Of a stretch of 62,871 bases of DNA, positions 1 through 62,871 are shown piece after piece. The notes below the pieces were generated by a model. It was not told the DNA's origin and made no database searches. It worked only from the letters and a program-made list of their open reading frames with translations. The translations under genes and the position numbers were made by a program. Source of the stretch: an uncultured bacterium (GTDB lineage Bacteria; Schekmanbacteria; GWA2-38-11; J061). Numbering within the stretch: position 1 is the first letter of the stretch; every line of letters begins with the position of its first letter. The DNA lies in the NCBI GenBank assembly GCA_964549305.1, contig CAZJVM010000006.1:10201-73071 (forward strand), written 5' to 3'.

Positions 1-50
1 GCTTTGTTTAAACAAGAGACAACTAACTGATTTTTTAGGAGTTAAGCATA

Positions 51-938
51 ATGGACAATAACGCAATGAGAGAACAGATAGTCGAATATATTGAAACGGG
101 AGAAGAACTGCCTTTTTTCTCGGTTACGGTAAAGAAACTTCTCGATCTCACTGAGGACCCGGAAACATCCTTGTCAGAAATAGTAAGCGCAATGGATACC
201 TCCGTTGCGGCAACCACATTAAAAATGGCAAACTCCGTTTATTTCGGAGGCAGCAACTTCAGAAATATAAAATCACTTGAACATGCCATAATGGTAATAG
301 GGTTTGACAGTTTGAGGGAACTTGCGTTCAACGCTTCCCTCGTGTCGATGTTCAAGAAAGAAGATGACGAACTGAAGAAAATCATTCAAGACCATCTTGA
401 GCATTGTTTTCAGGTGGGAATAGCATCCAAACTTCTCGCTTCACTCTTTAATTATGAAAATAAAGCTCAATGTTACGTTGCCGGACTTCTGCACGATATA
501 GGAAAGCTTGCCATAGAAAAATATTTTAAAAAAGAAGCCCTTCAGATAAAAACCCTTCAGGAGGAAAACGGGCTATCTGATATAGAATCGGAGAGGACAA
601 TTCTGGGGATGGACCATATGGAAATCGGAGGAATTATGGGTGAGAAATGGAACCTGCCCGAAAGCATAGTTGAGGCAATAAGATGCCATTCAGACATAGA
701 AAAAGCAGAAATAGATAAAAAATTTGCCTCAATCATTTATATTTCCGACGAACTTTGTAAAAAAACTGAGGGAATATTTGATTTCAGAATTGTGAACTCT
801 CTCATAAACAACAACATACAGGGCGTATTTCCTCAACAGGATAAACTTAACGATGATTATCTTCAGGACCAGTTTGCAGCTAAATTTGCTCAGGAAACGG
901 AAAATGTTTCCTATATAATAGGGTCAATGCTGAAATAA
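51..938 (+). CDS. HDOD domain protein
   Basis: LKMANSVYFG, AIMVIGFD, AGLLHDIGK, ERTILGMDHMEIG, WNLPESIVEAIRCH motifs; AGGAG RBS. Confidence 0.9.
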   Translation: MDNNAMREQIVEYIETGEELPFFSVTVKKLLDLTEDPETSLSEIVSAMDTSVAATTLKMANSVYFGGSNFRNIKSLEHAIMVIGFDSLRELAFNASLVSMFKKEDDELKKIIQDHLEHCFQVGIASKLLASLFNYENKAQCYVAGLLHDIGKLAIEKYFKKEALQIKTLQEENGLSDIESERTILGMDHMEIGGIMGEKWNLPESIVEAIRCHSDIEKAEIDKKFASIIYISDELCKKTEGIFDFRIVNSLINNNIQGVFPQQDKLNDDYLQDQFAAKFAQETENVSYIIGSMLK

Positions 939-954
939 GCACTGCAATATTCAA

Positions 955-2172
955 ATGAAAAGAAAAGCAAAAAAAACAATATTATTCACATCGGCTTTTT
1001 CCTTTATCTTACTTCTAAGTTTTAACGTCTGTTATTATTTTCTCAAACCAACGGGATTAATTGTTTTTGCAGTAATTAACCTGCTTATTTCATCAGCGTG
1101 CTTTGCGCTTTCCTGGCAAATTTTAAATTATTCGCTTTTCTCTCACTTTAAAAGGTTAAACAGCGCAATTAAAGAAAACAAAAAAAAATCCGGTTTAATT
1201 GAAATCGAAAGTGATAAAACATCATTTCCGGAAGAATTTCATGTCCTCGTTGGAAATTTGAACTCATTTATTTCTCAATACGAAAAAAATATCCGTACAG
1301 AGACATCAGAAAACCTTCTTTTAGAAATTCGGAATAAAATAAGTACAATTGATGCTTCCCTTAAAAATACGGAACTATTATCTCCGGCAACAGATTCTGC
1401 TGAAAAAGTGCTGATGCATTTAGACGAAATACTGGGATGTAACGCATCAGAAAATGAAAAAATCACAGAAACTGCTATTGCCGCAACAAAAGGATTAAAA
1501 GCGGTCAGCGAAACAATTGACGGAATAAACAAAATAGCTAGTTCTTTTGAAGAAACGGAGTTTTCAATTTCAAGCCTTTATAAGAGAACAAATGAAATCA
1601 AAGACCTTATAAGTCAGATCGATGGTCAAATCGACCTGGCAAATCACCTTGCCCTGAATTCCGCAATTGAAGCGGCTCGAATAGGCGACGAAGGCAAAGG
1701 CTTTGCCGTCATAAGCAATGAATTAAAAAAACTATCCCAAAAAATATCTGAAACAACAAAAGAGATTAGAAAGGAAATCGAAGTTACCATGGAAGAAATA
1801 CAATCTGCCGTCGACAGGTTAGATGACGGCAACAAGAAAGTGGAAAGCGGAATTTCTTTGGGAAACAACGCGGCAAAGACAATGTTAAAGCTTGTAGACC
1901 TTATAGAATCGGTTAAAAACTCTTCTTCAGAAATATCTGACAAAATTCAATCAGGAATGGCAGTTACCGAAACGCTTCCGGATTTATCTGATATCAACGA
2001 ACAGTACACAAAACATATGAATAAAATTAGAGCAATGACGGCTTCTTTCCTGAAGGATGCCGGCACTGTAACTGACAAAACAGGCAACATCGATGATGGC
2101 AATAAAATAATTCCGTTAAAAGTTTCAGATTCGACAACAAAAAAAGCCGTTAGCAAGGTTGCTAAAATTTGA
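955..2172 (+). CDS. Methyl-accepting chemotaxis-like protein (two N-terminal TMs, no periplasmic sensor)
   Basis: LALNSAIEAARIGDEGKGFAVISNELKKLS signalling hairpin. Confidence 0.8.
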   Translation: MKRKAKKTILFTSAFSFILLLSFNVCYYFLKPTGLIVFAVINLLISSACFALSWQILNYSLFSHFKRLNSAIKENKKKSGLIEIESDKTSFPEEFHVLVGNLNSFISQYEKNIRTETSENLLLEIRNKISTIDASLKNTELLSPATDSAEKVLMHLDEILGCNASENEKITETAIAATKGLKAVSETIDGINKIASSFEETEFSISSLYKRTNEIKDLISQIDGQIDLANHLALNSAIEAARIGDEGKGFAVISNELKKLSQKISETTKEIRKEIEVTMEEIQSAVDRLDDGNKKVESGISLGNNAAKTMLKLVDLIESVKNSSSEISDKIQSGMAVTETLPDLSDINEQYTKHMNKIRAMTASFLKDAGTVTDKTGNIDDGNKIIPLKVSDSTTKKAVSKVAKI

Positions 2173-2219
2173 TTTTAACAGGCAGTTCAATAAATCTTTG
2201 AAAAAGAAAATAGAACGAA

Positions 2220-2984
2220 ATGGATTTAGCCGTCATTACAGGATTATTTCTCGGTATTGGATCTCTTTTGACATCTGTAATTCTCGAAAAAGGGCAATTA
2301 TCGGCATATTTTAATTTTGCCGCACTTCTCATCATTTTTGGCGGCACTTTTGCCGCAACAACAATAAGCACATCGATTAAAGACATTTCAAAACTCCCCG
2401 TGCTCTTAAAGATAGTTTTTACCAAGAAAAATGAGAATGCTTTTGGCGAAACTATAGATCTGATGTCATCTATCGCTTTGTTAATCAGAAAAGAAGGAAT
2501 CCTTGCCATTGAAAAGAGGATAGACGACATAGAAGATCCAATAATAAAAAAAGGGCTTCAAATGGTCGCAGACGGAGAAGATTCTGTGGTAATTTCCGAT
2601 ACGATTAATGCCGAAATAAATGCTATGGAAACAAGACACGAAAAAGGAATTAATATATTTTCTATGATGGGAGGATATGCGCCTACGATGGGAATAATAG
2701 GAACGGTCCTTGGATTGGTAAATATGTTAATGTCCCTTGGCACAAGCGGAGGAGAAAGTCTCGGAAAATCAGTAGCAGTTGCCTTTATAGCTACACTCTA
2801 CGGCATTCTTTTAGCCAATATAGTGTTACTCCCTATCAGTTCTAACCTGAAATTGAAAAGTTCTTCGGAAATTCTTGAAAAGGAATTGATACTTGAGGGA
2901 ATTCTCGGATTGCAATCCGGTTTGAGCCCAAGACTTGTAGAAGAAAGAATGAAATCTTTCATTGGGGATAATTCATTTTCTTAA
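2220..2984 (+). CDS. motA: Flagellar stator MotA
   Basis: IIFGGTFAA, RKEGILAIE, GGYAPTMGIIGTVLGL, AVAFIATLYG. Confidence 0.95.
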   Translation: MDLAVITGLFLGIGSLLTSVILEKGQLSAYFNFAALLIIFGGTFAATTISTSIKDISKLPVLLKIVFTKKNENAFGETIDLMSSIALLIRKEGILAIEKRIDDIEDPIIKKGLQMVADGEDSVVISDTINAEINAMETRHEKGINIFSMMGGYAPTMGIIGTVLGLVNMLMSLGTSGGESLGKSVAVAFIATLYGILLANIVLLPISSNLKLKSSSEILEKELILEGILGLQSGLSPRLVEERMKSFIGDNSFS

Positions 2985-2999
2985 TAGGATTAAATTTTA

Positions 3000-3755
3000 A
3001 TGACAAAAAGAACACGGAAAAAATCAATCTCGAATAATTCCTCAGAGCACAACAACAACGGCGGTTCGAGGTGGCTGCTTACTTATGCGGATATGATTAC
3101 TCTTCTTCTCATATTTTTTATAATTATGTATTCCATCTCTACAACAAGCGCAAACAGATTTGCAAAATTTGTACAAACGGTACAAAAAGGGTTTAGCGCT
3201 CTCCCTTACAAGAGTTCCGTACTGCCCGTTGGCAGCATTCCCGAAAGAAATGAGTCGCAACGTTCAGACATTGTGAACTATTTAAACGAAGAAATAAACT
3301 TTATGAAAGTAAAAGAAGGGCTGATTACCAAAGTTAAAAGAGAAATAGAAAACGGAGACATAGCAATTATTAATGAAGATAGAGGCTTAAATTTAAAAAT
3401 CAATACCAACATTTTGTTTGATAAGGGAACAGCTAAATTTACAAAATCCGCTGAATCAATTTTATCAAAAATCGCTTTAGTGATTAGCGACATCCCGAAT
3501 AAGATTAACATTGAAGGGCATACCGATAATACCCCCGTTATATCTGGTTTTTTCCCTTCTAATTGGGAACTGTCAGCTTCAAGAGCAACCAACGTAACAC
3601 GATATTTTTCCGAAAAGTGCAACCTTGATCCTTCCAGGTTTTCCGCTACGGGATATGCTCAGTTCAAACCAATATATAAGAACGATCCTGTCCTTGGAAA
3701 CAGCAAAAACAGAAGGGTTGAAATTGTCATACTTCTCAATTCGGATACAACTTAA
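3000..3755 (+). CDS. motB: Flagellar stator MotB
   Basis: WLLTYADMITLLLIFF; OmpA-like IEGHTDN...NWELSASRA...NRRVEI. Confidence 0.95.
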   Translation: MTKRTRKKSISNNSSEHNNNGGSRWLLTYADMITLLLIFFIIMYSISTTSANRFAKFVQTVQKGFSALPYKSSVLPVGSIPERNESQRSDIVNYLNEEINFMKVKEGLITKVKREIENGDIAIINEDRGLNLKINTNILFDKGTAKFTKSAESILSKIALVISDIPNKINIEGHTDNTPVISGFFPSNWELSASRATNVTRYFSEKCNLDPSRFSATGYAQFKPIYKNDPVLGNSKNRRVEIVILLNSDTT

Positions 3756-3767
3756 AAAAATAATATT

Positions 3768-4058
3768 ATGGTTGAGCGAATAGAATTAAAACAGATATCC
3801 GGCAATACGCAGGCAGCGGTAAAAATAACGCCTTCAAAAAGCGCGGAAAGAGATGAGAAGAGAAAAAATTTCAATCGCCAACTTCAAAAGGAACTAAGTG
3901 AAAAAGATAAGAAAAATGAAAAGAAAGAGCAAGATAAAAACCCTGACGATAATCTCAAATCAGATGAACAGATCGTAATGAAAAACCAGAATGATAAAGA
4001 GAAGAAAAAAGACTCCGTGGTAGACACTAAATCCGGAAAAATTGATATTTACATATAA
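3768..4058 (+). CDS. Small charged hypothetical protein in flagellar operon
   Basis: Co-directional 96-aa ORF tightly packed in operon; ends GKIDIYI. Confidence 0.6.
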   Translation: MVERIELKQISGNTQAAVKITPSKSAERDEKRKNFNRQLQKELSEKDKKNEKKEQDKNPDDNLKSDEQIVMKNQNDKEKKKDSVVDTKSGKIDIYI

Positions 4059-4080
4059 ATTTATTTAAAAGGAGAAAATA

Positions 4081-4344
4081 ATGGATACTTTGATGTATAT
4101 TCAAATCACAGGCGATATAGTGCTGATGATAACACTTTTTTTTCTTATGGCAAAATACTATTCAACTGTAAAAAGCCTGTCAAAGTGTACTCCCGAAAAT
4201 TCAAATGAAACAGTAAAAAATAAGACCAGATATAAAGAAGCGGCCAAACTTATCGAAGAAGGTATTTCCGGAGAAGACATAGCAAGGACCCTTCAAATTC
4301 CTACAGCAGAAGTAAAACTAATTAAAAACTTAAAATCTCTCTAA
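4081..4344 (+). CDS. Small membrane-anchored flagellar-associated protein (DUF2802-like)
   Basis: N-terminal TM; C-terminal HTH-like GISGEDIARTLQIPTAEVKLI; AAGGAG RBS. Confidence 0.6.
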   Translation: MDTLMYIQITGDIVLMITLFFLMAKYYSTVKSLSKCTPENSNETVKNKTRYKEAAKLIEEGISGEDIARTLQIPTAEVKLIKNLKSL

Positions 4345-4352
4345 ATCTCACA

Positions 4353-5372
4353 TTGTTTTTAAATAAACTTGCTTCCACATTAATTCAAACTCCTCAGAAT
4401 TCCGCTGAAGTAGCCAAAAGACTCTTTCAGGGGATTTCGCAGGAAAATATTTTTGAAGGCAAAATCGAACAAGTTTTGTCAAATGACAAAGCAATTGTTT
4501 CGACGGATAAAGGTCGTTTCGTGGCACAGATAAATACAAAAGTGCTTGAAGGCGAATCTATTCTTTTTGAAGGCAAATTCAATAAAGACAGCATAATTTT
4601 AAAAATTCTTGACCGGACATTTGCCGAAAACAAAGACAACCTTTTAAGAATATCCAATTTTCTTGAACAAGTTTCCGGTAACGTAATGCAATCGTCCAAA
4701 GACAATCAAGTCAATGACATCCTGAAACTAATTTTTAATATGAACACCGATTTAAAAAATATGTCCGACACAAACAAAAACAACCTCAGTGCGGATTTTG
4801 TAAAGCTTTTTACAAATATTTTTAAACATCCCGATGAAATATTAAGTACACTAATAAAAAAAATTAACAGCCATTACCTTCAAAAAAACAAACAATCAGC
4901 GTTTCTATCGGACAAAAAATTAAAACAATTGCTTTCAATGTTTTTAGCATCGGGAGCAAAAAACTATCTTTCATCTCTCTGCGATAATCCCGTATACAGT
5001 TATTATATTCCGCTTTTTTGGCAAAACGAGAAAACCGAAATCTATATCACTCTTTTTGGTGAAAATAACAAAAGACAAAAGGGACCCGAAAAAGGAATTA
5101 ATGCAGTCATCCAAATAGCGCTTTCCGAAAAAAGGATAGTATCGTTTTCAGTGCATCTGTTAAAGGGAAAAGTATCCTACCATATTTACTCAAATGACAA
5201 GAGTTTTAACGATTTTTTAAAAGATCATCAATTAACCCTGAATAAAAACATTAATGAAACAGGATTGGAAATTGAAAGCGAATCAATCAACACCTTCAAA
5301 GACGAAAAGGGATTTATAAAAGAAGAAATAATCAATAAACTCTCTTCCAAAAGAGTTAGAGTGGTTGCATAG
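4353..5372 (+). CDS. FliK-like hook-length control protein
   Basis: Directly upstream of standalone FlhB-C gene; C-terminal beta/alpha pattern like FliK-C; start codon uncertain. Confidence 0.55.
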   Translation: MFLNKLASTLIQTPQNSAEVAKRLFQGISQENIFEGKIEQVLSNDKAIVSTDKGRFVAQINTKVLEGESILFEGKFNKDSIILKILDRTFAENKDNLLRISNFLEQVSGNVMQSSKDNQVNDILKLIFNMNTDLKNMSDTNKNNLSADFVKLFTNIFKHPDEILSTLIKKINSHYLQKNKQSAFLSDKKLKQLLSMFLASGAKNYLSSLCDNPVYSYYIPLFWQNEKTEIYITLFGENNKRQKGPEKGINAVIQIALSEKRIVSFSVHLLKGKVSYHIYSNDKSFNDFLKDHQLTLNKNINETGLEIESESINTFKDEKGFIKEEIINKLSSKRVRVVA

Positions 5373-5382
5373 GGAATATACA

Positions 5383-5676
5383 ATGAACAAAAAAGCTGTT
5401 GCCCTAAAATATGAGCCAAAAACACACGATACGCCCTTTGTTTCCGCTAAAGGGATAGGCGTCCTTGCGGAAATGCTTCTGAAAAAGGCAAAAGAAAATC
5501 AGGTGCCTGTAAAAAATGACCCTGTTTTAACTGATATTTTGATGACTATTGATTTAGGAAATTGCATTCCGGAAGAATTATTCAAAGTCGTTGCCGAAAT
5601 CCTTGCTTTCATTTACACTCAAAATTCCAAATATGAAGAATTAATAAATAATGATTCCTTTCCTGATAAACTCTAA
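5383..5676 (+). CDS. Standalone FlhB C-terminal domain protein (EscU/YscU/HrcU family)
   Basis: KAVALKY...PFVSAKGIG...IPEELFKVVAEILAFIY. Confidence 0.9.
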   Translation: MNKKAVALKYEPKTHDTPFVSAKGIGVLAEMLLKKAKENQVPVKNDPVLTDILMTIDLGNCIPEELFKVVAEILAFIYTQNSKYEELINNDSFPDKL

Positions 5677-5717
5677 CTGTAATTTCAATTAATTCTTCTA
5701 TACCTTTTCAGAATCCT

Positions 5718-5755
5718 CGATTTTTTTGCCTAATCGCTTAGGTAAAAAATGCCTA
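5718..5755. promoter_or_regulatory. Inverted repeats; candidate sigma54-activator binding site or terminator
   Basis: TAGGTA-AAAAA-TGCCTA near-palindrome (5739-5755) plus an upstream TTTTTGCCTA half-site, about 95 bp before the sigma54 box. Confidence 0.4.
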
Positions 5756-5835
5756 CCGAACAGATTCCTTATCCAATAATTTATATAACTATTTGATATA
5801 TAAGATGTTTTATGATCGCAATTTTTCATTAAAAT

Positions 5836-5851
5836 TGGCACGAAACTTGCA
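5836..5851 (+). promoter_or_regulatory. sigma54 promoter of flgF operon
   Basis: TGGCAC-GAAAC-TTGCA, exact -24/-12 consensus. Confidence 0.9.
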
Positions 5852-5886
5852 AACATCATGACTTGACAATTTATACAGGATAAAAA

Positions 5887-6648
5887 ATGGATAATGGAAT
5901 TTTAATATCGTTATTGTCATCGAAGAAGTCCGAGGCAAAATTTGATGCAATAGTTCAAAATATTGCCAATGCGAGCACTGTTGGTTACAAGGCAAACAGA
6001 GTTTCTTTTGATGCTTTAATGGCTAAGCTTTTAAATACATCACCATCAGCCTCTAACGACAACCAGCCCTCTATTACCGGTTCTCCATATGCCGAAATTG
6101 ATAACAATATCCACTCAATAACGGACTTTTCCGGTGGTAAAACATATTACACCGGCAATCCTCTTGACATTGCAATTAAGAATGAAGGTTTCTTTAAAGT
6201 TAATTCACCTGAGGGAACAAAATATACAAGAAACGGAAACTTCACTTTGGACAATGCCGGACATCTGATTACATCCGAGGGTTTCTCAGTGCTGGGAGAT
6301 GCAGGTGAAATTGTTCTGAGAGATGGAAATGTAACAATAGGAAATGACGGATCTATAAAATCTGGCAAGTCTACCGTAGGAAAAATAGCTCTTGTAAATT
6401 TTAAAGATTTATCTCTTTTAAAAAGAAACGGAAATACCTTTCACCTTCCCAAAGGAATGGAAAACCAGGAAATTGCCGCAAAAGATGCATCAGTAAATCA
6501 GGGATACCTTGAACTTTCCAATGTTAACATAGTGCAGGAAATGGTGAAAATGCTCTCTGTGGTTCGGGCAAACGAGTCTTATCAAAAGATAATCGCGACT
6601 TTCAACACCATTAATTACAAAGCTTCAAATGAACTGGGAAAATTTTAA
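5887..6648 (+). CDS. flgF: Flagellar basal-body rod protein FlgF
   Basis: NIANASTVGYK, TGNPLDIAI, YTRNGNF, LELSNVNIVQEM; precedes flgG. Confidence 0.9.
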   Translation: MDNGILISLLSSKKSEAKFDAIVQNIANASTVGYKANRVSFDALMAKLLNTSPSASNDNQPSITGSPYAEIDNNIHSITDFSGGKTYYTGNPLDIAIKNEGFFKVNSPEGTKYTRNGNFTLDNAGHLITSEGFSVLGDAGEIVLRDGNVTIGNDGSIKSGKSTVGKIALVNFKDLSLLKRNGNTFHLPKGMENQEIAAKDASVNQGYLELSNVNIVQEMVKMLSVVRANESYQKIIATFNTINYKASNELGKF

Positions 6649-6676
6649 AAATTAAGAATAAAAGGAGGGATCTTTT

Positions 6677-7465
6677 ATGATCAGAGCATTATGGACGGCA
6701 GCATCGGGAATGGAAGCGCAACAGTTAAATATTGACGTAATAGCCAACAATCTTGCCAATGTAAATACCGTTGGCTTCAAAAGAAGCAGAGCGGATTTTC
6801 AGGAACTTCTTTACAAGACGCTTCAGACTCCGGGAAATTCATCCTCGGCTACGAGTGAAATACCCACAGGCGCGCAAATAGGCCTCGGTGTAAAGCCTGT
6901 TGCCGTACAAAAACTTTTCTCTCAGGGAGATTATCAGCAAACAGAAAATCCGCTCGATGTAGCTATTGAAGGAGATGGTTTCTTTCAGGTTCTTCAACCA
7001 AACGGTGAAATCGCCTATACGCGTTCGGGGTCCTTCAAGAAAGACAGCGAAGGCCAGCTCGTTACTTCTGACGGTTATCCAATGGAACCGTCAGTCTCAA
7101 TTTCAGCGGACACTCTTTCGGTAACAATCGGAACCGACGGAACGGTATCTGTAATTGAAGCGGGATCCGACACTTCAAATGTCGTAGGACAAATAGAGCT
7201 TGCAAAATTTTTAAACCCTGCAGGCCTTAAAAGCATTGGCAGAAACCTCTTTCTTCCTACAAGTTCATCAGGAGATGTTGTTACGGGAACACCGGGGCAA
7301 ACGGGATTTGGAACTTTAAACCAGGGATATATTGAGATGTCCAACGTTAATGTAGTGGAAGAAATGGTAAATATGATAATCGCGCAAAGAGCGTATGAAA
7401 CCAATTCAAAGGCGATTACCGCGGCAGACCAGATGTTGCAGCAGGCAAATAATGTAACAAGGTAA
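6677..7465 (+). CDS. flgG: Flagellar distal rod protein FlgG
   Basis: [16 protein letters not shown]...[20 protein letters not shown]. Confidence 0.97.
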
Positions 7466-7481
7466 TTGAAAAGGTAACAGT

Positions 7482-8468
7482 ATGAAAACGAATATAGGAT
7501 TAAGGATATTTCTTGTAATATTGTGTTGCTTCTTTGCGATTGCTTTTTTTTCAATAAATATTCACGCGCAAGATCCAATACAAGTTAAAGCAGATAAAGA
7601 ATACAGCATAACGGGAGATAAAATTTATCTGTCAGACATCGCTTCAATAAGTGGTACCGACAAAAAAACGATACAAAACATGGGAAACATCGAAATAGGT
7701 TATTCTCCCTATGTTGGAATGACAAGAAATATCGATTCAAAAGAAATTGAAATTCGTTTAGCCCAATATGGTTTTAATCCCCGGCTTATGGATTTAGACA
7801 TACCGGAAAAAATCTATGTAACTCGAAAATCTCTTATTCTCAGCGCCAATGAAGTTGAGCAGAAAGTAAGGGACTATTTTGAAAAACAAATTGTTTCCAA
7901 TCCGGATATTAAACTGAAAAGAATAAGAGGCGCCCGGAATCTTAAACTACCTGCAGGAAACATCAGAACAGAAACAGAAATAGTGAGAAAATCACTTTCG
8001 GGGAACAACTATTCCATTCTCTTTTCGGTATTTGTTAACGACAAAAAATCTGCTTTTTTACAAATGTCCGCTGATGTGGAAAAAATAGTAAATGCAGTTG
8101 TTGCCAGGAGAAAAATTTTCAGAAATCAAACGATAACAGAAAATGATGTGGTTCAGGTTCGCAAAATAGCGGACATTAGGGAAAAAAATACCTTTGCATT
8201 TACAGATGATGTCATCGGTAAAAAAGCTACCAGATTAATCGACATTAACAAACCCATCTCCACGAATATGGTAGAAGACATTCCTCTGCTTGAAAGGGGA
8301 GACAGAGTTTTCATTAAAGTTTCTTTAAACGGGATGATGATATCGACTTTAGGTGAAGTTTTAAACAAAGGCTTCATCGGCAAATCTATATCAGTCAGAA
8401 ATATAGACTCCGGAAAAATAGTTAACGCTATTGTTTTAAGCAAACAGGAGGTAAAAATTGCCTTATAA
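7482..8468 (+). CDS. flgA: P-ring chaperone FlgA
   Basis: Signal peptide, SAF-like region, C-terminal SVRNIDSGKIVNA; gene order. Confidence 0.88.
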   Translation: MKTNIGLRIFLVILCCFFAIAFFSINIHAQDPIQVKADKEYSITGDKIYLSDIASISGTDKKTIQNMGNIEIGYSPYVGMTRNIDSKEIEIRLAQYGFNPRLMDLDIPEKIYVTRKSLILSANEVEQKVRDYFEKQIVSNPDIKLKRIRGARNLKLPAGNIRTETEIVRKSLSGNNYSILFSVFVNDKKSAFLQMSADVEKIVNAVVARRKIFRNQTITENDVVQVRKIADIREKNTFAFTDDVIGKKATRLIDINKPISTNMVEDIPLLERGDRVFIKVSLNGMMISTLGEVLNKGFIGKSISVRNIDSGKIVNAIVLSKQEVKIAL

Positions 8469-9174
8469 AACAACCAAAATATTTTTCTTTATTCCTTTTC
8501 TGTTTGTTTTCGTAATATCCTGCGCAAGCGGTCCTTCTTCACAGCCAAAACATATAGAAAAAATCAATGTGGCGGAAACAGCATTAACGGAATCTAATGC
8601 AGTCACATACGCTAATGGGTCTCTTTGGTCTGACAACGGTTATAACAGTGATCTTTTTTCCGACAGAAAAGCGGCAAAGGTGGGTGATATAATTACCGTT
8701 GTTGTCCAGGAAACTGCATCGGCAAATAAATCTGCATCTACAAAAGCAAGCAAAGACTCATCAATTGAGAGCAGTGCGTCGGCGCTTTTCGGATTTGAGA
8801 AAGCCGTTCAGCTAAGAAATCCCAATTTTACTCCCGGAGGGCTGATGAAAACCGAGCACAAAGATTCATTTGACGGACAAGGAAAAACTTCAAGGTCGGG
8901 GGATTTTAAAACTACGCTCTCCGCGATAGTCATAAAGGTTTATCCCAATCACAACCTTCTCATAAGAGGAAGCAGGGAAATAACATTAAACGAAGAAGAA
9001 CAGATTATCACCTTGAGCGGCATAGTAAGGCCCGAAGACCTTTCTTTCCAAAACACCGTAAACTCGACTAAAATCGCAAATGCTAAAATTACCTATACAG
9101 GAAAAGGAGTTATTGCAGATAAACAACATCCCGGTTGGGTGACAAGAATCATCGCCTGGATTTGGCCATTTTAG
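8458..9174 (+). CDS. flgH: L-ring lipoprotein FlgH
   Basis: Lipobox VISC; GSLW, DRKAAKVGDIITV, LSGIVRPED, ends IWPF. Confidence 0.95.
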   Translation: MPYKTTKIFFFIPFLFVFVISCASGPSSQPKHIEKINVAETALTESNAVTYANGSLWSDNGYNSDLFSDRKAAKVGDIITVVVQETASANKSASTKASKDSSIESSASALFGFEKAVQLRNPNFTPGGLMKTEHKDSFDGQGKTSRSGDFKTTLSAIVIKVYPNHNLLIRGSREITLNEEEQIITLSGIVRPEDLSFQNTVNSTKIANAKITYTGKGVIADKQHPGWVTRIIAWIWPF

Positions 9175-9185
9175 AAAAGAACATT

Positions 9186-10295
9186 ATGAAGACACTTAAA
9201 AAAATATTGCTACTTTTTTTTATCTTTGAACTTTTTGCTTCCACAGGAGCAAACGCGGTAAAAATCAGAGATTTGTCTTATATAGAAGGACTTAGGGGAA
9301 ATAAACTCATAGGATATGGTTTGGTAGTGGGACTAAATGGTTCCGGAGATAAACAAGGAACGGAATTTACCATACAATCCCTTACAAATATGCTCAGAAC
9401 AAATGGAATTCTAGTATCGCCTAATGATGTAAAAGTTAAAAATGTTGCTGCCGTAATGGTCACGGCAGAACTTCCTCCTTTTCCCAGGACGGGTATGAAA
9501 GTAGATGTATTGGTTTCTTCAATAGGTGACGCAACCAGCCTGCAGGGCGGAACACTTCTTCTTACTCCGATTAAAGGCGCTGACGGAAAAGTTTATGCCG
9601 TTGCCCAAGGTCCCCTGTCTATTGGTGGTTTTTCCGCAGGAGGAGCAGGAGGTGAAAAGGTTCAGAAGAATCATCTCAATGTGGGCAAAATTCCGGAAGG
9701 GGCTATAGTAGAAAGAGAAATACCCTATAATTTTGCTGATAGTTCAAAAATAACCTTTTCCTTGAGAAATTTTGACTTTACGACAACAAACAAGGTTGCC
9801 CTGAAAATCAATGAATTCGCGGGAAATGCTATTGCTTTTCCCGAAGACGCAGTCAATATTAGCGTGAATATTCCCGGTGAATACAGAAGCAATCTCGTAC
9901 AGTTTGTTTCTTTAATAGAAAATCTCGATGTTACGCCTGAAATTCCCGCAAAAGTTGTAATCGACGAAAGAACGGGAACCGTGGTAGTGGGAGAGGATGT
10001 AAGAATATCTACACTCGCTATTTCTCACGGAAATTTAACAATAGAAATTAATTCGAAATTTAAAATCTCACAGCCTTCACCCTTTTCGAAAAATGGTGAA
10101 ACAATAGTAGTACCCGAAACGAAAACTTCAATTAATGAAGAAAAAGGAAACTTGATACTTATGGAAGGCGGTATCAGCATAAAGGAATTGGTCAGGGGGC
10201 TTAATGCAATAGGAGTAACTACCAGAGATTTAATAACAATATTTCAGGCAATAAAAGCGGCCGGCGCTTTACACGCTGCCCTTGAAATCATCTAA
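9186..10295 (+). CDS. flgI: P-ring protein FlgI
   Basis: LIGYGLVVGLNGSGD, KNVAAVMVTA, SLQGGTLLLTP; start set at ATG 9186. Confidence 0.97.
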   Translation: MKTLKKILLLFFIFELFASTGANAVKIRDLSYIEGLRGNKLIGYGLVVGLNGSGDKQGTEFTIQSLTNMLRTNGILVSPNDVKVKNVAAVMVTAELPPFPRTGMKVDVLVSSIGDATSLQGGTLLLTPIKGADGKVYAVAQGPLSIGGFSAGGAGGEKVQKNHLNVGKIPEGAIVEREIPYNFADSSKITFSLRNFDFTTTNKVALKINEFAGNAIAFPEDAVNISVNIPGEYRSNLVQFVSLIENLDVTPEIPAKVVIDERTGTVVVGEDVRISTLAISHGNLTIEINSKFKISQPSPFSKNGETIVVPETKTSINEEKGNLILMEGGISIKELVRGLNAIGVTTRDLITIFQAIKAAGALHAALEII

Positions 10296-10304
10296 TTCAA
10301 TAAA

Positions 10305-11096
10305 ATGGCTAAAATAATAAATAATTTTAAGACACCTTTTAACAGATTGAACGAAGACATTCAGGCTATTCATACTGAACGTGCTCAGAGCAATAACAAC
10401 AAGAAGCTCAAAAATATGTCCCGTGAAGAAGCATTGAAGGAGTTTGAGTCTCTTTTTGTTTTTTATATGCTCAAGGAAATGAACAAAAGCGGCAACAATA
10501 AGGGATTATTTGGAAAAGGATTCGGAAACGAATATTTCAGCGACATGTTTAACCAGGAAATATCCAGGTCGCTATCTAAATCAGGAGGCATAGGAATAGC
10601 GGATTTTATTGAAAAAGCGGCCGAGACAAAAGTTATCAAAGGAAAAAATGGCTTTAAAGATTTTTCTCTTTCCACGCCTCTTTTCCCCAAGAAAAAAGAA
10701 ACTGCTAAATCAATTCATCAAATAGTCAACAAAGGAATAGTATCTTCGCATTTCGGCATCAGAACAGATCCATTGACAGGAGATAGAAGGTTTCACGATG
10801 GAATTGACATTGCATGCAGAGAGGGAACTAAAGTTTATCCTTTTTTGCCAGGGAAGGTTGTATTTAGCGGTGAAAAAAGGGGATACGGAAATGTGGTAAT
10901 TATTGAACACAATAATGGCATGAAATCATATTATGCTCATAACAAAATTAATTTCGCAAAAGAAGGTGATGTTATTGACGGGTCGTTTCCGATTGCTCTG
11001 TCAGGCAACACCGGGCGCTCCACGGGACCTCATCTTCACTTTGAAATCCGGGCAGGAGACAAGCCGCAAAACCCTGAAAAATATATTAAAACTTAG
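10305..11096 (+). CDS. flgJ: FlgJ rod-binding domain fused to M23 peptidase
   Basis: EFESLFVFYMLKEM...GGIGIA; M23 motifs FHDGID and TGPHLHFE. Confidence 0.85.
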   Translation: MAKIINNFKTPFNRLNEDIQAIHTERAQSNNNKKLKNMSREEALKEFESLFVFYMLKEMNKSGNNKGLFGKGFGNEYFSDMFNQEISRSLSKSGGIGIADFIEKAAETKVIKGKNGFKDFSLSTPLFPKKKETAKSIHQIVNKGIVSSHFGIRTDPLTGDRRFHDGIDIACREGTKVYPFLPGKVVFSGEKRGYGNVVIIEHNNGMKSYYAHNKINFAKEGDVIDGSFPIALSGNTGRSTGPHLHFEIRAGDKPQNPEKYIKT

Positions 11097-11106
11097 TAAA
11101 AAATGT

Positions 11107-11133
11107 TAACATAATCCTTCTTTATTCCGATAA
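11107..11133 (+). promoter_or_regulatory. sigma28 (FliA) promoter of flgM
   Basis: TAAC-N15-TCCGATAA. Confidence 0.75.
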
Positions 11134-11168
11134 TGTAACAAACTTTTATCTCGGAAGGAGAAGGAAAA

Positions 11169-11474
11169 ATGAAAATAGAAGATAAAAAAGCGTTAATAAA
11201 TCAAATAGTAGATTTTAATGCTAATAAAACAGAGAAAAAAAATGTTGCACAAACAGCTAACAAAAATGATTCAGATGTAAAAGTAAAAATATCATCTGAA
11301 GGCTCCAAGCTTTCTGAGTATATTCAAATTGTTAAAGACATTAAGAATGAAAGAACAGAAAAAGTACAGAATCTGAAAAACAGCATTAACGAAGGCACAT
11401 ACAAAATAGATTCAGAGAAAATAGCGGATAAAATACTCAAAGACGCACTTGGGGATATCATTAAAGAAGAGTAA
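11169..11474 (+). CDS. flgM: Anti-sigma28 factor FlgM
   Basis: RTEKVQNLKNSINEGTYKIDSEKIADKIL. Confidence 0.92.
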   Translation: MKIEDKKALINQIVDFNANKTEKKNVAQTANKNDSDVKVKISSEGSKLSEYIQIVKDIKNERTEKVQNLKNSINEGTYKIDSEKIADKILKDALGDIIKEE

Positions 11475-11480
11475 TTAATT

Positions 11481-11990
11481 ATGAAAAACGAGCTTGAAAT
11501 TTTCACGAACTTCGCAAACACACTTGATGAAATAACTTCAGTTTATGAAGAATTTTTCAATTCCTTAAAAAAACTCACAAATGCATTAAAAAGTTCCCCT
11601 CCTGAAAATTTCACAGAAACACATAAACAGCTCGAAACAATAATTTTAAAAATACGCCTTCTAGAAGAAATCAGGTTAAAGCAGGTAAAAGTCATCTCCG
11701 ATCATACGGGGATAGAAGAAGAATCTCTCACTCTTTCAGCTTTGGTGGATATTGCCCCTTCACCAGTCAATCAGCGTTTTAATGATATCAAAACAAGATT
11801 AAGCAGCATTATAAACAATGTTGCGAACTCTACTAAATATACAAAAAACTTGCTTGAAAGTTCCATAGTAACAATTGAAAACACTGTAAATTTTATTAAG
11901 TCAATATGTACAGCTAATCCGGTTTATTTAAAATCGGGGCAAATTGAAACGCCTCATTCTCAGGCGTCTTTTTTTGCGCAAAAGGTATAA
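11481..11990 (+). CDS. flgN: Export chaperone FlgN
   Basis: Helical protein between flgM and flgK. Confidence 0.75.
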   Translation: MKNELEIFTNFANTLDEITSVYEEFFNSLKKLTNALKSSPPENFTETHKQLETIILKIRLLEEIRLKQVKVISDHTGIEEESLTLSALVDIAPSPVNQRFNDIKTRLSSIINNVANSTKYTKNLLESSIVTIENTVNFIKSICTANPVYLKSGQIETPHSQASFFAQKV

Positions 11991-11993
11991 ATT

Positions 11994-13667
11994 ATGCCGG
12001 GAATAATTTCTATACTTGACCTAGCGAAAAAATCTCTGCTTGTTAATCAAGCGGCAATGAACGTAACAGGCAATAATATTGCCAATGTTAACAGCAAAGG
12101 TTACAACAGGCAGGAGGCAATACTTTCTCCTACCGAATCATATACTTATGGTGGAAACTATTTCGGCTCAGGTGTAGATTTAAAAGACGTAAGAAGGGTT
12201 TATGACAAGTATCTTACTAATCAGCTAAACCTTGAGACATCTACACTTGGACGATATGAAGAAAAAAGAAGCACTCTTGAAAGACTTGAATCTCTCCTTG
12301 CTTCATCAGATGAAAACGGACTGGGAACCGCAATCACTGATTTTTTTAATTCTCTTCAGGAATTAGCCAACGATCCTTCAAGTTCATCGACGCGTTCCGT
12401 TGTACTTTCCGAGGCTACATATCTTGGGGATATTTTTCACAGCATTGATACCGAATTCCAAAACATCGAAAAAAATATAGATTTTACGGCAAATGGAGTC
12501 CTTGACGAAATAAACAGTATTGCCGAAAGAATTGCCAAACTAAATGAAGAAATAGCAAGTATTGAATCTTCCGGGATTAAAGCCAATGATTTGCGCGATG
12601 ACAGAGACCTTCTTATAAATGATTTATCATCTAAAATCGACATAACATATTTTGAAGATGACTCGGGACAACTAACCATAATGCTTAACGGAGGGAAAGC
12701 ATTAGTAAACAGGACAACCTACTGGTCATTAAAAACAGAACCGGATTACTCGAACGAAAACCTTCTTACAGTAAAATATATAGGTAACGGAAATGTGGAA
12801 ACTGATATTACAGATAAGATTCAGGCAGGGAAACTAAAGGGACTTCTGGACATAAGAAACGGCTCCCTCAAAGAATATGAATCAAAAATGGATACACTTG
12901 CCTATTCCATAATTAATGAAATAAACATTCTTCACAAAGCAGGAACAGGAATTGACGGTTCAACGGGAAATGAGTTTTTCAATGAAATTTCCCCTTCCGG
13001 ATTTGAAGCGAGAAGCAATAAAGGCAGTGGAAACTTTACATCCGTTCAGGTTTTATCACCGTCATCACTTACTTATGATAATTATGAAATAATATTCACT
13101 TCTTCTTCCACTTTTGACATTTACAATTCAACAACTGAGCAGTACCTTTCTACAGGAAACAGCTACTCTTCGGGAAGCAATATTGATTTTGAAGGTTTGC
13201 GGGCAGTTATTACGGATTCAGGAGGTACTCCGAGTTCGGGCGACAAATTTTATATAGTTCCGGGAAAAGGAGCCGCAGAAAATATAGACATCAACTCCGC
13301 TTTAATTGCCGACACCAATAAAATTGCCGCAGGGTTGACATCGGCTCCGGGAGATAATGACAATGCCTTAAATATGTCTGAACTTCAGTTCTCGTCTATT
13401 CTCGATTCGAAAAATTCAACATTTGAAGAATATTACGGAAATATTCTTTCCGATCTGGGAAACGATGTTCTTCTCGCTACTGATGAACATAATACACAGG
13501 AAGGGTTGGTCTCTGTCCTCAATGAGCGAATAGATTCCAATTCCGGAGTTTCTCTCGATGAAGAATTGGGCAATCTCTTAAAATATCAGCACAGTTATCA
13601 GGCTTCAGCAAAGTTAATTTCAGTAGCAAGTGATTTGCTAGATACGCTTGTAAACCTTATACGATAA
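11994..13667 (+). CDS. flgK: Hook-associated protein FlgK
   Basis: GNNIANVNSKGYNRQ; SGVSLDEELGNLLKYQHSYQASAK. Confidence 0.95.
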   Translation: MPGIISILDLAKKSLLVNQAAMNVTGNNIANVNSKGYNRQEAILSPTESYTYGGNYFGSGVDLKDVRRVYDKYLTNQLNLETSTLGRYEEKRSTLERLESLLASSDENGLGTAITDFFNSLQELANDPSSSSTRSVVLSEATYLGDIFHSIDTEFQNIEKNIDFTANGVLDEINSIAERIAKLNEEIASIESSGIKANDLRDDRDLLINDLSSKIDITYFEDDSGQLTIMLNGGKALVNRTTYWSLKTEPDYSNENLLTVKYIGNGNVETDITDKIQAGKLKGLLDIRNGSLKEYESKMDTLAYSIINEINILHKAGTGIDGSTGNEFFNEISPSGFEARSNKGSGNFTSVQVLSPSSLTYDNYEIIFTSSSTFDIYNSTTEQYLSTGNSYSSGSNIDFEGLRAVITDSGGTPSSGDKFYIVPGKGAAENIDINSALIADTNKIAAGLTSAPGDNDNALNMSELQFSSILDSKNSTFEEYYGNILSDLGNDVLLATDEHNTQEGLVSVLNERIDSNSGVSLDEELGNLLKYQHSYQASAKLISVASDLLDTLVNLIR

Positions 13668-13678
13668 AGATAAAGGAT

Positions 13679-14563
13679 ATGAGAGTAACATACAAAATGC
13701 TGCTTAGCAGTTTAATCAACAACATCGGCAATATAACAGAAAGAATGAACAACCTTGAAAAACAGTCGGCAACCGGAAAAAGGATAAACAAACCCTCCGA
13801 TGACCCGGCATCATATAATAAATCTCTTAATTTTAAATCTTTGAAAAAATCAATGACGCAGTTTGAAAAAAACCTATCATCTGCAAAGGACTGGCTTTCC
13901 ACCACTGATTCTGCGCTCGGGTCCGCCGATGACCTCTTAATAAGAGCAAAAGAAATTGCACTTGCCTCTTCAAACGACACAGTTGACCCACAACAAAGAA
14001 AAACCGCAGCAATTGAAATATCAGGTATTTATGACCAAATTGTTCAGGTCGCAAATACAAAACTTGGATCAAAATATATTTTTTCCGGCACAAATGTTCT
14101 TACAGAGTCATTTCAGTCTGACGGCACTTACACGGGAAATTCTAAAGATATTGATATTGAAATAGACATTAAAAAAAGAATGACTGTCAATTTTTCGGGT
14201 GAAGACATATTTAAAGGAACTTCCGGAGGTGAAGATATATTTGATGTTTTGACTGACCTTAAAACTGCCCTGGAAACCGATAATGGAGATGGTATTAGGT
14301 CTCAAATCGGTAGAATAGATGATTCAATCAATCAGATACTTGATTACAGGGCAAACACCGGAGCAAAAGTCAATCAAATTGATAGAACAAAAGAATGGTT
14401 TGACAATTCAAAATCAAGACTTGATGTGTTAATATCAGATAATGAGGATGCAGACTTAATCGAAGTAATTACAAAACTTGCAAAGGAACAATCGGCATAT
14501 CAGGCAACTCTTGCAACTACATCAAAAATTATGTCTAATTCATTAACGCAATTCTTAAAATAA
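13679..14563 (+). CDS. flgL: Hook-associated protein FlgL
   Basis: MRVT, ATGKRINKPSDDP, KYIFSG, ends SLTQFLK. Confidence 0.93.
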   Translation: MRVTYKMLLSSLINNIGNITERMNNLEKQSATGKRINKPSDDPASYNKSLNFKSLKKSMTQFEKNLSSAKDWLSTTDSALGSADDLLIRAKEIALASSNDTVDPQQRKTAAIEISGIYDQIVQVANTKLGSKYIFSGTNVLTESFQSDGTYTGNSKDIDIEIDIKKRMTVNFSGEDIFKGTSGGEDIFDVLTDLKTALETDNGDGIRSQIGRIDDSINQILDYRANTGAKVNQIDRTKEWFDNSKSRLDVLISDNEDADLIEVITKLAKEQSAYQATLATTSKIMSNSLTQFLK

Positions 14564-14594
14564 TTATTATTTTTACCAGGGAAGGTAAAAAAAT

Positions 14595-14831
14595 ATGCTT
14601 ATCATTACCAGGAGGGTAGATGAAGCGATTATCATAGACAACAACACGGAAATTAACATTCTCGAGATTAAAGGAAAACAGATTAAAATCGGTATTAACG
14701 CTCCTGAAGATATTTCAATTTACAGGAAAGAAATATATTTGAAAATCGTTGAAGAAAACAAACGTGCCGCAACATCGAAAACAACTGATTTGGATGGTTT
14801 TCAGTCATTCTGGAAAACAACAAAAAAATAA
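14595..14831 (+). CDS. csrA: Carbon storage regulator CsrA
   Basis: MLIITRRVDEAIII...IGINAPEDISIYRKEIY. Confidence 0.95.
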   Translation: MLIITRRVDEAIIIDNNTEINILEIKGKQIKIGINAPEDISIYRKEIYLKIVEENKRAATSKTTDLDGFQSFWKTTKK

Positions 14832-14843
14832 CTATAAATTATT

Positions 14844-15269
14844 ATGAAAATAGAAACAGAAAAATTCGGTACTATTGATTTTGAAGATGAAGATATCATA
14901 AAGTTCGAACAGGGGATAATAGGATTTCCCGAATTATGCAATTTCATCATCATTACACCGGAAGGTGATACGCCTTTTAAATGGTTGCTGTCTCTTGACT
15001 GCGTCGACATAACATTTGTAATTGTCAATCCGCGACTTATAGTTCCGGATTACGAAATTCAATTACACAAAAGCATTCTTAAAAGCATTAACGCGGAATC
15101 ATTGGAAAACATAGAGTTGTTTTCAATTATTACAATTCCGGAAAACCCTAAGGAAATGACTATAAATCTCATTGGACCAATAATTATCAATTCAAAAGAA
15201 CGTTCTGCAAAGCAAATAGTATTGGATAAATCTTCTTACAGCACAAAACATCGCGTAATCACTAATTAA
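14844..15269 (+). CDS. fliW: Flagellar assembly factor FliW
   Basis: KFGTI, FEQGIIGF, PFKWLLS, MTINLIGPIIIN. Confidence 0.93.
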   Translation: MKIETEKFGTIDFEDEDIIKFEQGIIGFPELCNFIIITPEGDTPFKWLLSLDCVDITFVIVNPRLIVPDYEIQLHKSILKSINAESLENIELFSIITIPENPKEMTINLIGPIIINSKERSAKQIVLDKSSYSTKHRVITN

Positions 15270-15324
15270 AATAAAAACATAATTTAAAATTATTTTTTTT
15301 TAACACATACAAAACAATTCCCAT

Positions 15325-15867
15325 ATGGAAACTGATGAAAGAAGAAAATATTTTAGAGTTCAAACTATACTTCCCTTTAAATTCAAAAAATTCGACGAGT
15401 GTTCTCCGGAAGCAGTACAAACAAGAAATACGAATATATCATTTAGAGCTTCTTCTTCAAACTTTGATATAACTGAAAACAATCTTCCTTCACTCTTTGA
15501 CAAAGAAATTTTTCCATATCTTAAAAGAATCGATGAAAAGCTAACTTTTATAATAAAAGCGCTTGATCTCAAAGGAGGTGAAGAATTTTGCCCGGGAGAT
15601 TCAACGGAAATTATATTGAGCGCAAATGGCTTAAGTTTTCCTTCTGAATCGAATTTAGAGAAAAGCGAATTGTTAAGCATAGAGATTGATCTTCCCGGTC
15701 AAATATCTTCTCATCTTATTCTGAAAGGAAAAGTCATCAGCTGTAAAAAAATATCAAAAGACCTTTATAATGTTTCAGTAACATTCATTGACATCCATCC
15801 CCCGGAAGAGGAAAAAATAGTAAAATATACCCTCGCCCGCCAAAGAGAATCCATTAAAAAGCATTAA
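15325..15867 (+). CDS. PilZ domain protein
   Basis: ERRKYFRV (RxxxR), ILSANGLSF, C-terminal VTFIDI...KIVKY. Confidence 0.75.
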   Translation: METDERRKYFRVQTILPFKFKKFDECSPEAVQTRNTNISFRASSSNFDITENNLPSLFDKEIFPYLKRIDEKLTFIIKALDLKGGEEFCPGDSTEIILSANGLSFPSESNLEKSELLSIEIDLPGQISSHLILKGKVISCKKISKDLYNVSVTFIDIHPPEEEKIVKYTLARQRESIKKH

Positions 15868-15899
15868 GTACAATCCTCAAAAAAAAATTAAAAATGATT

Positions 15900-15926
15900 T
15901 AAAGAATTTCATCTTCTTACCGAAAT
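15900..15926 (+). promoter_or_regulatory. sigma28 promoter of flagellin
   Basis: TAAA-N15-ACCGAAAT. Confidence 0.75.
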
Positions 15927-15989
15927 AAAGATGTAACTATGCATTTGAAAGGAGGTGAAAGTAACAAATCAAAAGCTTTTAAGAACCAC

Positions 15990-16013
15990 AGTTAAGGTAA
16001 GGATACTTTAACT
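15990..16013 (+). promoter_or_regulatory. CsrA-type hairpin (AGGA loop) in flagellin 5' UTR
   Basis: AGTTAAGGTA-AGGA-TACTTTAACT, 10-bp stem with one G:U. Confidence 0.7.
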
Positions 16014-16053
16014 AAAAAGCTATTTATAATAGCAAATCCAAGGAGGAAAGAAT

Positions 16054-16905
16054 ATGGCTTTACGAGTCAACACAAACATCGCGTCGATTAACTCACAAAG
16101 AAACCTATCGGTATCAACCAACAGGTTAAACAAATCTCTTGAAAAAATCTCTTCCGGTTTAAGAATCAACAGGGCAGCCGATGACCCTGCCGGCCTCGCA
16201 GTTTCCGAAAAATTGAGAGCGCAGGTAAAAGGTTTCGGCCAGGCAGTAAGAAACGCCAATGATGCTGTTAGTCTTGTACAGACAGCAGAAGGTGCTCTTG
16301 GTGAAGTTAATAACATTCTCACCCGTATGAAAGAGATTGCCACTCAGTCCGCCAACGGAACACTGAGCCAGACTGACAGAAACAATCTGGACAAGGAATT
16401 TCAGGCACTTGCAAGCGAAATCACAAGGATTTCGAATGTTACCGAGTTTAACGGAACCAATCTTATTAACGGCGATATTTCTGCATCATCTACAGCAATG
16501 ACATTCCAGATAGGCATTGACAATACAGGAAATGACAGGTTATCGCTTCAGATGAATGATCTCGATGCTTCCGCGCTCAAACTCGGAGATAGCTCAGGCT
16601 CAACAACAACTATAAGCACCGTAGGGACGGCACAGTCGGCACTTGACGATATTGATAGTGCTATTAATGTCGTAACCACCAACAGAGGTACTCTTGGCGC
16701 TCTGCAGAACAGACTTGAATCAACAATCAACAACCTGATGGTAAGCTCTGAAAACGCATCTGCCGCACAGTCCCGAATCAGAGACGTAGATTTCGCAACA
16801 GAAACAGCAAACTATGTGAAACAGCAGATACTTGTTCAGGCAGGCACATCAATTCTGTCGCAGGCGAATATGGCACCTCAGGCAGCATTAAGCCTCTTGG
16901 GCTAG
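16054..16905 (+). CDS. fliC: Flagellin (short, 283 aa)
   Basis: MALRVNTN, SSGLRINRAADDPAGLA, SRIRDVDFATE, ALSLLG. Confidence 0.98.
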   Translation: MALRVNTNIASINSQRNLSVSTNRLNKSLEKISSGLRINRAADDPAGLAVSEKLRAQVKGFGQAVRNANDAVSLVQTAEGALGEVNNILTRMKEIATQSANGTLSQTDRNNLDKEFQALASEITRISNVTEFNGTNLINGDISASSTAMTFQIGIDNTGNDRLSLQMNDLDASALKLGDSSGSTTTISTVGTAQSALDDIDSAINVVTTNRGTLGALQNRLESTINNLMVSSENASAAQSRIRDVDFATETANYVKQQILVQAGTSILSQANMAPQAALSLLG

Positions 16906-16939
16906 GAACAACATTAGCAATCTCACTAATTTGACGAAC

Positions 16940-16967
16940 GAGAGCCCTCTTTAAAAAGGGGGCTCTC
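16940..16967 (+). terminator. Hairpin after flagellin (terminator or mRNA stabiliser)
   Basis: GAGAGCCCTCTTT/AAAGGGGGCTCTC stem; no clear U-tract. Confidence 0.55.
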
Positions 16968-17001
16968 CAAGTCAGCCAAAAAAACTATAAGGAAGAGATA
17001 A

Positions 17002-19200
17002 ATGTCAGGTATTTCAGTGGGTGGTTTGGCATCGGGAATCGACTTCAATAATATTATAGATCAGCTTGTTAAAGTCGAACAACAACCGCTAAAGATGTAT
17101 GAAGACAGAAAAAGCGGATATCAGGAAAAAATTGATTCTCTTAATTCAGTTAACAGTGCCCTCGCATCTCTTCTTACCAAAAGCCAAACATTAAATACAA
17201 GCTCTCAGTTTAACCTTAAGTCGGTTTCAGTAAGCGATACAGACATTTTAACTGCCTCTGCTTCAAGTTCTGCAGAAACCGGAAACTATACCGCAGAGGT
17301 TCTTCAAACGGCATCATCCCATAAAATAGCGTCACAAGGCGTAAATGATATAAATGCTACAAGTATAAGTTCTTCATCAGGAAACTTCAGTTTTAAAGTT
17401 GGCTCCGGTTCGACAACGGACATAGCGGTAACAACCACCACAACCCTTCAGCAATTAAAAGACGCAATTAATAGCAGTAGCTCCGGTGTAACGGCAAGTA
17501 TTGTCAATGACGGTTCATCCACCAACCCATATCGCCTTACATTATCCACTAATTCTACCGGAGAAGATAATAATATTACAATTTCTACCAATGTTACGAG
17601 CCTTGATTTTTCCAATAAATCCATTGAAAGCACATATTCGGACACAAATAACACTTTTGACGGAACCGCCACTTCCTCAGGCACTTATACGGGAACAGGC
17701 AGTAAAACCTATATTGTAGAAATTACAACAGCAGGAGCAGTCGGCGCGGCACAATACAAAGTTTCCGATGACGGAGGAGCGACCTGGTCATCGGATAATG
17801 CTTTTACAACAAGCACTTCTGCCACATCTATTTATAATTCAAGCGATGAAGGCGTAGATATTACTTTTGCCGCAGGAACCGCTAATCTTGCAACAGGAGA
17901 CAGATTTGAAATAGATGTCTTCGATCCCACTCTTGAGTCAGCACAGGACGCAATAGTTAAAGTAAACAACATCAATTTCAGGAAATCTTCGAACACTGTA
18001 AGCGATATTATTCCGGGAGTAACGCTGGAGCTCAAATCAACAACATCAAGCACGCCGATTACCCTTTCGGTATCAAAAGACACTTCAACGGTAAAGGACA
18101 ATATCAGCGATTTCGTGAAAGAATACAATTCAGTTATGACACTAATTAACGATCAAACTGCCTACGATTCAAATATCGATGAAGCTGGTACATTGCTTGG
18201 AAATTCATCAGTAAGAAATGCGGAATCATATTTGAAAAGAATCATCAGCAATAATATCCCCGGATTAAGCGATACTTATACAACACTTTCCCAAATAGGA
18301 ATTTCAACGCAGGATGACGGCACACTTGAAATTGATAGCGATAAACTCTCTGATGCTCTTGATGACTACTATGATAATGTTGAAAAGCTCTTTGTGAAAC
18401 AAGGTTCTACAACCAACAGCGAAATTGAATATTCTACTATGTCTGACAAAACAGTAGGAGGAACTTATGCAGTAAGTATATCTCAGGTCCCACAGCAGGC
18501 AGTTGTTAACGGAACACAGGCAATTCAAAGTTCCGGACTTTCTACAGATGAAACTCTTACATTCAATTACAGCGGAACTGACTACACGGTTAATCTTACC
18601 GCAGGTGATAAAATAGACACCGTTGTAGAGAAAATAAATACTCAGCTTTCAAATCAGTCTGTTTCAATTTCCGCGGCAAACAACAGCGGAGTTTTAAAAC
18701 TTTACTCTCAGGAATATGGGACGGGAATTTCATTTACGGTAACCTCAGATGTTGCAGACAGTTCCGCATCAACAGGAATCGGCACAAGTGGAAAATCAGA
18801 TTCCGGACAGGATGTAATAGGAACAATAAACGGTCACACTGCAACCGCCGTAGGAAACAGCCTTACCGGAGCAGATGATTACGATGAAGAAGGTCTGCAA
18901 ATTCTTGTCTATTCTACAAGCACAGGCTCAAAAGGAGATGTTACCGTTTCTCTCGGAGTTGCAGAGCAGATGATTAGAAAACTCGACTTTATAACAGACT
19001 CGACTGATGGAACAATTCAGGCAAGCATAGACAGTTATCAGGATTCAATCGATAAAATTGACGAAACAATAGATAAAAAAAATGCATCGATAGACAAACT
19101 CGAAGAAAGACTGGCAAAGCAATTTACGGCTATGGAAAGCATTATATCCAGTTTAAATACACAGGATCAGGCATTATCAAGTTTTCTTGCTAAAATATAA
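17002..19200 (+). CDS. fliD: Filament cap FliD (long, 732 aa)
   Basis: GLASGIDFNNIIDQL; SSNTVSDIIPGVTLEL; RLAKQFTAMESIISSLN. Confidence 0.95.
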   Translation: MSGISVGGLASGIDFNNIIDQLVKVEQQPLKMYEDRKSGYQEKIDSLNSVNSALASLLTKSQTLNTSSQFNLKSVSVSDTDILTASASSSAETGNYTAEVLQTASSHKIASQGVNDINATSISSSSGNFSFKVGSGSTTDIAVTTTTTLQQLKDAINSSSSGVTASIVNDGSSTNPYRLTLSTNSTGEDNNITISTNVTSLDFSNKSIESTYSDTNNTFDGTATSSGTYTGTGSKTYIVEITTAGAVGAAQYKVSDDGGATWSSDNAFTTSTSATSIYNSSDEGVDITFAAGTANLATGDRFEIDVFDPTLESAQDAIVKVNNINFRKSSNTVSDIIPGVTLELKSTTSSTPITLSVSKDTSTVKDNISDFVKEYNSVMTLINDQTAYDSNIDEAGTLLGNSSVRNAESYLKRIISNNIPGLSDTYTTLSQIGISTQDDGTLEIDSDKLSDALDDYYDNVEKLFVKQGSTTNSEIEYSTMSDKTVGGTYAVSISQVPQQAVVNGTQAIQSSGLSTDETLTFNYSGTDYTVNLTAGDKIDTVVEKINTQLSNQSVSISAANNSGVLKLYSQEYGTGISFTVTSDVADSSASTGIGTSGKSDSGQDVIGTINGHTATAVGNSLTGADDYDEEGLQILVYSTSTGSKGDVTVSLGVAEQMIRKLDFITDSTDGTIQASIDSYQDSIDKIDETIDKKNASIDKLEERLAKQFTAMESIISSLNTQDQALSSFLAKI

Positions 19201-19212
19201 TGGAGGAGCAAT

Positions 19213-19656
19213 ATGACTAAATGTTCAACAAACAATCAGTACCGCTCAACACAGGTTTCAACAGCAGACCGTGTAAAAATAATATCACTCTTATATGACG
19301 GAGCGATAAACTTTCTAAATCAGTCTAAGATTAAAATTCAAGAGAGTGACCTTAAATCAAAAGGAATTTATCTCACTAAAGCATCAAGAATCGTTTCGGA
19401 ATTAAACAATGCCCTTAACCCGGAAATAGACAGGGAGTTGACATCTAACATTGAAAGGCTTTACGAGTTCATCAATTTCAAAATACTTGAAGCAAATATG
19501 AAAAACAATCCTGATTTTATTGATGAATCAATCAAAATACTTAAAATGCTCAAAGAAGGGTGGGACGAACTTTCTGCACAGCAGGAAAAAAATCTTAACC
19601 TGAAAAACACTCTTAACAATTCAAGCCAAACAAGTTCTTTAACTTTGACAATATAA
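19213..19656 (+). CDS. fliS: Flagellin chaperone FliS
   Basis: YRSTQVSTA, LLYDGAINFL, NIERLYEF, LKEGW. Confidence 0.93.
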   Translation: MTKCSTNNQYRSTQVSTADRVKIISLLYDGAINFLNQSKIKIQESDLKSKGIYLTKASRIVSELNNALNPEIDRELTSNIERLYEFINFKILEANMKNNPDFIDESIKILKMLKEGWDELSAQQEKNLNLKNTLNNSSQTSSLTLTI

Positions 19657-19670
19657 AAGAGAGATAAATT

Positions 19671-20102
19671 ATGAGCGATAACCGATTAAACCTAATAAGT
19701 CAGAAAGTACAGCTATATCAAAAGATTCAGGATATTGCCTCAGAGGAGCGAAAGGAGGCTGCGCGGAATAATTATACCCGAATTTTATTCCTGCAGGAAA
19801 TGAGACAGCAGATACTTAATCAGATTGAAAAACTTGATAAGTCAACAAATTCAACAATGAGCGCAAAATCTCAGGAAGCAACCGAACCGTCCAAAATTAA
19901 TAAAGAGAACGAGGCACAATCAAAGGTAATAGGATTGATAAAAAATATACTGAAAATAGATGAAGACACACTTAAAGTAGTTAACGCTCACAGAGACGAG
20001 ACTCTCAAGAAAATATCAAATATCGGCGATTCGAAAAAACAGATTCAGGGATACAGTGATAAAAAAACCAAGACCTCTAAAATCATAGATGGATCAATTT
20101 AA
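19671..20102 (+). CDS. FliT-like flagellar protein
   Basis: Helical ORF directly after fliS. Confidence 0.55.
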   Translation: MSDNRLNLISQKVQLYQKIQDIASEERKEAARNNYTRILFLQEMRQQILNQIEKLDKSTNSTMSAKSQEATEPSKINKENEAQSKVIGLIKNILKIDEDTLKVVNAHRDETLKKISNIGDSKKQIQGYSDKKTKTSKIIDGSI

Positions 20103-20240
20103 CCATGTTAACAGGAAAATATTTCCCTTTTGATTTAATCAAATACCCTCCCTTATCTGTACACCTTTCTTTTGTCCAAAAAAACCCTTAATTTTCAATA
20201 TTTTATTTTTTTTTAATTAATTTTTTTCTCCTCACATTTC

Positions 20241-20256
20241 TGGCAAAGAATTTGCA
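20241..20256 (+). promoter_or_regulatory. sigma54 promoter of first glycosylation operon
   Basis: TGGCAA-AGAAT-TTGCA. Confidence 0.8.
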
Positions 20257-20291
20257 TAGATATTTTCGAATATTTGCAAAAAGGAGAAAAA

Positions 20292-23200
20292 ATGAAGATA
20301 TCTGTTTCCATTATTGTCCTAAATGAAGCCAACTTCATTAACAATGCCATTTCCTCCTGCAGTTTTGCCGATGAAATAGTCATAGTCGACGGCGGAAGTG
20401 CTGACGGAACAATAGAAAAAATTAAATCCCTTAATGACGAAAGAATCAGAATTGTAGAATCGGTCTGGGAAAATGATTTTGGCAAACAGCGTCAAATCTC
20501 CCTTGAGCACTGCACGGGCGATTGGATAATAAGAATTGATGCCGATGAGGTTTTTTCTGAGGAATTTGAAAACAATATAAGGAATTACCTGCAAAAAACT
20601 ACAACCAATGCTGTAACAATCAGGCAATGCAATCTCGTCGGCAACACGTATTTCTATTCAAAAGCCCTTGATAACTTTGAATGGACACCAAGAATATTCA
20701 GGAATATTCCTGGCATAAAATGGAGGAAAAAAGTCCACGAAGAGATCACCGGAATCGATGGTTTATCAGCCCAATGGGATGTCTATGTTGTTCATTATGG
20801 TTTTCTAAACAAAGAGCGTTATGAGAGAAAAGGCGAATTTTACTCAAAAATTAAGGGAAGCGGTTTTAATAAAAAAGAAGACTTAATCTACAGGGATTAT
20901 AATATAAATCCGAGACCGGAAAGATCTTATGAAAACAAAAAATTAATTCCAAAACTTGAAAAATATTTCTCCTTACCCAAAAAAACAAAACCGTCAATTG
21001 CAATAATCAGGGGGCCTAATCTTAATGAATGGGAAATGAAAAATTATGAACCTCTCATGGAGAAATACGACATAACAGCTTACACTACTATAAACCATAA
21101 TTTTTCTCTGGATAATATAAAAATCCCCGTTAAGAAACTCCCGTCACATCCTGAATCGCCAATATACCTTTTAGGATTGGAGTATGAGCTTTTTGATAAA
21201 GATATAATTTTTACTGCAGATATAACGTGGCTTTTTTCTCTTCAAAGCGCAATTATAAAAAACAAGTTCAAAAATAATCTTGTAATCCTCGAATGGGAAA
21301 ATATCCCTCTTATATACGAAGATAACGAAAATATAAGCCGTAATAAAAAAACGGTAATCCGCTTTGCAGATTCTTTTGTTTCAGTAACAGAAAGGGCATC
21401 AGACGCGCTGAGAATTGAAGGCGCTGAAAATGAAAAGATTACAACTATCCCTATGGGGATAGACACGGAATTCTTCTGTCCCGATGAAGAAATCCGTAAA
21501 AACAAAAGAGGCGATTTGTCGCTGTCTCAAGATGATATTCTTGTACTCTTTGTGGGAAGATTTGTTTACGAAAAAGGCATATTCGATATTCCTCATGCCG
21601 CAAAACTTCTCATCGAAGACTTGCCCGAATTAAAAGGAAAACTTAAGTTTCTTATGGTCGGACGAGGACCGAAAAAAGAAAAACTGTTACAAATAATTAA
21701 AAAACTGTCTCTGGAAAATAATTTCATTATAAAAGACCATTCTTCATATGAAAGCATGAAGGCATATTATAACTGTGCCGATATTTTCATTCTTCCGAGT
21801 ATTCCAAAAGAACACTGGAAAGAACAGTTCGGAATGGCAATTGTTGAAGCAATGTCCTGCGGTGTTCCTGTAATATCAACTCTCTCAGGTTCAATTCCCG
21901 AAGTAGTAGGAGACGCAGGCATTCTCATCCAGCCAAATGACCCTCAAATGATCTCTGCAAACATCAAAAAACTGATACTTGAAAATTCATTAAGGGAACA
22001 GTTTTCCAAGCTCGGAAGAAAAAGGGCAACTGATAAATTCGATTGTAGAATAGTGGCAAATCAGTTTGACCGCCTTTTTGAAAATCTTCTTCTCGATTCA
22101 GGAAAACAATATATGGAACCTAAAACAGGCAACCCATCCAAAAATAAAAAAGATGAAATAGATATGGGATATTACAGCCAAAAACGCAGTGAAATATTAA
22201 GCCTTGTCCCTTCATCAGCTAAGACTATTCTTGATGTTGGATGCGGTTCAGGTGAAATGGGTTCAGAGTTGGAAAAATGCGGTAAACGTGTAACAGGAAT
22301 TGAAAAAGAGCCAACTGTTGCAGGTGTGGCAAAAAAAAGACTTTCAAAAGTATTAGAATCAGACATTTCTACAGTTACCAATGAAAAACTCGGCAACACC
22401 TTTGACTGCATAATATTCGGAGACGTTCTTGAACACCTGATTTATCCTGAAGAAACAATTTCAAAACTGAAAAAATCTTTAAATCCTAATGGATGCATCA
22501 TTGTCAGCATCCCCAATGTAAGAAACAATTCTATTATAGAAAGTCTTTCAAGAGGAAACTGGACATATCAGGATACAGGGATTTTAGATAGAACCCATCT
22601 TCGTTTTTTCACTCTCAATGAAATAAAACTCTTACTTCAAAGACAGGGATTTTCAATTGATTCCATAGTAAACAATATGATGAATGTCGATGAAATAAAA
22701 CGCCTTAATTACAATGCTGAAGGATATACCAGTCTGAAAAATGGAAATCTTACTTTTGAAAAACTTAAAGAAGCAGATGTAAAAGAACTTTTTACCATTC
22801 AGTTCATAATAAAAGCTTCCCTCATAAAAGAAAAATGTTCTGATTCAAAAGAAGACACCTCTCTCAATTTAAAAAAAATAAGAGAGCTTGAAGAAAAAGG
22901 GGTTTTTGACATAGCATTGCAGGAATATGAAAAAGCGCTTCAAGCTAACCCTTCCCATACGGATATACTGGAGGGAATAGCACGATGTCAGGCATATCTC
23001 GGAGATACCGATTCCGCTGAAGAAACATACAAAAAAATAGAAGCAATCAGCACATCACCGCACAGTTTCTTTAATATGGCGGAATTTTTTTTCAATAACA
23101 AGAAATTTGAAAAAGCACTGGAGCTTTTTTCAAAAGCCGGCGACAAAATATCGGAAAAGGGAAATAACGGGCTTGAGCTGAAAATCTTCACAGGAATTGG

Positions 23201-23786
23201 CGATTGTCTCGCAAATCTCAATAAAATTTCCGACAGCAAACACTATTACAATATTGCTCTGAAAACTGACCCCGGATGTGAAAAAGCAAATATAGGTATG
23301 GGAGTATTATACATCATAGAAGGTAAACACAAAGAAGCTGAGAGCTATTTCAAAAAAGTAATGATGAAAAATCCCACAAACACGAAAGCTCTTATCGGAT
23401 ACGGAATGACTCTGATTGAAGACAATAAAAGAGAGGAGGCGATGGAATACCTTTGCACCGCCCTTGATAATGACCCCGAAGATAAACAGGGAATTTCGCT
23501 TCTCATAAAAAGCGCTCTTGAGTCCGGGCAAAAAAGAATCGCTGTGAAATATCTGTTGAAATATCTATCTCTGCATCCTGGCGACCTGAATATGCTTTTC
23601 AGCCTGGGAGGAATCTATTTCTCAATGGAAAAATTGAAAGAATCAAAAGAGATAATGGAAAAAATAAAGATTTTTCAAAGCGATTTTGAAGGCGTTAACG
23701 ATTTACTTAAAAAAATAGAGGAACTCACGGCAAAGAAGGAAGATTTCAGAAAGGAAGACAGACCTGTATCGGCAACAGGTTATTAA
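20292..23786 (+). CDS. Multidomain GT2 + GT4 + class I SAM methyltransferase + TPR protein
   Basis: IVDGGSADGT/IDADE (GT2); EQFGMAIVEAMSCGVPV (GT4); ILDVGCGSG (MT); C-terminal TPRs; AAGGAG RBS before ATG 20292. Confidence 0.9.
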   Translation: MKISVSIIVLNEANFINNAISSCSFADEIVIVDGGSADGTIEKIKSLNDERIRIVESVWENDFGKQRQISLEHCTGDWIIRIDADEVFSEEFENNIRNYLQKTTTNAVTIRQCNLVGNTYFYSKALDNFEWTPRIFRNIPGIKWRKKVHEEITGIDGLSAQWDVYVVHYGFLNKERYERKGEFYSKIKGSGFNKKEDLIYRDYNINPRPERSYENKKLIPKLEKYFSLPKKTKPSIAIIRGPNLNEWEMKNYEPLMEKYDITAYTTINHNFSLDNIKIPVKKLPSHPESPIYLLGLEYELFDKDIIFTADITWLFSLQSAIIKNKFKNNLVILEWENIPLIYEDNENISRNKKTVIRFADSFVSVTERASDALRIEGAENEKITTIPMGIDTEFFCPDEEIRKNKRGDLSLSQDDILVLFVGRFVYEKGIFDIPHAAKLLIEDLPELKGKLKFLMVGRGPKKEKLLQIIKKLSLENNFIIKDHSSYESMKAYYNCADIFILPSIPKEHWKEQFGMAIVEAMSCGVPVISTLSGSIPEVVGDAGILIQPNDPQMISANIKKLILENSLREQFSKLGRKRATDKFDCRIVANQFDRLFENLLLDSGKQYMEPKTGNPSKNKKDEIDMGYYSQKRSEILSLVPSSAKTILDVGCGSGEMGSELEKCGKRVTGIEKEPTVAGVAKKRLSKVLESDISTVTNEKLGNTFDCIIFGDVLEHLIYPEETISKLKKSLNPNGCIIVSIPNVRNNSIIESLSRGNWTYQDTGILDRTHLRFFTLNEIKLLLQRQGFSIDSIVNNMMNVDEIKRLNYNAEGYTSLKNGNLTFEKLKEADVKELFTIQFIIKASLIKEKCSDSKEDTSLNLKKIRELEEKGVFDIALQEYEKALQANPSHTDILEGIARCQAYLGDTDSAEETYKKIEAISTSPHSFFNMAEFFFNNKKFEKALELFSKAGDKISEKGNNGLELKIFTGIGDCLANLNKISDSKHYYNIALKTDPGCEKANIGMGVLYIIEGKHKEAESYFKKVMMKNPTNTKALIGYGMTLIEDNKREEAMEYLCTALDNDPEDKQGISLLIKSALESGQKRIAVKYLLKYLSLHPGDLNMLFSLGGIYFSMEKLKESKEIMEKIKIFQSDFEGVNDLLKKIEELTAKKEDFRKEDRPVSATGY

Positions 23787-23798
23787 TAACAATAAGTT

Positions 23799-25370
23799 AT
23801 GGAAAAAGAAAAAATAGCTCTGATTCAGATTGCAAGAATGGGTGATTTACTGCAATGCGTACCTTTGATAAACGCCCTTGGTGAAACATATCAAATCACC
23901 CTTGTTGCAGACAAAAATATAAGGGAAGTTGCGAGCCTGATGCCCGCAATAGATGAATTTTTGCCCATAGACATAAAATCCCTTTCACAGATAGCATCCA
24001 CTGATGAAATTTCCCTTTCTGAAAAATATTTGATTTTAAAAAACTGTTTTTCGGACTTTTCCGGTTTTTCATTTTCAAAAGTAATAAACCTCAACTATTC
24101 GTCACTTTCCTGCATTATTGCGGACCTGATAACAGACGGGGAAAAAACCGGATTTCACTATTCTCCTAATTCCAGAACAATTACCGGCAATACCTGGATA
24201 AAATATCTTCTCACCTCAACGGCAATGAGAAGATATAACAGAATAAACCTTGCCGATATATTTCACTACTGCGCGGGAAGCGTTATATCCCAGGATATGC
24301 CAAAAAGATCGATTATCGGTTTATCGCAACGGCAAAAGGACTCAAAACCGTTAATCGCCATACAAACCGGCGCCGGAAACAAAAAAAGATTGTGGCCATC
24401 ACGCTATTTTGCCGCTTTGTGCAAAATGTTAATAAACGAATACAATGCCAAGATAATATTAACTGGAAACGTTAAAGAACGGGAAAGAGCGGAAAATATA
24501 AGAAAACTCGCCGGTTCAAACAATATAGAAAATTTAGCAGGTAAAACGAATATAAGCGACTTAGCCGATTATCTGCAAAAATGCAGACTGCTTATAACTT
24601 GCGATACGGGTACAATGCATCTTGCCGCATCGCTCAATACACCTGTTTTGGCATTATTCTTTGGTCCGGCATACTGTTTTGAAACAGGACCTTTCACGGA
24701 AAATAATTATATTATTCAATCTTATGAATCCTGTTCCCCCTGCATGGAGTCTGCACCATGTAAAGATAGAAAGTGTGTAAATTCGATTTCGCCGGAAATT
24801 GTTTTCAAAACCGCAGACGCCATACTGAAGAATAAGCCCCGTTTTGATTGTCGAAACGAAACATTTCAAAAACTCGCAATTTACAAAACAACCGTAGATT
24901 CGTTCGGAATCACTTACAAACCTGTTACAAATGAACCCGCACGTTATGAAGACCAACTAACCGATGCCCTGCGATATACATGGTTTAACATTATGGACTG
25001 CGTTGATTCTGAAAACCGTTTATTATTGAAAATTCGGGGATTAAACCTGAATATAAAAAATGAAATGTTCAGGGATGCAGTCAAGGAACTTTCATATCTG
25101 ATTGCCGCAAGAAAAAAAGTTATTTTATCCCTTTTGCCCGCAAAAACAGAACATTTTGAAATATCCCATATAGACAAGCGAATAGACTCTCTTGGTGAAT
25201 TTTATCCGATACGGCACTTTATCAGTTTTTTCCGCACCGGTATTGAATATTCCCGTTCAGAAGTGGATTACAAAAAGATGATCTTATTTCACGATAGCAT
25301 TGTTAAAGGCCTGCAAAAAGTTTCTTACAACCCGCAAATATATGAAGAGGAGCATTATGGAGTTATTTAG
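23799..25370 (+). CDS. GT9 (heptosyltransferase-like) glycosyltransferase
   Basis: ARMGDLLQ, KRLWP, ITCDTGTMHLAA, ETGP. Confidence 0.88.
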   Translation: MEKEKIALIQIARMGDLLQCVPLINALGETYQITLVADKNIREVASLMPAIDEFLPIDIKSLSQIASTDEISLSEKYLILKNCFSDFSGFSFSKVINLNYSSLSCIIADLITDGEKTGFHYSPNSRTITGNTWIKYLLTSTAMRRYNRINLADIFHYCAGSVISQDMPKRSIIGLSQRQKDSKPLIAIQTGAGNKKRLWPSRYFAALCKMLINEYNAKIILTGNVKERERAENIRKLAGSNNIENLAGKTNISDLADYLQKCRLLITCDTGTMHLAASLNTPVLALFFGPAYCFETGPFTENNYIIQSYESCSPCMESAPCKDRKCVNSISPEIVFKTADAILKNKPRFDCRNETFQKLAIYKTTVDSFGITYKPVTNEPARYEDQLTDALRYTWFNIMDCVDSENRLLLKIRGLNLNIKNEMFRDAVKELSYLIAARKKVILSLLPAKTEHFEISHIDKRIDSLGEFYPIRHFISFFRTGIEYSRSEVDYKKMILFHDSIVKGLQKVSYNPQIYEEEHYGVI

Positions 25371-27168
25371 AAAAAATATAGACGCAGTGGAGATACATTC
25401 GCCTCATATTGCGCAGAAAATAAAAGAAACGGAGGCAGTAAGCGACTGTGAAGTAATAAGTTCAAAAAAAGGACTGTTGTCACTTAAAATAAAGGGATGT
25501 CTTTATCACAGTGTCTATGACCCCTCTTATGAAGCAAAATCACTGGTTGACAAATTCCTTAAGGAAAATGATGCCGGGACATTTTCCTCTTTGGTAATAA
25601 TGGGGATGGGAATCGGATATCATATTGAAGAATTCCTTAAAGCAGGCATTGAAAACATTGTAGTGATAGAAAAAGATTGCCAAACCATAAAAGCAATATT
25701 TGAAAAATGCGATATTTCTCACATTCTCGACAAAATAAAACTTTTCACCTTTGATTCGCAAAACAATGACGCCTTAATAGAGGAGCTTAAAAGCATTTGT
25801 GGAAACAATCCGCTGATATACATCTATCCTCCTGCCAATAAAATCCTTCGAAAGGAAGATTATGAAGCTATTGTAAGCGGACTGACACCTTTTGAATATG
25901 AGGATTTCAGAGGGTTAAAGGTAATGGTAACCTACCCTCTCTACGGCGGTTCCTATCCCATAGCAGAATTTACAAGCAGGGCTTTCGAAAAAATCGGATG
26001 CAGGGTTGAGCGTTTTGATATGAGCGAATTTTATCCCCTTTTTAAAAAAATCGAATTATCAACGGACAATTCAAACAACCTGATAAAGCTTAAAGGGCTT
26101 TTTCTTTCGATGATAGAAGAAATGTTCGTTGCGCGCGTAGTCGATACTCGTCCCGGAATGATCTTTTCCCTCGCGCAAACCCCCATCGGTGCATCTGTCA
26201 TAAACAGAATAAAGCCACTGAATATCCCTCTTTGTTATTGGTTTGTAGAAGATTTTCGCCTGTTGGACTACTGGAAAAATATTGCATCTGCCTACGATTA
26301 TTTCTTTACCATTCAAAAAGGAGATTTCTACAATGAACTTACCAGATACGGAATAAAAAATTATCACTATCTTCCAACTGCCTGCGACCCGCAGATACAT
26401 AAACCTCTCCAGATTTCAGAAGAAGAGCTTGCGGAATTCAAATCCGATATCTCATTTATGGGAGCAGGTTACTATAACAGGCGTATTTTCTTCAAAAAGC
26501 TCGCTAACTATGATTTTAAAATCTGGGGAACCGAATGGCCTCTTGAAGACCACTATTACAAAAAATTGGTTCAGAGAGAAGGAAAGAGAATATCCACTGA
26601 AGATACCGTTAAAATTTACAATGCTTCAGCCGTAAATATCAACCTTCATTCATCAACTTATCATTCTTCGGTAAATCCCAACGGAGATTTCGTAAATCCG
26701 AGATTGTTCGAAATTCCCGCCTGCGGAGGTTTTCAAATAGCGGATTACAGACAGCCGATAGATGAGTTATTTACTAAAGGCGAAGAAATAGAATGCTTTA
26801 AAGACATAGGGGACCTCAGAAACAAAATCAATTTCTATCTCGATCACCCCGATGAAAGAAAAACACTTATTGACAATGCCAGAAAGAGAGTCCTGCGCGA
26901 CCATACATATGAAAAGAGAATGTGCGAAGTGTTGAAAATAGTTGCCACAGGTAAGAATGTTAAGCTTGAAAAGCCATCTGCAGATATAAATTCCTTTAAC
27001 AATCTTATGAATCATCCTTCTGCAGATGAGGAGTTTAAAAAATATATATCAAAATTCGAGGGTAACGACAAAGTGTCAATAAAGGATATCGCCGAAGAGA
27101 TAAGAAAGGCAGACGGAGACCTTACACAAACGGAAAAGATTTTTTTAATGATGAGCGAATTTGCGTAA
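25357..27168 (+). CDS. Maf-like N-domain + CgeB-family glycosyltransferase
   Basis: HSVYDP/GMGIGYH; LPTACDP, NPRLFEIPACGGFQ, HTYEKR; GAGGAG RBS. Confidence 0.82.
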   Translation: MELFRKNIDAVEIHSPHIAQKIKETEAVSDCEVISSKKGLLSLKIKGCLYHSVYDPSYEAKSLVDKFLKENDAGTFSSLVIMGMGIGYHIEEFLKAGIENIVVIEKDCQTIKAIFEKCDISHILDKIKLFTFDSQNNDALIEELKSICGNNPLIYIYPPANKILRKEDYEAIVSGLTPFEYEDFRGLKVMVTYPLYGGSYPIAEFTSRAFEKIGCRVERFDMSEFYPLFKKIELSTDNSNNLIKLKGLFLSMIEEMFVARVVDTRPGMIFSLAQTPIGASVINRIKPLNIPLCYWFVEDFRLLDYWKNIASAYDYFFTIQKGDFYNELTRYGIKNYHYLPTACDPQIHKPLQISEEELAEFKSDISFMGAGYYNRRIFFKKLANYDFKIWGTEWPLEDHYYKKLVQREGKRISTEDTVKIYNASAVNINLHSSTYHSSVNPNGDFVNPRLFEIPACGGFQIADYRQPIDELFTKGEEIECFKDIGDLRNKINFYLDHPDERKTLIDNARKRVLRDHTYEKRMCEVLKIVATGKNVKLEKPSADINSFNNLMNHPSADEEFKKYISKFEGNDKVSIKDIAEEIRKADGDLTQTEKIFLMMSEFA

Positions 27169-27174
27169 AAAATT

Positions 27175-28884
27175 ATGAAAATACTCGTAATAAACCTTAC
27201 AAGAATGGGAGACCTCCTGCAGTCAACTCCCCTGCTCAAAGGGTTGAAGGAAAAATACCCGGGATGCGAGATAACTCTGATGGCCAATTCCAAATTCGCG
27301 CCGATTTGCGAAAGAATTCCCTTTGTTGACCATCTATACAAATTCGATACAGAAAGCATCGCAAAGGCAATAACGGAAGAAAGTGAGATTCTGTTTGATG
27401 TCTTCAAACGCCTTGAAGAAATCATAACATCTCTAAATTCGGCACATTATGAAAAAGTAATCAATCTCACTCATTCAAAAATGAGCGCCTTTTTAACCTC
27501 GCTTCTTAACTGCAAAGATAAAAACGGAATCACTATTGATTCCAAAGGTTTCAGAGTAATTAAAAACGACTGGATGGTATATTTCTTTAATGCCGCCATT
27601 AACAGAAATTTCAACCCCTTTAATCTTGTAGATATGTATCTGCTCACTGAAGGAATTAAAAATCGGGACCATTCTCTAATAATTGAAAAACGGGATGAAG
27701 ATATTTACTGCGCCACTGAATTCTACAACTCAAACAATGTTAATGAAAATGATATTCTTATAGGGTTTCAACCGGGGGCAAGCAAATCCCATAAACAATG
27801 GCCAATAGAATATTTCGCGAAACTCGCTTCGATTTTAAGCAAAAAGCAAAATGTCAGGATTGTCGTCTTCGGCACCTCATCTGAAACTCCGTTAGCCCGA
27901 AAAATAGCAGAACTCTCAGGGAAAAATATTATAGATGCCACCGGAAAAACAACTATGCAGAATCTGGCCGCATTCATAGCAAAATGCTCGATACTGGTAA
28001 CAAACGATACCGGCACTATGCACATAGCAACGGCGGCAGGCGTCCCTGTAATAGAACTATCACTTGGGCCGGTTAACTTTATTGAAACCGGGCCTTACGG
28101 AAGAAACAACATAGTTATTCAGACAACGGCCGAATGCGCCCCCTGCAGTTTCTCCGTTTCCTGTAAAAATGAAATATGCAAAAAAACCATTCAACCGGAA
28201 GATGTTGTATTGTCGCTGGAGGTCTTGCTTGGTGAAAAAAATATATGCGAATTAAAACATAGGGAATATTTTAAAAACTCAAATGTCTTTCTTACGGTTT
28301 TCGATGACGATGGCTTTTTGGACTCTATCTCTCCAAAAAAAATCACACTTACAAAAACCGCTTTCTGGCGTGAAATATACAGAACATTCTGGAAGAAGAT
28401 CTATAACAATATTCTTAACGAAAATACAAAAAGCGCGAGTGTACTATCATTTTTCGAAAAATACTCCCCTCCTTCAGATAACTCCATAGTGAAAAACGCT
28501 TTAAATGTGGCAAACGACATGGGAAAAATCGAAACGCTGTCGGAAGAAGGCGAGGACATTGTAAAACAAATCATTAATTCCTTAAGCGCGGAAAAAATAG
28601 TTAACACTCAAAGCATAGGGGAAAAAGCAAAAAAAATAACCGCCATCGATGAAGAGATTTATTTTTTATCGGGAATAACGGAAGAACTTCTTCCCATCTG
28701 CGATATTTACAGAATGAAAAGGGAAAGTATAGACAGTGAGGATGTAAAGGCAGTCTCCTGGAAGTGCCTGAGTTTGTTTCGTGAACTTAGAAATAACTGC
28801 ATTACAATGAAAAATCTCCTCAGGGAAGCAGTAAATTCGGATTTCTTCGATGATAAAAAAACTCAAATACAAACTTCCACATAA
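27175..28884 (+). CDS. GT9 glycosyltransferase (second copy)
   Basis: TRMGDLLQ, QPGAS...KQWP, VTNDTGTMHIA, ETGPYG. Confidence 0.88.
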   Translation: MKILVINLTRMGDLLQSTPLLKGLKEKYPGCEITLMANSKFAPICERIPFVDHLYKFDTESIAKAITEESEILFDVFKRLEEIITSLNSAHYEKVINLTHSKMSAFLTSLLNCKDKNGITIDSKGFRVIKNDWMVYFFNAAINRNFNPFNLVDMYLLTEGIKNRDHSLIIEKRDEDIYCATEFYNSNNVNENDILIGFQPGASKSHKQWPIEYFAKLASILSKKQNVRIVVFGTSSETPLARKIAELSGKNIIDATGKTTMQNLAAFIAKCSILVTNDTGTMHIATAAGVPVIELSLGPVNFIETGPYGRNNIVIQTTAECAPCSFSVSCKNEICKKTIQPEDVVLSLEVLLGEKNICELKHREYFKNSNVFLTVFDDDGFLDSISPKKITLTKTAFWREIYRTFWKKIYNNILNENTKSASVLSFFEKYSPPSDNSIVKNALNVANDMGKIETLSEEGEDIVKQIINSLSAEKIVNTQSIGEKAKKITAIDEEIYFLSGITEELLPICDIYRMKRESIDSEDVKAVSWKCLSLFRELRNNCITMKNLLREAVNSDFFDDKKTQIQTST

Positions 28885-28892
28885 ATACCGGT

Positions 28893-30740
28893 ATGAACGA
28901 TTACTTTGAAAATAACGAAATGATTTTAAAAGAGCGTTTTCCTCATATAGCGCAAAAACTTTTGTCGCCGGCAAAAAATCTACGCTCCGGAAATATAGCG
29001 CGTTCGAAAATAGTCAAATCGCGAAAAGGTTCGGACATTATCTCTGTCACCTCCCAAAAAGGAGAGAAAATTAATCTTTCGAGCGTTTATGACCCTGAAA
29101 AAGAGGCAGAAAGCGTTTCAGAAAAAATTTTTGAGCAATCCAATGACGGAATAATCGTAATCCTGGGCGCAGGTTCAGGTTATATCCTGAATGAATTGGC
29201 AAATAAAGCGGAGGAAGGAAGAACAGTTATTTGGATTGAATACAGCGCGGAGATATTAAGAAAAATACTTTCAATCCATAATCTTGCCAAAGTTCTAAAA
29301 AATGACTTTTTCCATTTGATTCTTTCCGACAATCCTTCCGAAGCAGTCAACGCAATAATGTCCGTGAGAATGCGAAATGGCTTTAAAGACATAGAAGTTA
29401 TATCCAATCCTTCATTAAAAAAATTCAACAAAAACTTCTATGAAAAAATAGAAACATCCCTTGCCCAAATCAAAAAATCACCAATCAAAAAAATTATCGA
29501 CTATAAAAAATTTTCCCACGAAAAACTCAGAATTCTTGTCTTTAACTCTTCCTACTTCACTGTCAGGGAGTGTATTAAGGCGTTCAGAAATCTCGGAAAC
29601 ATAGTCAGAGTATTAAATTTCAAAGAAAAAAAAGATTTTATTTCCGGGCTTGTAAATGAAATTCTCGATTTCAAGCCGGATTTCATCTTTACTGTCAATC
29701 ATCTGGGATTTGACGAAGATGGAAAACTGTCGTCTCTTCTTACATCTATGAACATTCCCTTTGCTGTCTGGTATGTTGACTCACCCTTCTATGCCCTTAA
29801 AGAAAACAATACAAATACCTCCGAATTCTGCAAAATATTTATGTGGGACAAAACCTACATATCTTCTATGCAAAGGCGCGGATTTGATAAAATCAGTTAT
29901 CTTCCCCTTGCGGCAGACACAGAAACTTTCAAGCCCGTACGTTTCTCGCAAAATTACGCGAAATATAAATCCTCAGCTTCATTCGTGGGAAACTCAATGT
30001 TTGGCGCAGTCAACAAATGGGAAAAGAAGATAAAAAATATTTCTCTCATTAAAAGCTTTGAAGAAGAAATAATAGAGAAACAACTACAAGATCATACCCT
30101 TCCCATAGAAAAGATACTAATAGTGAAACTTCAGGACATTATGCCTGATTTAAAGCCCGAAACAACCCAGTTTATAGATATATGCGCATATATCACATGG
30201 AAAACGACAATGAGATACAGGCACAATGTGGTCAAAGCAGTAATCGATTCAGGTGGTATCGTCTACGGCGATGACGACTGGACAAAAGTCATAGATAACT
30301 CACACATCAGAAAAAGCGTGGATTACTACAGTCATTTACCTCTTGTATATAATTTTACGGACATAAACCTTAACTGCACGAGTTTTCAAATGAATTCGAC
30401 GGTAAACCAGAGGGTTTTTGATTGCGCGGCATCAAACGCTTTTTTAATAACCGATAATCAACCCGACCTTTTTGAACTTTTCAAAGAGGATGAATTTGTA
30501 AGCTATGAAAAACCCGAAGAAATAAAATCTATGATTAATTTCTACCTTAACAATGAAAAAGAAAGGAGAAAAATTTCTTTTAAGGCATATAACCGCGTCA
30601 TAAACCAACATACTTACGAGATAAGAATGACCAACCTTATTTCTGAAATGAAAAAAGATTTTGGAAGAAAAGTTAGTTTCAGTTTTGGAAATAATAAAAC
30701 AAACGGAGGACAAAAACATGTCTGCATCACAAACCTGTAA
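28893..30740 (+). CDS. Maf-like N-domain + CgeB-family glycosyltransferase (second copy)
   Basis: SVYDPEKEA/LGAGSGY; WYVDSP, LPLAAD, VNQRVFD, HTYEIR. Confidence 0.82.
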   Translation: MNDYFENNEMILKERFPHIAQKLLSPAKNLRSGNIARSKIVKSRKGSDIISVTSQKGEKINLSSVYDPEKEAESVSEKIFEQSNDGIIVILGAGSGYILNELANKAEEGRTVIWIEYSAEILRKILSIHNLAKVLKNDFFHLILSDNPSEAVNAIMSVRMRNGFKDIEVISNPSLKKFNKNFYEKIETSLAQIKKSPIKKIIDYKKFSHEKLRILVFNSSYFTVRECIKAFRNLGNIVRVLNFKEKKDFISGLVNEILDFKPDFIFTVNHLGFDEDGKLSSLLTSMNIPFAVWYVDSPFYALKENNTNTSEFCKIFMWDKTYISSMQRRGFDKISYLPLAADTETFKPVRFSQNYAKYKSSASFVGNSMFGAVNKWEKKIKNISLIKSFEEEIIEKQLQDHTLPIEKILIVKLQDIMPDLKPETTQFIDICAYITWKTTMRYRHNVVKAVIDSGGIVYGDDDWTKVIDNSHIRKSVDYYSHLPLVYNFTDINLNCTSFQMNSTVNQRVFDCAASNAFLITDNQPDLFELFKEDEFVSYEKPEEIKSMINFYLNNEKERRKISFKAYNRVINQHTYEIRMTNLISEMKKDFGRKVSFSFGNNKTNGGQKHVCITNL

Positions 30741-31158
30741 CAATGATTTTACAGTAAACCAAGAAGAAGTTTATGAGCTTGCGCATCAGGCAATCGCCAC
30801 TGCAGAGGAATTCTGTTTTGAATCTCAGGACAGAATAACAAATATTGCGGGAAATTTCAGAATGGGCAACACGGAAGAGGCCTGCAATGAATTCGGAACA
30901 TTAATAGACGACCTTCAACTTATCACCGAATTGCTGAATGACTTAAAAATTTTAATCGATTCAGGAGATAAAGACCTGAGCGCCATTAAGGCAGAAATCG
31001 AACGAGAAGAAAAAAACTTTTTCACTACGGCAACCGAACTTCTCGAGGCGCAGGAAAAGGAAGACTGGATTCTGATTGCCGACCTTCTTGAATTCGAACT
31101 CAATCCTTTCATATCGTCGCTTGACAGCACACTTAAAAACACAAGAAATAGCATATAA
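30718..31158 (+). CDS. Helical protein typical of flagellin-glycosylation loci
   Basis: DWILIADLLEFEL motif; GGAGGA RBS before ATG 30718. Confidence 0.65.
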   Translation: MSASQTCNNDFTVNQEEVYELAHQAIATAEEFCFESQDRITNIAGNFRMGNTEEACNEFGTLIDDLQLITELLNDLKILIDSGDKDLSAIKAEIEREEKNFFTTATELLEAQEKEDWILIADLLEFELNPFISSLDSTLKNTRNSI

Positions 31159-31200
31159 AATCGTTATCGCACAGATTTTTTCAAGAGATACAAACTGTTA

Positions 31201-31231
31201 AGGGAGGGCATCTCCGGAAGTTGCCCTCCCT
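31201..31231. terminator. GC-rich hairpin ending first glycosylation operon
   Basis: AGGGAGGGCA...TGCCCTCCCT 10-bp perfect stem. Confidence 0.55.
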
Positions 31232-31450
31232 GCTATAACTGAAAATACTCTTCCGTTGAAAAAATTTTCTGCCTTTTCTCTTACACTAAAACCTCCAGTC
31301 AACTTTAAACAGCAAACTTTACCCCTTAAAGGCAATTTTTTCCGCTCAAAGCAGAAATTCACATAAAGAGCGCAAATCCTTAAATTGTAAATAGCCCTAT
31401 ATATCAAAGTGTTACCGCCTATTACTTTTTTTAATTTTTTCTCATAATTA

Positions 31451-31466
31451 TGGCAAGCAATTTGCA
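31451..31466 (+). promoter_or_regulatory. sigma54 promoter of epimerase/radical SAM operon
   Basis: TGGCAA-GCAAT-TTGCA. Confidence 0.8.
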
Positions 31467-31516
31467 TAAGAGTATACAAATTGTACTAAAAAACTGTTTC
31501 TTTAATTAAATATCCT

Positions 31517-32362
31517 ATGAAAATTGCAATAACAGGAGCAACTGGATTTGTAGGTAAAAATCTCGTACCTATCCTTCAGAAAGAGGGGCACGAGATTTTA
31601 AGCTTTAACAGCAAAAACCTCGATATAAGAAATCCCGTCGAGCTTCCCTCCTGCGATATTTTGTATCACCTTGCGGCAAATCCCAAGGTTTACCTTGCCC
31701 GAAAAGAGATGATTGAAGATTTTAAAATTAACTCACTGGGCACGCTCAATGTCCTTGACGCCGCCTTAAAGGCACAAATCCCGAAAATCATATACGCGTC
31801 AACTGTGCTTGTGTACAAAAACCTCTATGGCGCTGAAGAAGACGACCCCCTTGACAGTACAGATGTATCGGGCCCTTACGGAGTAAGCAAACTTGCAGGA
31901 GAATTCTATGTAAAGCAGTACCATTATACCCACGGAATAGATTACGTAATTTTGAGGCCAAGCGGTCTTTACGGGCCACATATGTATAAAAATCCCATAA
32001 TCGATATGATTTCAGGTTTCCTGAAGGACGAGCCAATCAAACTCTTCCACGACATTGAATCGGAGTTCGATTTCATCTACATCGAAGATGTTGCGCGGGC
32101 ATTTGCAATGTCAGCGCAATGGAGGGGAGAAACTCTCAATGTAAGCCACGGCGGAAGCTTCAAACTCAAGGAAGTCTATGAAACCCTCGCAAAAATATTC
32201 ACAAAAAAACTCCCAATCACGCACTCCGGCACAAAGGTAAAGCTCTGTTTTAAAAATGACCGATTAAGAAAGCTTGGATGGAGCGAAAAAAATTCACTTG
32301 AAGACGGACTTAGAAAAACAATCGATTTTTTCAAAAAGGAGGGAATAAATGTCTCAAAATAG
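31517..32362 (+). CDS. NAD-dependent epimerase/dehydratase (extended SDR)
   Basis: ITGATGFVG, HLAA, YGVSK (YxxxK), DFIYIEDVA. Confidence 0.92.
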   Translation: MKIAITGATGFVGKNLVPILQKEGHEILSFNSKNLDIRNPVELPSCDILYHLAANPKVYLARKEMIEDFKINSLGTLNVLDAALKAQIPKIIYASTVLVYKNLYGAEEDDPLDSTDVSGPYGVSKLAGEFYVKQYHYTHGIDYVILRPSGLYGPHMYKNPIIDMISGFLKDEPIKLFHDIESEFDFIYIEDVARAFAMSAQWRGETLNVSHGGSFKLKEVYETLAKIFTKKLPITHSGTKVKLCFKNDRLRKLGWSEKNSLEDGLRKTIDFFKKEGINVSK

Positions 32363-33710
32363 AATCTGCCTCATTAACCCCGATGCTCCGGGTTTGCAGG
32401 ACAAACTCGCATATCCGCCAATAGGACTTTTATATATTGCCTCATCCCTCGAAGAATACGGTTTTCACGTTTCTTACGTTAATTTTTGCGAAGACGCAAA
32501 ACAAGAAATTCCAGATGCCGACATTTACGGCATATCCATTCACAGCATAGGTGTACTCAAAGAGTCTTTCCATATTGCAAAAAGAATAAGAAAAGAAAAG
32601 GGGAAGCGGCCGTTAATAGCAGGCGGAGGCGCCTGCGCAAGCTCGTATTTTCTTCGCATTCTTCAGGATAATCTAATCAACGTGGCAGTAATCGGAGAGG
32701 GCGAGATGACAATGCTCGACATAGCAAGGGGAATTCCCTTTGAAGAGATTAAAGGCATCGCCTACAAAAGGGAGAATAATGAAATATGCATCAATTCTCC
32801 CAGACCCTTCATATCAAATCTCGACATTCTTCCCTTCCCCGCAAGACATCTCGTGCCAATCAACATTCTTAAAAGCAAATCAGGAGTCCACGGAGAAGAA
32901 GGCGTCGATACAACTTCCATAATAACAAGCCGCGGCTGTCCCTATAAATGCGCCTATTGCGACACCAATCACTGGAAAAGGAAATACAGGACGCGTTCTG
33001 CGCAAAATGTTATCGATGAAATAAGGCATATCAAGGAGGCATACGACATTCATCATCTGCGATTTATGGACGACACTTACACGCTTGACTCAAACCGTGT
33101 CAATGAAATAGCAAAAAAACTCATACACCTCAACATCTCTTATATTGCCATCAGCAGGGCGGATCGTATCGATAAACCGACACTTAAAATGCTCAAAAAA
33201 AGCGGATGTGAAGAACTTCTTATAGGCGTTGAAACAGGGTCACCCGAACTCCTCAAAAAAATGAACAAGGGAGAAACAATAGAACACTACAAGACCGCTA
33301 TTAAAAACATAAAGAATGCCGGCATAAAAGCTAAGGTTTTCATACTTTTCGGATTTCCGGGAGAAAACGGCAAAACCGTGGAAGATACAAAGAGATTCCT
33401 GGAGGAGACAAAGCCCGACAAGGTTCATATGTCAACTTTCATACCATTGCCCGGCACCGATGTATGGAATAATCCTGAAAAATACGGTGTAACCATAGAC
33501 AAAAACGACCTCGAAAATTTCTGGTTTTACTGGGAACCCGACGACCTTGAAAAGGGGTTTGTGGCAAAGATACCAAACACCTTTGAGCTCATGAGATTGA
33601 GGTCCGACATTATAACCTATTTAAGAAACGAGGAATGGAAAGATGAAAATATTATCACTCGGATTGGGAAAAACAATAACATCAGCGTCTCTACCTCAAA
33701 GCTGGCCTGA
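32349..33710 (+). CDS. Cobalamin-binding radical SAM enzyme
   Basis: PPIGLLYIAS, IGEGE, TSRGCPYKCAYC, DDTY, GVETGS, GFPGE. Confidence 0.92.
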   Translation: MSQNRICLINPDAPGLQDKLAYPPIGLLYIASSLEEYGFHVSYVNFCEDAKQEIPDADIYGISIHSIGVLKESFHIAKRIRKEKGKRPLIAGGGACASSYFLRILQDNLINVAVIGEGEMTMLDIARGIPFEEIKGIAYKRENNEICINSPRPFISNLDILPFPARHLVPINILKSKSGVHGEEGVDTTSIITSRGCPYKCAYCDTNHWKRKYRTRSAQNVIDEIRHIKEAYDIHHLRFMDDTYTLDSNRVNEIAKKLIHLNISYIAISRADRIDKPTLKMLKKSGCEELLIGVETGSPELLKKMNKGETIEHYKTAIKNIKNAGIKAKVFILFGFPGENGKTVEDTKRFLEETKPDKVHMSTFIPLPGTDVWNNPEKYGVTIDKNDLENFWFYWEPDDLEKGFVAKIPNTFELMRLRSDIITYLRNEEWKDENIITRIGKNNNISVSTSKLA

Positions 33711-36654
33711 TTCCTATATAACAAAAAGCTTTTTCGGCCACGAAGTAATCACATTCGGTTACTCCGAAGGCGTTGATATAAAATGCCGTCCCGAGGACAC
33801 TTTTGAGGAAATACTTTCGAGACTTCCGGAAGGATGGACTCCCGACATATGTATATGCACCCATATCGACTGGGTTTTTATCCCGCCCGGAATCGAAAAT
33901 GCTCCATTCCCTATAATCAACATTACCGCCGACTGGGACTACCGCCTTCCAATCGCGAAAACCTGCGCGGATATTTTCGATATGACAATAGTCCTTGGTG
34001 ACGACTCAAAGAAAGCGGTAGAATCATTAGGCGCGCCCAATGTATATCCTTTCCACTATTTTGGTGTCATGCGCGAACATATTGTCCCAAATATTGATAC
34101 CGGCACCGAAAGAGACATTGACATATCCTTTACGGGAAATATTAATGATATAAGTCACGTGGACAGGTCTAAATGGCTGTTAAGACTTTGCAACCTTTCA
34201 AAGCGATACAATATCTATATCAATTACTATGTTGTAAATATAGACGACTATCAGAATATACTCAGAAATTCTAAACTGGTATTTACTTTTCACAGAAGAG
34301 GTGAGGTACAACTCAGATTTACCGATGCAACGGCACAGGGCGCGCTCGTACTCGATTCCGGAAAGGAAACGGCGAAATATTTTAACTCCGATGAATACGC
34401 AAAGTTTGATGACAATAATTTCGAAGAAGTAATCGAAAAATACCTGAGCGATGAATCCCTTCGAAAAACGACAGTTAAAAAATGTCACGAACACGTTTCC
34501 AGAGAATTTGAAAGCAGAGACAGGTTTAAAAAATTAATAGATTTCATAGAAAGCAAGTTCAATGAAATATCGAATGTAAAAAGAAACTTTGCAAACCTTC
34601 CTGAGGAAACAAAACTTTTAAGAAGAGCGGAAACGTTCTATTACAACTATTATGATGGTTTTATTCCTCGTCACATATCTTATCTTTTTACATCTGCAAA
34701 ACTTATCGAAGAAGCCCTGAATTATAAAAAAACCCCGCAACTTTTGACAAATCTTGCAGTTGTTAAGTCATCAATAGGCTTGAACACCAGCGAATTCTTC
34801 AAAGAAGACCCATATATTAATGAGGCAATAAGTATTCTTGAGGACACTATTAGGGAATATCCCGACTACGCTATGGCATATTTCAACCTCGCTTTTCTGT
34901 ATTTCAGCATCGGGGATAATAAATCCGCAGAATTAAATTTTAGATCTGCAATAGATGTAATGAGAAAAAACCCTAAAAACATAGACCCCTGGTGCCTGTA
35001 TCATTTTGAACATAACAACAGCCTTCAGACCTTCAACAAAATTCTTAATGACTTGCTTATAGCTATATCTTCCGGCAACAATTCAAGAGGGATTTATGGC
35101 GTCAATAATCTTTATATCTCCACCTGCTGGTACTTCTTGGGGAAAATATTCCTTAACGAAGGAAAATGTTATGAAGCTCTTGAATGCTGGAAAACTTCCA
35201 TATCAAAGAATTGTGAACGAGGGAATATTTTAAAGGAAGCGGCAAATCTCGCAGAGCTCCTGGGTGATGGTGAGCTTGCTTTAAAAATGTACAACAAAGC
35301 TATTGGACTTCTTCCTCTGGACATAGATTTTCGATATAATTTCATTAAATTTTTATACCGCTCAGAACTTTATGAGCAGTGTCTGGATGTTTCCAAAGAA
35401 ACTCTTAAAGTATGCACAACTGTCAAAAAATACAGGAACCATATTAACAGCATTAAAAAAATTCTCCTTTTCCTTGAAAGGAAAATAGGGGAAAAATCAT
35501 TTCCCTTCGAGTCTTTAGATGCATTTAATTTCGGGTTTATCTTAAACACAATAGAGTTTCTCACTATCGCGCAAAGCAAAAATCCAAAGGACAAACGCCT
35601 CCTTTTCAGGCATGCCTCTCTCCTCATTGACGCGGAGCGTTGTGATGAAGCAATACGCATTATTGAAAAAATGAAAGATAAAACAACCAATGATGATCAA
35701 AAGGATATTAATGATGCCCTAAAGGAACTTTATCTTTTTGAATTTACCAAATGCAAAAAAGACTTAAAACATTTTAAAGAAAAAATTTCTGCGCTGGCTG
35801 AAAACGGAAACAACGCTACTCAGAAGGTTTCAGCGCCTGCAATATCCGTTCTTGTACGAACTTTCAACAGGCGTCATCTTCTTGGAGAATGCCTTGAAAG
35901 CCTCACAAAGCAGGAGTTTAAAAATTTTGAAGTGGTGCTTGTAAATGACGGCGGCGAGGATGTGAGCGACATTGTCTCCCAGTTTTCGGACAAACTCTCG
36001 ATAACACAGGTCATTCACGGAAAAAACCTCGGAAGAAGCGCCGCGTGGAATAGCGCGGTAAACGCGGCTCGTGGAAAATACCTGAGCTTTCTTGACGATG
36101 ACGACATTTATTACCCCTCTCACCTCAAAGACCTGCGGGAAGCAATAAGAAGAGAAAACGTAAAAGTTGCATACAGTAACTGCTACAGCGTAAGGGAAGT
36201 CCCCGGAAATAACGGAATTTCTAATCAGTTGAAGGAAAAATATAAAACCGAAGACTTTACTCCGGACCTTTTTCTGATGAAAAATTACATCCCCATCATA
36301 ACGCTTATGGCTGAAAAAGAATCTGTGGAAGATGCCGGTCTTTTCGATGAAAACTTCGAGGTGCACGAAGACTGGGATATGCTTGTGCGCCTTGCCATGG
36401 AAAACGATTTTTATCACCTCCATAAGGAAACGTCGGAATACAGAGTGCGCGCGGACAAATCAAACAGTTGTACGGGAGAAAGAGAAAAGTATCTCGACAC
36501 GCTCATAATGCTCTATAAAAAATATGAACATCTTGCAAAAGACAATCCGGAAATTGTCAAAATTCAAAATAACAACATTGAATTATTGAAAATGGAGCTT
36601 GAGAGAGGAAGTGAAATTCAGAGAGATGACTCAGAAAAATACCTCTCTGCATAG
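33643..36654 (+). CDS. CgeB-like GT + TPR + GT2 fusion
   Basis: RDIDISFTG...LRNSKLVF; central TPRs; VLVNDGG, FLDDDD, FDENFEVHEDWD. Confidence 0.82.
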   Translation: MKILSLGLGKTITSASLPQSWPDSYITKSFFGHEVITFGYSEGVDIKCRPEDTFEEILSRLPEGWTPDICICTHIDWVFIPPGIENAPFPIINITADWDYRLPIAKTCADIFDMTIVLGDDSKKAVESLGAPNVYPFHYFGVMREHIVPNIDTGTERDIDISFTGNINDISHVDRSKWLLRLCNLSKRYNIYINYYVVNIDDYQNILRNSKLVFTFHRRGEVQLRFTDATAQGALVLDSGKETAKYFNSDEYAKFDDNNFEEVIEKYLSDESLRKTTVKKCHEHVSREFESRDRFKKLIDFIESKFNEISNVKRNFANLPEETKLLRRAETFYYNYYDGFIPRHISYLFTSAKLIEEALNYKKTPQLLTNLAVVKSSIGLNTSEFFKEDPYINEAISILEDTIREYPDYAMAYFNLAFLYFSIGDNKSAELNFRSAIDVMRKNPKNIDPWCLYHFEHNNSLQTFNKILNDLLIAISSGNNSRGIYGVNNLYISTCWYFLGKIFLNEGKCYEALECWKTSISKNCERGNILKEAANLAELLGDGELALKMYNKAIGLLPLDIDFRYNFIKFLYRSELYEQCLDVSKETLKVCTTVKKYRNHINSIKKILLFLERKIGEKSFPFESLDAFNFGFILNTIEFLTIAQSKNPKDKRLLFRHASLLIDAERCDEAIRIIEKMKDKTTNDDQKDINDALKELYLFEFTKCKKDLKHFKEKISALAENGNNATQKVSAPAISVLVRTFNRRHLLGECLESLTKQEFKNFEVVLVNDGGEDVSDIVSQFSDKLSITQVIHGKNLGRSAAWNSAVNAARGKYLSFLDDDDIYYPSHLKDLREAIRRENVKVAYSNCYSVREVPGNNGISNQLKEKYKTEDFTPDLFLMKNYIPIITLMAEKESVEDAGLFDENFEVHEDWDMLVRLAMENDFYHLHKETSEYRVRADKSNSCTGEREKYLDTLIMLYKKYEHLAKDNPEIVKIQNNNIELLKMELERGSEIQRDDSEKYLSA

Positions 36655-36677
36655 CAATAAACTTTTCGGGAGTTGAA

Positions 36678-38666
36678 ATGATAAAAGTTCATCTTATAAA
36701 TGATGAGAAGAGAAACTGCCACAGGCCGAAACTCGGACTTGGATATCTTTCATCTTATCTAAAAAAATATCTCAAAGATGTAAGAATTTCCATCTCCTTC
36801 AAAGGCGACAATCTTGAAAAAAACATCACCGACTTTTCGCCTCATATCATAGGAATTACTTCAACTACTGAAACTTTCGATGAGATGTCTTCTCTTGCAA
36901 CGGCTATTAAAAGGCGCTTTGACATACCAATAGTTATGGGCGGACATCACATAACCCTTTTTCCCGACAAACTTCCGGAGAGCATAGATGCCGGTGTCCT
37001 TGGAGAAGGAGAGCAGACATTTATCGAGCTAATTGAACACTTTTCAAAAACAGGCAACATAGGAAGCGAATCCATTGACGGATTGGTTTTTCGCAAGAAC
37101 GGAAAACTTATAAAGACAAGTGACAGAACATTAATCGAACCTCTCGACAACATTCCTCCTCCAGACCTGGATTTGCTCGAAATAGACGAAATGGGCCCAG
37201 GACATATACTTACTTCCCGCGGATGCCCCTATAAGTGTGTATTCTGCGCATCTTCATCCTTTTGGAAGTACACGCGATTCTATTCACCGGAAAGGGTTGT
37301 CTCGGAAATCCGAAATGTCGTCAATAAATATAAAAGAAATTTTATTCTAATATATGACGACCTTTTCACCGCGGATATAAACCGGGTTAAAAAAATAAGC
37401 GAACTAATATGCGAAGAAGGGCTAAACAAACAGGTCACTTTCGAATGTCTCGCAAACGTTAACTTTTTTGATTCTGAAGTTGCAGATGCCCTTAGGCGCA
37501 TGAATGTACTGAGAATAAGTTTCGGAATGGAATCGGGGTCTCCGAAGGTTCTCGACTATCTTAAAGGTGGAAAGGTAACGCACGAGAAAATACAAAATGC
37601 CGTAAAACTTGCAATTGACAAGGGTTTTGAGGTGCTTGGGTCTTTTATGATTGGCGTTCCTTTTGAAAATCAGGATGACCTTATGCAAACTTATAATTTC
37701 ATTAAAAAAACACGGCTCACCGAAATCGGAGTGAATGTGGCAACACCTTATCCCGGCACGAAACTTTGGGACGATGCCGTAACTGCCGGCTATATTGAAA
37801 ACGGTGAGTGGAATCAGAACCTTTACGCAATGAAAACAGTTACCCCTCTCACCATAGAAAAAAAGAATATAATTTCACCTGTTGACAAGGATGTGTTTCT
37901 TGCCGTTTACAAGATGATAATCGATTGGGACTCATCTCTCATTGACAGGAGAATGCGCCTGCAAAATCTGCGCCAAAGAGCAGTAAGCCATCTTTCAAAT
38001 ATCGAAGAAGGAACGAAAAAGCTTCTTGATATGAACAGTGAAGACGGCACTCTTGCCGCGGGCATAAGATCGGATGTCAGCAATGTTGAAATCACCGGAC
38101 TAAATCCGGAGCAAGACTATCTTTTTGACGCGAAAAGGAGAATTGACATAGTGCCGGAGGAAAACCATAAGGATTTTCTTTTCTCCTGTCCGGAAAACCA
38201 TTTTGACTGTGTAATTCTCAACGACAGCATCGGAAAGCTCGAAAACCCAAAAAAATATATTCAAGACATATATCCGATTATAAAAGACAATGGAAAAATA
38301 ATTATGACTCTTCCAAACAAACTTCATTTTGCGCAAATGGTAAACCTGCTCTTCAACCTGAAGCGCCCTCCCTTTGAAACCGTTGACGGCACTGTGCAAT
38401 ACGAAACATGGGGGAATCCCGACAAAAATGTATATTCAAGAATAACTCTCGATGAATTGCTTCAAATGTTGAAAGAGGTTAACCTCCATGTGCTTGAAGT
38501 TACCGCAACATACGGAAGAGGTCACAAGATATTCAACTATCTTTCAGCTCTCGTATCCAAAAATGACGGTGATGTCACACAATTCGTAAGACGCTCAAGT
38601 CCTCTCAGATACTTCGTCGTTGCAGGTAAAGATAATGGGGACGTTGAAAACCGTATTGAAGCATAG
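36678..38666 (+). CDS. Cobalamin-binding radical SAM enzyme with C-terminal methyltransferase-like domain
   Basis: LGLGYLSSY, MGGHH, GEGE, TSRGCPYKCVFC, GMESGS; C-terminal FDCVIL...GKIIMTLPN. Confidence 0.9.
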   Translation: MIKVHLINDEKRNCHRPKLGLGYLSSYLKKYLKDVRISISFKGDNLEKNITDFSPHIIGITSTTETFDEMSSLATAIKRRFDIPIVMGGHHITLFPDKLPESIDAGVLGEGEQTFIELIEHFSKTGNIGSESIDGLVFRKNGKLIKTSDRTLIEPLDNIPPPDLDLLEIDEMGPGHILTSRGCPYKCVFCASSSFWKYTRFYSPERVVSEIRNVVNKYKRNFILIYDDLFTADINRVKKISELICEEGLNKQVTFECLANVNFFDSEVADALRRMNVLRISFGMESGSPKVLDYLKGGKVTHEKIQNAVKLAIDKGFEVLGSFMIGVPFENQDDLMQTYNFIKKTRLTEIGVNVATPYPGTKLWDDAVTAGYIENGEWNQNLYAMKTVTPLTIEKKNIISPVDKDVFLAVYKMIIDWDSSLIDRRMRLQNLRQRAVSHLSNIEEGTKKLLDMNSEDGTLAAGIRSDVSNVEITGLNPEQDYLFDAKRRIDIVPEENHKDFLFSCPENHFDCVILNDSIGKLENPKKYIQDIYPIIKDNGKIIMTLPNKLHFAQMVNLLFNLKRPPFETVDGTVQYETWGNPDKNVYSRITLDELLQMLKEVNLHVLEVTATYGRGHKIFNYLSALVSKNDGDVTQFVRRSSPLRYFVVAGKDNGDVENRIEA

Positions 38667-38705
38667 CCATATCTGTTTTCAACAATGAGGCAGAAATGAG
38701 GGAAA

Positions 38706-39662
38706 TTATTCCATTACGAAATCCTTCTCGTTCTGAATAAAACATTTTTCGCAAAGAATACCGCTTATCCTGTTATTGTAATAATCCCTGCGAATTTTCA
38801 TATAGCTTTCGTTATTCCATATATCCTCAAGAGATGAGTTGTTTAAGTTGCCGAGCACTGTGCTTCTTTCCCAATCGACACAGCACAAAAGCACATCGCC
38901 GTTGTAAAGTATGTATGACTGCTCCATAAGGCGCATGCATCTTTTCAGTTTATTCCAGCTTTTTAGGTTGAGGCTGTTTTTCTCCACAGCATTGCTTGTC
39001 CTGTTTTCAAGGGCGTGGACATTTATTTTAAGCTCCCTGCTTTTCCAGAAAGCGCGAATTTTATCAAGCTCACCGTCATTGATGTTGGTATGAACCATAG
39101 TGATTCTTATTCGCGGCTTTTTATACCCGCCCTTTTTTTTCAACTCAACAAACCTTTCAACATTCCCGAGATTTTTCCCAAAGTTCAACCCCTTCATACT
39201 CCTTTCGTATGTCTCTTTGGTTATACCGTGAAAGCTGATGCTTATGCGGTCAAGACCCGAATCGAGCAGTTTTTGCGCCATTTCCTCATCAAGAAAAGTG
39301 GCGTTAGAGTTTATCTTCGAGTAGGTGGGCTCTTTTTTCACCTTTGTAATATACTTAATTTTTTCGCCTATTTCTCTGTCCATTAAGGGCTCATTCATAA
39401 GATAGGGGCTTATTCTTTTTATGCGGTGCTCAGCGCATTCATCGACAATTTTTTTAAAAAGCTCCATATCCATTACGCCCTGGGAAAGTTTGTTGACGGT
39501 CTTGTAATTAGGGCAGAAAGCGCAGTTTGCATTGCATCCCGATTGCGTCTGAACCTGCACCACTCTCGGAAACTCAGGCAGAGGGTCGTATCTATTTACG
39601 AATTTTTTCCATTGCCTCGACAACAGATTTTCTTCATCGGGCAGGTAATATCCTTTTGCCAA
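38706..39662 (-). CDS. Radical SAM protein with C-terminal twitch/SPASM-like domain
   Basis: CNANCAFC, NEPLMD, RCMRL...NGDVLLCCVD...LGNL...CEKC; GGGAG RBS before TTG. Confidence 0.88.
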   Translation of the reverse strand: MAKGYYLPDEENLLSRQWKKFVNRYDPLPEFPRVVQVQTQSGCNANCAFCPNYKTVNKLSQGVMDMELFKKIVDECAEHRIKRISPYLMNEPLMDREIGEKIKYITKVKKEPTYSKINSNATFLDEEMAQKLLDSGLDRISISFHGITKETYERSMKGLNFGKNLGNVERFVELKKKGGYKKPRIRITMVHTNINDGELDKIRAFWKSRELKINVHALENRTSNAVEKNSLNLKSWNKLKRCMRLMEQSYILYNGDVLLCCVDWERSTVLGNLNNSSLEDIWNNESYMKIRRDYYNNRISGILCEKCFIQNEKDFVME

Positions 39663-39841
39663 TTGCTTCTCCCGAATTAATAAAGAGTTATTTCTTCTGA
39701 AGTTCTTAAATAAATCAGTATTTTATACTTGAGAAACGCCCCTTTTTCAAGGATGATATTTTTCAGGACATTCTTGAAACAAGCGTAATTTATTGTTATC
39801 AAGATTTGAAAATCAACTCATTGCCAAAAGATAAAAAAGTT

Positions 39842-41344
39842 ATGGATAAAAAAAACCGCTTCATTCTTCCCGCCATATTATTCCTGATTACATTCTCATC
39901 AACAATAACCGCAGGAATTTCCCTTGGCGCGCCCGTTATAAAATCCCTTAGCGGCAAAAAAGGAACGAGTGGAAAGAAAATAAAAATAATGGGAAAGAAT
40001 TTCGCGGACACTGAAGGCAGGGTAATTGTCATAAGAAAAGGCAAAGAGTATGACGCCGAAATCCTCTCGTGGAGCGAAACTCTCATTAAGGCAAAACTTG
40101 CCTGGGGCGTATATCCTCCGGGACATTGCAAAATATTCGTAGAGGATTACCTGGAGCAAAGAGCGGGCAAAGGCAAAAAATATTTCTATAAAAAAGCAGT
40201 TCCCCATATAGATAATGTCGTTGGACAAAAAGTAAAGACAGATGACTTAATAACCATTTCAGGAAAACTCTTCGGGCCTGACGGAGAAAACGGGAGCCTT
40301 CTCGTAAAAGGCGGCTCTCTCGCAGTTGTCTCGTGGACAAACTCCGTTATAAGCGCAACGGTGAAAAGCGTAGAATCAAAGAAGCTTAAAATAAGAGTCA
40401 AAACCATTTACGACAAAAGCAATCTTAAAAAAGTCAGCGCTCTCAAAGATGGCAGGGATTACAGGGAAAATATGCGTACCTTTGTGGAAGGGATAAGCGC
40501 CTATGCGAAAAGCTCGGATTCTGATTTTTTCATAATTCCCCAGAACGGCCCCGAAATTATGACTGTTGACGGCGAAGAGGACGGATTGCCGGATAACAGC
40601 TATATTTCAGCAATTGACGGCGTGGGGAGGGAAGACCTTTTTTACGGCTATAATAAGGACAACAAGGCAACTCCCAAATCCGAGCGGAAATATCTTACAT
40701 CCTTTATGGATATGGCCGTGAAAAATGGGGTAAAGGTTATGGTTACCGATTACTGCCGCACTCATTCCAAAATGGATAAATCCTATGAAAAAAACAATTC
40801 AAAGGGCTACATTTCCTTTGCGGCAAACCACAGGGAGTTGGACAATATTCCTTCTTATCCCGCGACACCTTACAATATAAATTCATCTGACATATTGGCC
40901 TTGAATGACGCGAAGAATTTTCTTTATCTCATCAACCCGGACCGTTTTTCCACAAAAACGGAATTTCTCGACGCACTCAGAGAAACCAATTACGATATCA
41001 TTCTCATCGACCTCTTTTTCGAAGACACTCCGCTATCACAGTCGGAAATCGCATCGCTTAAAACAAAGGCAAACGGCGCAAAGCGCATCGTAATCTGCTA
41101 TATGAGCATAGGCGAGGCGGAAGATTACCGCTACTACTGGCAGAGTGAATGGAATGACAATCCTCCCGAATGGCTTGCGGGAGAAAATCCCGACTGGAAG
41201 GGAAACTTCAAAGTGCGCTACTGGGATAAAGAATGGCAGGATATTATTTTTGGAAGCGGCAACGCATATCTTGATAAAATCCTTGCCGCGGGGTTTGACG
41301 GAGTATATCTCGATATTATTGACGCTTTTGAATATTTTGAATAA
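39842..41344 (+). CDS. Secreted IPT/TIG + TM1410/GH114-like (endo-alpha-1,4-polygalactosaminidase-like) protein
   Basis: Signal peptide; IPT-like GKNF...ILSWS; IIPQNG, CYMSIGEAEDYRYYW, GFDGVYLD. Confidence 0.8.
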   Translation: MDKKNRFILPAILFLITFSSTITAGISLGAPVIKSLSGKKGTSGKKIKIMGKNFADTEGRVIVIRKGKEYDAEILSWSETLIKAKLAWGVYPPGHCKIFVEDYLEQRAGKGKKYFYKKAVPHIDNVVGQKVKTDDLITISGKLFGPDGENGSLLVKGGSLAVVSWTNSVISATVKSVESKKLKIRVKTIYDKSNLKKVSALKDGRDYRENMRTFVEGISAYAKSSDSDFFIIPQNGPEIMTVDGEEDGLPDNSYISAIDGVGREDLFYGYNKDNKATPKSERKYLTSFMDMAVKNGVKVMVTDYCRTHSKMDKSYEKNNSKGYISFAANHRELDNIPSYPATPYNINSSDILALNDAKNFLYLINPDRFSTKTEFLDALRETNYDIILIDLFFEDTPLSQSEIASLKTKANGAKRIVICYMSIGEAEDYRYYWQSEWNDNPPEWLAGENPDWKGNFKVRYWDKEWQDIIFGSGNAYLDKILAAGFDGVYLDIIDAFEYFE

Positions 41345-41377
41345 AAAAAGCCCTCCGGGAAAACCATCCCGAAGGGC
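41342..41377 (-). terminator. Terminator between convergent genes
   Basis: GCCCTCCGGGA/TCCCGAAGGGC stem with A-tract on + (U-tract on -). Confidence 0.65.
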
Positions 41378-41403
41378 AAATGTCTCAAACTTATTTTAAA
41401 AAT

Positions 41404-44382
41404 TTATTTCAGCTTTAGCTTCTTCTTTGACACTCCGATATTGTTACTTTCATTCGATTCAAGAATGGCAGACTTACCGTCCCAAAAGGCCTTTACATAG
41501 TATTTTCCCTTTTTGGTCTTCTTCTTGATTTTTTTCTTTAAAGTAACTTTTTTGGATTTCCCCGATGCAAGTGCAGTGACATTTTTCTTGCCTATGAGAA
41601 TCGCCTTTTCGTCTATGCTTTTTGCTTTCTTCTTGGAAAAATAGAAGATTACGGAAGTCGATGAGGATGCGTCCTGGTTGCCTATATTTTTCACCGATGC
41701 AGTCACCTTAATCTTTTTCCCTCTTTTTGCGGATCTTGGAGTTTTAACACTCTTGTATTTAAAATCAGGCGCCGATTCGGGCAGATATGTGGCATCGAAT
41801 GTAACTACACCTCCGCCCGCAAGGGCGTCTGTCTGTGAATCGGGGGTTTTATAATCTGCAACAGCCGTAAAAGTAATGGTGTAATCGCCCTCGGGCGCGC
41901 CTGTCTGCGACCACAGCTTTCCGCTTCCCGAATATGTCGCGGGACCCGAAAGGGTAAAGGCGGCGTTGTCAAGATTCGTGGTAACTGTTATTACGCCTGT
42001 GGTGGAAACATAGGTTTTGCTGAAAATGGTAGTCTCTCCCACATCTACGGACTTAGCCTTGCTTGGTGGAGTTTTATATCCGGTCACTGCATCCATAGTT
42101 ATTGTGTAAACTCCCGCAAGTGCCTGAGTCGTCCACAGCTTTCCGCTTCCCGAAAAGTTTTGCGGACCTGCTATAGTAAATGTCGCTTCATCGAGATTCG
42201 TACGCACCTCGATAGTGCCTGTCACATTGGGGTCAAGTTTCGCTAAAAAAGCATCTCTGGTCCCGCTTAGCGTAGTTTGCAAAGAAGTGGAGAGAGGAAA
42301 ATCCGCGTCTGTTTCCGTATATCCTGTAATATAGGCATTACCGTTTCCGTCAACGGTTATGCCAAGCCCTATATCATCCTTGCTTCCGCCATAATATGTT
42401 GAATAGTTAACGGATTGTCCCGATGCGTTAATCTTTGCAACCACAGTGTCAAACTGCCCTGTTTTGGATTTCTGCAAAGGAATTGTTGTAGGGAAATTTG
42501 TCGAATTTGTGTCGCCTACGATATAGATATTTCCCTGCGAATCAACAGCAATACCATTTCCCGAATCGTCTTTGTCGCCTCCCAAATATGTGGAAAATGA
42601 AATCGAATTCGTGAATTTGGCAACAAATATGTCCGAGGTGCCATCAAGTGGCGCCGCAAGGTTTGCCTGTATGGCATCGGTCAACACCGGAAGGTCGTCT
42701 GAATAGGTCGTCCCCACGACATAAAAACTGTCATTGGCGTCAACTGCAATTCCGCTTCCCCAATCTTCGTCATTTCCGCCGAAATAAGTTGACTGAAACA
42801 ATGTAGAACCCGAAGGGGCGATTTTTGAAATAAAGGCATCTGACAGCGAAGACTTTGTATTCCACTCCGCCGTGGCAAGAGGAAAATCCGAAGATAATGT
42901 TTCACCCGTAACCAAAGCGTAACCTGATGAATCAACGGCAATATCGTTTGCCTCGTCTATGTCGGCGCCTCCAAGATATGTAGAATAAGACAAAGATGTT
43001 CCCGCCGAATTTATCTTCGACACAAATGCATCGGAATCCCCTCCGCCGGAAGTGCCCTGAAGCGAAGAAGTCACCGGGAAGTCCGATGACGCCGTCACTC
43101 CCGCGACATACGCGTTACCGGAAGAATCGATTGCTATTCCCTTTGCGTAATCATCACTGCTTCCGCCAAGATAAGTCAGGTATTCAACTGCAGACGCCGA
43201 AGAGTTTAACTTTGCCACAAAAGCATCGCTCGCCCCGGCGCTTCCTCCAAGCGACGTTTGAATGGTAGTTGAAACGGGCAAATCGGAAGAAAAAGTTTTA
43301 CCTGTAATATAAATATTGCCGGCGCCGTCAATTGCTATGTCATCGCCCGAGTCATCGTTGTTTCCGCCAAAGAAGGTGGAAAAGACAAGCGAATTTCCCG
43401 TAGAATCGACTTTCGTAATGAAAGCGTCTGCCGTTATCGTCTGAGGGTCGTACGCCGTTTCCTTGAGAGTGCCCTGAAGTGCGGACATTACGGGAAAATT
43501 GCTCGATGCCGTTTTACCCACAATGTAAAGATTGCCGCTCCCATCAACTGTAAGCGAGTTGCCCGTTTCATCATTGTTTCCCCCCAGATAACTCGAATAG
43601 CTTAAAACAGGGTCTATTATCAGGGGATAATCCTTATTGTAGGAGGCAACTTCAAAACCCTGAGATATGTTGTCGCCGAAAATTTTGAAATTCCCTTCTA
43701 TATTTATATATTCATCGTTTATTATCTGATAGATGTGGGGTTTACTTTGAACTACCCTGTCTCCCCCGTATAGAAGTATTTCAAGATTGCCTTCTTCATC
43801 TTTTTGAAGTTTTCTTATACCTTCATATTTCAATCTCACCGATGAAGTGTCGGCGCCGGGATTTATGACAAAATCATATTCAAGCTGATTGTTGTTTCCG
43901 TAAAACTTAACGTCAATCCCTTCATACATTTCCCTGTAGATAACTTTTTCACGTATCTGTACTCCTTTGCGCCACCTGGAAGGGTCATTTCCCACAAGAT
44001 AATTCAGAGTGGCTTTCTGAATACCCGAGCTGTTAATTCTTACATCCCTGTTGCCCTTGACGGGAGTAATCTTGATTGTTCTTACGCCCGGGGAATTATC
44101 GCTTCCCCTTTTGTTAAGTTCTATAAAAATACCCTTTTTGGTAAAGAGTGTGGAATGTCCCGCACTCTTTTCATAGTATTTCACTTTTCCGTCAAGCTCT
44201 CCCGAGTTTTTAACGAAGGCAAGTGGTATGACGGGAAAATCGCCTGTTTTCAGATTCAGTTTTTTATTCGCTTTAGTTTCATTCTCCACGGAAGATTCCC
44301 TGACACTCAGGACGTTGTAAAATGTGAAAAGATTCCAAAAGAAAAAAACGGATACAAGGGCAAAGAGGACTTTTCGCAGCAT
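41404..44382 (-). CDS. Secreted SBBP beta-propeller repeat protein with PEGA-like repeats and Lys-rich CARDB-like C-terminus
   Basis: LEYDFVINPGAD, PLIIDPVLSYSSYLGG; repeated YLGG..D.G.GIAVD..GN.Y..G.T.S.DFP; VKNIG...ESNESNN. Confidence 0.88.
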   Translation of the reverse strand: MLRKVLFALVSVFFFWNLFTFYNVLSVRESSVENETKANKKLNLKTGDFPVIPLAFVKNSGELDGKVKYYEKSAGHSTLFTKKGIFIELNKRGSDNSPGVRTIKITPVKGNRDVRINSSGIQKATLNYLVGNDPSRWRKGVQIREKVIYREMYEGIDVKFYGNNNQLEYDFVINPGADTSSVRLKYEGIRKLQKDEEGNLEILLYGGDRVVQSKPHIYQIINDEYINIEGNFKIFGDNISQGFEVASYNKDYPLIIDPVLSYSSYLGGNNDETGNSLTVDGSGNLYIVGKTASSNFPVMSALQGTLKETAYDPQTITADAFITKVDSTGNSLVFSTFFGGNNDDSGDDIAIDGAGNIYITGKTFSSDLPVSTTIQTSLGGSAGASDAFVAKLNSSASAVEYLTYLGGSSDDYAKGIAIDSSGNAYVAGVTASSDFPVTSSLQGTSGGGDSDAFVSKINSAGTSLSYSTYLGGADIDEANDIAVDSSGYALVTGETLSSDFPLATAEWNTKSSLSDAFISKIAPSGSTLFQSTYFGGNDEDWGSGIAVDANDSFYVVGTTYSDDLPVLTDAIQANLAAPLDGTSDIFVAKFTNSISFSTYLGGDKDDSGNGIAVDSQGNIYIVGDTNSTNFPTTIPLQKSKTGQFDTVVAKINASGQSVNYSTYYGGSKDDIGLGITVDGNGNAYITGYTETDADFPLSTSLQTTLSGTRDAFLAKLDPNVTGTIEVRTNLDEATFTIAGPQNFSGSGKLWTTQALAGVYTITMDAVTGYKTPPSKAKSVDVGETTIFSKTYVSTTGVITVTTNLDNAAFTLSGPATYSGSGKLWSQTGAPEGDYTITFTAVADYKTPDSQTDALAGGGVVTFDATYLPESAPDFKYKSVKTPRSAKRGKKIKVTASVKNIGNQDASSSTSVIFYFSKKKAKSIDEKAILIGKKNVTALASGKSKKVTLKKKIKKKTKKGKYYVKAFWDGKSAILESNESNNIGVSKKKLKLK
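41911..42154. repeat. 22-bp exact intragenic direct repeat marking a 74-aa domain duplication
   Basis: CCACAGCTTTCCGCTTCCCGAA at 41911-41932 and 42133-42154 (encodes SGSGKLW twice). Confidence 0.85.
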
Positions 44383-44514
44383 TTCATTCTCCTTTTTTGA
44401 TTTTTTGAAGGCATTACCTTTAGCCTTTTAGTTATCGTAATTTTATCACAAAAAGTAAAAGCAATTCCAAGAAACAAGCCCACCATTCGAAAAACCTGAA
44501 TATAGCCCGATTTG

Positions 44515-45318
44515 TCAGTTGGGAATTTCGGGTTGGAGGATAATGCGGTCCACAATTCCGGAAGCAAGCAAGGGGGGAGGCGTGTCATTTTTTGAAAAAA
44601 TCGTATTGCCCTTTCTTATGAGAGGCACGGGCATACCTTTGCTTCTAAGGATAAAGGTGTAATTTTGACATTCTCTCCTGCATTCCCTTATCCCCACTCT
44701 TTCTGCGCCTTCGGCGTCTTCGCATCCCGCGGCAAGGCAGAATCGCGTGGTGGAAACAAAGGAAAACGGCATATAAAGGGAAACTTTGAAATCGCGGGAA
44801 ATGCTTTCGTGGTTGTAACCCTGAAATACATTATCAAGCTCGATTCTCCCGATTCCCAGGCTTTTCAGGCTTTTTACATACCAGTCAAGGTCGAGGTTTG
44901 TGGAGCGATAGTATTCCTTTACATCCCCGGGAATTACATCGATTATGGGCATAAGACGCGGTCCTCTTTTTATCTTTGTCATAAGACGTCCGAATACGGG
45001 GGAAAGGGAAGGATAATCACGTCCCAATACGCTGATTGTGCCCCAGTCATTTGCCACAACCTCTCTTCGAAACACCTTTTCTTCCTTTGACAGGATGGTG
45101 AATATTTCCTTCAATTTGGAAATTCCTTTATCGGTGCAGTAGGGCGTAACGAGTGAAAACCCCAAGTTTCTTTCCCTGCAGAAATCGAGTGCCCTTTCAA
45201 CTTCTTCAGGCGAGGGAATGAGCTTTTCACAAAACTCGCATCCAAAATAGATGCGCGAGGAATTCGCGTCCACCGCGCTTAAAAGTTCTTCTCTTGAAAC
45301 GTAAAAAGCGAATTCCAT
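44515..45318 (-). CDS. U32-related (UbiV-like) Fe-S protein
   Basis: RIYFGCEFCE, VVANDWG, RIELDN, TRFC...CRREC; paired with U32 gene. Confidence 0.65.
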   Translation of the reverse strand: MEFAFYVSREELLSAVDANSSRIYFGCEFCEKLIPSPEEVERALDFCRERNLGFSLVTPYCTDKGISKLKEIFTILSKEEKVFRREVVANDWGTISVLGRDYPSLSPVFGRLMTKIKRGPRLMPIIDVIPGDVKEYYRSTNLDLDWYVKSLKSLGIGRIELDNVFQGYNHESISRDFKVSLYMPFSFVSTTRFCLAAGCEDAEGAERVGIRECRRECQNYTFILRSKGMPVPLIRKGNTIFSKNDTPPPLLASGIVDRIILQPEIPN

Positions 45319-45321
45319 CTT

Positions 45322-46305
45322 TTAATCCATTGCCTCCGGATAATAGCACATATGGTATCGGCACTCCCTTTTGTAAAACTCTTTGTAAAGGCGGGAGGTT
45401 TCCTTTCTGAAAGTTTCTCTGTCCCCTTCACTGTCAATCAGGGACTTAAGTTTCGAAAAAAACTTAAGGTCGTTTATTTTTCTTTCGCTGTCGTTTCCCC
45501 TGCCAACTATTTTCACTGCCGCAATACCTGCTTCCGAAAACTCAAAAAGCGAGCAGGCACCGCAGGGAAAGTCGTCTATGTGTACACATTCCCATATCTT
45601 CTGTCTCTTCCCCGCAATTCTTTTCTTCCCGTCATCGGTTTCCCTTTTCGTTATCACCTGAATATCGTAAGGAAGCATACAGGCATTTTTGTAGAAAAGC
45701 TCGACCTTTGCCCCTGACAAACCGTGCTGAAAAGTGCATAGTCCGTCAATATTGACACACCTTGAATTGAAAACGAAAGTTTCAAACTCAACATCCTCCA
45801 CTGAGCTTATTCCCTCAATCTCTTTTACGGTGAGATGGCGGGGAAGAATGATTCTCGATACTCCGGCATCCCTGAAAAAGCGCGCCGACTCCGCGTTGAG
45901 GCACACTGCGCCCGTGCTTAAATGAATGCTCAACGGAAATTTTTTCTCCGCCGCGTACAATATGAGGGCGGGGTCCGATATGATAAGTGAATCGGCTTTT
46001 GCCGAAACTACGTTTTCGATGAAGGAGTCAATAAGACCATACTGTCCGGATGTATAATAATGTTCGTTAATTGTAATGTTTACCTTCGCCCCTGAATCGT
46101 GCGCGCGCGATACAGCATTTTTCAAAACGTCCCACGATTCAAAATGCGATTTTCCCCTGGGCCTTCTGTCTATTGACGCGGGGGAATACTTTTTTTGCCA
46201 TTCTTCGGCAAAAATGCCGCAGTAAAACTCATCCGCGCCGCAAGCGACAAGTTTTTCCACATCATCGAAAGTATCCAAAGGTGATACCACTAAAGGCGCT
46301 TTCAT
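45322..46305 (-). CDS. Peptidase U32 family (UbiU/TrhP-like Fe-S hydroxylase fold)
   Basis: GADEFYCG, IISDPA, IHLST, SRIILPRHL, C-x6-C, KIVGR. Confidence 0.85.
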   Translation of the reverse strand: MKAPLVVSPLDTFDDVEKLVACGADEFYCGIFAEEWQKKYSPASIDRRPRGKSHFESWDVLKNAVSRAHDSGAKVNITINEHYYTSGQYGLIDSFIENVVSAKADSLIISDPALILYAAEKKFPLSIHLSTGAVCLNAESARFFRDAGVSRIILPRHLTVKEIEGISSVEDVEFETFVFNSRCVNIDGLCTFQHGLSGAKVELFYKNACMLPYDIQVITKRETDDGKKRIAGKRQKIWECVHIDDFPCGACSLFEFSEAGIAAVKIVGRGNDSERKINDLKFFSKLKSLIDSEGDRETFRKETSRLYKEFYKRECRYHMCYYPEAMD

Positions 46306-46394
46306 TTGCCTGTATCCTTATCAATTTTAAAACAGATGTCTCAAAGAGCTTTTTCGTAAAAATATATACTTTGTCAAGGTCAAGGAGATTACAA

Positions 46395-46958
46395 TCATTC
46401 CATTGGCAGGACTATATCTATGCCGAGGGATTTTAAAAGTCCGAAAACCAAAACCGAATAAATTATCCACCCCGATATGCACACCCCTGTCGCTCTCCCC
46501 GTGGAAAAATCAAATAAAAAGCGAAGGGCAACTATCATTCCCGCTATGCACCATAATTGTGCAACAAAGTCAAGAAAAAGCCCGAAACCGGGAACAAATA
46601 CGAAAAACCTGAGAAGACCCGCAGAGGCAGCGAAGGTCACAGTCCTGAAAAGAGTCAGATACGTAAGGTCCTGCCTTTTGCTCGCGAAAAGGGTGCTCCC
46701 CAGTATATAAATAATAAAAAGAAGGATTATCCAACCGATAGTGGACGCGGCGATACCCATGAACAAAACCGAAATTCCGCCCAACTCCTTTCCAAAACCA
46801 GTAATGGCAATTCCCAGTCCGGTGCACGCACCGGTTAAAATAAGCACCGCTATTGCCTGCGGAGTCGCCCCTTCGTCCTCCTCGACTTCCTGAAAGAGGG
46901 ATTGTTCGAGGCGAAGTGCCCGAATCATACGCGCCAGCAAAATATTCGCAAATCCCAT
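46395..46958 (-). CDS. YIP1-family membrane protein
   Basis: RMIRALRL...FQEVEED..ATPQA; about 5 TMs; STGRATGVC. Confidence 0.7.
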   Translation of the reverse strand: MGFANILLARMIRALRLEQSLFQEVEEDEGATPQAIAVLILTGACTGLGIAITGFGKELGGISVLFMGIAASTIGWIILLFIIYILGSTLFASKRQDLTYLTLFRTVTFAASAGLLRFFVFVPGFGLFLDFVAQLWCIAGMIVALRFLFDFSTGRATGVCISGWIIYSVLVFGLLKSLGIDIVLPME

Positions 46959-46963
46959 AACCG

Positions 46964-47521
46964 TTAATCGCCTTTTTGCGTCAATTTTTCCAAAGTATCC
47001 GAAAAGACCTTGAAGAGAAGGTCTCCGAAAAGCACGAATCTAATCTCTTCAATATCTATGCCGGTCTTTGTTTCCGACAAAACCTTGCCAAGGGAAACCG
47101 TTGCCGCCTCCCTGACGGGATATTTATATGCACCAGTGCTGATGGCGGGAAAAGAGATGCTTTTAATCTTGTTTTCAATGGCAATTTCGATGCATCTTTC
47201 AAAACAACTTTCAAGAAGGCTTCTCTCCCCGTTTCCTCCTCCGCGCCAAACGGGTCCCACGGTGTGTATCACATATTTTGCCCTGAGGTTTCCTCCTCCC
47301 GTTATAACGGCATCTCCCGAAATACATCGTCCTCGCTCATCAACTATCCTTTTACACTCTTCAAGTATGTCAGAACCTCCCGCGCGGTGAATGGCACCGT
47401 CAACTCCTCCTCCGCCCATTAAAGATGAATTTGCGGCATTCACGATCGCGTCAGTCGCCTCTTTCGTAATATCGCCTGTTTTAAGCTTTATGATTGTTTT
47501 TCCGGAAACCGTTTCAAGCAT
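46964..47521 (-). CDS. Macrodomain protein (YmdB-like O-acetyl-ADP-ribose deacetylase)
   Basis: GDIT, AIVNAANSSLMGGGGVDGAIH, HTVGP, FPAISTG. Confidence 0.93.
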   Translation of the reverse strand: MLETVSGKTIIKLKTGDITKEATDAIVNAANSSLMGGGGVDGAIHRAGGSDILEECKRIVDERGRCISGDAVITGGGNLRAKYVIHTVGPVWRGGGNGERSLLESCFERCIEIAIENKIKSISFPAISTGAYKYPVREAATVSLGKVLSETKTGIDIEEIRFVLFGDLLFKVFSDTLEKLTQKGD

Positions 47522-47758
47522 ATTTTCTTTGCTGTCGTTTTTTCTTCACACTTTAATTTGTGGCTGACAATACAGGAATAAACCCCCTGCCGCAAGAAGC
47601 TTTTTCCAGGAAGTTATCAGAGATGTTTAAAAGTCCGCTATTTTTTGCGGCTTTTTACAATTTTTCATTCTTAAAAATTTATTTTGACAGATACTATTGA
47701 AAAGAAATATCAAATACGGTTAAAATAAATAAATATAATTTTATTTGGAGGGAATCCA

Positions 47759-48460
47759 ATGGCAGATCTGAAAGATATTCATTCGATTATTATTGAAGAT
47801 GTAAAGAAAAAGTTCGAGCTTCAGCGAGTTTCTCTTACACATCCCTTCCCCGAAAGGCCTGCAAGGTCATTGGGACTTATAAAAATAGACGGTGACGTTT
47901 TCACTTCGGAAAAATTTTCAAGAATAGTCTGTCTGCGGATAAGTCTTCCCTTTTATTTCTGCGTGCGCTCCACATTTATGAGGCCGAAAATGGAATATGA
48001 TCTTCCCATATTTTCCGGAGAAGTGGTTCTCACGGGCAAAAAAAGGATGGTAATGATAGATATGCACAGAACCGGTGAAGAGGAAAGACCGCAAGATGCT
48101 CCCTTATTCGAAAAGCTTATTAACATCAGGGATAAATACCCTACGCTTATGGAAAATACCACGAAAAATGTGGGCGATGAGATTCAAAATGTTTTCTCCA
48201 GGGCAGTTTGTCAGGTAAAAATCACGGAAAGTCTCGACAATGATGCAACAAATATCTTACGGGAATACCTCGCAGTCTTCACGGATATGGTGGGAAACGC
48301 CGAACCACTCGCGGGAGATGCCCTTTCCGATGCTTCCGAAAAATACAAGGCCTATCTTAAAACAGTCGTTGAGCACGACCCAGGCGTGAAGGGATACAAA
48401 ATGCTCTTCGGCGAAGAAGGGGGAGTGAAACGCTCGATGGAAATGTTCTTCGACGCGTAG
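47759..48460 (+). CDS. Ferredoxin-dependent bilin reductase (FDBR)/RCCR-like protein
   Basis: P..EYDLPIF, MIDMH, VFS, EYLAVF, YLKTVVEHDPG...LFGEE...MFF; GGAGG RBS. Confidence 0.7.
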   Translation: MADLKDIHSIIIEDVKKKFELQRVSLTHPFPERPARSLGLIKIDGDVFTSEKFSRIVCLRISLPFYFCVRSTFMRPKMEYDLPIFSGEVVLTGKKRMVMIDMHRTGEEERPQDAPLFEKLINIRDKYPTLMENTTKNVGDEIQNVFSRAVCQVKITESLDNDATNILREYLAVFTDMVGNAEPLAGDALSDASEKYKAYLKTVVEHDPGVKGYKMLFGEEGGVKRSMEMFFDA

Positions 48461-48702
48461 ACTCACAATACTTTAAACCGTTGTAATGCCTCTGGTTATT
48501 TTGCCCTTTATGTGCCGGGAAACAGATATCCTGAGACAAAAAACGCGCCATACGCACTGTTTCTTTTGAAAACAGACTATTGACTTTATACTTCCACTAT
48601 TAGTATATAGGCATCAGGATTACAGGTGCGCTCGATCATTAAATAGATGATGATTCTTGAAAAATGTTTCAATAGTTAATAGTGTTTAAGAAAGGAATAA
48701 AA

Positions 48703-48909
48703 ATGCTTGATGAAAATGTTAAAGTAATTGATGCAATAAGAATCGCAATAGAAAGAGAAAAAAAAGCCGTCGAATTTTATTCGCAGGCAGCGGAAATATC
48801 GAAAGACCCCGGGGCAAAAAAGATGTTCGAGCATCTTTTGAAAGAAGAGCAGAGGCATGTGAGGATTCTCGAAGAAGAGTATGACAAGAATATAATGACA
48901 GAAATGTAA
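48703..48909 (+). CDS. Small rubrerythrin/ferritin-like protein (half domain)
   Basis: AIEREKKAVEFY...MFEHLLKEEQRH. Confidence 0.8.
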   Translation: MLDENVKVIDAIRIAIEREKKAVEFYSQAAEISKDPGAKKMFEHLLKEEQRHVRILEEEYDKNIMTEM

Positions 48910-48967
48910 ATATCTGAAAAATAAAAGTTTTTTGTTTTTAATTTTAAACACTTCAACGGAGAGAAAA

Positions 48968-49189
48968 ATGATAGAAAAAGTAAAGGATGTTATAGAAAAA
49001 ATCAGACCCAGACTTCAGATGGACGGTGGCGATATTGAGCTTGTGGGTATTGAAGATAATGTGGTGAAGGTAAAACTTCAGGGTGCCTGCAACGGATGCC
49101 CGGGCGCGCAGATGACGCTCAAGATGGGCGTGGAAAGAATGATAAAGGAAGAAATTCCTGAAATCAAAGAAGTTGTTTCCGTAGAGTAA
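48968..49189 (+). CDS. Nfu/NifU C-terminal Fe-S carrier
   Basis: IRPRLQMDGGDIEL...LQGACNGCP...TLKMGVE. Confidence 0.92.
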   Translation: MIEKVKDVIEKIRPRLQMDGGDIELVGIEDNVVKVKLQGACNGCPGAQMTLKMGVERMIKEEIPEIKEVVSVE

Positions 49190-49224
49190 AACATACTAAC
49201 CGTCCGGAAGGAATTTGCTGAAAG

Positions 49225-49647
49225 TTGACAGAGGAAAAAGACAGTTTCTTCATTATATCCCACGCAAGCAGTTTTGACCGTCTTTATCAGACGGTTACCA
49301 TAGCGGTTACTGCCGCGTCTTTGGGAAATGAGGTGTATGTTATCCTCTTTTTTGATGCCCTGAAAAAGTTCGTACAGGGAAATATGGACAAAGATGATTT
49401 GTCCGGCGACATGGGAGAAGAGAAAGAGGAAGTATACAAGCGGATGAAGTCAATGAATCCTCTCAGTATGCAGGAGATGATTGACACCGTCAAACCCCTC
49501 GGCAACCTTAAGTTTATTGCCTGTAGCGCAAATGTTGAGTTTATGGGACTTGACAAGAACGAAGTGCTGAAAAAAGTCGATGAGATTATGGGACTTCCCA
49601 CAATCTTGAAAATGATGAAAGACTCGAAAAACCAGCTTTATATTTGA
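49225..49647 (+). CDS. DsrE/DsrE2-like sulfur carrier
   Basis: AVTAASLGNEVYVILFF...KFIACSAN...VDEIMG; TTG start. Confidence 0.75.
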   Translation: MTEEKDSFFIISHASSFDRLYQTVTIAVTAASLGNEVYVILFFDALKKFVQGNMDKDDLSGDMGEEKEEVYKRMKSMNPLSMQEMIDTVKPLGNLKFIACSANVEFMGLDKNEVLKKVDEIMGLPTILKMMKDSKNQLYI

Positions 49648-49664
49648 AAAAGAGGAAAAGCGGT

Positions 49665-50849
49665 ATGGGAAAAAATATTTATATGGATTATGCTTCGACA
49701 ACTCCTCAGCTTAAGGAGGTGACAGAAGCGATGATGCCTTTTTTCGAAGAAAATTTCGGCAATCCGCAAAATCTTCACTCATTCGGAGAATCTCCCAAAA
49801 ATGCCATAGATGAAGCAAGGGCAAAGGTAGCCGGAATGATTGGTGCCGACCCGTCGGAAGTTTATTTCACTTCATCGGGTACGGAAAGCAACAACACGGC
49901 AATCAAGGGCATTGCCGCGGCAAGCGGGAAGAAGGGAAAACACATAATAACAACCGAGATCGAGCACCACTCCGTACATCACAGTTTGAGGACTCTCGAG
50001 AAACAGGGATATGAAGCAACTTATATTCCCGTTGACCGCCACGGGATGGTAAATCCCGAAGATGTAAAAAGCGCTCTGAGGCCGGATACGATTCTTGTTT
50101 CAGTTACACACGCATCGAACGAAATAGGAACAATCGAGCCAATAAGCGAAATCGCGAATCTTTTGAAGGAGAGCAAAACTCCCTTCCACACAGATGCCGT
50201 GCAGACAGCGGGAACGATTCCCGTCGATGTTAACAAATTGGGAGCTGATCTTCTGAGTATTTCGGCACATCAGTTTTACGGACCGAAGGGAGTAGGGGCG
50301 CTTTACATAAGAAACGGGACGAGAATTATTCCCTTTATCGACGGAGGAATTCAGGAAAACGGAAGGCGCGCGGGGACTGAAAATGTACCGGGCATCGTAG
50401 GCATGGGAAAGGCCTGCGAAATAGCCGCAAAGGATATGGATTCGAGAATAAAAAAGATAACTGAGCTGAGGAAAAAACTCATCGAAGACCTTACGGCGGC
50501 AATTCCCCATTCCTTCCTTAACGGACATCCTGAAAACAGGCTTCCCGGAAACGCAAACATTTCCTTCGAATATATCGAAGGGGAATCGATGCTTCTCTTT
50601 CTCAATATGCAGGGAGTTGCCACATCGAGCGGTTCGGCGTGTACATCGAGGGCGCTTAAGGCATCGCACGTACTCACGGCAATGGGAATACCTCCTGAAA
50701 TCGCGCAGGGCTCCATGCTTTTCAGTTTAGGCATATATAACAGTGAAGAAGACGTAAAAAAGGTCTGCGAAGTGCTGCCGCCCATAGTAGAACGCCTCAG
50801 GCAGATGTCCCCTCTTTATGAGGAAGCGCAGAAGGCGGGGAAAATATAG
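49665..50849 (+). CDS. iscS: Cysteine desulfurase IscS/NifS
   Basis: YMDYASTT, FTSSGTESNN, HTDAVQ, SAHQFYGPKG, SSGSACTS. Confidence 0.93.
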   Translation: MGKNIYMDYASTTPQLKEVTEAMMPFFEENFGNPQNLHSFGESPKNAIDEARAKVAGMIGADPSEVYFTSSGTESNNTAIKGIAAASGKKGKHIITTEIEHHSVHHSLRTLEKQGYEATYIPVDRHGMVNPEDVKSALRPDTILVSVTHASNEIGTIEPISEIANLLKESKTPFHTDAVQTAGTIPVDVNKLGADLLSISAHQFYGPKGVGALYIRNGTRIIPFIDGGIQENGRRAGTENVPGIVGMGKACEIAAKDMDSRIKKITELRKKLIEDLTAAIPHSFLNGHPENRLPGNANISFEYIEGESMLLFLNMQGVATSSGSACTSRALKASHVLTAMGIPPEIAQGSMLFSLGIYNSEEDVKKVCEVLPPIVERLRQMSPLYEEAQKAGKI

Positions 50850-50875
50850 AATCATAAAATAAAAAGGAGCTCATA

Positions 50876-51262
50876 ATGGAAAAATACAGCGATAAAGTTA
50901 TGGACCATTTCATGAATCCGAGAAACGTCGGGGAGCTTGAAAACGCCGACGGAGTAGGACAGGTAGGAAACGCTTCTTGCGGAGACATAATGAAGCTGTA
51001 CATAAAGGTCGAAGACGGAAAAATCGTTGATTGCAAATTCAAGACATTCGGTTGCGGCGCGGCAATTGCCACAAGCTCGATGGTAACGGAAATGGTAGTG
51101 GGCAAAACGATTGACGAAGCAATGGCTATAACGAAACAGGCGGTAGCCGATGCCCTTGACGGGCTTCCTCCGCAAAAGATGCACTGTTCGAATCTTGCGG
51201 CGGACGCTTTGAAAGCCGCAATAGAGGAATATCAGAAGAAGGGCGAAGCAAAAGGAGAATGA
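50876..51262 (+). CDS. iscU: Fe-S scaffold IscU/NifU-N
   Basis: YSDKVMDHFMNPRNVG, CGDIM, FKTFGCGAAIA, KMHCSNLA. Confidence 0.95.
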   Translation: MEKYSDKVMDHFMNPRNVGELENADGVGQVGNASCGDIMKLYIKVEDGKIVDCKFKTFGCGAAIATSSMVTEMVVGKTIDEAMAITKQAVADALDGLPPQKMHCSNLAADALKAAIEEYQKKGEAKGE

Positions 51263-51264
51263 CA

Positions 51265-51498
51265 ATGGAAGCAGATGAAGTACTCGATGCGGTTGGACTT
51301 TACTGTCCCATGCCGATTTTACTCACGACTAAGAAAATTAAAGAGCTTAAAAAGGGCCAGATACTTGAAGTCATCGCCGATGACGAAGGAATAGTGAAGG
51401 ATATGCCTTCGTGGTGCAAGACAACAGGAAATGAATTCGTAAAAATCGAAAAAGACGACGACCAGTTTCACGTCTTCGTCAAGAAGATGGCTGAATAA
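51265..51498 (+). CDS. tusA: TusA/SirA sulfur-transfer protein
   Basis: LDAVGLYCPMP...LEVIADD...DMPSWC. Confidence 0.88.
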   Translation: MEADEVLDAVGLYCPMPILLTTKKIKELKKGQILEVIADDEGIVKDMPSWCKTTGNEFVKIEKDDDQFHVFVKKMAE

Positions 51499-51528
51499 CA
51501 TCTTCAATATTGCTTTCTGAAAATCACT

Positions 51529-51560
51529 GTGACAGGCAATTTGCCTGTCACGCTTTTTTT
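51529..51560 (+). terminator. Rho-independent terminator after isc/tusA operon
   Basis: GTGACAGGC-AATTT-GCCTGTCAC followed by GC and a T-tract. Confidence 0.8.
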
Positions 51561-51568
51561 ATTTCAAA

Positions 51569-52753
51569 TTGAACATTAAAAAAGAAGATTGCTATCCCGT
51601 ATTTGAAGAAGGCGTTTATTTAAAAATTCTCGAAGAGCCCTGCGTCTACAACACCGAAAACGACGAGCTTTATGAAATTAACGACGAGGCAGTGGAATTT
51701 TTGGAAAAATGCAACGGCCTAAATCCACTTTCAGCGCTCTCCTATGACGAGGAATTCCTCGCATACTGCATTGATGAAAAACTTTTATGCCTTAAACAGG
51801 AAAAGAAGAAATTTTTTCAGCCCCAACCTCTGAAAAAACCGCCGTTTCCCTCCCTGAGATATCTCGAACTTCAGGTTACCGACAGGTGCAACCTTGCCTG
51901 CAGGCACTGCTATCTTGGAAAATCAAAGAAGCGGGATCTCGACGCAGGGACGATGGAATCGGTTTTCAAGCAGTTTGAAGTGATGCAGGGACTCAGAATG
52001 ATAATCTCGGGAGGCGAACCTCTTATGCATCCCGAATTTTGGAAAATCAATGAAATGCTAAAAGGGCGAAGTTTCAGGTCAATACTTCTTACAAACGGCA
52101 CTCTCCTGACAAAAGACAACATCGGAACAATCAATGTAGGGGAATATCAGATAAGCGTTGACGGTTTGCAGGAATCACATGACGCATTCAGGGGGAAGGG
52201 GACGTTCAAAAAAGCGATGGATGCTGTAGAGATGCTCATAAAAAACGGCAAAGACGTTTCTGTGGGCACAATGGTCAACAGATACAACCGGAACGATTTT
52301 CCCGAAATGGAAGAACTTTTCACAACGCTTGGAGTCAGGGAGTGGTCAGTGGATATACCCGTCGAGATGGGTTATGCCCGGGGACAGTCCGCCTCAATAT
52401 TTTTGCCTGCAAACGAGGCGTCGGCATATCTCCGATTCGGATTCGGAGGAGGACTCTACAAGTCTTCCGGAGATTATGTGTGCGGCGCGCACCTTTGCGC
52501 GGTAACGCCTTCCGGCGATGTATGCAAATGCGGCTTTTACGCCGATTCCCCTTCGGGAAACATAAAGGATAAAACTCTCAAAACTTGCTGGGAAAAAATA
52601 GAGAAGGGTAAACTCGGCGACCTTGAATGCGGGAGATGCGAATATCTATCGGAATGCAGGGGCGGATGTCGTTACAGGGCTTTTATGGAAGGCACAGAAA
52701 AGGGCGTGGATTCGGTAAAATGCTTTTTTTTCGGTGTAAAGAAATCTTTGTAA
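51569..52753 (+). CDS. Radical SAM/SPASM peptide maturase with N-terminal RRE (PqqD-like) domain
   Basis: VYNTENDELYEINDEAVEFLEKCNG (RRE-like); CNLACRHC; SGGEP; SPASM CGA...CKC...CGRCEYLSECRGGC...C; start codon uncertain (TTG). Confidence 0.87.
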   Translation: MNIKKEDCYPVFEEGVYLKILEEPCVYNTENDELYEINDEAVEFLEKCNGLNPLSALSYDEEFLAYCIDEKLLCLKQEKKKFFQPQPLKKPPFPSLRYLELQVTDRCNLACRHCYLGKSKKRDLDAGTMESVFKQFEVMQGLRMIISGGEPLMHPEFWKINEMLKGRSFRSILLTNGTLLTKDNIGTINVGEYQISVDGLQESHDAFRGKGTFKKAMDAVEMLIKNGKDVSVGTMVNRYNRNDFPEMEELFTTLGVREWSVDIPVEMGYARGQSASIFLPANEASAYLRFGFGGGLYKSSGDYVCGAHLCAVTPSGDVCKCGFYADSPSGNIKDKTLKTCWEKIEKGKLGDLECGRCEYLSECRGGCRYRAFMEGTEKGVDSVKCFFFGVKKSL

Positions 52754-52828
52754 AACAAGGCGTGTCACTGTAAAATTCAAAATATTTACAATTTTTTTAA
52801 AAAATTTCTTGAAATTAAACTTGTCTTT

Positions 52829-52834
52829 TATAAT
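52829..52834 (+). promoter_or_regulatory. Candidate sigma70 -10 box for small peptide gene
   Basis: Exact TATAAT about 48 nt before GTG; -35 is poor. Confidence 0.35.
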
Positions 52835-52881
52835 GATAGATAGTGTTACTCCTAACATAAAAGTTGAAAGGAGGTGATATC

Positions 52882-52944
52882 GTGAAAATCAGAAAGGTAT
52901 CAAAATCAACATCATCAACCTGCAAATGTAAATCATCCTGCTAA
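52882..52944 (+). CDS. Putative RiPP precursor peptide, 20 aa, MKIRKVSKSTSSTCKCKSSC (absent from ORF track)
   Basis: Extended SD AAAGGAGGTGAT just before GTG; three Cys in last 7 residues; adjacent to RRE-rSAM/SPASM; followed by terminator. Confidence 0.8.
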   Translation: MKIRKVSKSTSSTCKCKSSC

Positions 52945-52959
52945 CAGCACTCAAATTCT

Positions 52960-53000
52960 AAAGGGAAAGCGTTTTCATTTTCGCTTTCCCTTTCTTTTTT
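52960..53000 (+). terminator. Rho-independent terminator after peptide gene
   Basis: AAAGGGAAAGCG-N10-CGCTTTCCCTTT 12-bp perfect stem plus T-tract. Confidence 0.85.
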
Positions 53001-54337
53001 TAAAGGGCGGAAATTTTACAGAGGAAGTCCTCTATCATAAGCTGTGAATTGAAATTGTAGTTGAGTTTTCCCGAAAGACTGCAGGAGAGAAAAAATATCT
53101 TTTCAAGCCTCTTTTCATCGTTTTCGCTTCTTGGCATCAATACTTCGAGCTCTTTTTCGTCAAGAGACAGTCCCTCGCGCGCGCCCTTTGCATAAAAGAT
53201 GATGTCCCTGATGATACGCCTGAAACAATTCAGGGAAACTCTTACTCCTTCAGGGTCTGCGCCCTGGGAAAGAAAACCGTATTCTCCCGAAAGAGATGAA
53301 AGAGAAAATTCTCTTTTCCTGAAATCTTTTGCCAGAATCCGGGCTGCAAATTTTTTCACTTCACCGGTATCAAAGGAAAGCATATTCAGGGCAGTGCCAG
53401 GACTTCCTGCAGAAAAGGGATAAACTTCTTCGATAAAATCTTTTCCCGCAGGAAGAATCTTTTCCATTATCTCGAAAAAATCCTCTTTTGCAAGAAGGGG
53501 AAATCCTATGGTTTCGCACCTTGACCTTATCGTTTGAAGAAGTCCCGAGGGTTTTGAGGTAATCAAAACAAGAACGGAATTTGCAGGGGGTTCCTCGAGA
53601 GTTTTCAAAAGCGCGTCGGCCGCCTCTTCGGTGATATTATGGGCATTGTCTATGATAAAAACTTTTCTTCTGCCGGAATTGGGTTTCAGGTAGATGTCTC
53701 TGATTATTCCCCTTATTCCCCTGTTTCCGATGGGAAGTCTCTCCTTATAGGAATAAATATACATCGACACCAACTGCCTTAAAAGGGAAGACGCAAGCAA
53801 TGATTCTCTGACTAATTTTTCACAATACTTCTCCACCGCCTGATTGTCTATGCAGAAAGAATTGTCTGTTTTGTCCTTAGTAAAAAGAATCTCCTGATTC
53901 AATATTACTGAATCGGCGCAGGCGTCATAATCATTCAATCTTTCGCCGAGAAAGATTAAACCACTCTCTTCCATTAATTTCAGAGCATCCATATATTCGC
54001 GTAAAGACAAAGCACCGGACTTATCTTTTTTTGACACTGCATCAATCATTTCCCGTCGCCCGATCCAAAGCTTTTCTGACACATTGCGATATACTCTTAT
54101 GTCAGGATGAAAGGTGTAGGGAGTATGCAGTTGCGTGCAGTTTTCACATTTTCCGCAGGGTTTCATCCCCTTGTCGTCAAGGCAATTCAGCGCCTTCGCG
54201 AATACCGTTGCCGTAAGCTTTTTCCCTACCCCCGAAGGTCCCTGAAAAATAAATGAATGGGGAAGTGTTTTCTTCCCAAGGGCATGTCCCAGCATTGAAA
54301 CCGCCTTTTCGTGACCCCTTATTTTACTGAAATCCAT
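53000..54337 (-). CDS. holB: DNA polymerase III delta' subunit with large insertion
   Basis: HSFIFQGPSGVGKK, PCGKCENC, HPDI, ALLKTLEEPP, TIRSRC. Confidence 0.9.
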   Translation of the reverse strand: MDFSKIRGHEKAVSMLGHALGKKTLPHSFIFQGPSGVGKKLTATVFAKALNCLDDKGMKPCGKCENCTQLHTPYTFHPDIRVYRNVSEKLWIGRREMIDAVSKKDKSGALSLREYMDALKLMEESGLIFLGERLNDYDACADSVILNQEILFTKDKTDNSFCIDNQAVEKYCEKLVRESLLASSLLRQLVSMYIYSYKERLPIGNRGIRGIIRDIYLKPNSGRRKVFIIDNAHNITEEAADALLKTLEEPPANSVLVLITSKPSGLLQTIRSRCETIGFPLLAKEDFFEIMEKILPAGKDFIEEVYPFSAGSPGTALNMLSFDTGEVKKFAARILAKDFRKREFSLSSLSGEYGFLSQGADPEGVRVSLNCFRRIIRDIIFYAKGAREGLSLDEKELEVLMPRSENDEKRLEKIFFLSCSLSGKLNYNFNSQLMIEDFLCKISAL

Positions 54338-54361
54338 TTTAACTGCTCCTACCCCTCTTAT

Positions 54362-55465
54362 TTAAAGCGATACAAGGGAAAAAATCATTTTCTCCGCTAT
54401 AAGGTCCTTTGAAAGAGCGGAAGTTTTTAGCTCTATGTCAATTGCGGCAAGCACTTCGACTGCATTACCCGCAGATTCGGCAGAGAAACTCAGCGCCGAA
54501 ATCATCATCTTGTAAAGATAGTAGGGATGCCCCGAAATGAGCGACGACCTTTCAGAAGGATATTGTTGAGAAAACTCGCCAAGGAGTGGGTATATCCTGT
54601 TTTTAAAGTCATTGTACCTCATTGCTGCGCTGACTCTGCCTATTTTCATCATTTTCATAAAATCGAAAAACTGCAGGAAGGAATGAATCCTCTTTGAAAT
54701 GAGAAAAATAATCTTAGTGTGTTCTTCTCCGTTTTTGAGCATTCTTCTCAGAAGGTTGAGAGAAACGGCGACATTCTTGCTTCCTATGGAGTCGAGAAAA
54801 TCGAATATGAGTGTTTCATTAGTGGCAACAACCATTGACTGCACATCCCTCTTCGTAATCGCTTTCTTCGCGTTTGCGAAAAAAAGCATCATCTTGTCGG
54901 ATTCGATTATAGTTTTCGCGTAATCGAAATCGCACCTTGAAACTATTTCCATAATGGCATCAGGTTGCGCGGAAAATCCTTTTTCATCAAAATATCTCTT
55001 TGTTATGGCAGGCAAATCCGACTTTCCCATATTGCTCTCTTTTCTAAAATCAAGAAGCTCGGCATTTTTCCTGGACCAGCCGTAAAAAAACTTTCTTTTA
55101 TCCTTTATAAATTCACTTAAAATAATAAGATAGTTTCCTTCAGGAATACCTTTTTCAAGCTCGGAGCAAAAATCCTTCTGCTCTTTTTCTCCTATCTTCC
55201 CCATATCCCAATCGCAGAGACATACCGCCTTCTGTCCGGGGAAAAAAGGTCTTGTCATAAGCGTTGAAAGAATATCGGGAATGTCGGGATGATTCTCCGC
55301 GAAAGATTCAAGGTTAGTCGAGGCGTCTTCTCCTAAAAGGAAATCCGTAATTTTTGACAATGCCTCCTTCATCATTCCCCTCTCATCGCCCGTTATCACC
55401 ACAAAAGGGAGACATTTGCCCGAAGTAATTTTGTCGAGAAGCTTTTTTAACGCTTTTTCGGAAAT
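54362..55465 (-). CDS. holA: DNA polymerase III delta subunit (probable ATT start at 55465; ORF track starts at GTG 55402)
   Basis: VITGDE, TRPFF, ESDKM, IFDFLDSI, HPY, IDIELKTS; adjacent to holB. Confidence 0.8.
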   Translation of the reverse strand: MSEKALKKLLDKITSGKCLPFVVITGDERGMMKEALSKITDFLLGEDASTNLESFAENHPDIPDILSTLMTRPFFPGQKAVCLCDWDMGKIGEKEQKDFCSELEKGIPEGNYLIILSEFIKDKRKFFYGWSRKNAELLDFRKESNMGKSDLPAITKRYFDEKGFSAQPDAIMEIVSRCDFDYAKTIIESDKMMLFFANAKKAITKRDVQSMVVATNETLIFDFLDSIGSKNVAVSLNLLRRMLKNGEEHTKIIFLISKRIHSFLQFFDFMKMMKIGRVSAAMRYNDFKNRIYPLLGEFSQQYPSERSSLISGHPYYLYKMMISALSFSAESAGNAVEVLAAIDIELKTSALSKDLIAEKMIFSLVSL

Positions 55466-55585
55466 TTTTTATCCCCTTTATTTTATGAATTGCTCTGTGT
55501 TAAATATCGAAGAGCTTTTGATTTGACAAGATGATATATTGTAGCATAGATTTTTTTAAAGGAAACCTTCTTTAAAATACAAAAA

Positions 55586-57319
55586 ATGAAAACAATAAGA
55601 GTCGCAATCGCGCAAATTAACACAACCGTAGGGAACATTTCGGGAAACAGCGAAAGGATAATCGATTCCATAAAAAGAGCGAAAAAGGAGAGCGTTAACA
55701 TAATCACTTTCCCAGAGCTTGCTATTACGGGATACCCGCCGAAAGACCTTCTTATAAAAAGAAAGTTCATAAAAGAAAATATCTCCGCTCTGGATAAAAT
55801 AAGGTCTGCTTCCTCAAACATTTCGGTGGTGGTGGGGTTTGTCAATTTCTCAAAGGGTAATATTTACAACTCGGCTGCGCTCATTCAAAACAAAAAATTG
55901 TCTGCCGTTCAAAATAAAATACATCTTCCTAATTACGACGTATTCGATGAAAAACGCTATTTCACACCAGCGGAAAAGAGCATTGTTTTTTCATCAGGCA
56001 CACTGGGCATCGGCATAAGCATATGCGAGGATATATGGATAAAGGGATTCCCCGTAAAAAATCAGGCGCTGGCAGGGGCGCAGATACTCATCAACATTTC
56101 GGCATCTCCCTACCACGCGGGACGTCCCGCATTCAGAAGGAAGATGCTCCCGGCAAGGTGCAGGGAAACAAAATCCGCGCTTGTTTTCAACAACCTCGTG
56201 GGCGGACAGGACGACCTTGTTTTTGACGGAAACAGTATGATAATCGGTCACAGGGGAAATACCTTGCGGGAAGCGAAAAGTTTTTGCGAAGACTTCATAT
56301 GGGCTGACATTGATTTTGAAGAGATAGGAAAATCCCGCTCCACTGCCACGGGAAAAAAATGTTCCGCCATAATTCCTGTGTCTGTAAATTTCAACATCAA
56401 AAAGAAAAAGAGCGCCGCCAATGGGCAACAAAGGCGCGCCGCAAAGAAGAAAGCGCTTTCACTGTCTCTTATTAAAACGGAGGAAATTTACAACGCCCTC
56501 GTACTGGGAGTAAAAGATTATGTAAGAAAAAACGGTTTCAGTAAGGCAGTACTGGGATTGAGCGGAGGAATCGATTCATCTCTTGTTGCAGTAATCGCCA
56601 GAGATGCTTTGGGGAGTGAAAATGTCACGGGAATAGCGATGCCCACATCAATTTCCTCATCCCACAGCGTTGAAGATGCCGAAAAACTCGCGAAAAATCT
56701 TGCCGTAAATTTTAAAATTATAAAGATACAAAGCGTTTTCGATGAATATCTGAAGCTTCTCTCTCCTGTTTTTAAAGGACTCAAATGGGGGGTTGCCGAA
56801 GAAAACATTCAGGCAAGGATTAGAGGCAATCTGCTTATGGCGCTTTCAAACAAATTCGGATGCCTTCTTCTTTCAACGGGAAACAAATCGGAATTAAGCG
56901 TGGGCTATGCCACGCTTTACGGCGATATGGCAGGCGGACTCGCCGTGATTTCAGATGTGCCGAAAACCCTGGTCTACCGCCTCGCCCGTTACAGAAACCG
57001 CGTCACGGGAAAAGACATCATTCCTCGACGGTGTATAACCAAACCGCCCTCCGCTGAACTGAGTCCCGACCAGAAGGATACAGACTCGCTTCCCGAATAT
57101 GAGGTGCTTGACAGGATACTGCATCTTTATGTTGAAGAAGACCGAAGCCTCGAAGAAATCGTAAAGCTTGGAGTTGACAGAAAAACCGCGCGTGAAGTGA
57201 TTCTTAAAATAGACGGCAATGAATATAAAAGGCAGCAGGCAGCGCCCGGAATAAGAATAACCTCAAGAGCTTTCGGTTCGGGAAGAAGAATTCCCATAAC
57301 AAACAAATACAGGGGTTGA
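55586..57319 (+). CDS. nadE: Glutamine-dependent NAD+ synthetase
   Basis: Nitrilase domain FPEL/LPNYDVFDEKRYF/ICEDIW; GLSGGIDSS, ENIQARIRG, TGNKSE, PPSAEL. Confidence 0.96.
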   Translation: MKTIRVAIAQINTTVGNISGNSERIIDSIKRAKKESVNIITFPELAITGYPPKDLLIKRKFIKENISALDKIRSASSNISVVVGFVNFSKGNIYNSAALIQNKKLSAVQNKIHLPNYDVFDEKRYFTPAEKSIVFSSGTLGIGISICEDIWIKGFPVKNQALAGAQILINISASPYHAGRPAFRRKMLPARCRETKSALVFNNLVGGQDDLVFDGNSMIIGHRGNTLREAKSFCEDFIWADIDFEEIGKSRSTATGKKCSAIIPVSVNFNIKKKKSAANGQQRRAAKKKALSLSLIKTEEIYNALVLGVKDYVRKNGFSKAVLGLSGGIDSSLVAVIARDALGSENVTGIAMPTSISSSHSVEDAEKLAKNLAVNFKIIKIQSVFDEYLKLLSPVFKGLKWGVAEENIQARIRGNLLMALSNKFGCLLLSTGNKSELSVGYATLYGDMAGGLAVISDVPKTLVYRLARYRNRVTGKDIIPRRCITKPPSAELSPDQKDTDSLPEYEVLDRILHLYVEEDRSLEEIVKLGVDRKTAREVILKIDGNEYKRQQAAPGIRITSRAFGSGRRIPITNKYRG

Positions 57320-57323
57320 ATCC

Positions 57324-59837
57324 TTATCCTCCTGCAGTTGCCTGAAGTGTAATAGGGCGGTTAACAAAATTTCTGAAAAATCTAAAATCAACTATCTCAT
57401 ATACAAGAGAGGGCGCGTTCCCTTCACCGTTTCCCCGTAGCGGCGTATGAGGCATTGTTTCAAGGGAAAGGAGAAGCGCTTTTCCGTCATTCCTGATAAC
57501 AGCTTCGATAAAATTTGCCGAATGATTGACTTTAAGCCGAAGGGCGTAAAATATTACCGCTTCGATAAACTCCGAAACGCCCATATCATCTTCCGGAAGA
57601 TTGTAATACTTTCTGTAATAGACATAGTACGTATAGAGGTCTTTAAGTGAGTCAATCTCGTCTTCTATCTGCCGGCAATTAAGACGGCTTCTGAATATCT
57701 CTATACCGCTCCTTGTTCCCTGATTAATTGACAAAACCATGCTGTCGGGGAAAACCGTTTTACCTTCACCGGAGTTACCCTCCGCATTTTCAACAGGCGC
57801 AACGTCTTTGCCGTTGCCTTCATTATCATTTGTTCCCGAAACTTCGATTACTTCCTTTTTATCCTCCTCTTCATCATAAATACTCTTTACGTCTTCATCA
57901 TGGTCCTCATACTGCTTTTTCGATACTTCAAAAATGTCATTTACAGACCTCGGTATGTATCCGTCGACTTCGGCGTGGAAAACCACCCTGTTTATTTCAT
58001 CGAGTGTCGTTAATCCGCAAAGCGCCTTGTAAACGCCGTCTTCTCTGATTGAAAGAAGATTTGCCTCGTGGCGCGCTATATTTCTAATCTGCGACGATGG
58101 CCTCTTTTTAAGTATTGCATCCCTTATGGCATCATTTACAACAAGCAATTCGTGAATTGCCGACCTTCCCTTAAATCCCGTATCATTGCATTTATCACAG
58201 CCTTCCCCCCTGTAAAATTTATGCGCTCTTGCCTCCGCGGGTGTTATCTTAAAGGATTTCAAAAGGTCTCTGCTTATGGTTTTATCTTCTGTTTTGCAGT
58301 TTGGACAGATGTTTCTCACAAGGCGCTGTGATATTACGGAGACGACTGTCGAGGAAACGAGAAATGTGTCGATTCCCATATCAAGAAGTCGCAGGAGAGC
58401 GCCCGTGGTATCGTCCGTATGGAATGACGTCAAAACCTTGTGCCCCGTAAGCGCCGCCTGAATGGTCGCTTCTGCGCCTTCGTTATCTCTTATTTCTCCC
58501 ACCATAAGCACATCGGGGTCCTGACGCATCATCGATTTTATGAAATCCATATAGGTCATACCGAGCTTCGGGTCGAGCTTTCCCTGTATGACTCCGTCAA
58601 TCATATATTCTACAGGGTCTTCAACGGTAATTATTGCGAGGTTCTTGTTGTTTAGATATGACAGAGAAGCGTAAAGCGTGGTACTCTTTCCTGAGCCGGT
58701 GGGGCCCGTAACGAGAATAACACCTGAAGGATAATTTAGTATTGTCTTGTAACGAAAATGGTTTATGGGGGAAAAACCGAGATTTTCCATATCGATTAGC
58801 GACGTATGGCGCGCCAGAAGCCTTATTACGACAGTCTCTCCGAATGTGGAGGCATATGTGGAAACCCTGAGGTCAACCTCCTTTCCGAGTATTGACGCCG
58901 TTATCTTGCCGTCTTGATGCCGTCTTTTTTCCGCAATATCGAGTCCGCATACTGCTTTTATTCTCGATGCGACGCTTAGCGCCATTGAAATCGGAAGGTC
59001 TGTCTTATGAAACAAAACTCCGTCGATTCTGTATCTTATCCTGAGACGGTTAAGCTGCGGCTCAATATGTACGTCGCTTGCCCCTTCGTTGAAAGCATTG
59101 AGAAGTATGTAGTTGACGATTGATACAGTTTTGTCGTCGCTTTTCCCGAGGTCGACATTTCCTATTACAAGACGCCCGTAGGCATTGTATGTTTTTCCCT
59201 TATGCTGATCTAATTTCTTGAGGTTATAATTTTCATAAACAAGACTTATTGCAGATAAAATTTCATTCTTCGATGCGATTCCGATTATAAGCTTGTTCTT
59301 TATTTTCGCCTGCATTCCGCTTATAGTCTTCTCGTCGAAGGGGTTTGCCATAATAACGGTTGTTGTGTCTTTATCTGCGAATACGGGAATAAAGAAGTTT
59401 GCCTCGAGAAACTTCCTGTTAAAAACTCTTACAATATCAAAGTTTATAATATGGGAATCGGGTTTCATCCGCGGAATGTCAAACTGCTGGCTTAGAGCAA
59501 GCATCAGCTCATCTTCGGTTATATATCCAAGGTCAATAAGGGCTTCGCCGAGTTTTTTCCCCAGCTCTTTCTGCTTTGCAAGTGCTTCCGTAAGCTGGGA
59601 TTCGCTAATTATTTTTGCCGATGTCAAAAGCTCTCCCATTCTCATCTGCTTCTTGTATGTCTTGAGAAGGACCTTTAATTCCTGGCGGGTGATATATCCT
59701 TTGGAAATTGCAAGTTCGCCGAGTGGCGGTTTTTCCGAAATCTCATTCTGCCTCAGGAGTAGTTGTTCGAGCTCACCCTGGGAGATGAATTTCTCCTTTA
59801 TGAGAATTTCGCCTAATTTTAATTTTTCCGCAATCAT
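57324..59837 (-). CDS. GspE/PilB-family ATPase with tandem MshEN domains and C-terminal extension
   Basis: Four (R/K)LGE.L...G.I-type motifs; ASDVHIEP, GPTGSGKSTT, EDPVE, RQDPDVLMVGEIRD, Zn motif CPNC...GCDKC. Confidence 0.92.
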   Translation of the reverse strand: MIAEKLKLGEILIKEKFISQGELEQLLLRQNEISEKPPLGELAISKGYITRQELKVLLKTYKKQMRMGELLTSAKIISESQLTEALAKQKELGKKLGEALIDLGYITEDELMLALSQQFDIPRMKPDSHIINFDIVRVFNRKFLEANFFIPVFADKDTTTVIMANPFDEKTISGMQAKIKNKLIIGIASKNEILSAISLVYENYNLKKLDQHKGKTYNAYGRLVIGNVDLGKSDDKTVSIVNYILLNAFNEGASDVHIEPQLNRLRIRYRIDGVLFHKTDLPISMALSVASRIKAVCGLDIAEKRRHQDGKITASILGKEVDLRVSTYASTFGETVVIRLLARHTSLIDMENLGFSPINHFRYKTILNYPSGVILVTGPTGSGKSTTLYASLSYLNNKNLAIITVEDPVEYMIDGVIQGKLDPKLGMTYMDFIKSMMRQDPDVLMVGEIRDNEGAEATIQAALTGHKVLTSFHTDDTTGALLRLLDMGIDTFLVSSTVVSVISQRLVRNICPNCKTEDKTISRDLLKSFKITPAEARAHKFYRGEGCDKCNDTGFKGRSAIHELLVVNDAIRDAILKKRPSSQIRNIARHEANLLSIREDGVYKALCGLTTLDEINRVVFHAEVDGYIPRSVNDIFEVSKKQYEDHDEDVKSIYDEEEDKKEVIEVSGTNDNEGNGKDVAPVENAEGNSGEGKTVFPDSMVLSINQGTRSGIEIFRSRLNCRQIEDEIDSLKDLYTYYVYYRKYYNLPEDDMGVSEFIEAVIFYALRLKVNHSANFIEAVIRNDGKALLLSLETMPHTPLRGNGEGNAPSLVYEIVDFRFFRNFVNRPITLQATAGG

Positions 59838-59887
59838 AGCGCTACTATCCTAAAGATACACAAATATCCCTTTTACATAACACTGAT

Positions 59888-59914
59888 AATTCGGATAATA
59901 AGGGCTAAATCTTA
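59888..59914 (-). promoter_or_regulatory. Candidate sigma28 promoter of the ATPase gene
   Basis: Minus strand TAAG-N15-TCCGAATT, about 50 nt upstream of ATG. Confidence 0.5.
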
Positions 59915-60122
59915 GATACTTGTGGGCGCGTTGGGCATGTCATTCCAAAAACAGCTTTTCAAGTGCTAACTCATTGAATTTATTTTCATTATAAATACAA
60001 TTAAGTGCTAAAAAAAACTGTGCCGCATATTTTGCTTGTTTGGTGTTTTTTTTGCAGGCAAAACCTGAAAACTTTAAATCCTTCATATTTCCTGATAATC
60101 TTTTTAAAGAGTTGAAAATTTT

Positions 60123-61703
60123 ATGGAAAGCGAAAAAAGAAAAGGCATATTTCCCTATATCGTTATATTGTTTCTCCTCTCCCTTTTTCTCCTCTATTTT
60201 CTTTTATGGGACAATCCCTTTTCGCAAACTGCAGGTTTTCAGAAATATTCAGTCTCATTTGATAATTTTCACGATAACTTAATATCGGGAAATTTTCTTC
60301 CCCGTTGGGCATCGGAAACGGGTAGGGGGTACGGATATCCCCTTTTCGTGTTTCGTCCTCCTCTGGTTTACTGGATTGGGGAAATTCTGAGGATTTTTTC
60401 ACTTTCACCACCTCTCTCATTTAAAATCATATCGGCAATCTCCATAGTGCTTGCGGCAGTTTCATTCTTTTATTTTTCATCGCTTATCCTAAGCAAAAGG
60501 GGTGCTTTGCTTTCTTCGCTTCTCTATATTTTTTCCCCTCTACCGGTAAAGATTCTTTCCTTTCAGTCAAACTATGATGAAATCGCTTCACTTGTCCTTT
60601 TTCCTCTCACGCTTTTTCTCGCGGCAGGACACCTGCTGCAAAAAAAGGATTCAGACAAAAAGAATTCTTTTTTTCCCCTTACCATATCTATGACAGCGCT
60701 TTTTCTGAGCACAACCTCCACAAAAATCTGCGCCCTTTCACTTCTCATATGGATATTCGTTTTTTCCTTTTACACAAAAGATACCAGCAACAAAAAACCG
60801 CTTTATTCAACGCTCTGTTCTCTTATCGCGTCACTTGCGCTTTCATCCTTTTACTGGATTCCCGCGATTTGTCAGAAAAATCTCGTTTACGGCAAAGTTG
60901 AGCACACAGGCGCGCTGATTGCCTCCGTGGGGGTAATCCCGCTTGTACTTTGCGCTTTGGCGATAACCCTGCGCATCGCCCGAAAAAACACAGGCAGAGG
61001 CGAAAAGATATTATTACTTACTGGCATTGGCGCACTGTCATTGGTCTTTGCGGAAAAAATTTTTTCGTGGAATATTTTTTTCCCGGACAAAGATTCCCTT
61101 ATTCTCTTTTTCATTCTTCCGCTTTTATCCCTTCTTTGCGGTATGGTCTTTCACGAAAGGAAAACCGCCATTAAAAGCGTTTTGATATTTATCTTTTTCG
61201 TCGCCCTTATAATGCTTTCATGTTTTACCTCTTTCCTTCAAAACTTGAGCCAATCTCAGTTTGCGGATGTAATAATTTCTCCCTATGAAAAACCGCCCTT
61301 CGATGTATGGCAGGAATATATGCCGCGAAGTGTGAAAAAAATACCCGAAGACAAATTTGTCTTTCCCATCAAGATAATCTCAGGAAGGGCAAAAATTCTC
61401 AGGGAAGTATATTTTCCCGAAAAAAGGGGGATGCGGTTAAAAACGGGAAGCGAGGGGTGCAGAATACGCCTCAATCTTTTTAATTATCCGGGATGGAAAA
61501 TAAGCATAAAAGAACTTCCAGATCTTTCAACGGAGACAGATGATACGGGGAGAATGTTTGTCAACATTCCAAAAGGGGTTTATTTTTTACGAATTGAATA
61601 TCACCGACAATTCACAGACAATCTTGGTGCGCTTGTTTCTTATGTTGCCCTGCTGATACTCTTTTTAATGTTTATCTACGATAAAAAACCTAATTTTCAA
61701 TAA
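60123..61703 (+). CDS. Polytopic membrane protein, PTPS-related/GT-C-like
   Basis: PRWA...GYGYPLFVF.PPL, LALSSFYWIPA, EYMP, FNYPGW. Confidence 0.7.
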   Translation: MESEKRKGIFPYIVILFLLSLFLLYFLLWDNPFSQTAGFQKYSVSFDNFHDNLISGNFLPRWASETGRGYGYPLFVFRPPLVYWIGEILRIFSLSPPLSFKIISAISIVLAAVSFFYFSSLILSKRGALLSSLLYIFSPLPVKILSFQSNYDEIASLVLFPLTLFLAAGHLLQKKDSDKKNSFFPLTISMTALFLSTTSTKICALSLLIWIFVFSFYTKDTSNKKPLYSTLCSLIASLALSSFYWIPAICQKNLVYGKVEHTGALIASVGVIPLVLCALAITLRIARKNTGRGEKILLLTGIGALSLVFAEKIFSWNIFFPDKDSLILFFILPLLSLLCGMVFHERKTAIKSVLIFIFFVALIMLSCFTSFLQNLSQSQFADVIISPYEKPPFDVWQEYMPRSVKKIPEDKFVFPIKIISGRAKILREVYFPEKRGMRLKTGSEGCRIRLNLFNYPGWKISIKELPDLSTETDDTGRMFVNIPKGVYFLRIEYHRQFTDNLGALVSYVALLILFLMFIYDKKPNFQ

Positions 61704-62361
61704 TCCTGCCGTCTCTGATTACAATGTTTCTGTGTGAAAAGCGCGTATTCTCGCCATTATGCGTTACCATTACGATGGTATGCCCCTGACGGTTCAATTC
61801 CCTGAAAAGTTCCATAATCTCCTTTCCCGTGGTGGTGTCGAGGTTTCCTGTAGGTTCATCGGCAAGTATGACAGGTGGATTGTTAATCACTGCACGCGCT
61901 ATTGCAACTCTCTCCTGCTCGCCTCCCGAAAGCTCACAGGGAAGTCTTTGTGCTTTGCGGGAAAGGCCCACTCTTTCAAGCACAGCAAGGGCAGATTTAA
62001 TCTTCTCCTCTTTTTTCATAATTTTTACGGCAAGGGGAATCATCACATTCTCGATTACGGTTAAATATGAAACAAGGTTGAAATCCTGAAAAACGAATCC
62101 CAGATATTCGCTCCTGAATGCGGCAATCTGCTCGTTTGCAAGGGAGTAGATGTCCATTTCATCAACAGTAACACGCCCTACAGACGGATGCGTCAACCCT
62201 CCCAATATGGACAAAAAGGTGCTTTTACCGGAGCCCGATGGTCCCATAACGGTAACAAATTCTCCGTCGTCTATTGCCCCATCAACTCCGTCAAGGGCAG
62301 TCACTTCGTCGCTTGCGCTCAGATACTTTTTGGTAAGACCGCTTATTTCTATAAAACTCAT
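61690..62361 (-). CDS. ABC transporter ATP-binding protein (LolD/MacB-like)
   Basis: GPSGSGKST, GFVFQ, LSGGEQERVAIARA, ADEPTGNLD. Confidence 0.95.
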   Translation of the reverse strand: MSFIEISGLTKKYLSASDEVTALDGVDGAIDDGEFVTVMGPSGSGKSTFLSILGGLTHPSVGRVTVDEMDIYSLANEQIAAFRSEYLGFVFQDFNLVSYLTVIENVMIPLAVKIMKKEEKIKSALAVLERVGLSRKAQRLPCELSGGEQERVAIARAVINNPPVILADEPTGNLDTTTGKEIMELFRELNRQGHTIVMVTHNGENTRFSHRNIVIRDGRIIEN

Positions 62362-62373
62362 TCTGACAACTCC

Positions 62374-62871
62374 CTAAATCGACCTTAACGCAATGGTAGG
62401 GTCAAGTCTGGACGCCTTTTTCGCAGGATAATAACTTGCCGCAATGCCCGCAAGCACTGACACTGCAACAGAAGATAAAAAGAGCGTATAATTGAATCCC
62501 AAAGGCGATGCCGCGACATCCTTCATTATATTGAGGACAAGATATGACGCCGAAATGCCCGCGCCATATCCCGCAACTCCTGAAATTGCGCCCATTATTA
62601 CCGCCTCCAGGAGAAAGACGGTCATTATGTTTTTCTGCTGAAAACCGATTGCGCGAAATATTCCTATTTCCTTCTTCCTCTCGTTTACTGAACCCATCAT
62701 CGTGACAAAGACGAGAAGCACTCCGATAAAAATCACGATTCCTGAAATGCCCATTGCAAAGTCCCTGAAATGCCCCAATGTTTCCATTCTGCTTGTAACC
62801 ACCTCCTTGAGTGCGCGCACCCTGCTGTTTGGCACCACAGAGGAAATCTGCCCCACAATATCGTCAATGGG
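62374..62871 (-). CDS. ABC transporter permease (FtsX/MacB family), 5' part outside window
   Basis: SVNERKKEIGIFRAIG, FLLEA, YPAKKASRLDPTIALR. Confidence 0.9.
   Translation of the reverse strand, partial: PIDDIVGQISSVVPNSRVRALKEVVTSRMETLGHFRDFAMGISGIVIFIGVLLVFVTMMGSVNERKKEIGIFRAIGFQQKNIMTVFLLEAVIMGAISGVAGYGAGISASYLVLNIMKDVAASPLGFNYTLFLSSVAVSVLAGIAASYYPAKKASRLDPTIALRSI

Follow-up and report, generated by a model that had tools for sequence, protein, structure and literature searches.

The window analysed here, i.e., the whole stretch of 62,871 nt from contig CAZJVM010000006.1 of an uncultured bacterium of the Schekmanbacteria, carries a gene for a radical SAM/SPASM enzyme followed by a 20-codon, cysteine-rich ORF that lies below the cut-offs of gene callers. 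The locus raises the question of whether this ORF is a gene at all and, if so, whether its product is the substrate of the enzyme encoded next to it. Based on the comparative and structural analyses presented below, the ORF is likely to be a translated gene, and its product the cognate substrate of the adjacent RRE/radical SAM/SPASM enzyme, a reading to which a probability of about 0.75 is assigned. The features of the locus are listed in Table 1.

Table 1. Features of the enzyme-peptide locus (positions are those of the window).
Feature	Position	Strand	Details
Terminator-like hairpin with T run, 3' of tusA	51528..51552	+	11-pair stem with 6 GC pairs, then CTTTTTTTAT
RRE/radical SAM/SPASM enzyme	51569..52753	+	TTG start, 394 aa
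RRE-like domain, aa 1-92	51569..51844	+	Four beta strands, then three helices (fold level)
Radical SAM cluster motif C107-x3-C111-x2-C114	51887..51910	+	Invariant in 60/60 homologs
SPASM domain	52481..52723	+	7 Cys, each invariant in 60/60 homologs
TATAAT hexamer, putative internal promoter	52829..52834	+	Overlaps scanned site TTGAAA-17-AATGAT
Extended Shine-Dalgarno (SD) sequence	52867..52878	+	AAAGGAGGTGAT
20-aa peptide gene	52882..52944	+	GTG start; 128 nt downstream of enzyme; encodes MKIRKVSKSTSSTCKCKSSC
Perfect 12-bp hairpin with T run	52960..53001		Between convergent peptide gene and holB

The enzyme is of the RRE/radical SAM/SPASM architecture. The CxxxCxxC motif and the full SPASM cysteine array that a preliminary description of this DNA had attributed to the 394-aa product are all present in the window and do not vary among the homologs (Table 1). 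The array consists of C305-x15-C321 (with G316-x4-C321), C354-x2-C357-x5-C363-x3-C367 and, finally, C385, and two further cysteines of this region, C310 and C340, are found in 50 and 59 of the 60 homologs, respectively. The Pfam Radical_SAM model matches the enzyme with 74 bits (cut-off, 29.5), and the SPASM model remains below its threshold (17.0 vs 21.5 bits). None of the curated NCBIfam cut-offs is reached: the best score is 108 bits against a cut-off of 515, those of the best-matching models ranging from 400 to 650 bits. The top matches are the heme-pathway enzymes NirJ and AhbD (108 bits each) and not peptide maturases; the models of the StsB family (sactisynthase) and of the PapB-family ranthipeptide maturases score 73 (cut-off, 625 bits) and 57 (cut-off, 340), respectively. 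At E ≤ 1e-30, the enzyme family comprises 2063 cluster representatives.

The AF2 model of the enzyme (pLDDT, 93.6) was compared with solved structures using VIA-align. The best match is SkfB (Z, 26.9; rmsd, 5.1; 332 aligned residues; identity, 16%), followed by SuiB (Z, 25.7; rmsd, 4.2; 360 aligned residues, covering model residues 9-391), CteB (Z, 23.7; rmsd, 3.0; 279 aligned residues; identity, 24%) and anSME (Z, 23.5; rmsd, 3.3; 293 aligned residues). By profile, the closest solved sequence is again SkfB (E-value, 6.2e-23); the SPASM enzyme PqqE, which the model also matches in structure, was found in the PDB with an E-value of 1.8e-15.

The N-terminal segment had been described as PqqD/RRE-like, of which the RRE-like fold, but not a match to the PqqD model, is borne out. 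In the AF2 enzyme model, strands at residues 16-20, 24-28 and 33-36 lie ahead of the helices, and the conserved strand D32-E-L-Y35-E-[IL] is the predicted leader-docking edge of the domain. When the N-terminal domain was folded alone (pLDDT, 73), its Foldseek list was headed by RRE domains, the best match being TbiB1 (TM, 0.60; E-value, 0.067), with lasso B1, SuiB, PqqD, CteB, ThcOx, LynD/TruD, PbtF and MccB among the others. Since no Foldseek match to the lone domain has an E-value of 0.001 or below, and the Pfam PqqD model gives no match at E ≤ 10 to the N-terminal 95 aa, the RRE assignment applies at the level of the fold only.

The GTG-start ORF of 20 codons, the extended SD, the TATAAT hexamer upstream and the 12-bp terminator hairpin noted earlier were all found again. 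The hairpin begins 16 nt past the peptide stop, has arms at 52960-52971 and 52982-52993 with a 10-nt loop, and is followed by CTTTTTTT; its predicted folding energy of -17.7 kcal/mol (z, -4.8) is matched by none of 200 shuffled sequences. The convergent gene holB ends at 53000, and, by its position between the two genes, the hairpin may serve both and is a probable bidirectional terminator. Another hairpin, on the tusA side, ends 17 nt 5' of the TTG start of the enzyme, which may be transcribed at a low level by read-through past this structure. The number of promoter-like sites in the region (three) is not above the expectation from shuffled sequences (2.1 ± 1.4), and the separate, strong expression suggested earlier for the peptide gene is therefore conjectural; among the sequencing runs listed for the locus, none is of RNA. 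Over positions 51450-53050, no Rfam family was detected at the gathering score. A longer, 26-aa reading from a TTG codon at 52864 was rejected, as its start falls inside the SD and conservation is limited to the 20-aa form.

A conserved short Cys-rich ORF near the enzyme homologs had been named as the check on the proposed pairing, and such an ORF was found. In total, an ORF with a strong SD and a length of exactly 20 codons was found in 65 of the 84 homolog loci, preceded in most cases by a GAAAGGAGGTG-like sequence; these loci comprise 61 of the 80 enzyme loci on genome contigs, the window and three relatives. The consensus of the peptides is M-x-I-[KR]-K-[VI]-x-[KR]-[KR]-x-[SA]-x-T-C-K-C-K-x-S-C-stop. 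I3 and S19, invariant in 65 of 65 peptides, and K5, conserved in 64, were not forced by the search pattern; K15 is likewise invariant. All of the 61 genome hits stop exactly at ...SC-stop, though the pattern allowed zero to three extra residues. The variability of the codons is 0.16, 0.17 and 0.47 at positions 1, 2 and 3, respectively, and the degenerate CKCKxSC-stop pattern occurs once in the window as opposed to none in 100 shuffles. These sequence comparisons indicate that the 20-aa ORF is a real gene under protein-level selection. The opposite explanation, in which an unrelated radical SAM gene is followed by a chance frame or by a non-coding element such as an sRNA or a stretch of a terminator, could draw on the position of the ORF below gene-caller cut-offs and on the absence of five exact peptide sequences (0/5) from a collection of 15 billion proteins. 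It is nevertheless hardly credible in view of the conservation at the amino acid level with synonymous third-position variation, the constant length, start, SD and stop in 65 loci and a further 73 from metagenomes, the lack of an Rfam family at gathering score, and a reversed control pattern that was found in none of the 101 and 41 genomes surveyed below.

Enzyme and peptide form a real and widespread pair in anaerobic bacteria, as evidenced by adjacency, a reciprocal peptide-first search and co-occurrence even of unlinked genes, which agrees with the enzyme/precursor pairing put forward in the preliminary description. The peptide gene lies directly downstream of the enzyme gene except at one locus (L075), where it is upstream, and in the window's own lineage it is present at four of four loci. 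A peptide-first scan of metagenomes, with a pattern that included the Thr codon and so left out Leu13 variants, gave 73 genuine 20-aa ORFs among 80 listed loci. Of these loci, 64 were informative (at least 1400 nt of upstream flank), and in 49 of the 64 the enzyme is encoded directly upstream on the same strand, ending 13-158 nt away. No nearby partner was found at 17 of the 80 enzyme loci and 13 of the 64 informative peptide loci; four of five genomes with the enzyme and no adjacent peptide gene harbor one stand-alone copy of the latter. Among 41 relatives, the peptide pattern occurs once each in exactly the five genomes that have an enzyme ortholog at E ≤ 2.4e-84, and it is absent in the other 36. 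Both genes occur in 43 of the 101 genomes surveyed from a single class; one genome has the peptide only, none has the enzyme only, and 57 have neither. Both genes are single copy in the 43 genomes, being adjacent in 24 and unlinked in 19. The host range includes Nitrospirota, Thermodesulfobacteriota and Schekmanbacteria-like lineages.

Docking of the leader on the RRE, a co-fold check proposed earlier, is supported: the enzyme-peptide co-fold has an ipSAE of 0.81, and the best of three controls, an unrelated 20-mer, reaches 0.54. In the calibration, which has no chain shorter than 30 residues, the mark used was attained by 58 of the 80 solved complexes but by only 2 of the 110 mismatched pairs; alignments made for this analysis were used for the co-fold. 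Contact agreement among the runs is at least 43%, and the partner pLDDT at least 57. In the co-fold, peptide residues 1-10 are placed along beta-3 of the RRE, in contact with residues 25-26, 33-38, 40-44 and 59-70 of the enzyme; Cys14 comes near residues 291-298, C321 and C367, and the contacts of lowest error set the invariant I3 against the conserved D32/Y35 strand. This model suggests that the peptide is bound by the enzyme, though, because RRE-leader complexes such as SuiB-SuiA have been solved, the pass may reflect likeness only.

If so, the basic N-terminal half (M-x-I-K-K-V-x-K-K, about residues 1-10) would be a very short leader that extends the sheet of the RRE domain by one strand at its beta-3 edge (D-E-L-Y-E-L/I), with a Cys-rich core at about residues 11-20. 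Once docked, the peptide would be threaded with its invariant core, T-C-K-C-K-x-S-C, into the active site, between the auxiliary clusters of the SPASM domain and the SAM cluster, where the 5'-deoxyadenosyl radical would take a hydrogen atom from a core residue and the peptide would be modified. The most likely product would carry at least one intramolecular thioether of the sactionine or ranthionine type, from Cys thiols to Lys, Ser or Thr carbons; thioether chemistry is given here slightly less than an even chance. The neighbors of the pair in the window are housekeeping genes (tusA, nifU and nifS upstream; holB, holA and nadE downstream), and hence no protease or exporter is adjacent, as had been observed before. 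Considering this, together with the single-copy, often unlinked and vertically conserved genes, the product would probably remain intracellular as a modified 20-mer that keeps its leader, and may have a housekeeping role in anaerobes together with a small Cys-rich protein that co-occurs with the pair.

This third component makes it probable that the system is not minimal, contrary to what had been supposed. A Cys-rich protein of ~100-130 aa is present in 41 of the 101 genomes, all 41 of which are peptide-positive, and is mostly encoded on other contigs than the enzyme; in the window's genome it is likewise encoded away from the enzyme-peptide locus, at C63:958-1353. Its motif adjoins the enzyme in 43 of the 84 loci, and at L075 the enzyme carries the Cys-rich domain as an N-terminal fusion, with the peptide encoded by a separate gene just upstream.

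The relation of the pair to characterized systems bears on both chemistry and role. Similar to the SCIFF ranthipeptide systems (CteA/CteB and Tte1186a/Tte1186; background in PMC8326336), a short Cys-rich peptide with a basic N-terminus and a C-K-x-S-C-like element is encoded beside an RRE/radical SAM/SPASM enzyme, each of the two systems is widespread and vertically conserved within one group of anaerobes, a protease or exporter is not obligatory, and CteB is a strong structural match. The SCIFF echo heard in the basic start and CKSSC of the peptide thus holds as an analogy, whereas membership does not: the peptide has 20 residues and three Cys instead of the ~45 residues and six Cys of the SCIFF peptide model and no NCBIfam match at E ≤ 1, and SCIFF maturase models are not among the best 25 of 81 enzyme matches, where no cut-off is reached. 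The hosts also differ, SCIFF being a system of Clostridia, and in the present system the genes are often unlinked and accompanied by the Cys-rich protein. The SkfA/SkfB system provides the closest solved enzyme by both profile and structure, and SkfB installs a thioether in a peptide that contains Cys; the identity of the enzymes is only 16%, SkfA is the precursor of a secreted toxin encoded with export and immunity genes, and SkfB has a twitch domain and an N-terminal [2Fe-2S] domain instead of a full SPASM domain. SuiB, the streptide enzyme acting on SuiA, has the same three-domain RRE, radical SAM and SPASM architecture, and its leader, like those of TbiB1-TbiA and PqqD-PqqA, docks as a strand on RRE beta-3, as is predicted here for a leader that differs from those of such complexes in being highly basic and only ~10 residues long. 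Aromatic residues are lacking in the core, which makes a crosslink of the Lys-Trp type impossible. PQQ (PqqA/D/E) and mycofactocin (MftA/B/C) share with the pair a very short conserved precursor with critical C-terminal residues, a radical SAM/SPASM enzyme with an RRE, an intracellular product and vertically inherited chromosomal genes, but not the core (Glu/Tyr or Val-Tyr in those systems) or the co-occurring peptidase and further tailoring genes. The enzyme scores 90.3 bits with the MftC equivalog TIGR03962 (cut-off, 265), and the peptide ends in Ser-Cys rather than Val-Tyr. Taken together, the system is a new family within the known RRE/radical SAM/SPASM peptide-maturation class, SCIFF-like in lifestyle.

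Three alternatives accept the pair and differ in what it does. The enzyme might modify the peptide by chemistry other than thioether formation, e.g., anSME-like conversion of Ser19 or a Cys to formylglycine, epimerisation, MftC-like oxidative decarboxylation at the C-terminus, or a C-C or C-N crosslink to Lys. The presence of anSME among the best structural matches, the invariance of S19 and K15 and the fixed terminal Cys as the last residue are in line with this proposal. Moreover, C310, present in 50 of the 60 homologs, could complete an anSME-like ligation of Aux I, and, since Aux I may then be fully Cys-ligated, the CteB-style argument for a thioether, in which a substrate Cys ligates Aux I, is weakened. 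On the other hand, SkfB is the closest solved sequence, the match to the anSME equivalog TIGR03942 (63.8 bits) falls short of its cut-off of 349, and the peptide lacks the anSME substrate motif, C/S-x-P/A-x-R. To our knowledge, every characterized radical SAM/SPASM or twitch enzyme acting on Cys-rich leader-bearing peptides (SkfB, CteB, AlbA, PapB) makes thioethers. The view that such enzymes form thioethers is based in part on the review PMC8326336. Other chemistry is considered rather unlikely.

The peptide might, alternatively, be no substrate but an unmodified basic metal- or Fe-S-binding peptide, an accessory or a regulator, with the Cys-rich protein modified by the enzyme in the manner of CrpC and CrpA. 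In Methanococcus voltae, according to PMC13692751, ranthionine crosslinks are introduced into the Cys-rich protein CrpA, and an RRE/SPASM radical SAM enzyme is associated with it, which sets a precedent for SPASM enzymes crosslinking Cys-rich proteins. The Cys-rich protein of the present system co-occurs as tightly as the peptide, it frequently adjoins the enzyme, and an unrelated 20-mer still gave 0.54 in the co-fold; the Cys-rich protein could be the real or a second substrate. CrpA/CrpC nonetheless differs in that the Cys-rich protein here is mostly unlinked and once fused, the 20-aa peptide being the tighter partner: the enzyme adjoins the peptide more often than the Cys-rich protein. The fusion at L075, where the peptide is still a separate gene, is easier to reconcile with an accessory domain than with a substrate, and the RRE beta-3 strand and the N-terminal residues of the peptide, the most conserved parts of each, touch in the co-fold; this explanation appears quite improbable. 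Another possibility, which would leave the pair as such unchanged, is that CKCKxSC gives rise, in the PQQ/mycofactocin manner, to a cofactor or to a carrier of the redox, metal or sulfur kind that is used by or loaded onto the Cys-rich protein. It would account for a peptide extremely conserved throughout with its C-terminal Cys position fixed, for single-copy and often unlinked genes with a vertical-looking distribution and perfect co-occurrence, for the missing adjacent protease or exporter, and for a third protein confined to peptide-positive genomes. Fe-S and sulfur-relay neighbors in two lineages (nifS/nifU/tusA and nifS/nifU), as well as rubrerythrin, SOD and nitroreductase neighbors in Thermodesulfovibrionales-type loci, point in the same direction. 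These neighbors vary by clade, however, and synteny within a clade reflects shared ancestry; no peptidase, oxidase or other tailoring enzyme co-occurs consistently, no candidate cofactor-dependent enzyme was identified, and the MftC score is far below its cut-off (90 vs 265 bits). That the modified 20-mer serves anaerobic Nitrospirota, Thermodesulfobacteriota and allied lineages as an intracellular cofactor or carrier for redox, metal or sulfur chemistry, acting with the Cys-rich protein, is regarded as unlikely.

The enzyme-peptide pair is apparently undescribed, and the novelty claimed for it holds against the models searched: the peptide is matched by none of the NCBIfam and Pfam models, and the enzyme stays under every curated NCBIfam cut-off. 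No NCBIfam family was found for the 20-aa and 26-aa readings at E ≤ 1, nor for two orthologous peptides at E ≤ 0.1. The C-terminal motif strings of the peptide occur in no paper of the full-text literature searched, and among the papers listed for radical SAM/SPASM precursor peptides in Nitrospirota, or for ranthipeptides in Nitrospirota, Desulfobacterota and Thermodesulfovibrio, none deals with the pair. The main text of PMC10288494, which covers ~15,000 RiPP radical SAM enzymes, does not mention these taxa; its supplements or the RadicalSAM.org clusters might list the family. The pair is not a one-off, as the single-copy peptide is present in 44 of 101 genomes sampled from a class of anaerobes that are abundant in the environment. 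Its gene is invisible to gene callers. If modified by the enzyme, the peptide, with its leader of ~10 residues, would be among the smallest leader-dependent radical SAM substrates and, being so small, a practical minimal system in which to study RRE recognition and SPASM chemistry; the system would then represent a SCIFF-like 'housekeeping RiPP' beyond Clostridia. Were the product a cofactor, this would be the third conserved peptide-derived cofactor system after PQQ and mycofactocin, with the shortest known leader-dependent precursor. The three-way co-occurrence with the Cys-rich protein offers a testable handle on the purpose of conserved intracellular modified peptides, SCIFF included.

As regards the wider gene neighborhood, a cupin-like neighbor was rejected as a core part of the system, since it gives weak Pfam Cupin_2 matches below the cut-off at some loci and, in a search with one protein query, was not found in the window's genome. 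The genes nifS, nifU and tusA lie beside the enzyme at the four loci of the window's lineage, and nifS and nifU at four Syntrophaceae-type loci; as they are seen beside it at these loci only, a dedicated link of these genes to the pair is no more than a hint. The Thermodesulfovibrionales-type loci are adjoined by genes for rubrerythrin, SOD and nitroreductase.

In architecture, the enzyme and the 20-aa peptide correspond to a peptide-maturation system of the RRE/rSAM/SPASM class. Examination of the window confirmed the preliminary description of a 394-aa enzyme with a CxxxCxxC motif and a SPASM cysteine array, and the GTG-start ORF of the peptide, its Shine–Dalgarno sequence, TATAAT and the 12-bp hairpin were all found where they had been placed. 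The hairpin (−17.7 kcal/mol; z −4.8) was equalled by none of 200 shuffles and, being situated between the convergent peptide gene and holB, may act as a terminator for both. No obvious Shine–Dalgarno sequence precedes the TTG start of the enzyme, unlike that of the peptide gene. Promoter-like sites in the region are no commoner than expected by chance (3 versus 2.1 ± 1.4 in shuffles). Based on the hairpin 3' of tusA and the contrast between no obvious and a near-perfect Shine–Dalgarno sequence, the signals suggest that the enzyme would be expressed at a low level and the peptide at a high one. A run of Fe–S and sulfur-relay genes spans 47759–51498 of the window, upstream of the enzyme.

Coordinates of the features discussed (positions without a prefix refer to the window; L, loci; G, genomes, G000 being the window's own; C, contigs)
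Feature	Position	Strand	Remarks
Fe_bilin_red-like protein	47759-48460		Fe-S/sulfur-relay run upstream of enzyme
Short rubrerythrin-like protein	48682-48909		same run
NifU C-terminal-like protein	48932-49189		same run
DsrE-like protein	49225-49647		same run
NifS	49644-50849		same run
NifU N-terminal scaffold	50876-51262		same run
TusA	51259-51498		same run
Terminator-like hairpin 3' of tusA	51528-51552		ends 17 nt before enzyme TTG start
Enzyme ORF	51569-52753	+	TTG start, 394 aa
TATAAT upstream of peptide ORF	52829-52834	+	
Shine–Dalgarno of peptide ORF	52867-52878	+	AAAGGAGGTGAT; near-perfect
Peptide ORF	52882-52944	+	GTG start; product MKIRKVSKSTSSTCKCKSSC; 128 nt downstream of enzyme ORF
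Perfect 12-bp hairpin, 10-nt loop, T run	starts 16 nt past peptide stop		
Cys-rich protein	L105:958-1353		G000, contig C63
Cys-rich protein	L026:3590-3934	-	
Cys-rich protein	L036:3545-3739	+	
Cys-rich protein fused to enzyme	L075:3587-5152	+	
Cupin-like protein	L026:3238-3582	-	
Cupin-like protein fused with Cys-rich protein	L065:3236-3925	-	
Cupin-like gene	L075 about 5160-5502	+	
ATP-grasp gene	L036:5330-6238	+	follows peptide gene
HD_5 protein	L103:1-1335		ahead of stand-alone peptide gene
HD_5 protein	L104:22-1440		ahead of stand-alone peptide gene
18-aa peptide variant of G022	L227:1468-1524		contig C9; MKKVKKTKKGLCKCKSSC

In three relatives, the enzyme orthologs (68, 57 and 51% identity) are each directly followed by MKIRK[VI]xKxxxxTCKCK[SA]SC, and the nifS-nifU-tusA synteny upstream is kept. 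In G003, the most distant of the three, the genes beyond the peptide differ from those of the window; therefore, the peptide stays with the enzyme. A scan of species-representative genomes yielded 80 further loci, mostly from Nitrospirota/Thermodesulfovibrionales and Thermodesulfobacteriota/Syntrophaceae MAGs, with enzymes about 41–49% identical. The peptide ORF is present in 61 of them, directly downstream of the enzyme save in locus L075, where it lies upstream; 17 loci lack it, and two end before it could be judged. The short Cys-rich ORF anticipated next to enzyme homologs was accordingly recovered, at exactly 20 codons, in 65 of all 84 loci, and a GAAAGGAGGTG-like Shine–Dalgarno sequence is visible ahead of most of the 65. 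The peptide consensus reads M-x-I-[KR]-K-[VI]-x-[KR]-[KR]-x-[SA]-x-T-C-K-C-K-[SAGN]-S-C. The invariance of C14, K15, C16 and C20 carries no weight, because these residues were set by the search pattern; at positions free in the pattern, I3 and S19 occur in 65/65 peptides, and K5 and K17 in 64/65. Although the 80-locus search tolerated up to three residues past the last cysteine, all 61 peptides end at Cys-stop, and the position of the C-terminal Cys20 is therefore conserved. No two of the 65 DNA sequences are the same, and variability at codon positions 1, 2 and 3 is 0.16, 0.17 and 0.47, respectively. None of five exact peptide sequences was found in a collection of 15 billion proteins, and no NCBIfam model matches the peptide. 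A Syntrophaceae-like pair on a 1354-bp contig labelled as a Nanoarchaeota MAG (L081) is probably a binning error and not an archaeal occurrence; another locus (L092) bears a Chloroflexota MAG label.

A peptide-first scan of metagenome contigs with a degenerate pattern for T-C-K-C-K-x-S-C-stop gave, among the matches listed, 80 loci: 73 genuine 20-aa ORFs, six chance matches or ORFs with different starts, and one cut by a contig end. Among these listed genuine loci, nine have too little flank, which leaves 64 with an upstream stretch of 1400 nt or more; the enzyme ends 13–158 nt upstream on the same strand in 49 of the 64, is nearby in another arrangement in two, and is lacking in 13. Five genomes have the enzyme without an adjacent peptide, and four of these contain exactly one copy of the pattern elsewhere, in each case as an isolated 20-aa ORF preceded by a Shine–Dalgarno sequence of its own. 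The stand-alone genes of G042 and G044 directly follow a gene for an HD-domain (HD_5) protein of about 450–470 aa. Among 41 genomes related to the window, the pattern occurs once each in G000–G003 and G022, exactly the five with an enzyme ortholog at E ≤ 2.4 × 10−84; the remaining 36 lack it, and the control pattern (a reversed version) has no match in any of the 41. The enzyme of G022 is 40% identical, and the peptide of this genome, encoded on a different contig, is a variant of 18 aa that lacks the otherwise invariant Ile3.

In the class of G041 (101 genomes), 43 genomes have both peptide and enzyme, 57 neither, one (G107) the peptide only and none the enzyme only, counts that overstate the statistical weight because related genomes are not independent. 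The peptide pattern (44/101; control pattern, 0/101) is always single-copy, and the enzyme gives one match at E ≤ 10−60 in each of its 43 genomes. In 24 of the 43, the peptide gene neighbours that of the enzyme, and in the remaining 19 they sit on separate contigs or a long way apart. Co-occurrence outlasting the loss of linkage is strong evidence that enzyme and peptide are functionally tied. Adjacency, the peptide-first scan and unlinked co-occurrence all agree with the proposed enzyme–precursor pairing.

The system had been called minimal, a term to be dropped because a third component, a Cys-rich protein of ~100–130 aa, co-occurs with the pair. At E ≤ 10−5, it is detected in 41 of the 101 genomes, all of them peptide-positive (G107 included), and in 0/57 genomes negative for peptide and enzyme; its gene is mostly unlinked in this class. 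It lies beside the enzyme in 43 of the 84 loci, divergent in Thermodesulfovibrionales-type and directly upstream in Syntrophaceae-type loci. The protein has the motif C-x3-C-x-[FY]-Y-[KR]-P-x-K ... C-x-G-[FY], followed in the second half by CxxC-x5/6-C...CGG. It matches no Pfam or NCBIfam family, and its only ESM Atlas matches are clusters from the same phyla annotated 'hypothetical protein'. The L075 enzyme carries a two-repeat version as an N-terminal fusion (521-aa protein); the peptide gene lies a short way upstream of it, and a cupin-like gene downstream. A 131-aa member with 10 cysteines is encoded on another contig of the window's genome. In Thermodesulfovibrionales-type loci, a cupin-like small protein (Pfam Cupin_2, 18–20 bits, below the cut-off) adjoins the Cys-rich protein, to which it is fused in L065; one query did not find it in the window's genome.

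The enzyme contains the SAM-cluster motif C107-x3-C111-x2-C114 and a C-terminal array of C305-x15-C321 (G316-x4-C321), C354-x2-C357-x5-C363-x3-C367 and C385. The three SAM-cluster and seven SPASM cysteines, as well as C67 in the RRE, are each present in 60/60 homologs, C340 in 59 and C310 in 50. Only Radical_SAM passes in Pfam (74 bits); SPASM scores 17.0 bits, under the 21.5-bit cut-off. Of the NCBIfam families, 81 match the enzyme, none near its curated cut-off, the best being NirJ (108 bits versus 515), AhbD (108 versus 500), ScmE (100 versus 400), WgkB (98 versus 650), MftC (90 versus 265), anSME (64 versus 349) and PapB (57 versus 340). Among homologs with a named source, the nearest (69% and 58% identity) are labelled Candidatus Schekmanbacteria. 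An AlphaFold2 model built with 60 homologs (pLDDT 93.6, pTM 0.92) ranks peptide-modifying rSAM enzymes at the top in Foldseek and VIA-align: SkfB (Z 26.9, rmsd 5.1, 332 aligned), SuiB (Z 25.7, rmsd 4.2, 360 aligned, over model residues 9–391 and including the SuiB RRE), CteB (Z 23.7, rmsd 3.0, 279 aligned, 24% identity) and anSME (Z 23.5, rmsd 3.3, 293 aligned). In a profile search of PDB sequences, SkfB is closest (E-value, 6.2 × 10−23), followed by BlsE, PqqE and CteB. The N-terminal 87 aa modelled alone (pLDDT 73) form four strands and then three helices; no Foldseek match reaches E ≤ 0.001, and RRE domains head the list, with TbiB1 (TM 0.60, E-value 0.067), lasso-peptide B1, the SuiB N-terminus, PqqD, CteB, ThcOx, LynD/TruD, PbtF and MccB. 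The RRE assignment of the preliminary description is thus supported by the models at fold level and not at HMM level, Pfam PqqD finding no match in the N-terminal 95 aa at E ≤ 10.

The peptide docks on the RRE strand in the co-fold, with a score of 0.81 versus 0.54 for the best of three controls (an unrelated 20-mer); the mark passed is also reached by 58/80 solved complexes and 2/110 mismatched pairs, in a calibration without chains under 30 residues and with author-built alignments for the co-fold, and because RRE–leader complexes have already been solved, passing may reflect resemblance to these instead of binding. The runs share at least 43% of contacts, with a partner pLDDT of at least 57. 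In the canonical RRE mode, peptide residues 1–10 are modelled along the conserved strand D-E-L-Y-E-I (enzyme residues 33–38) and pack on helices 40–44 and 59–70; the lowest-error contacts are those of the invariant Ile3, and Cys14 is placed near residues 291–298 and near the SPASM cysteines Cys321 and Cys367. Judging from these contacts, residues 1–10 would serve as a minimal leader on the RRE and residues 11–20 as the core. Since SkfB and CteB, the closest characterised enzymes acting on Cys-rich leader peptides, form thioethers, the modification may, with a probability somewhat below one half (about 0.45), consist of thioether bridges from Cys14, Cys16 or Cys20 to a carbon of K15, K17, S19 or T13. 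Ser/Cys oxidation or other chemistry could take place instead, because the extra Cys310 could complete Aux I ligation, as in anSME.

The closest analogue in lifestyle is SCIFF, whose peptides are, according to one paper (PMC8326336), conserved across Clostridia and argued to have a role other than antibiosis. By NCBIfam models, the system falls outside SCIFF, mycofactocin and PQQ, and the enzyme outside PapB-type ranthipeptide, sactipeptide StsB and anSME families. A literature search, motif strings included, returned no account of the peptide or the pair, although the enzyme cluster may be listed in some large survey; the main text of one compendium does not mention the carrier taxa. Set apart from known ones by curated models, the enzyme and its predicted precursor are new families, which supports the core claim of the preliminary description, an enzyme with an unannotated precursor new to curated families. 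The system is distinguished by the 20-aa precursor, by chromosomal, single-copy, often unlinked genes, and by the third, uncharacterised Cys-rich partner.

The window's neighbours (nifS, nifU and tusA upstream; holB, holA and nadE downstream) include no protease or exporter, as had been noted, and none travels with the pair among the loci examined. The rest of the neighbourhood differs from clade to clade and comprises genes for 2-oxoacid:ferredoxin oxidoreductase, rubrerythrin, SOD and nitroreductase; a TPR protein, ispE and prs; or nifS/nifU and an ATP-grasp gene. In four Syntrophaceae-type loci, nifS/nifU also flank the pair, arranged differently. The ATP-grasp gene follows the peptide gene in L036 (Pfam ATP-grasp_3, 31.9 bits) and in 13 other Syntrophaceae-type loci, where it possibly provides a clade-specific tailoring or ligation step.
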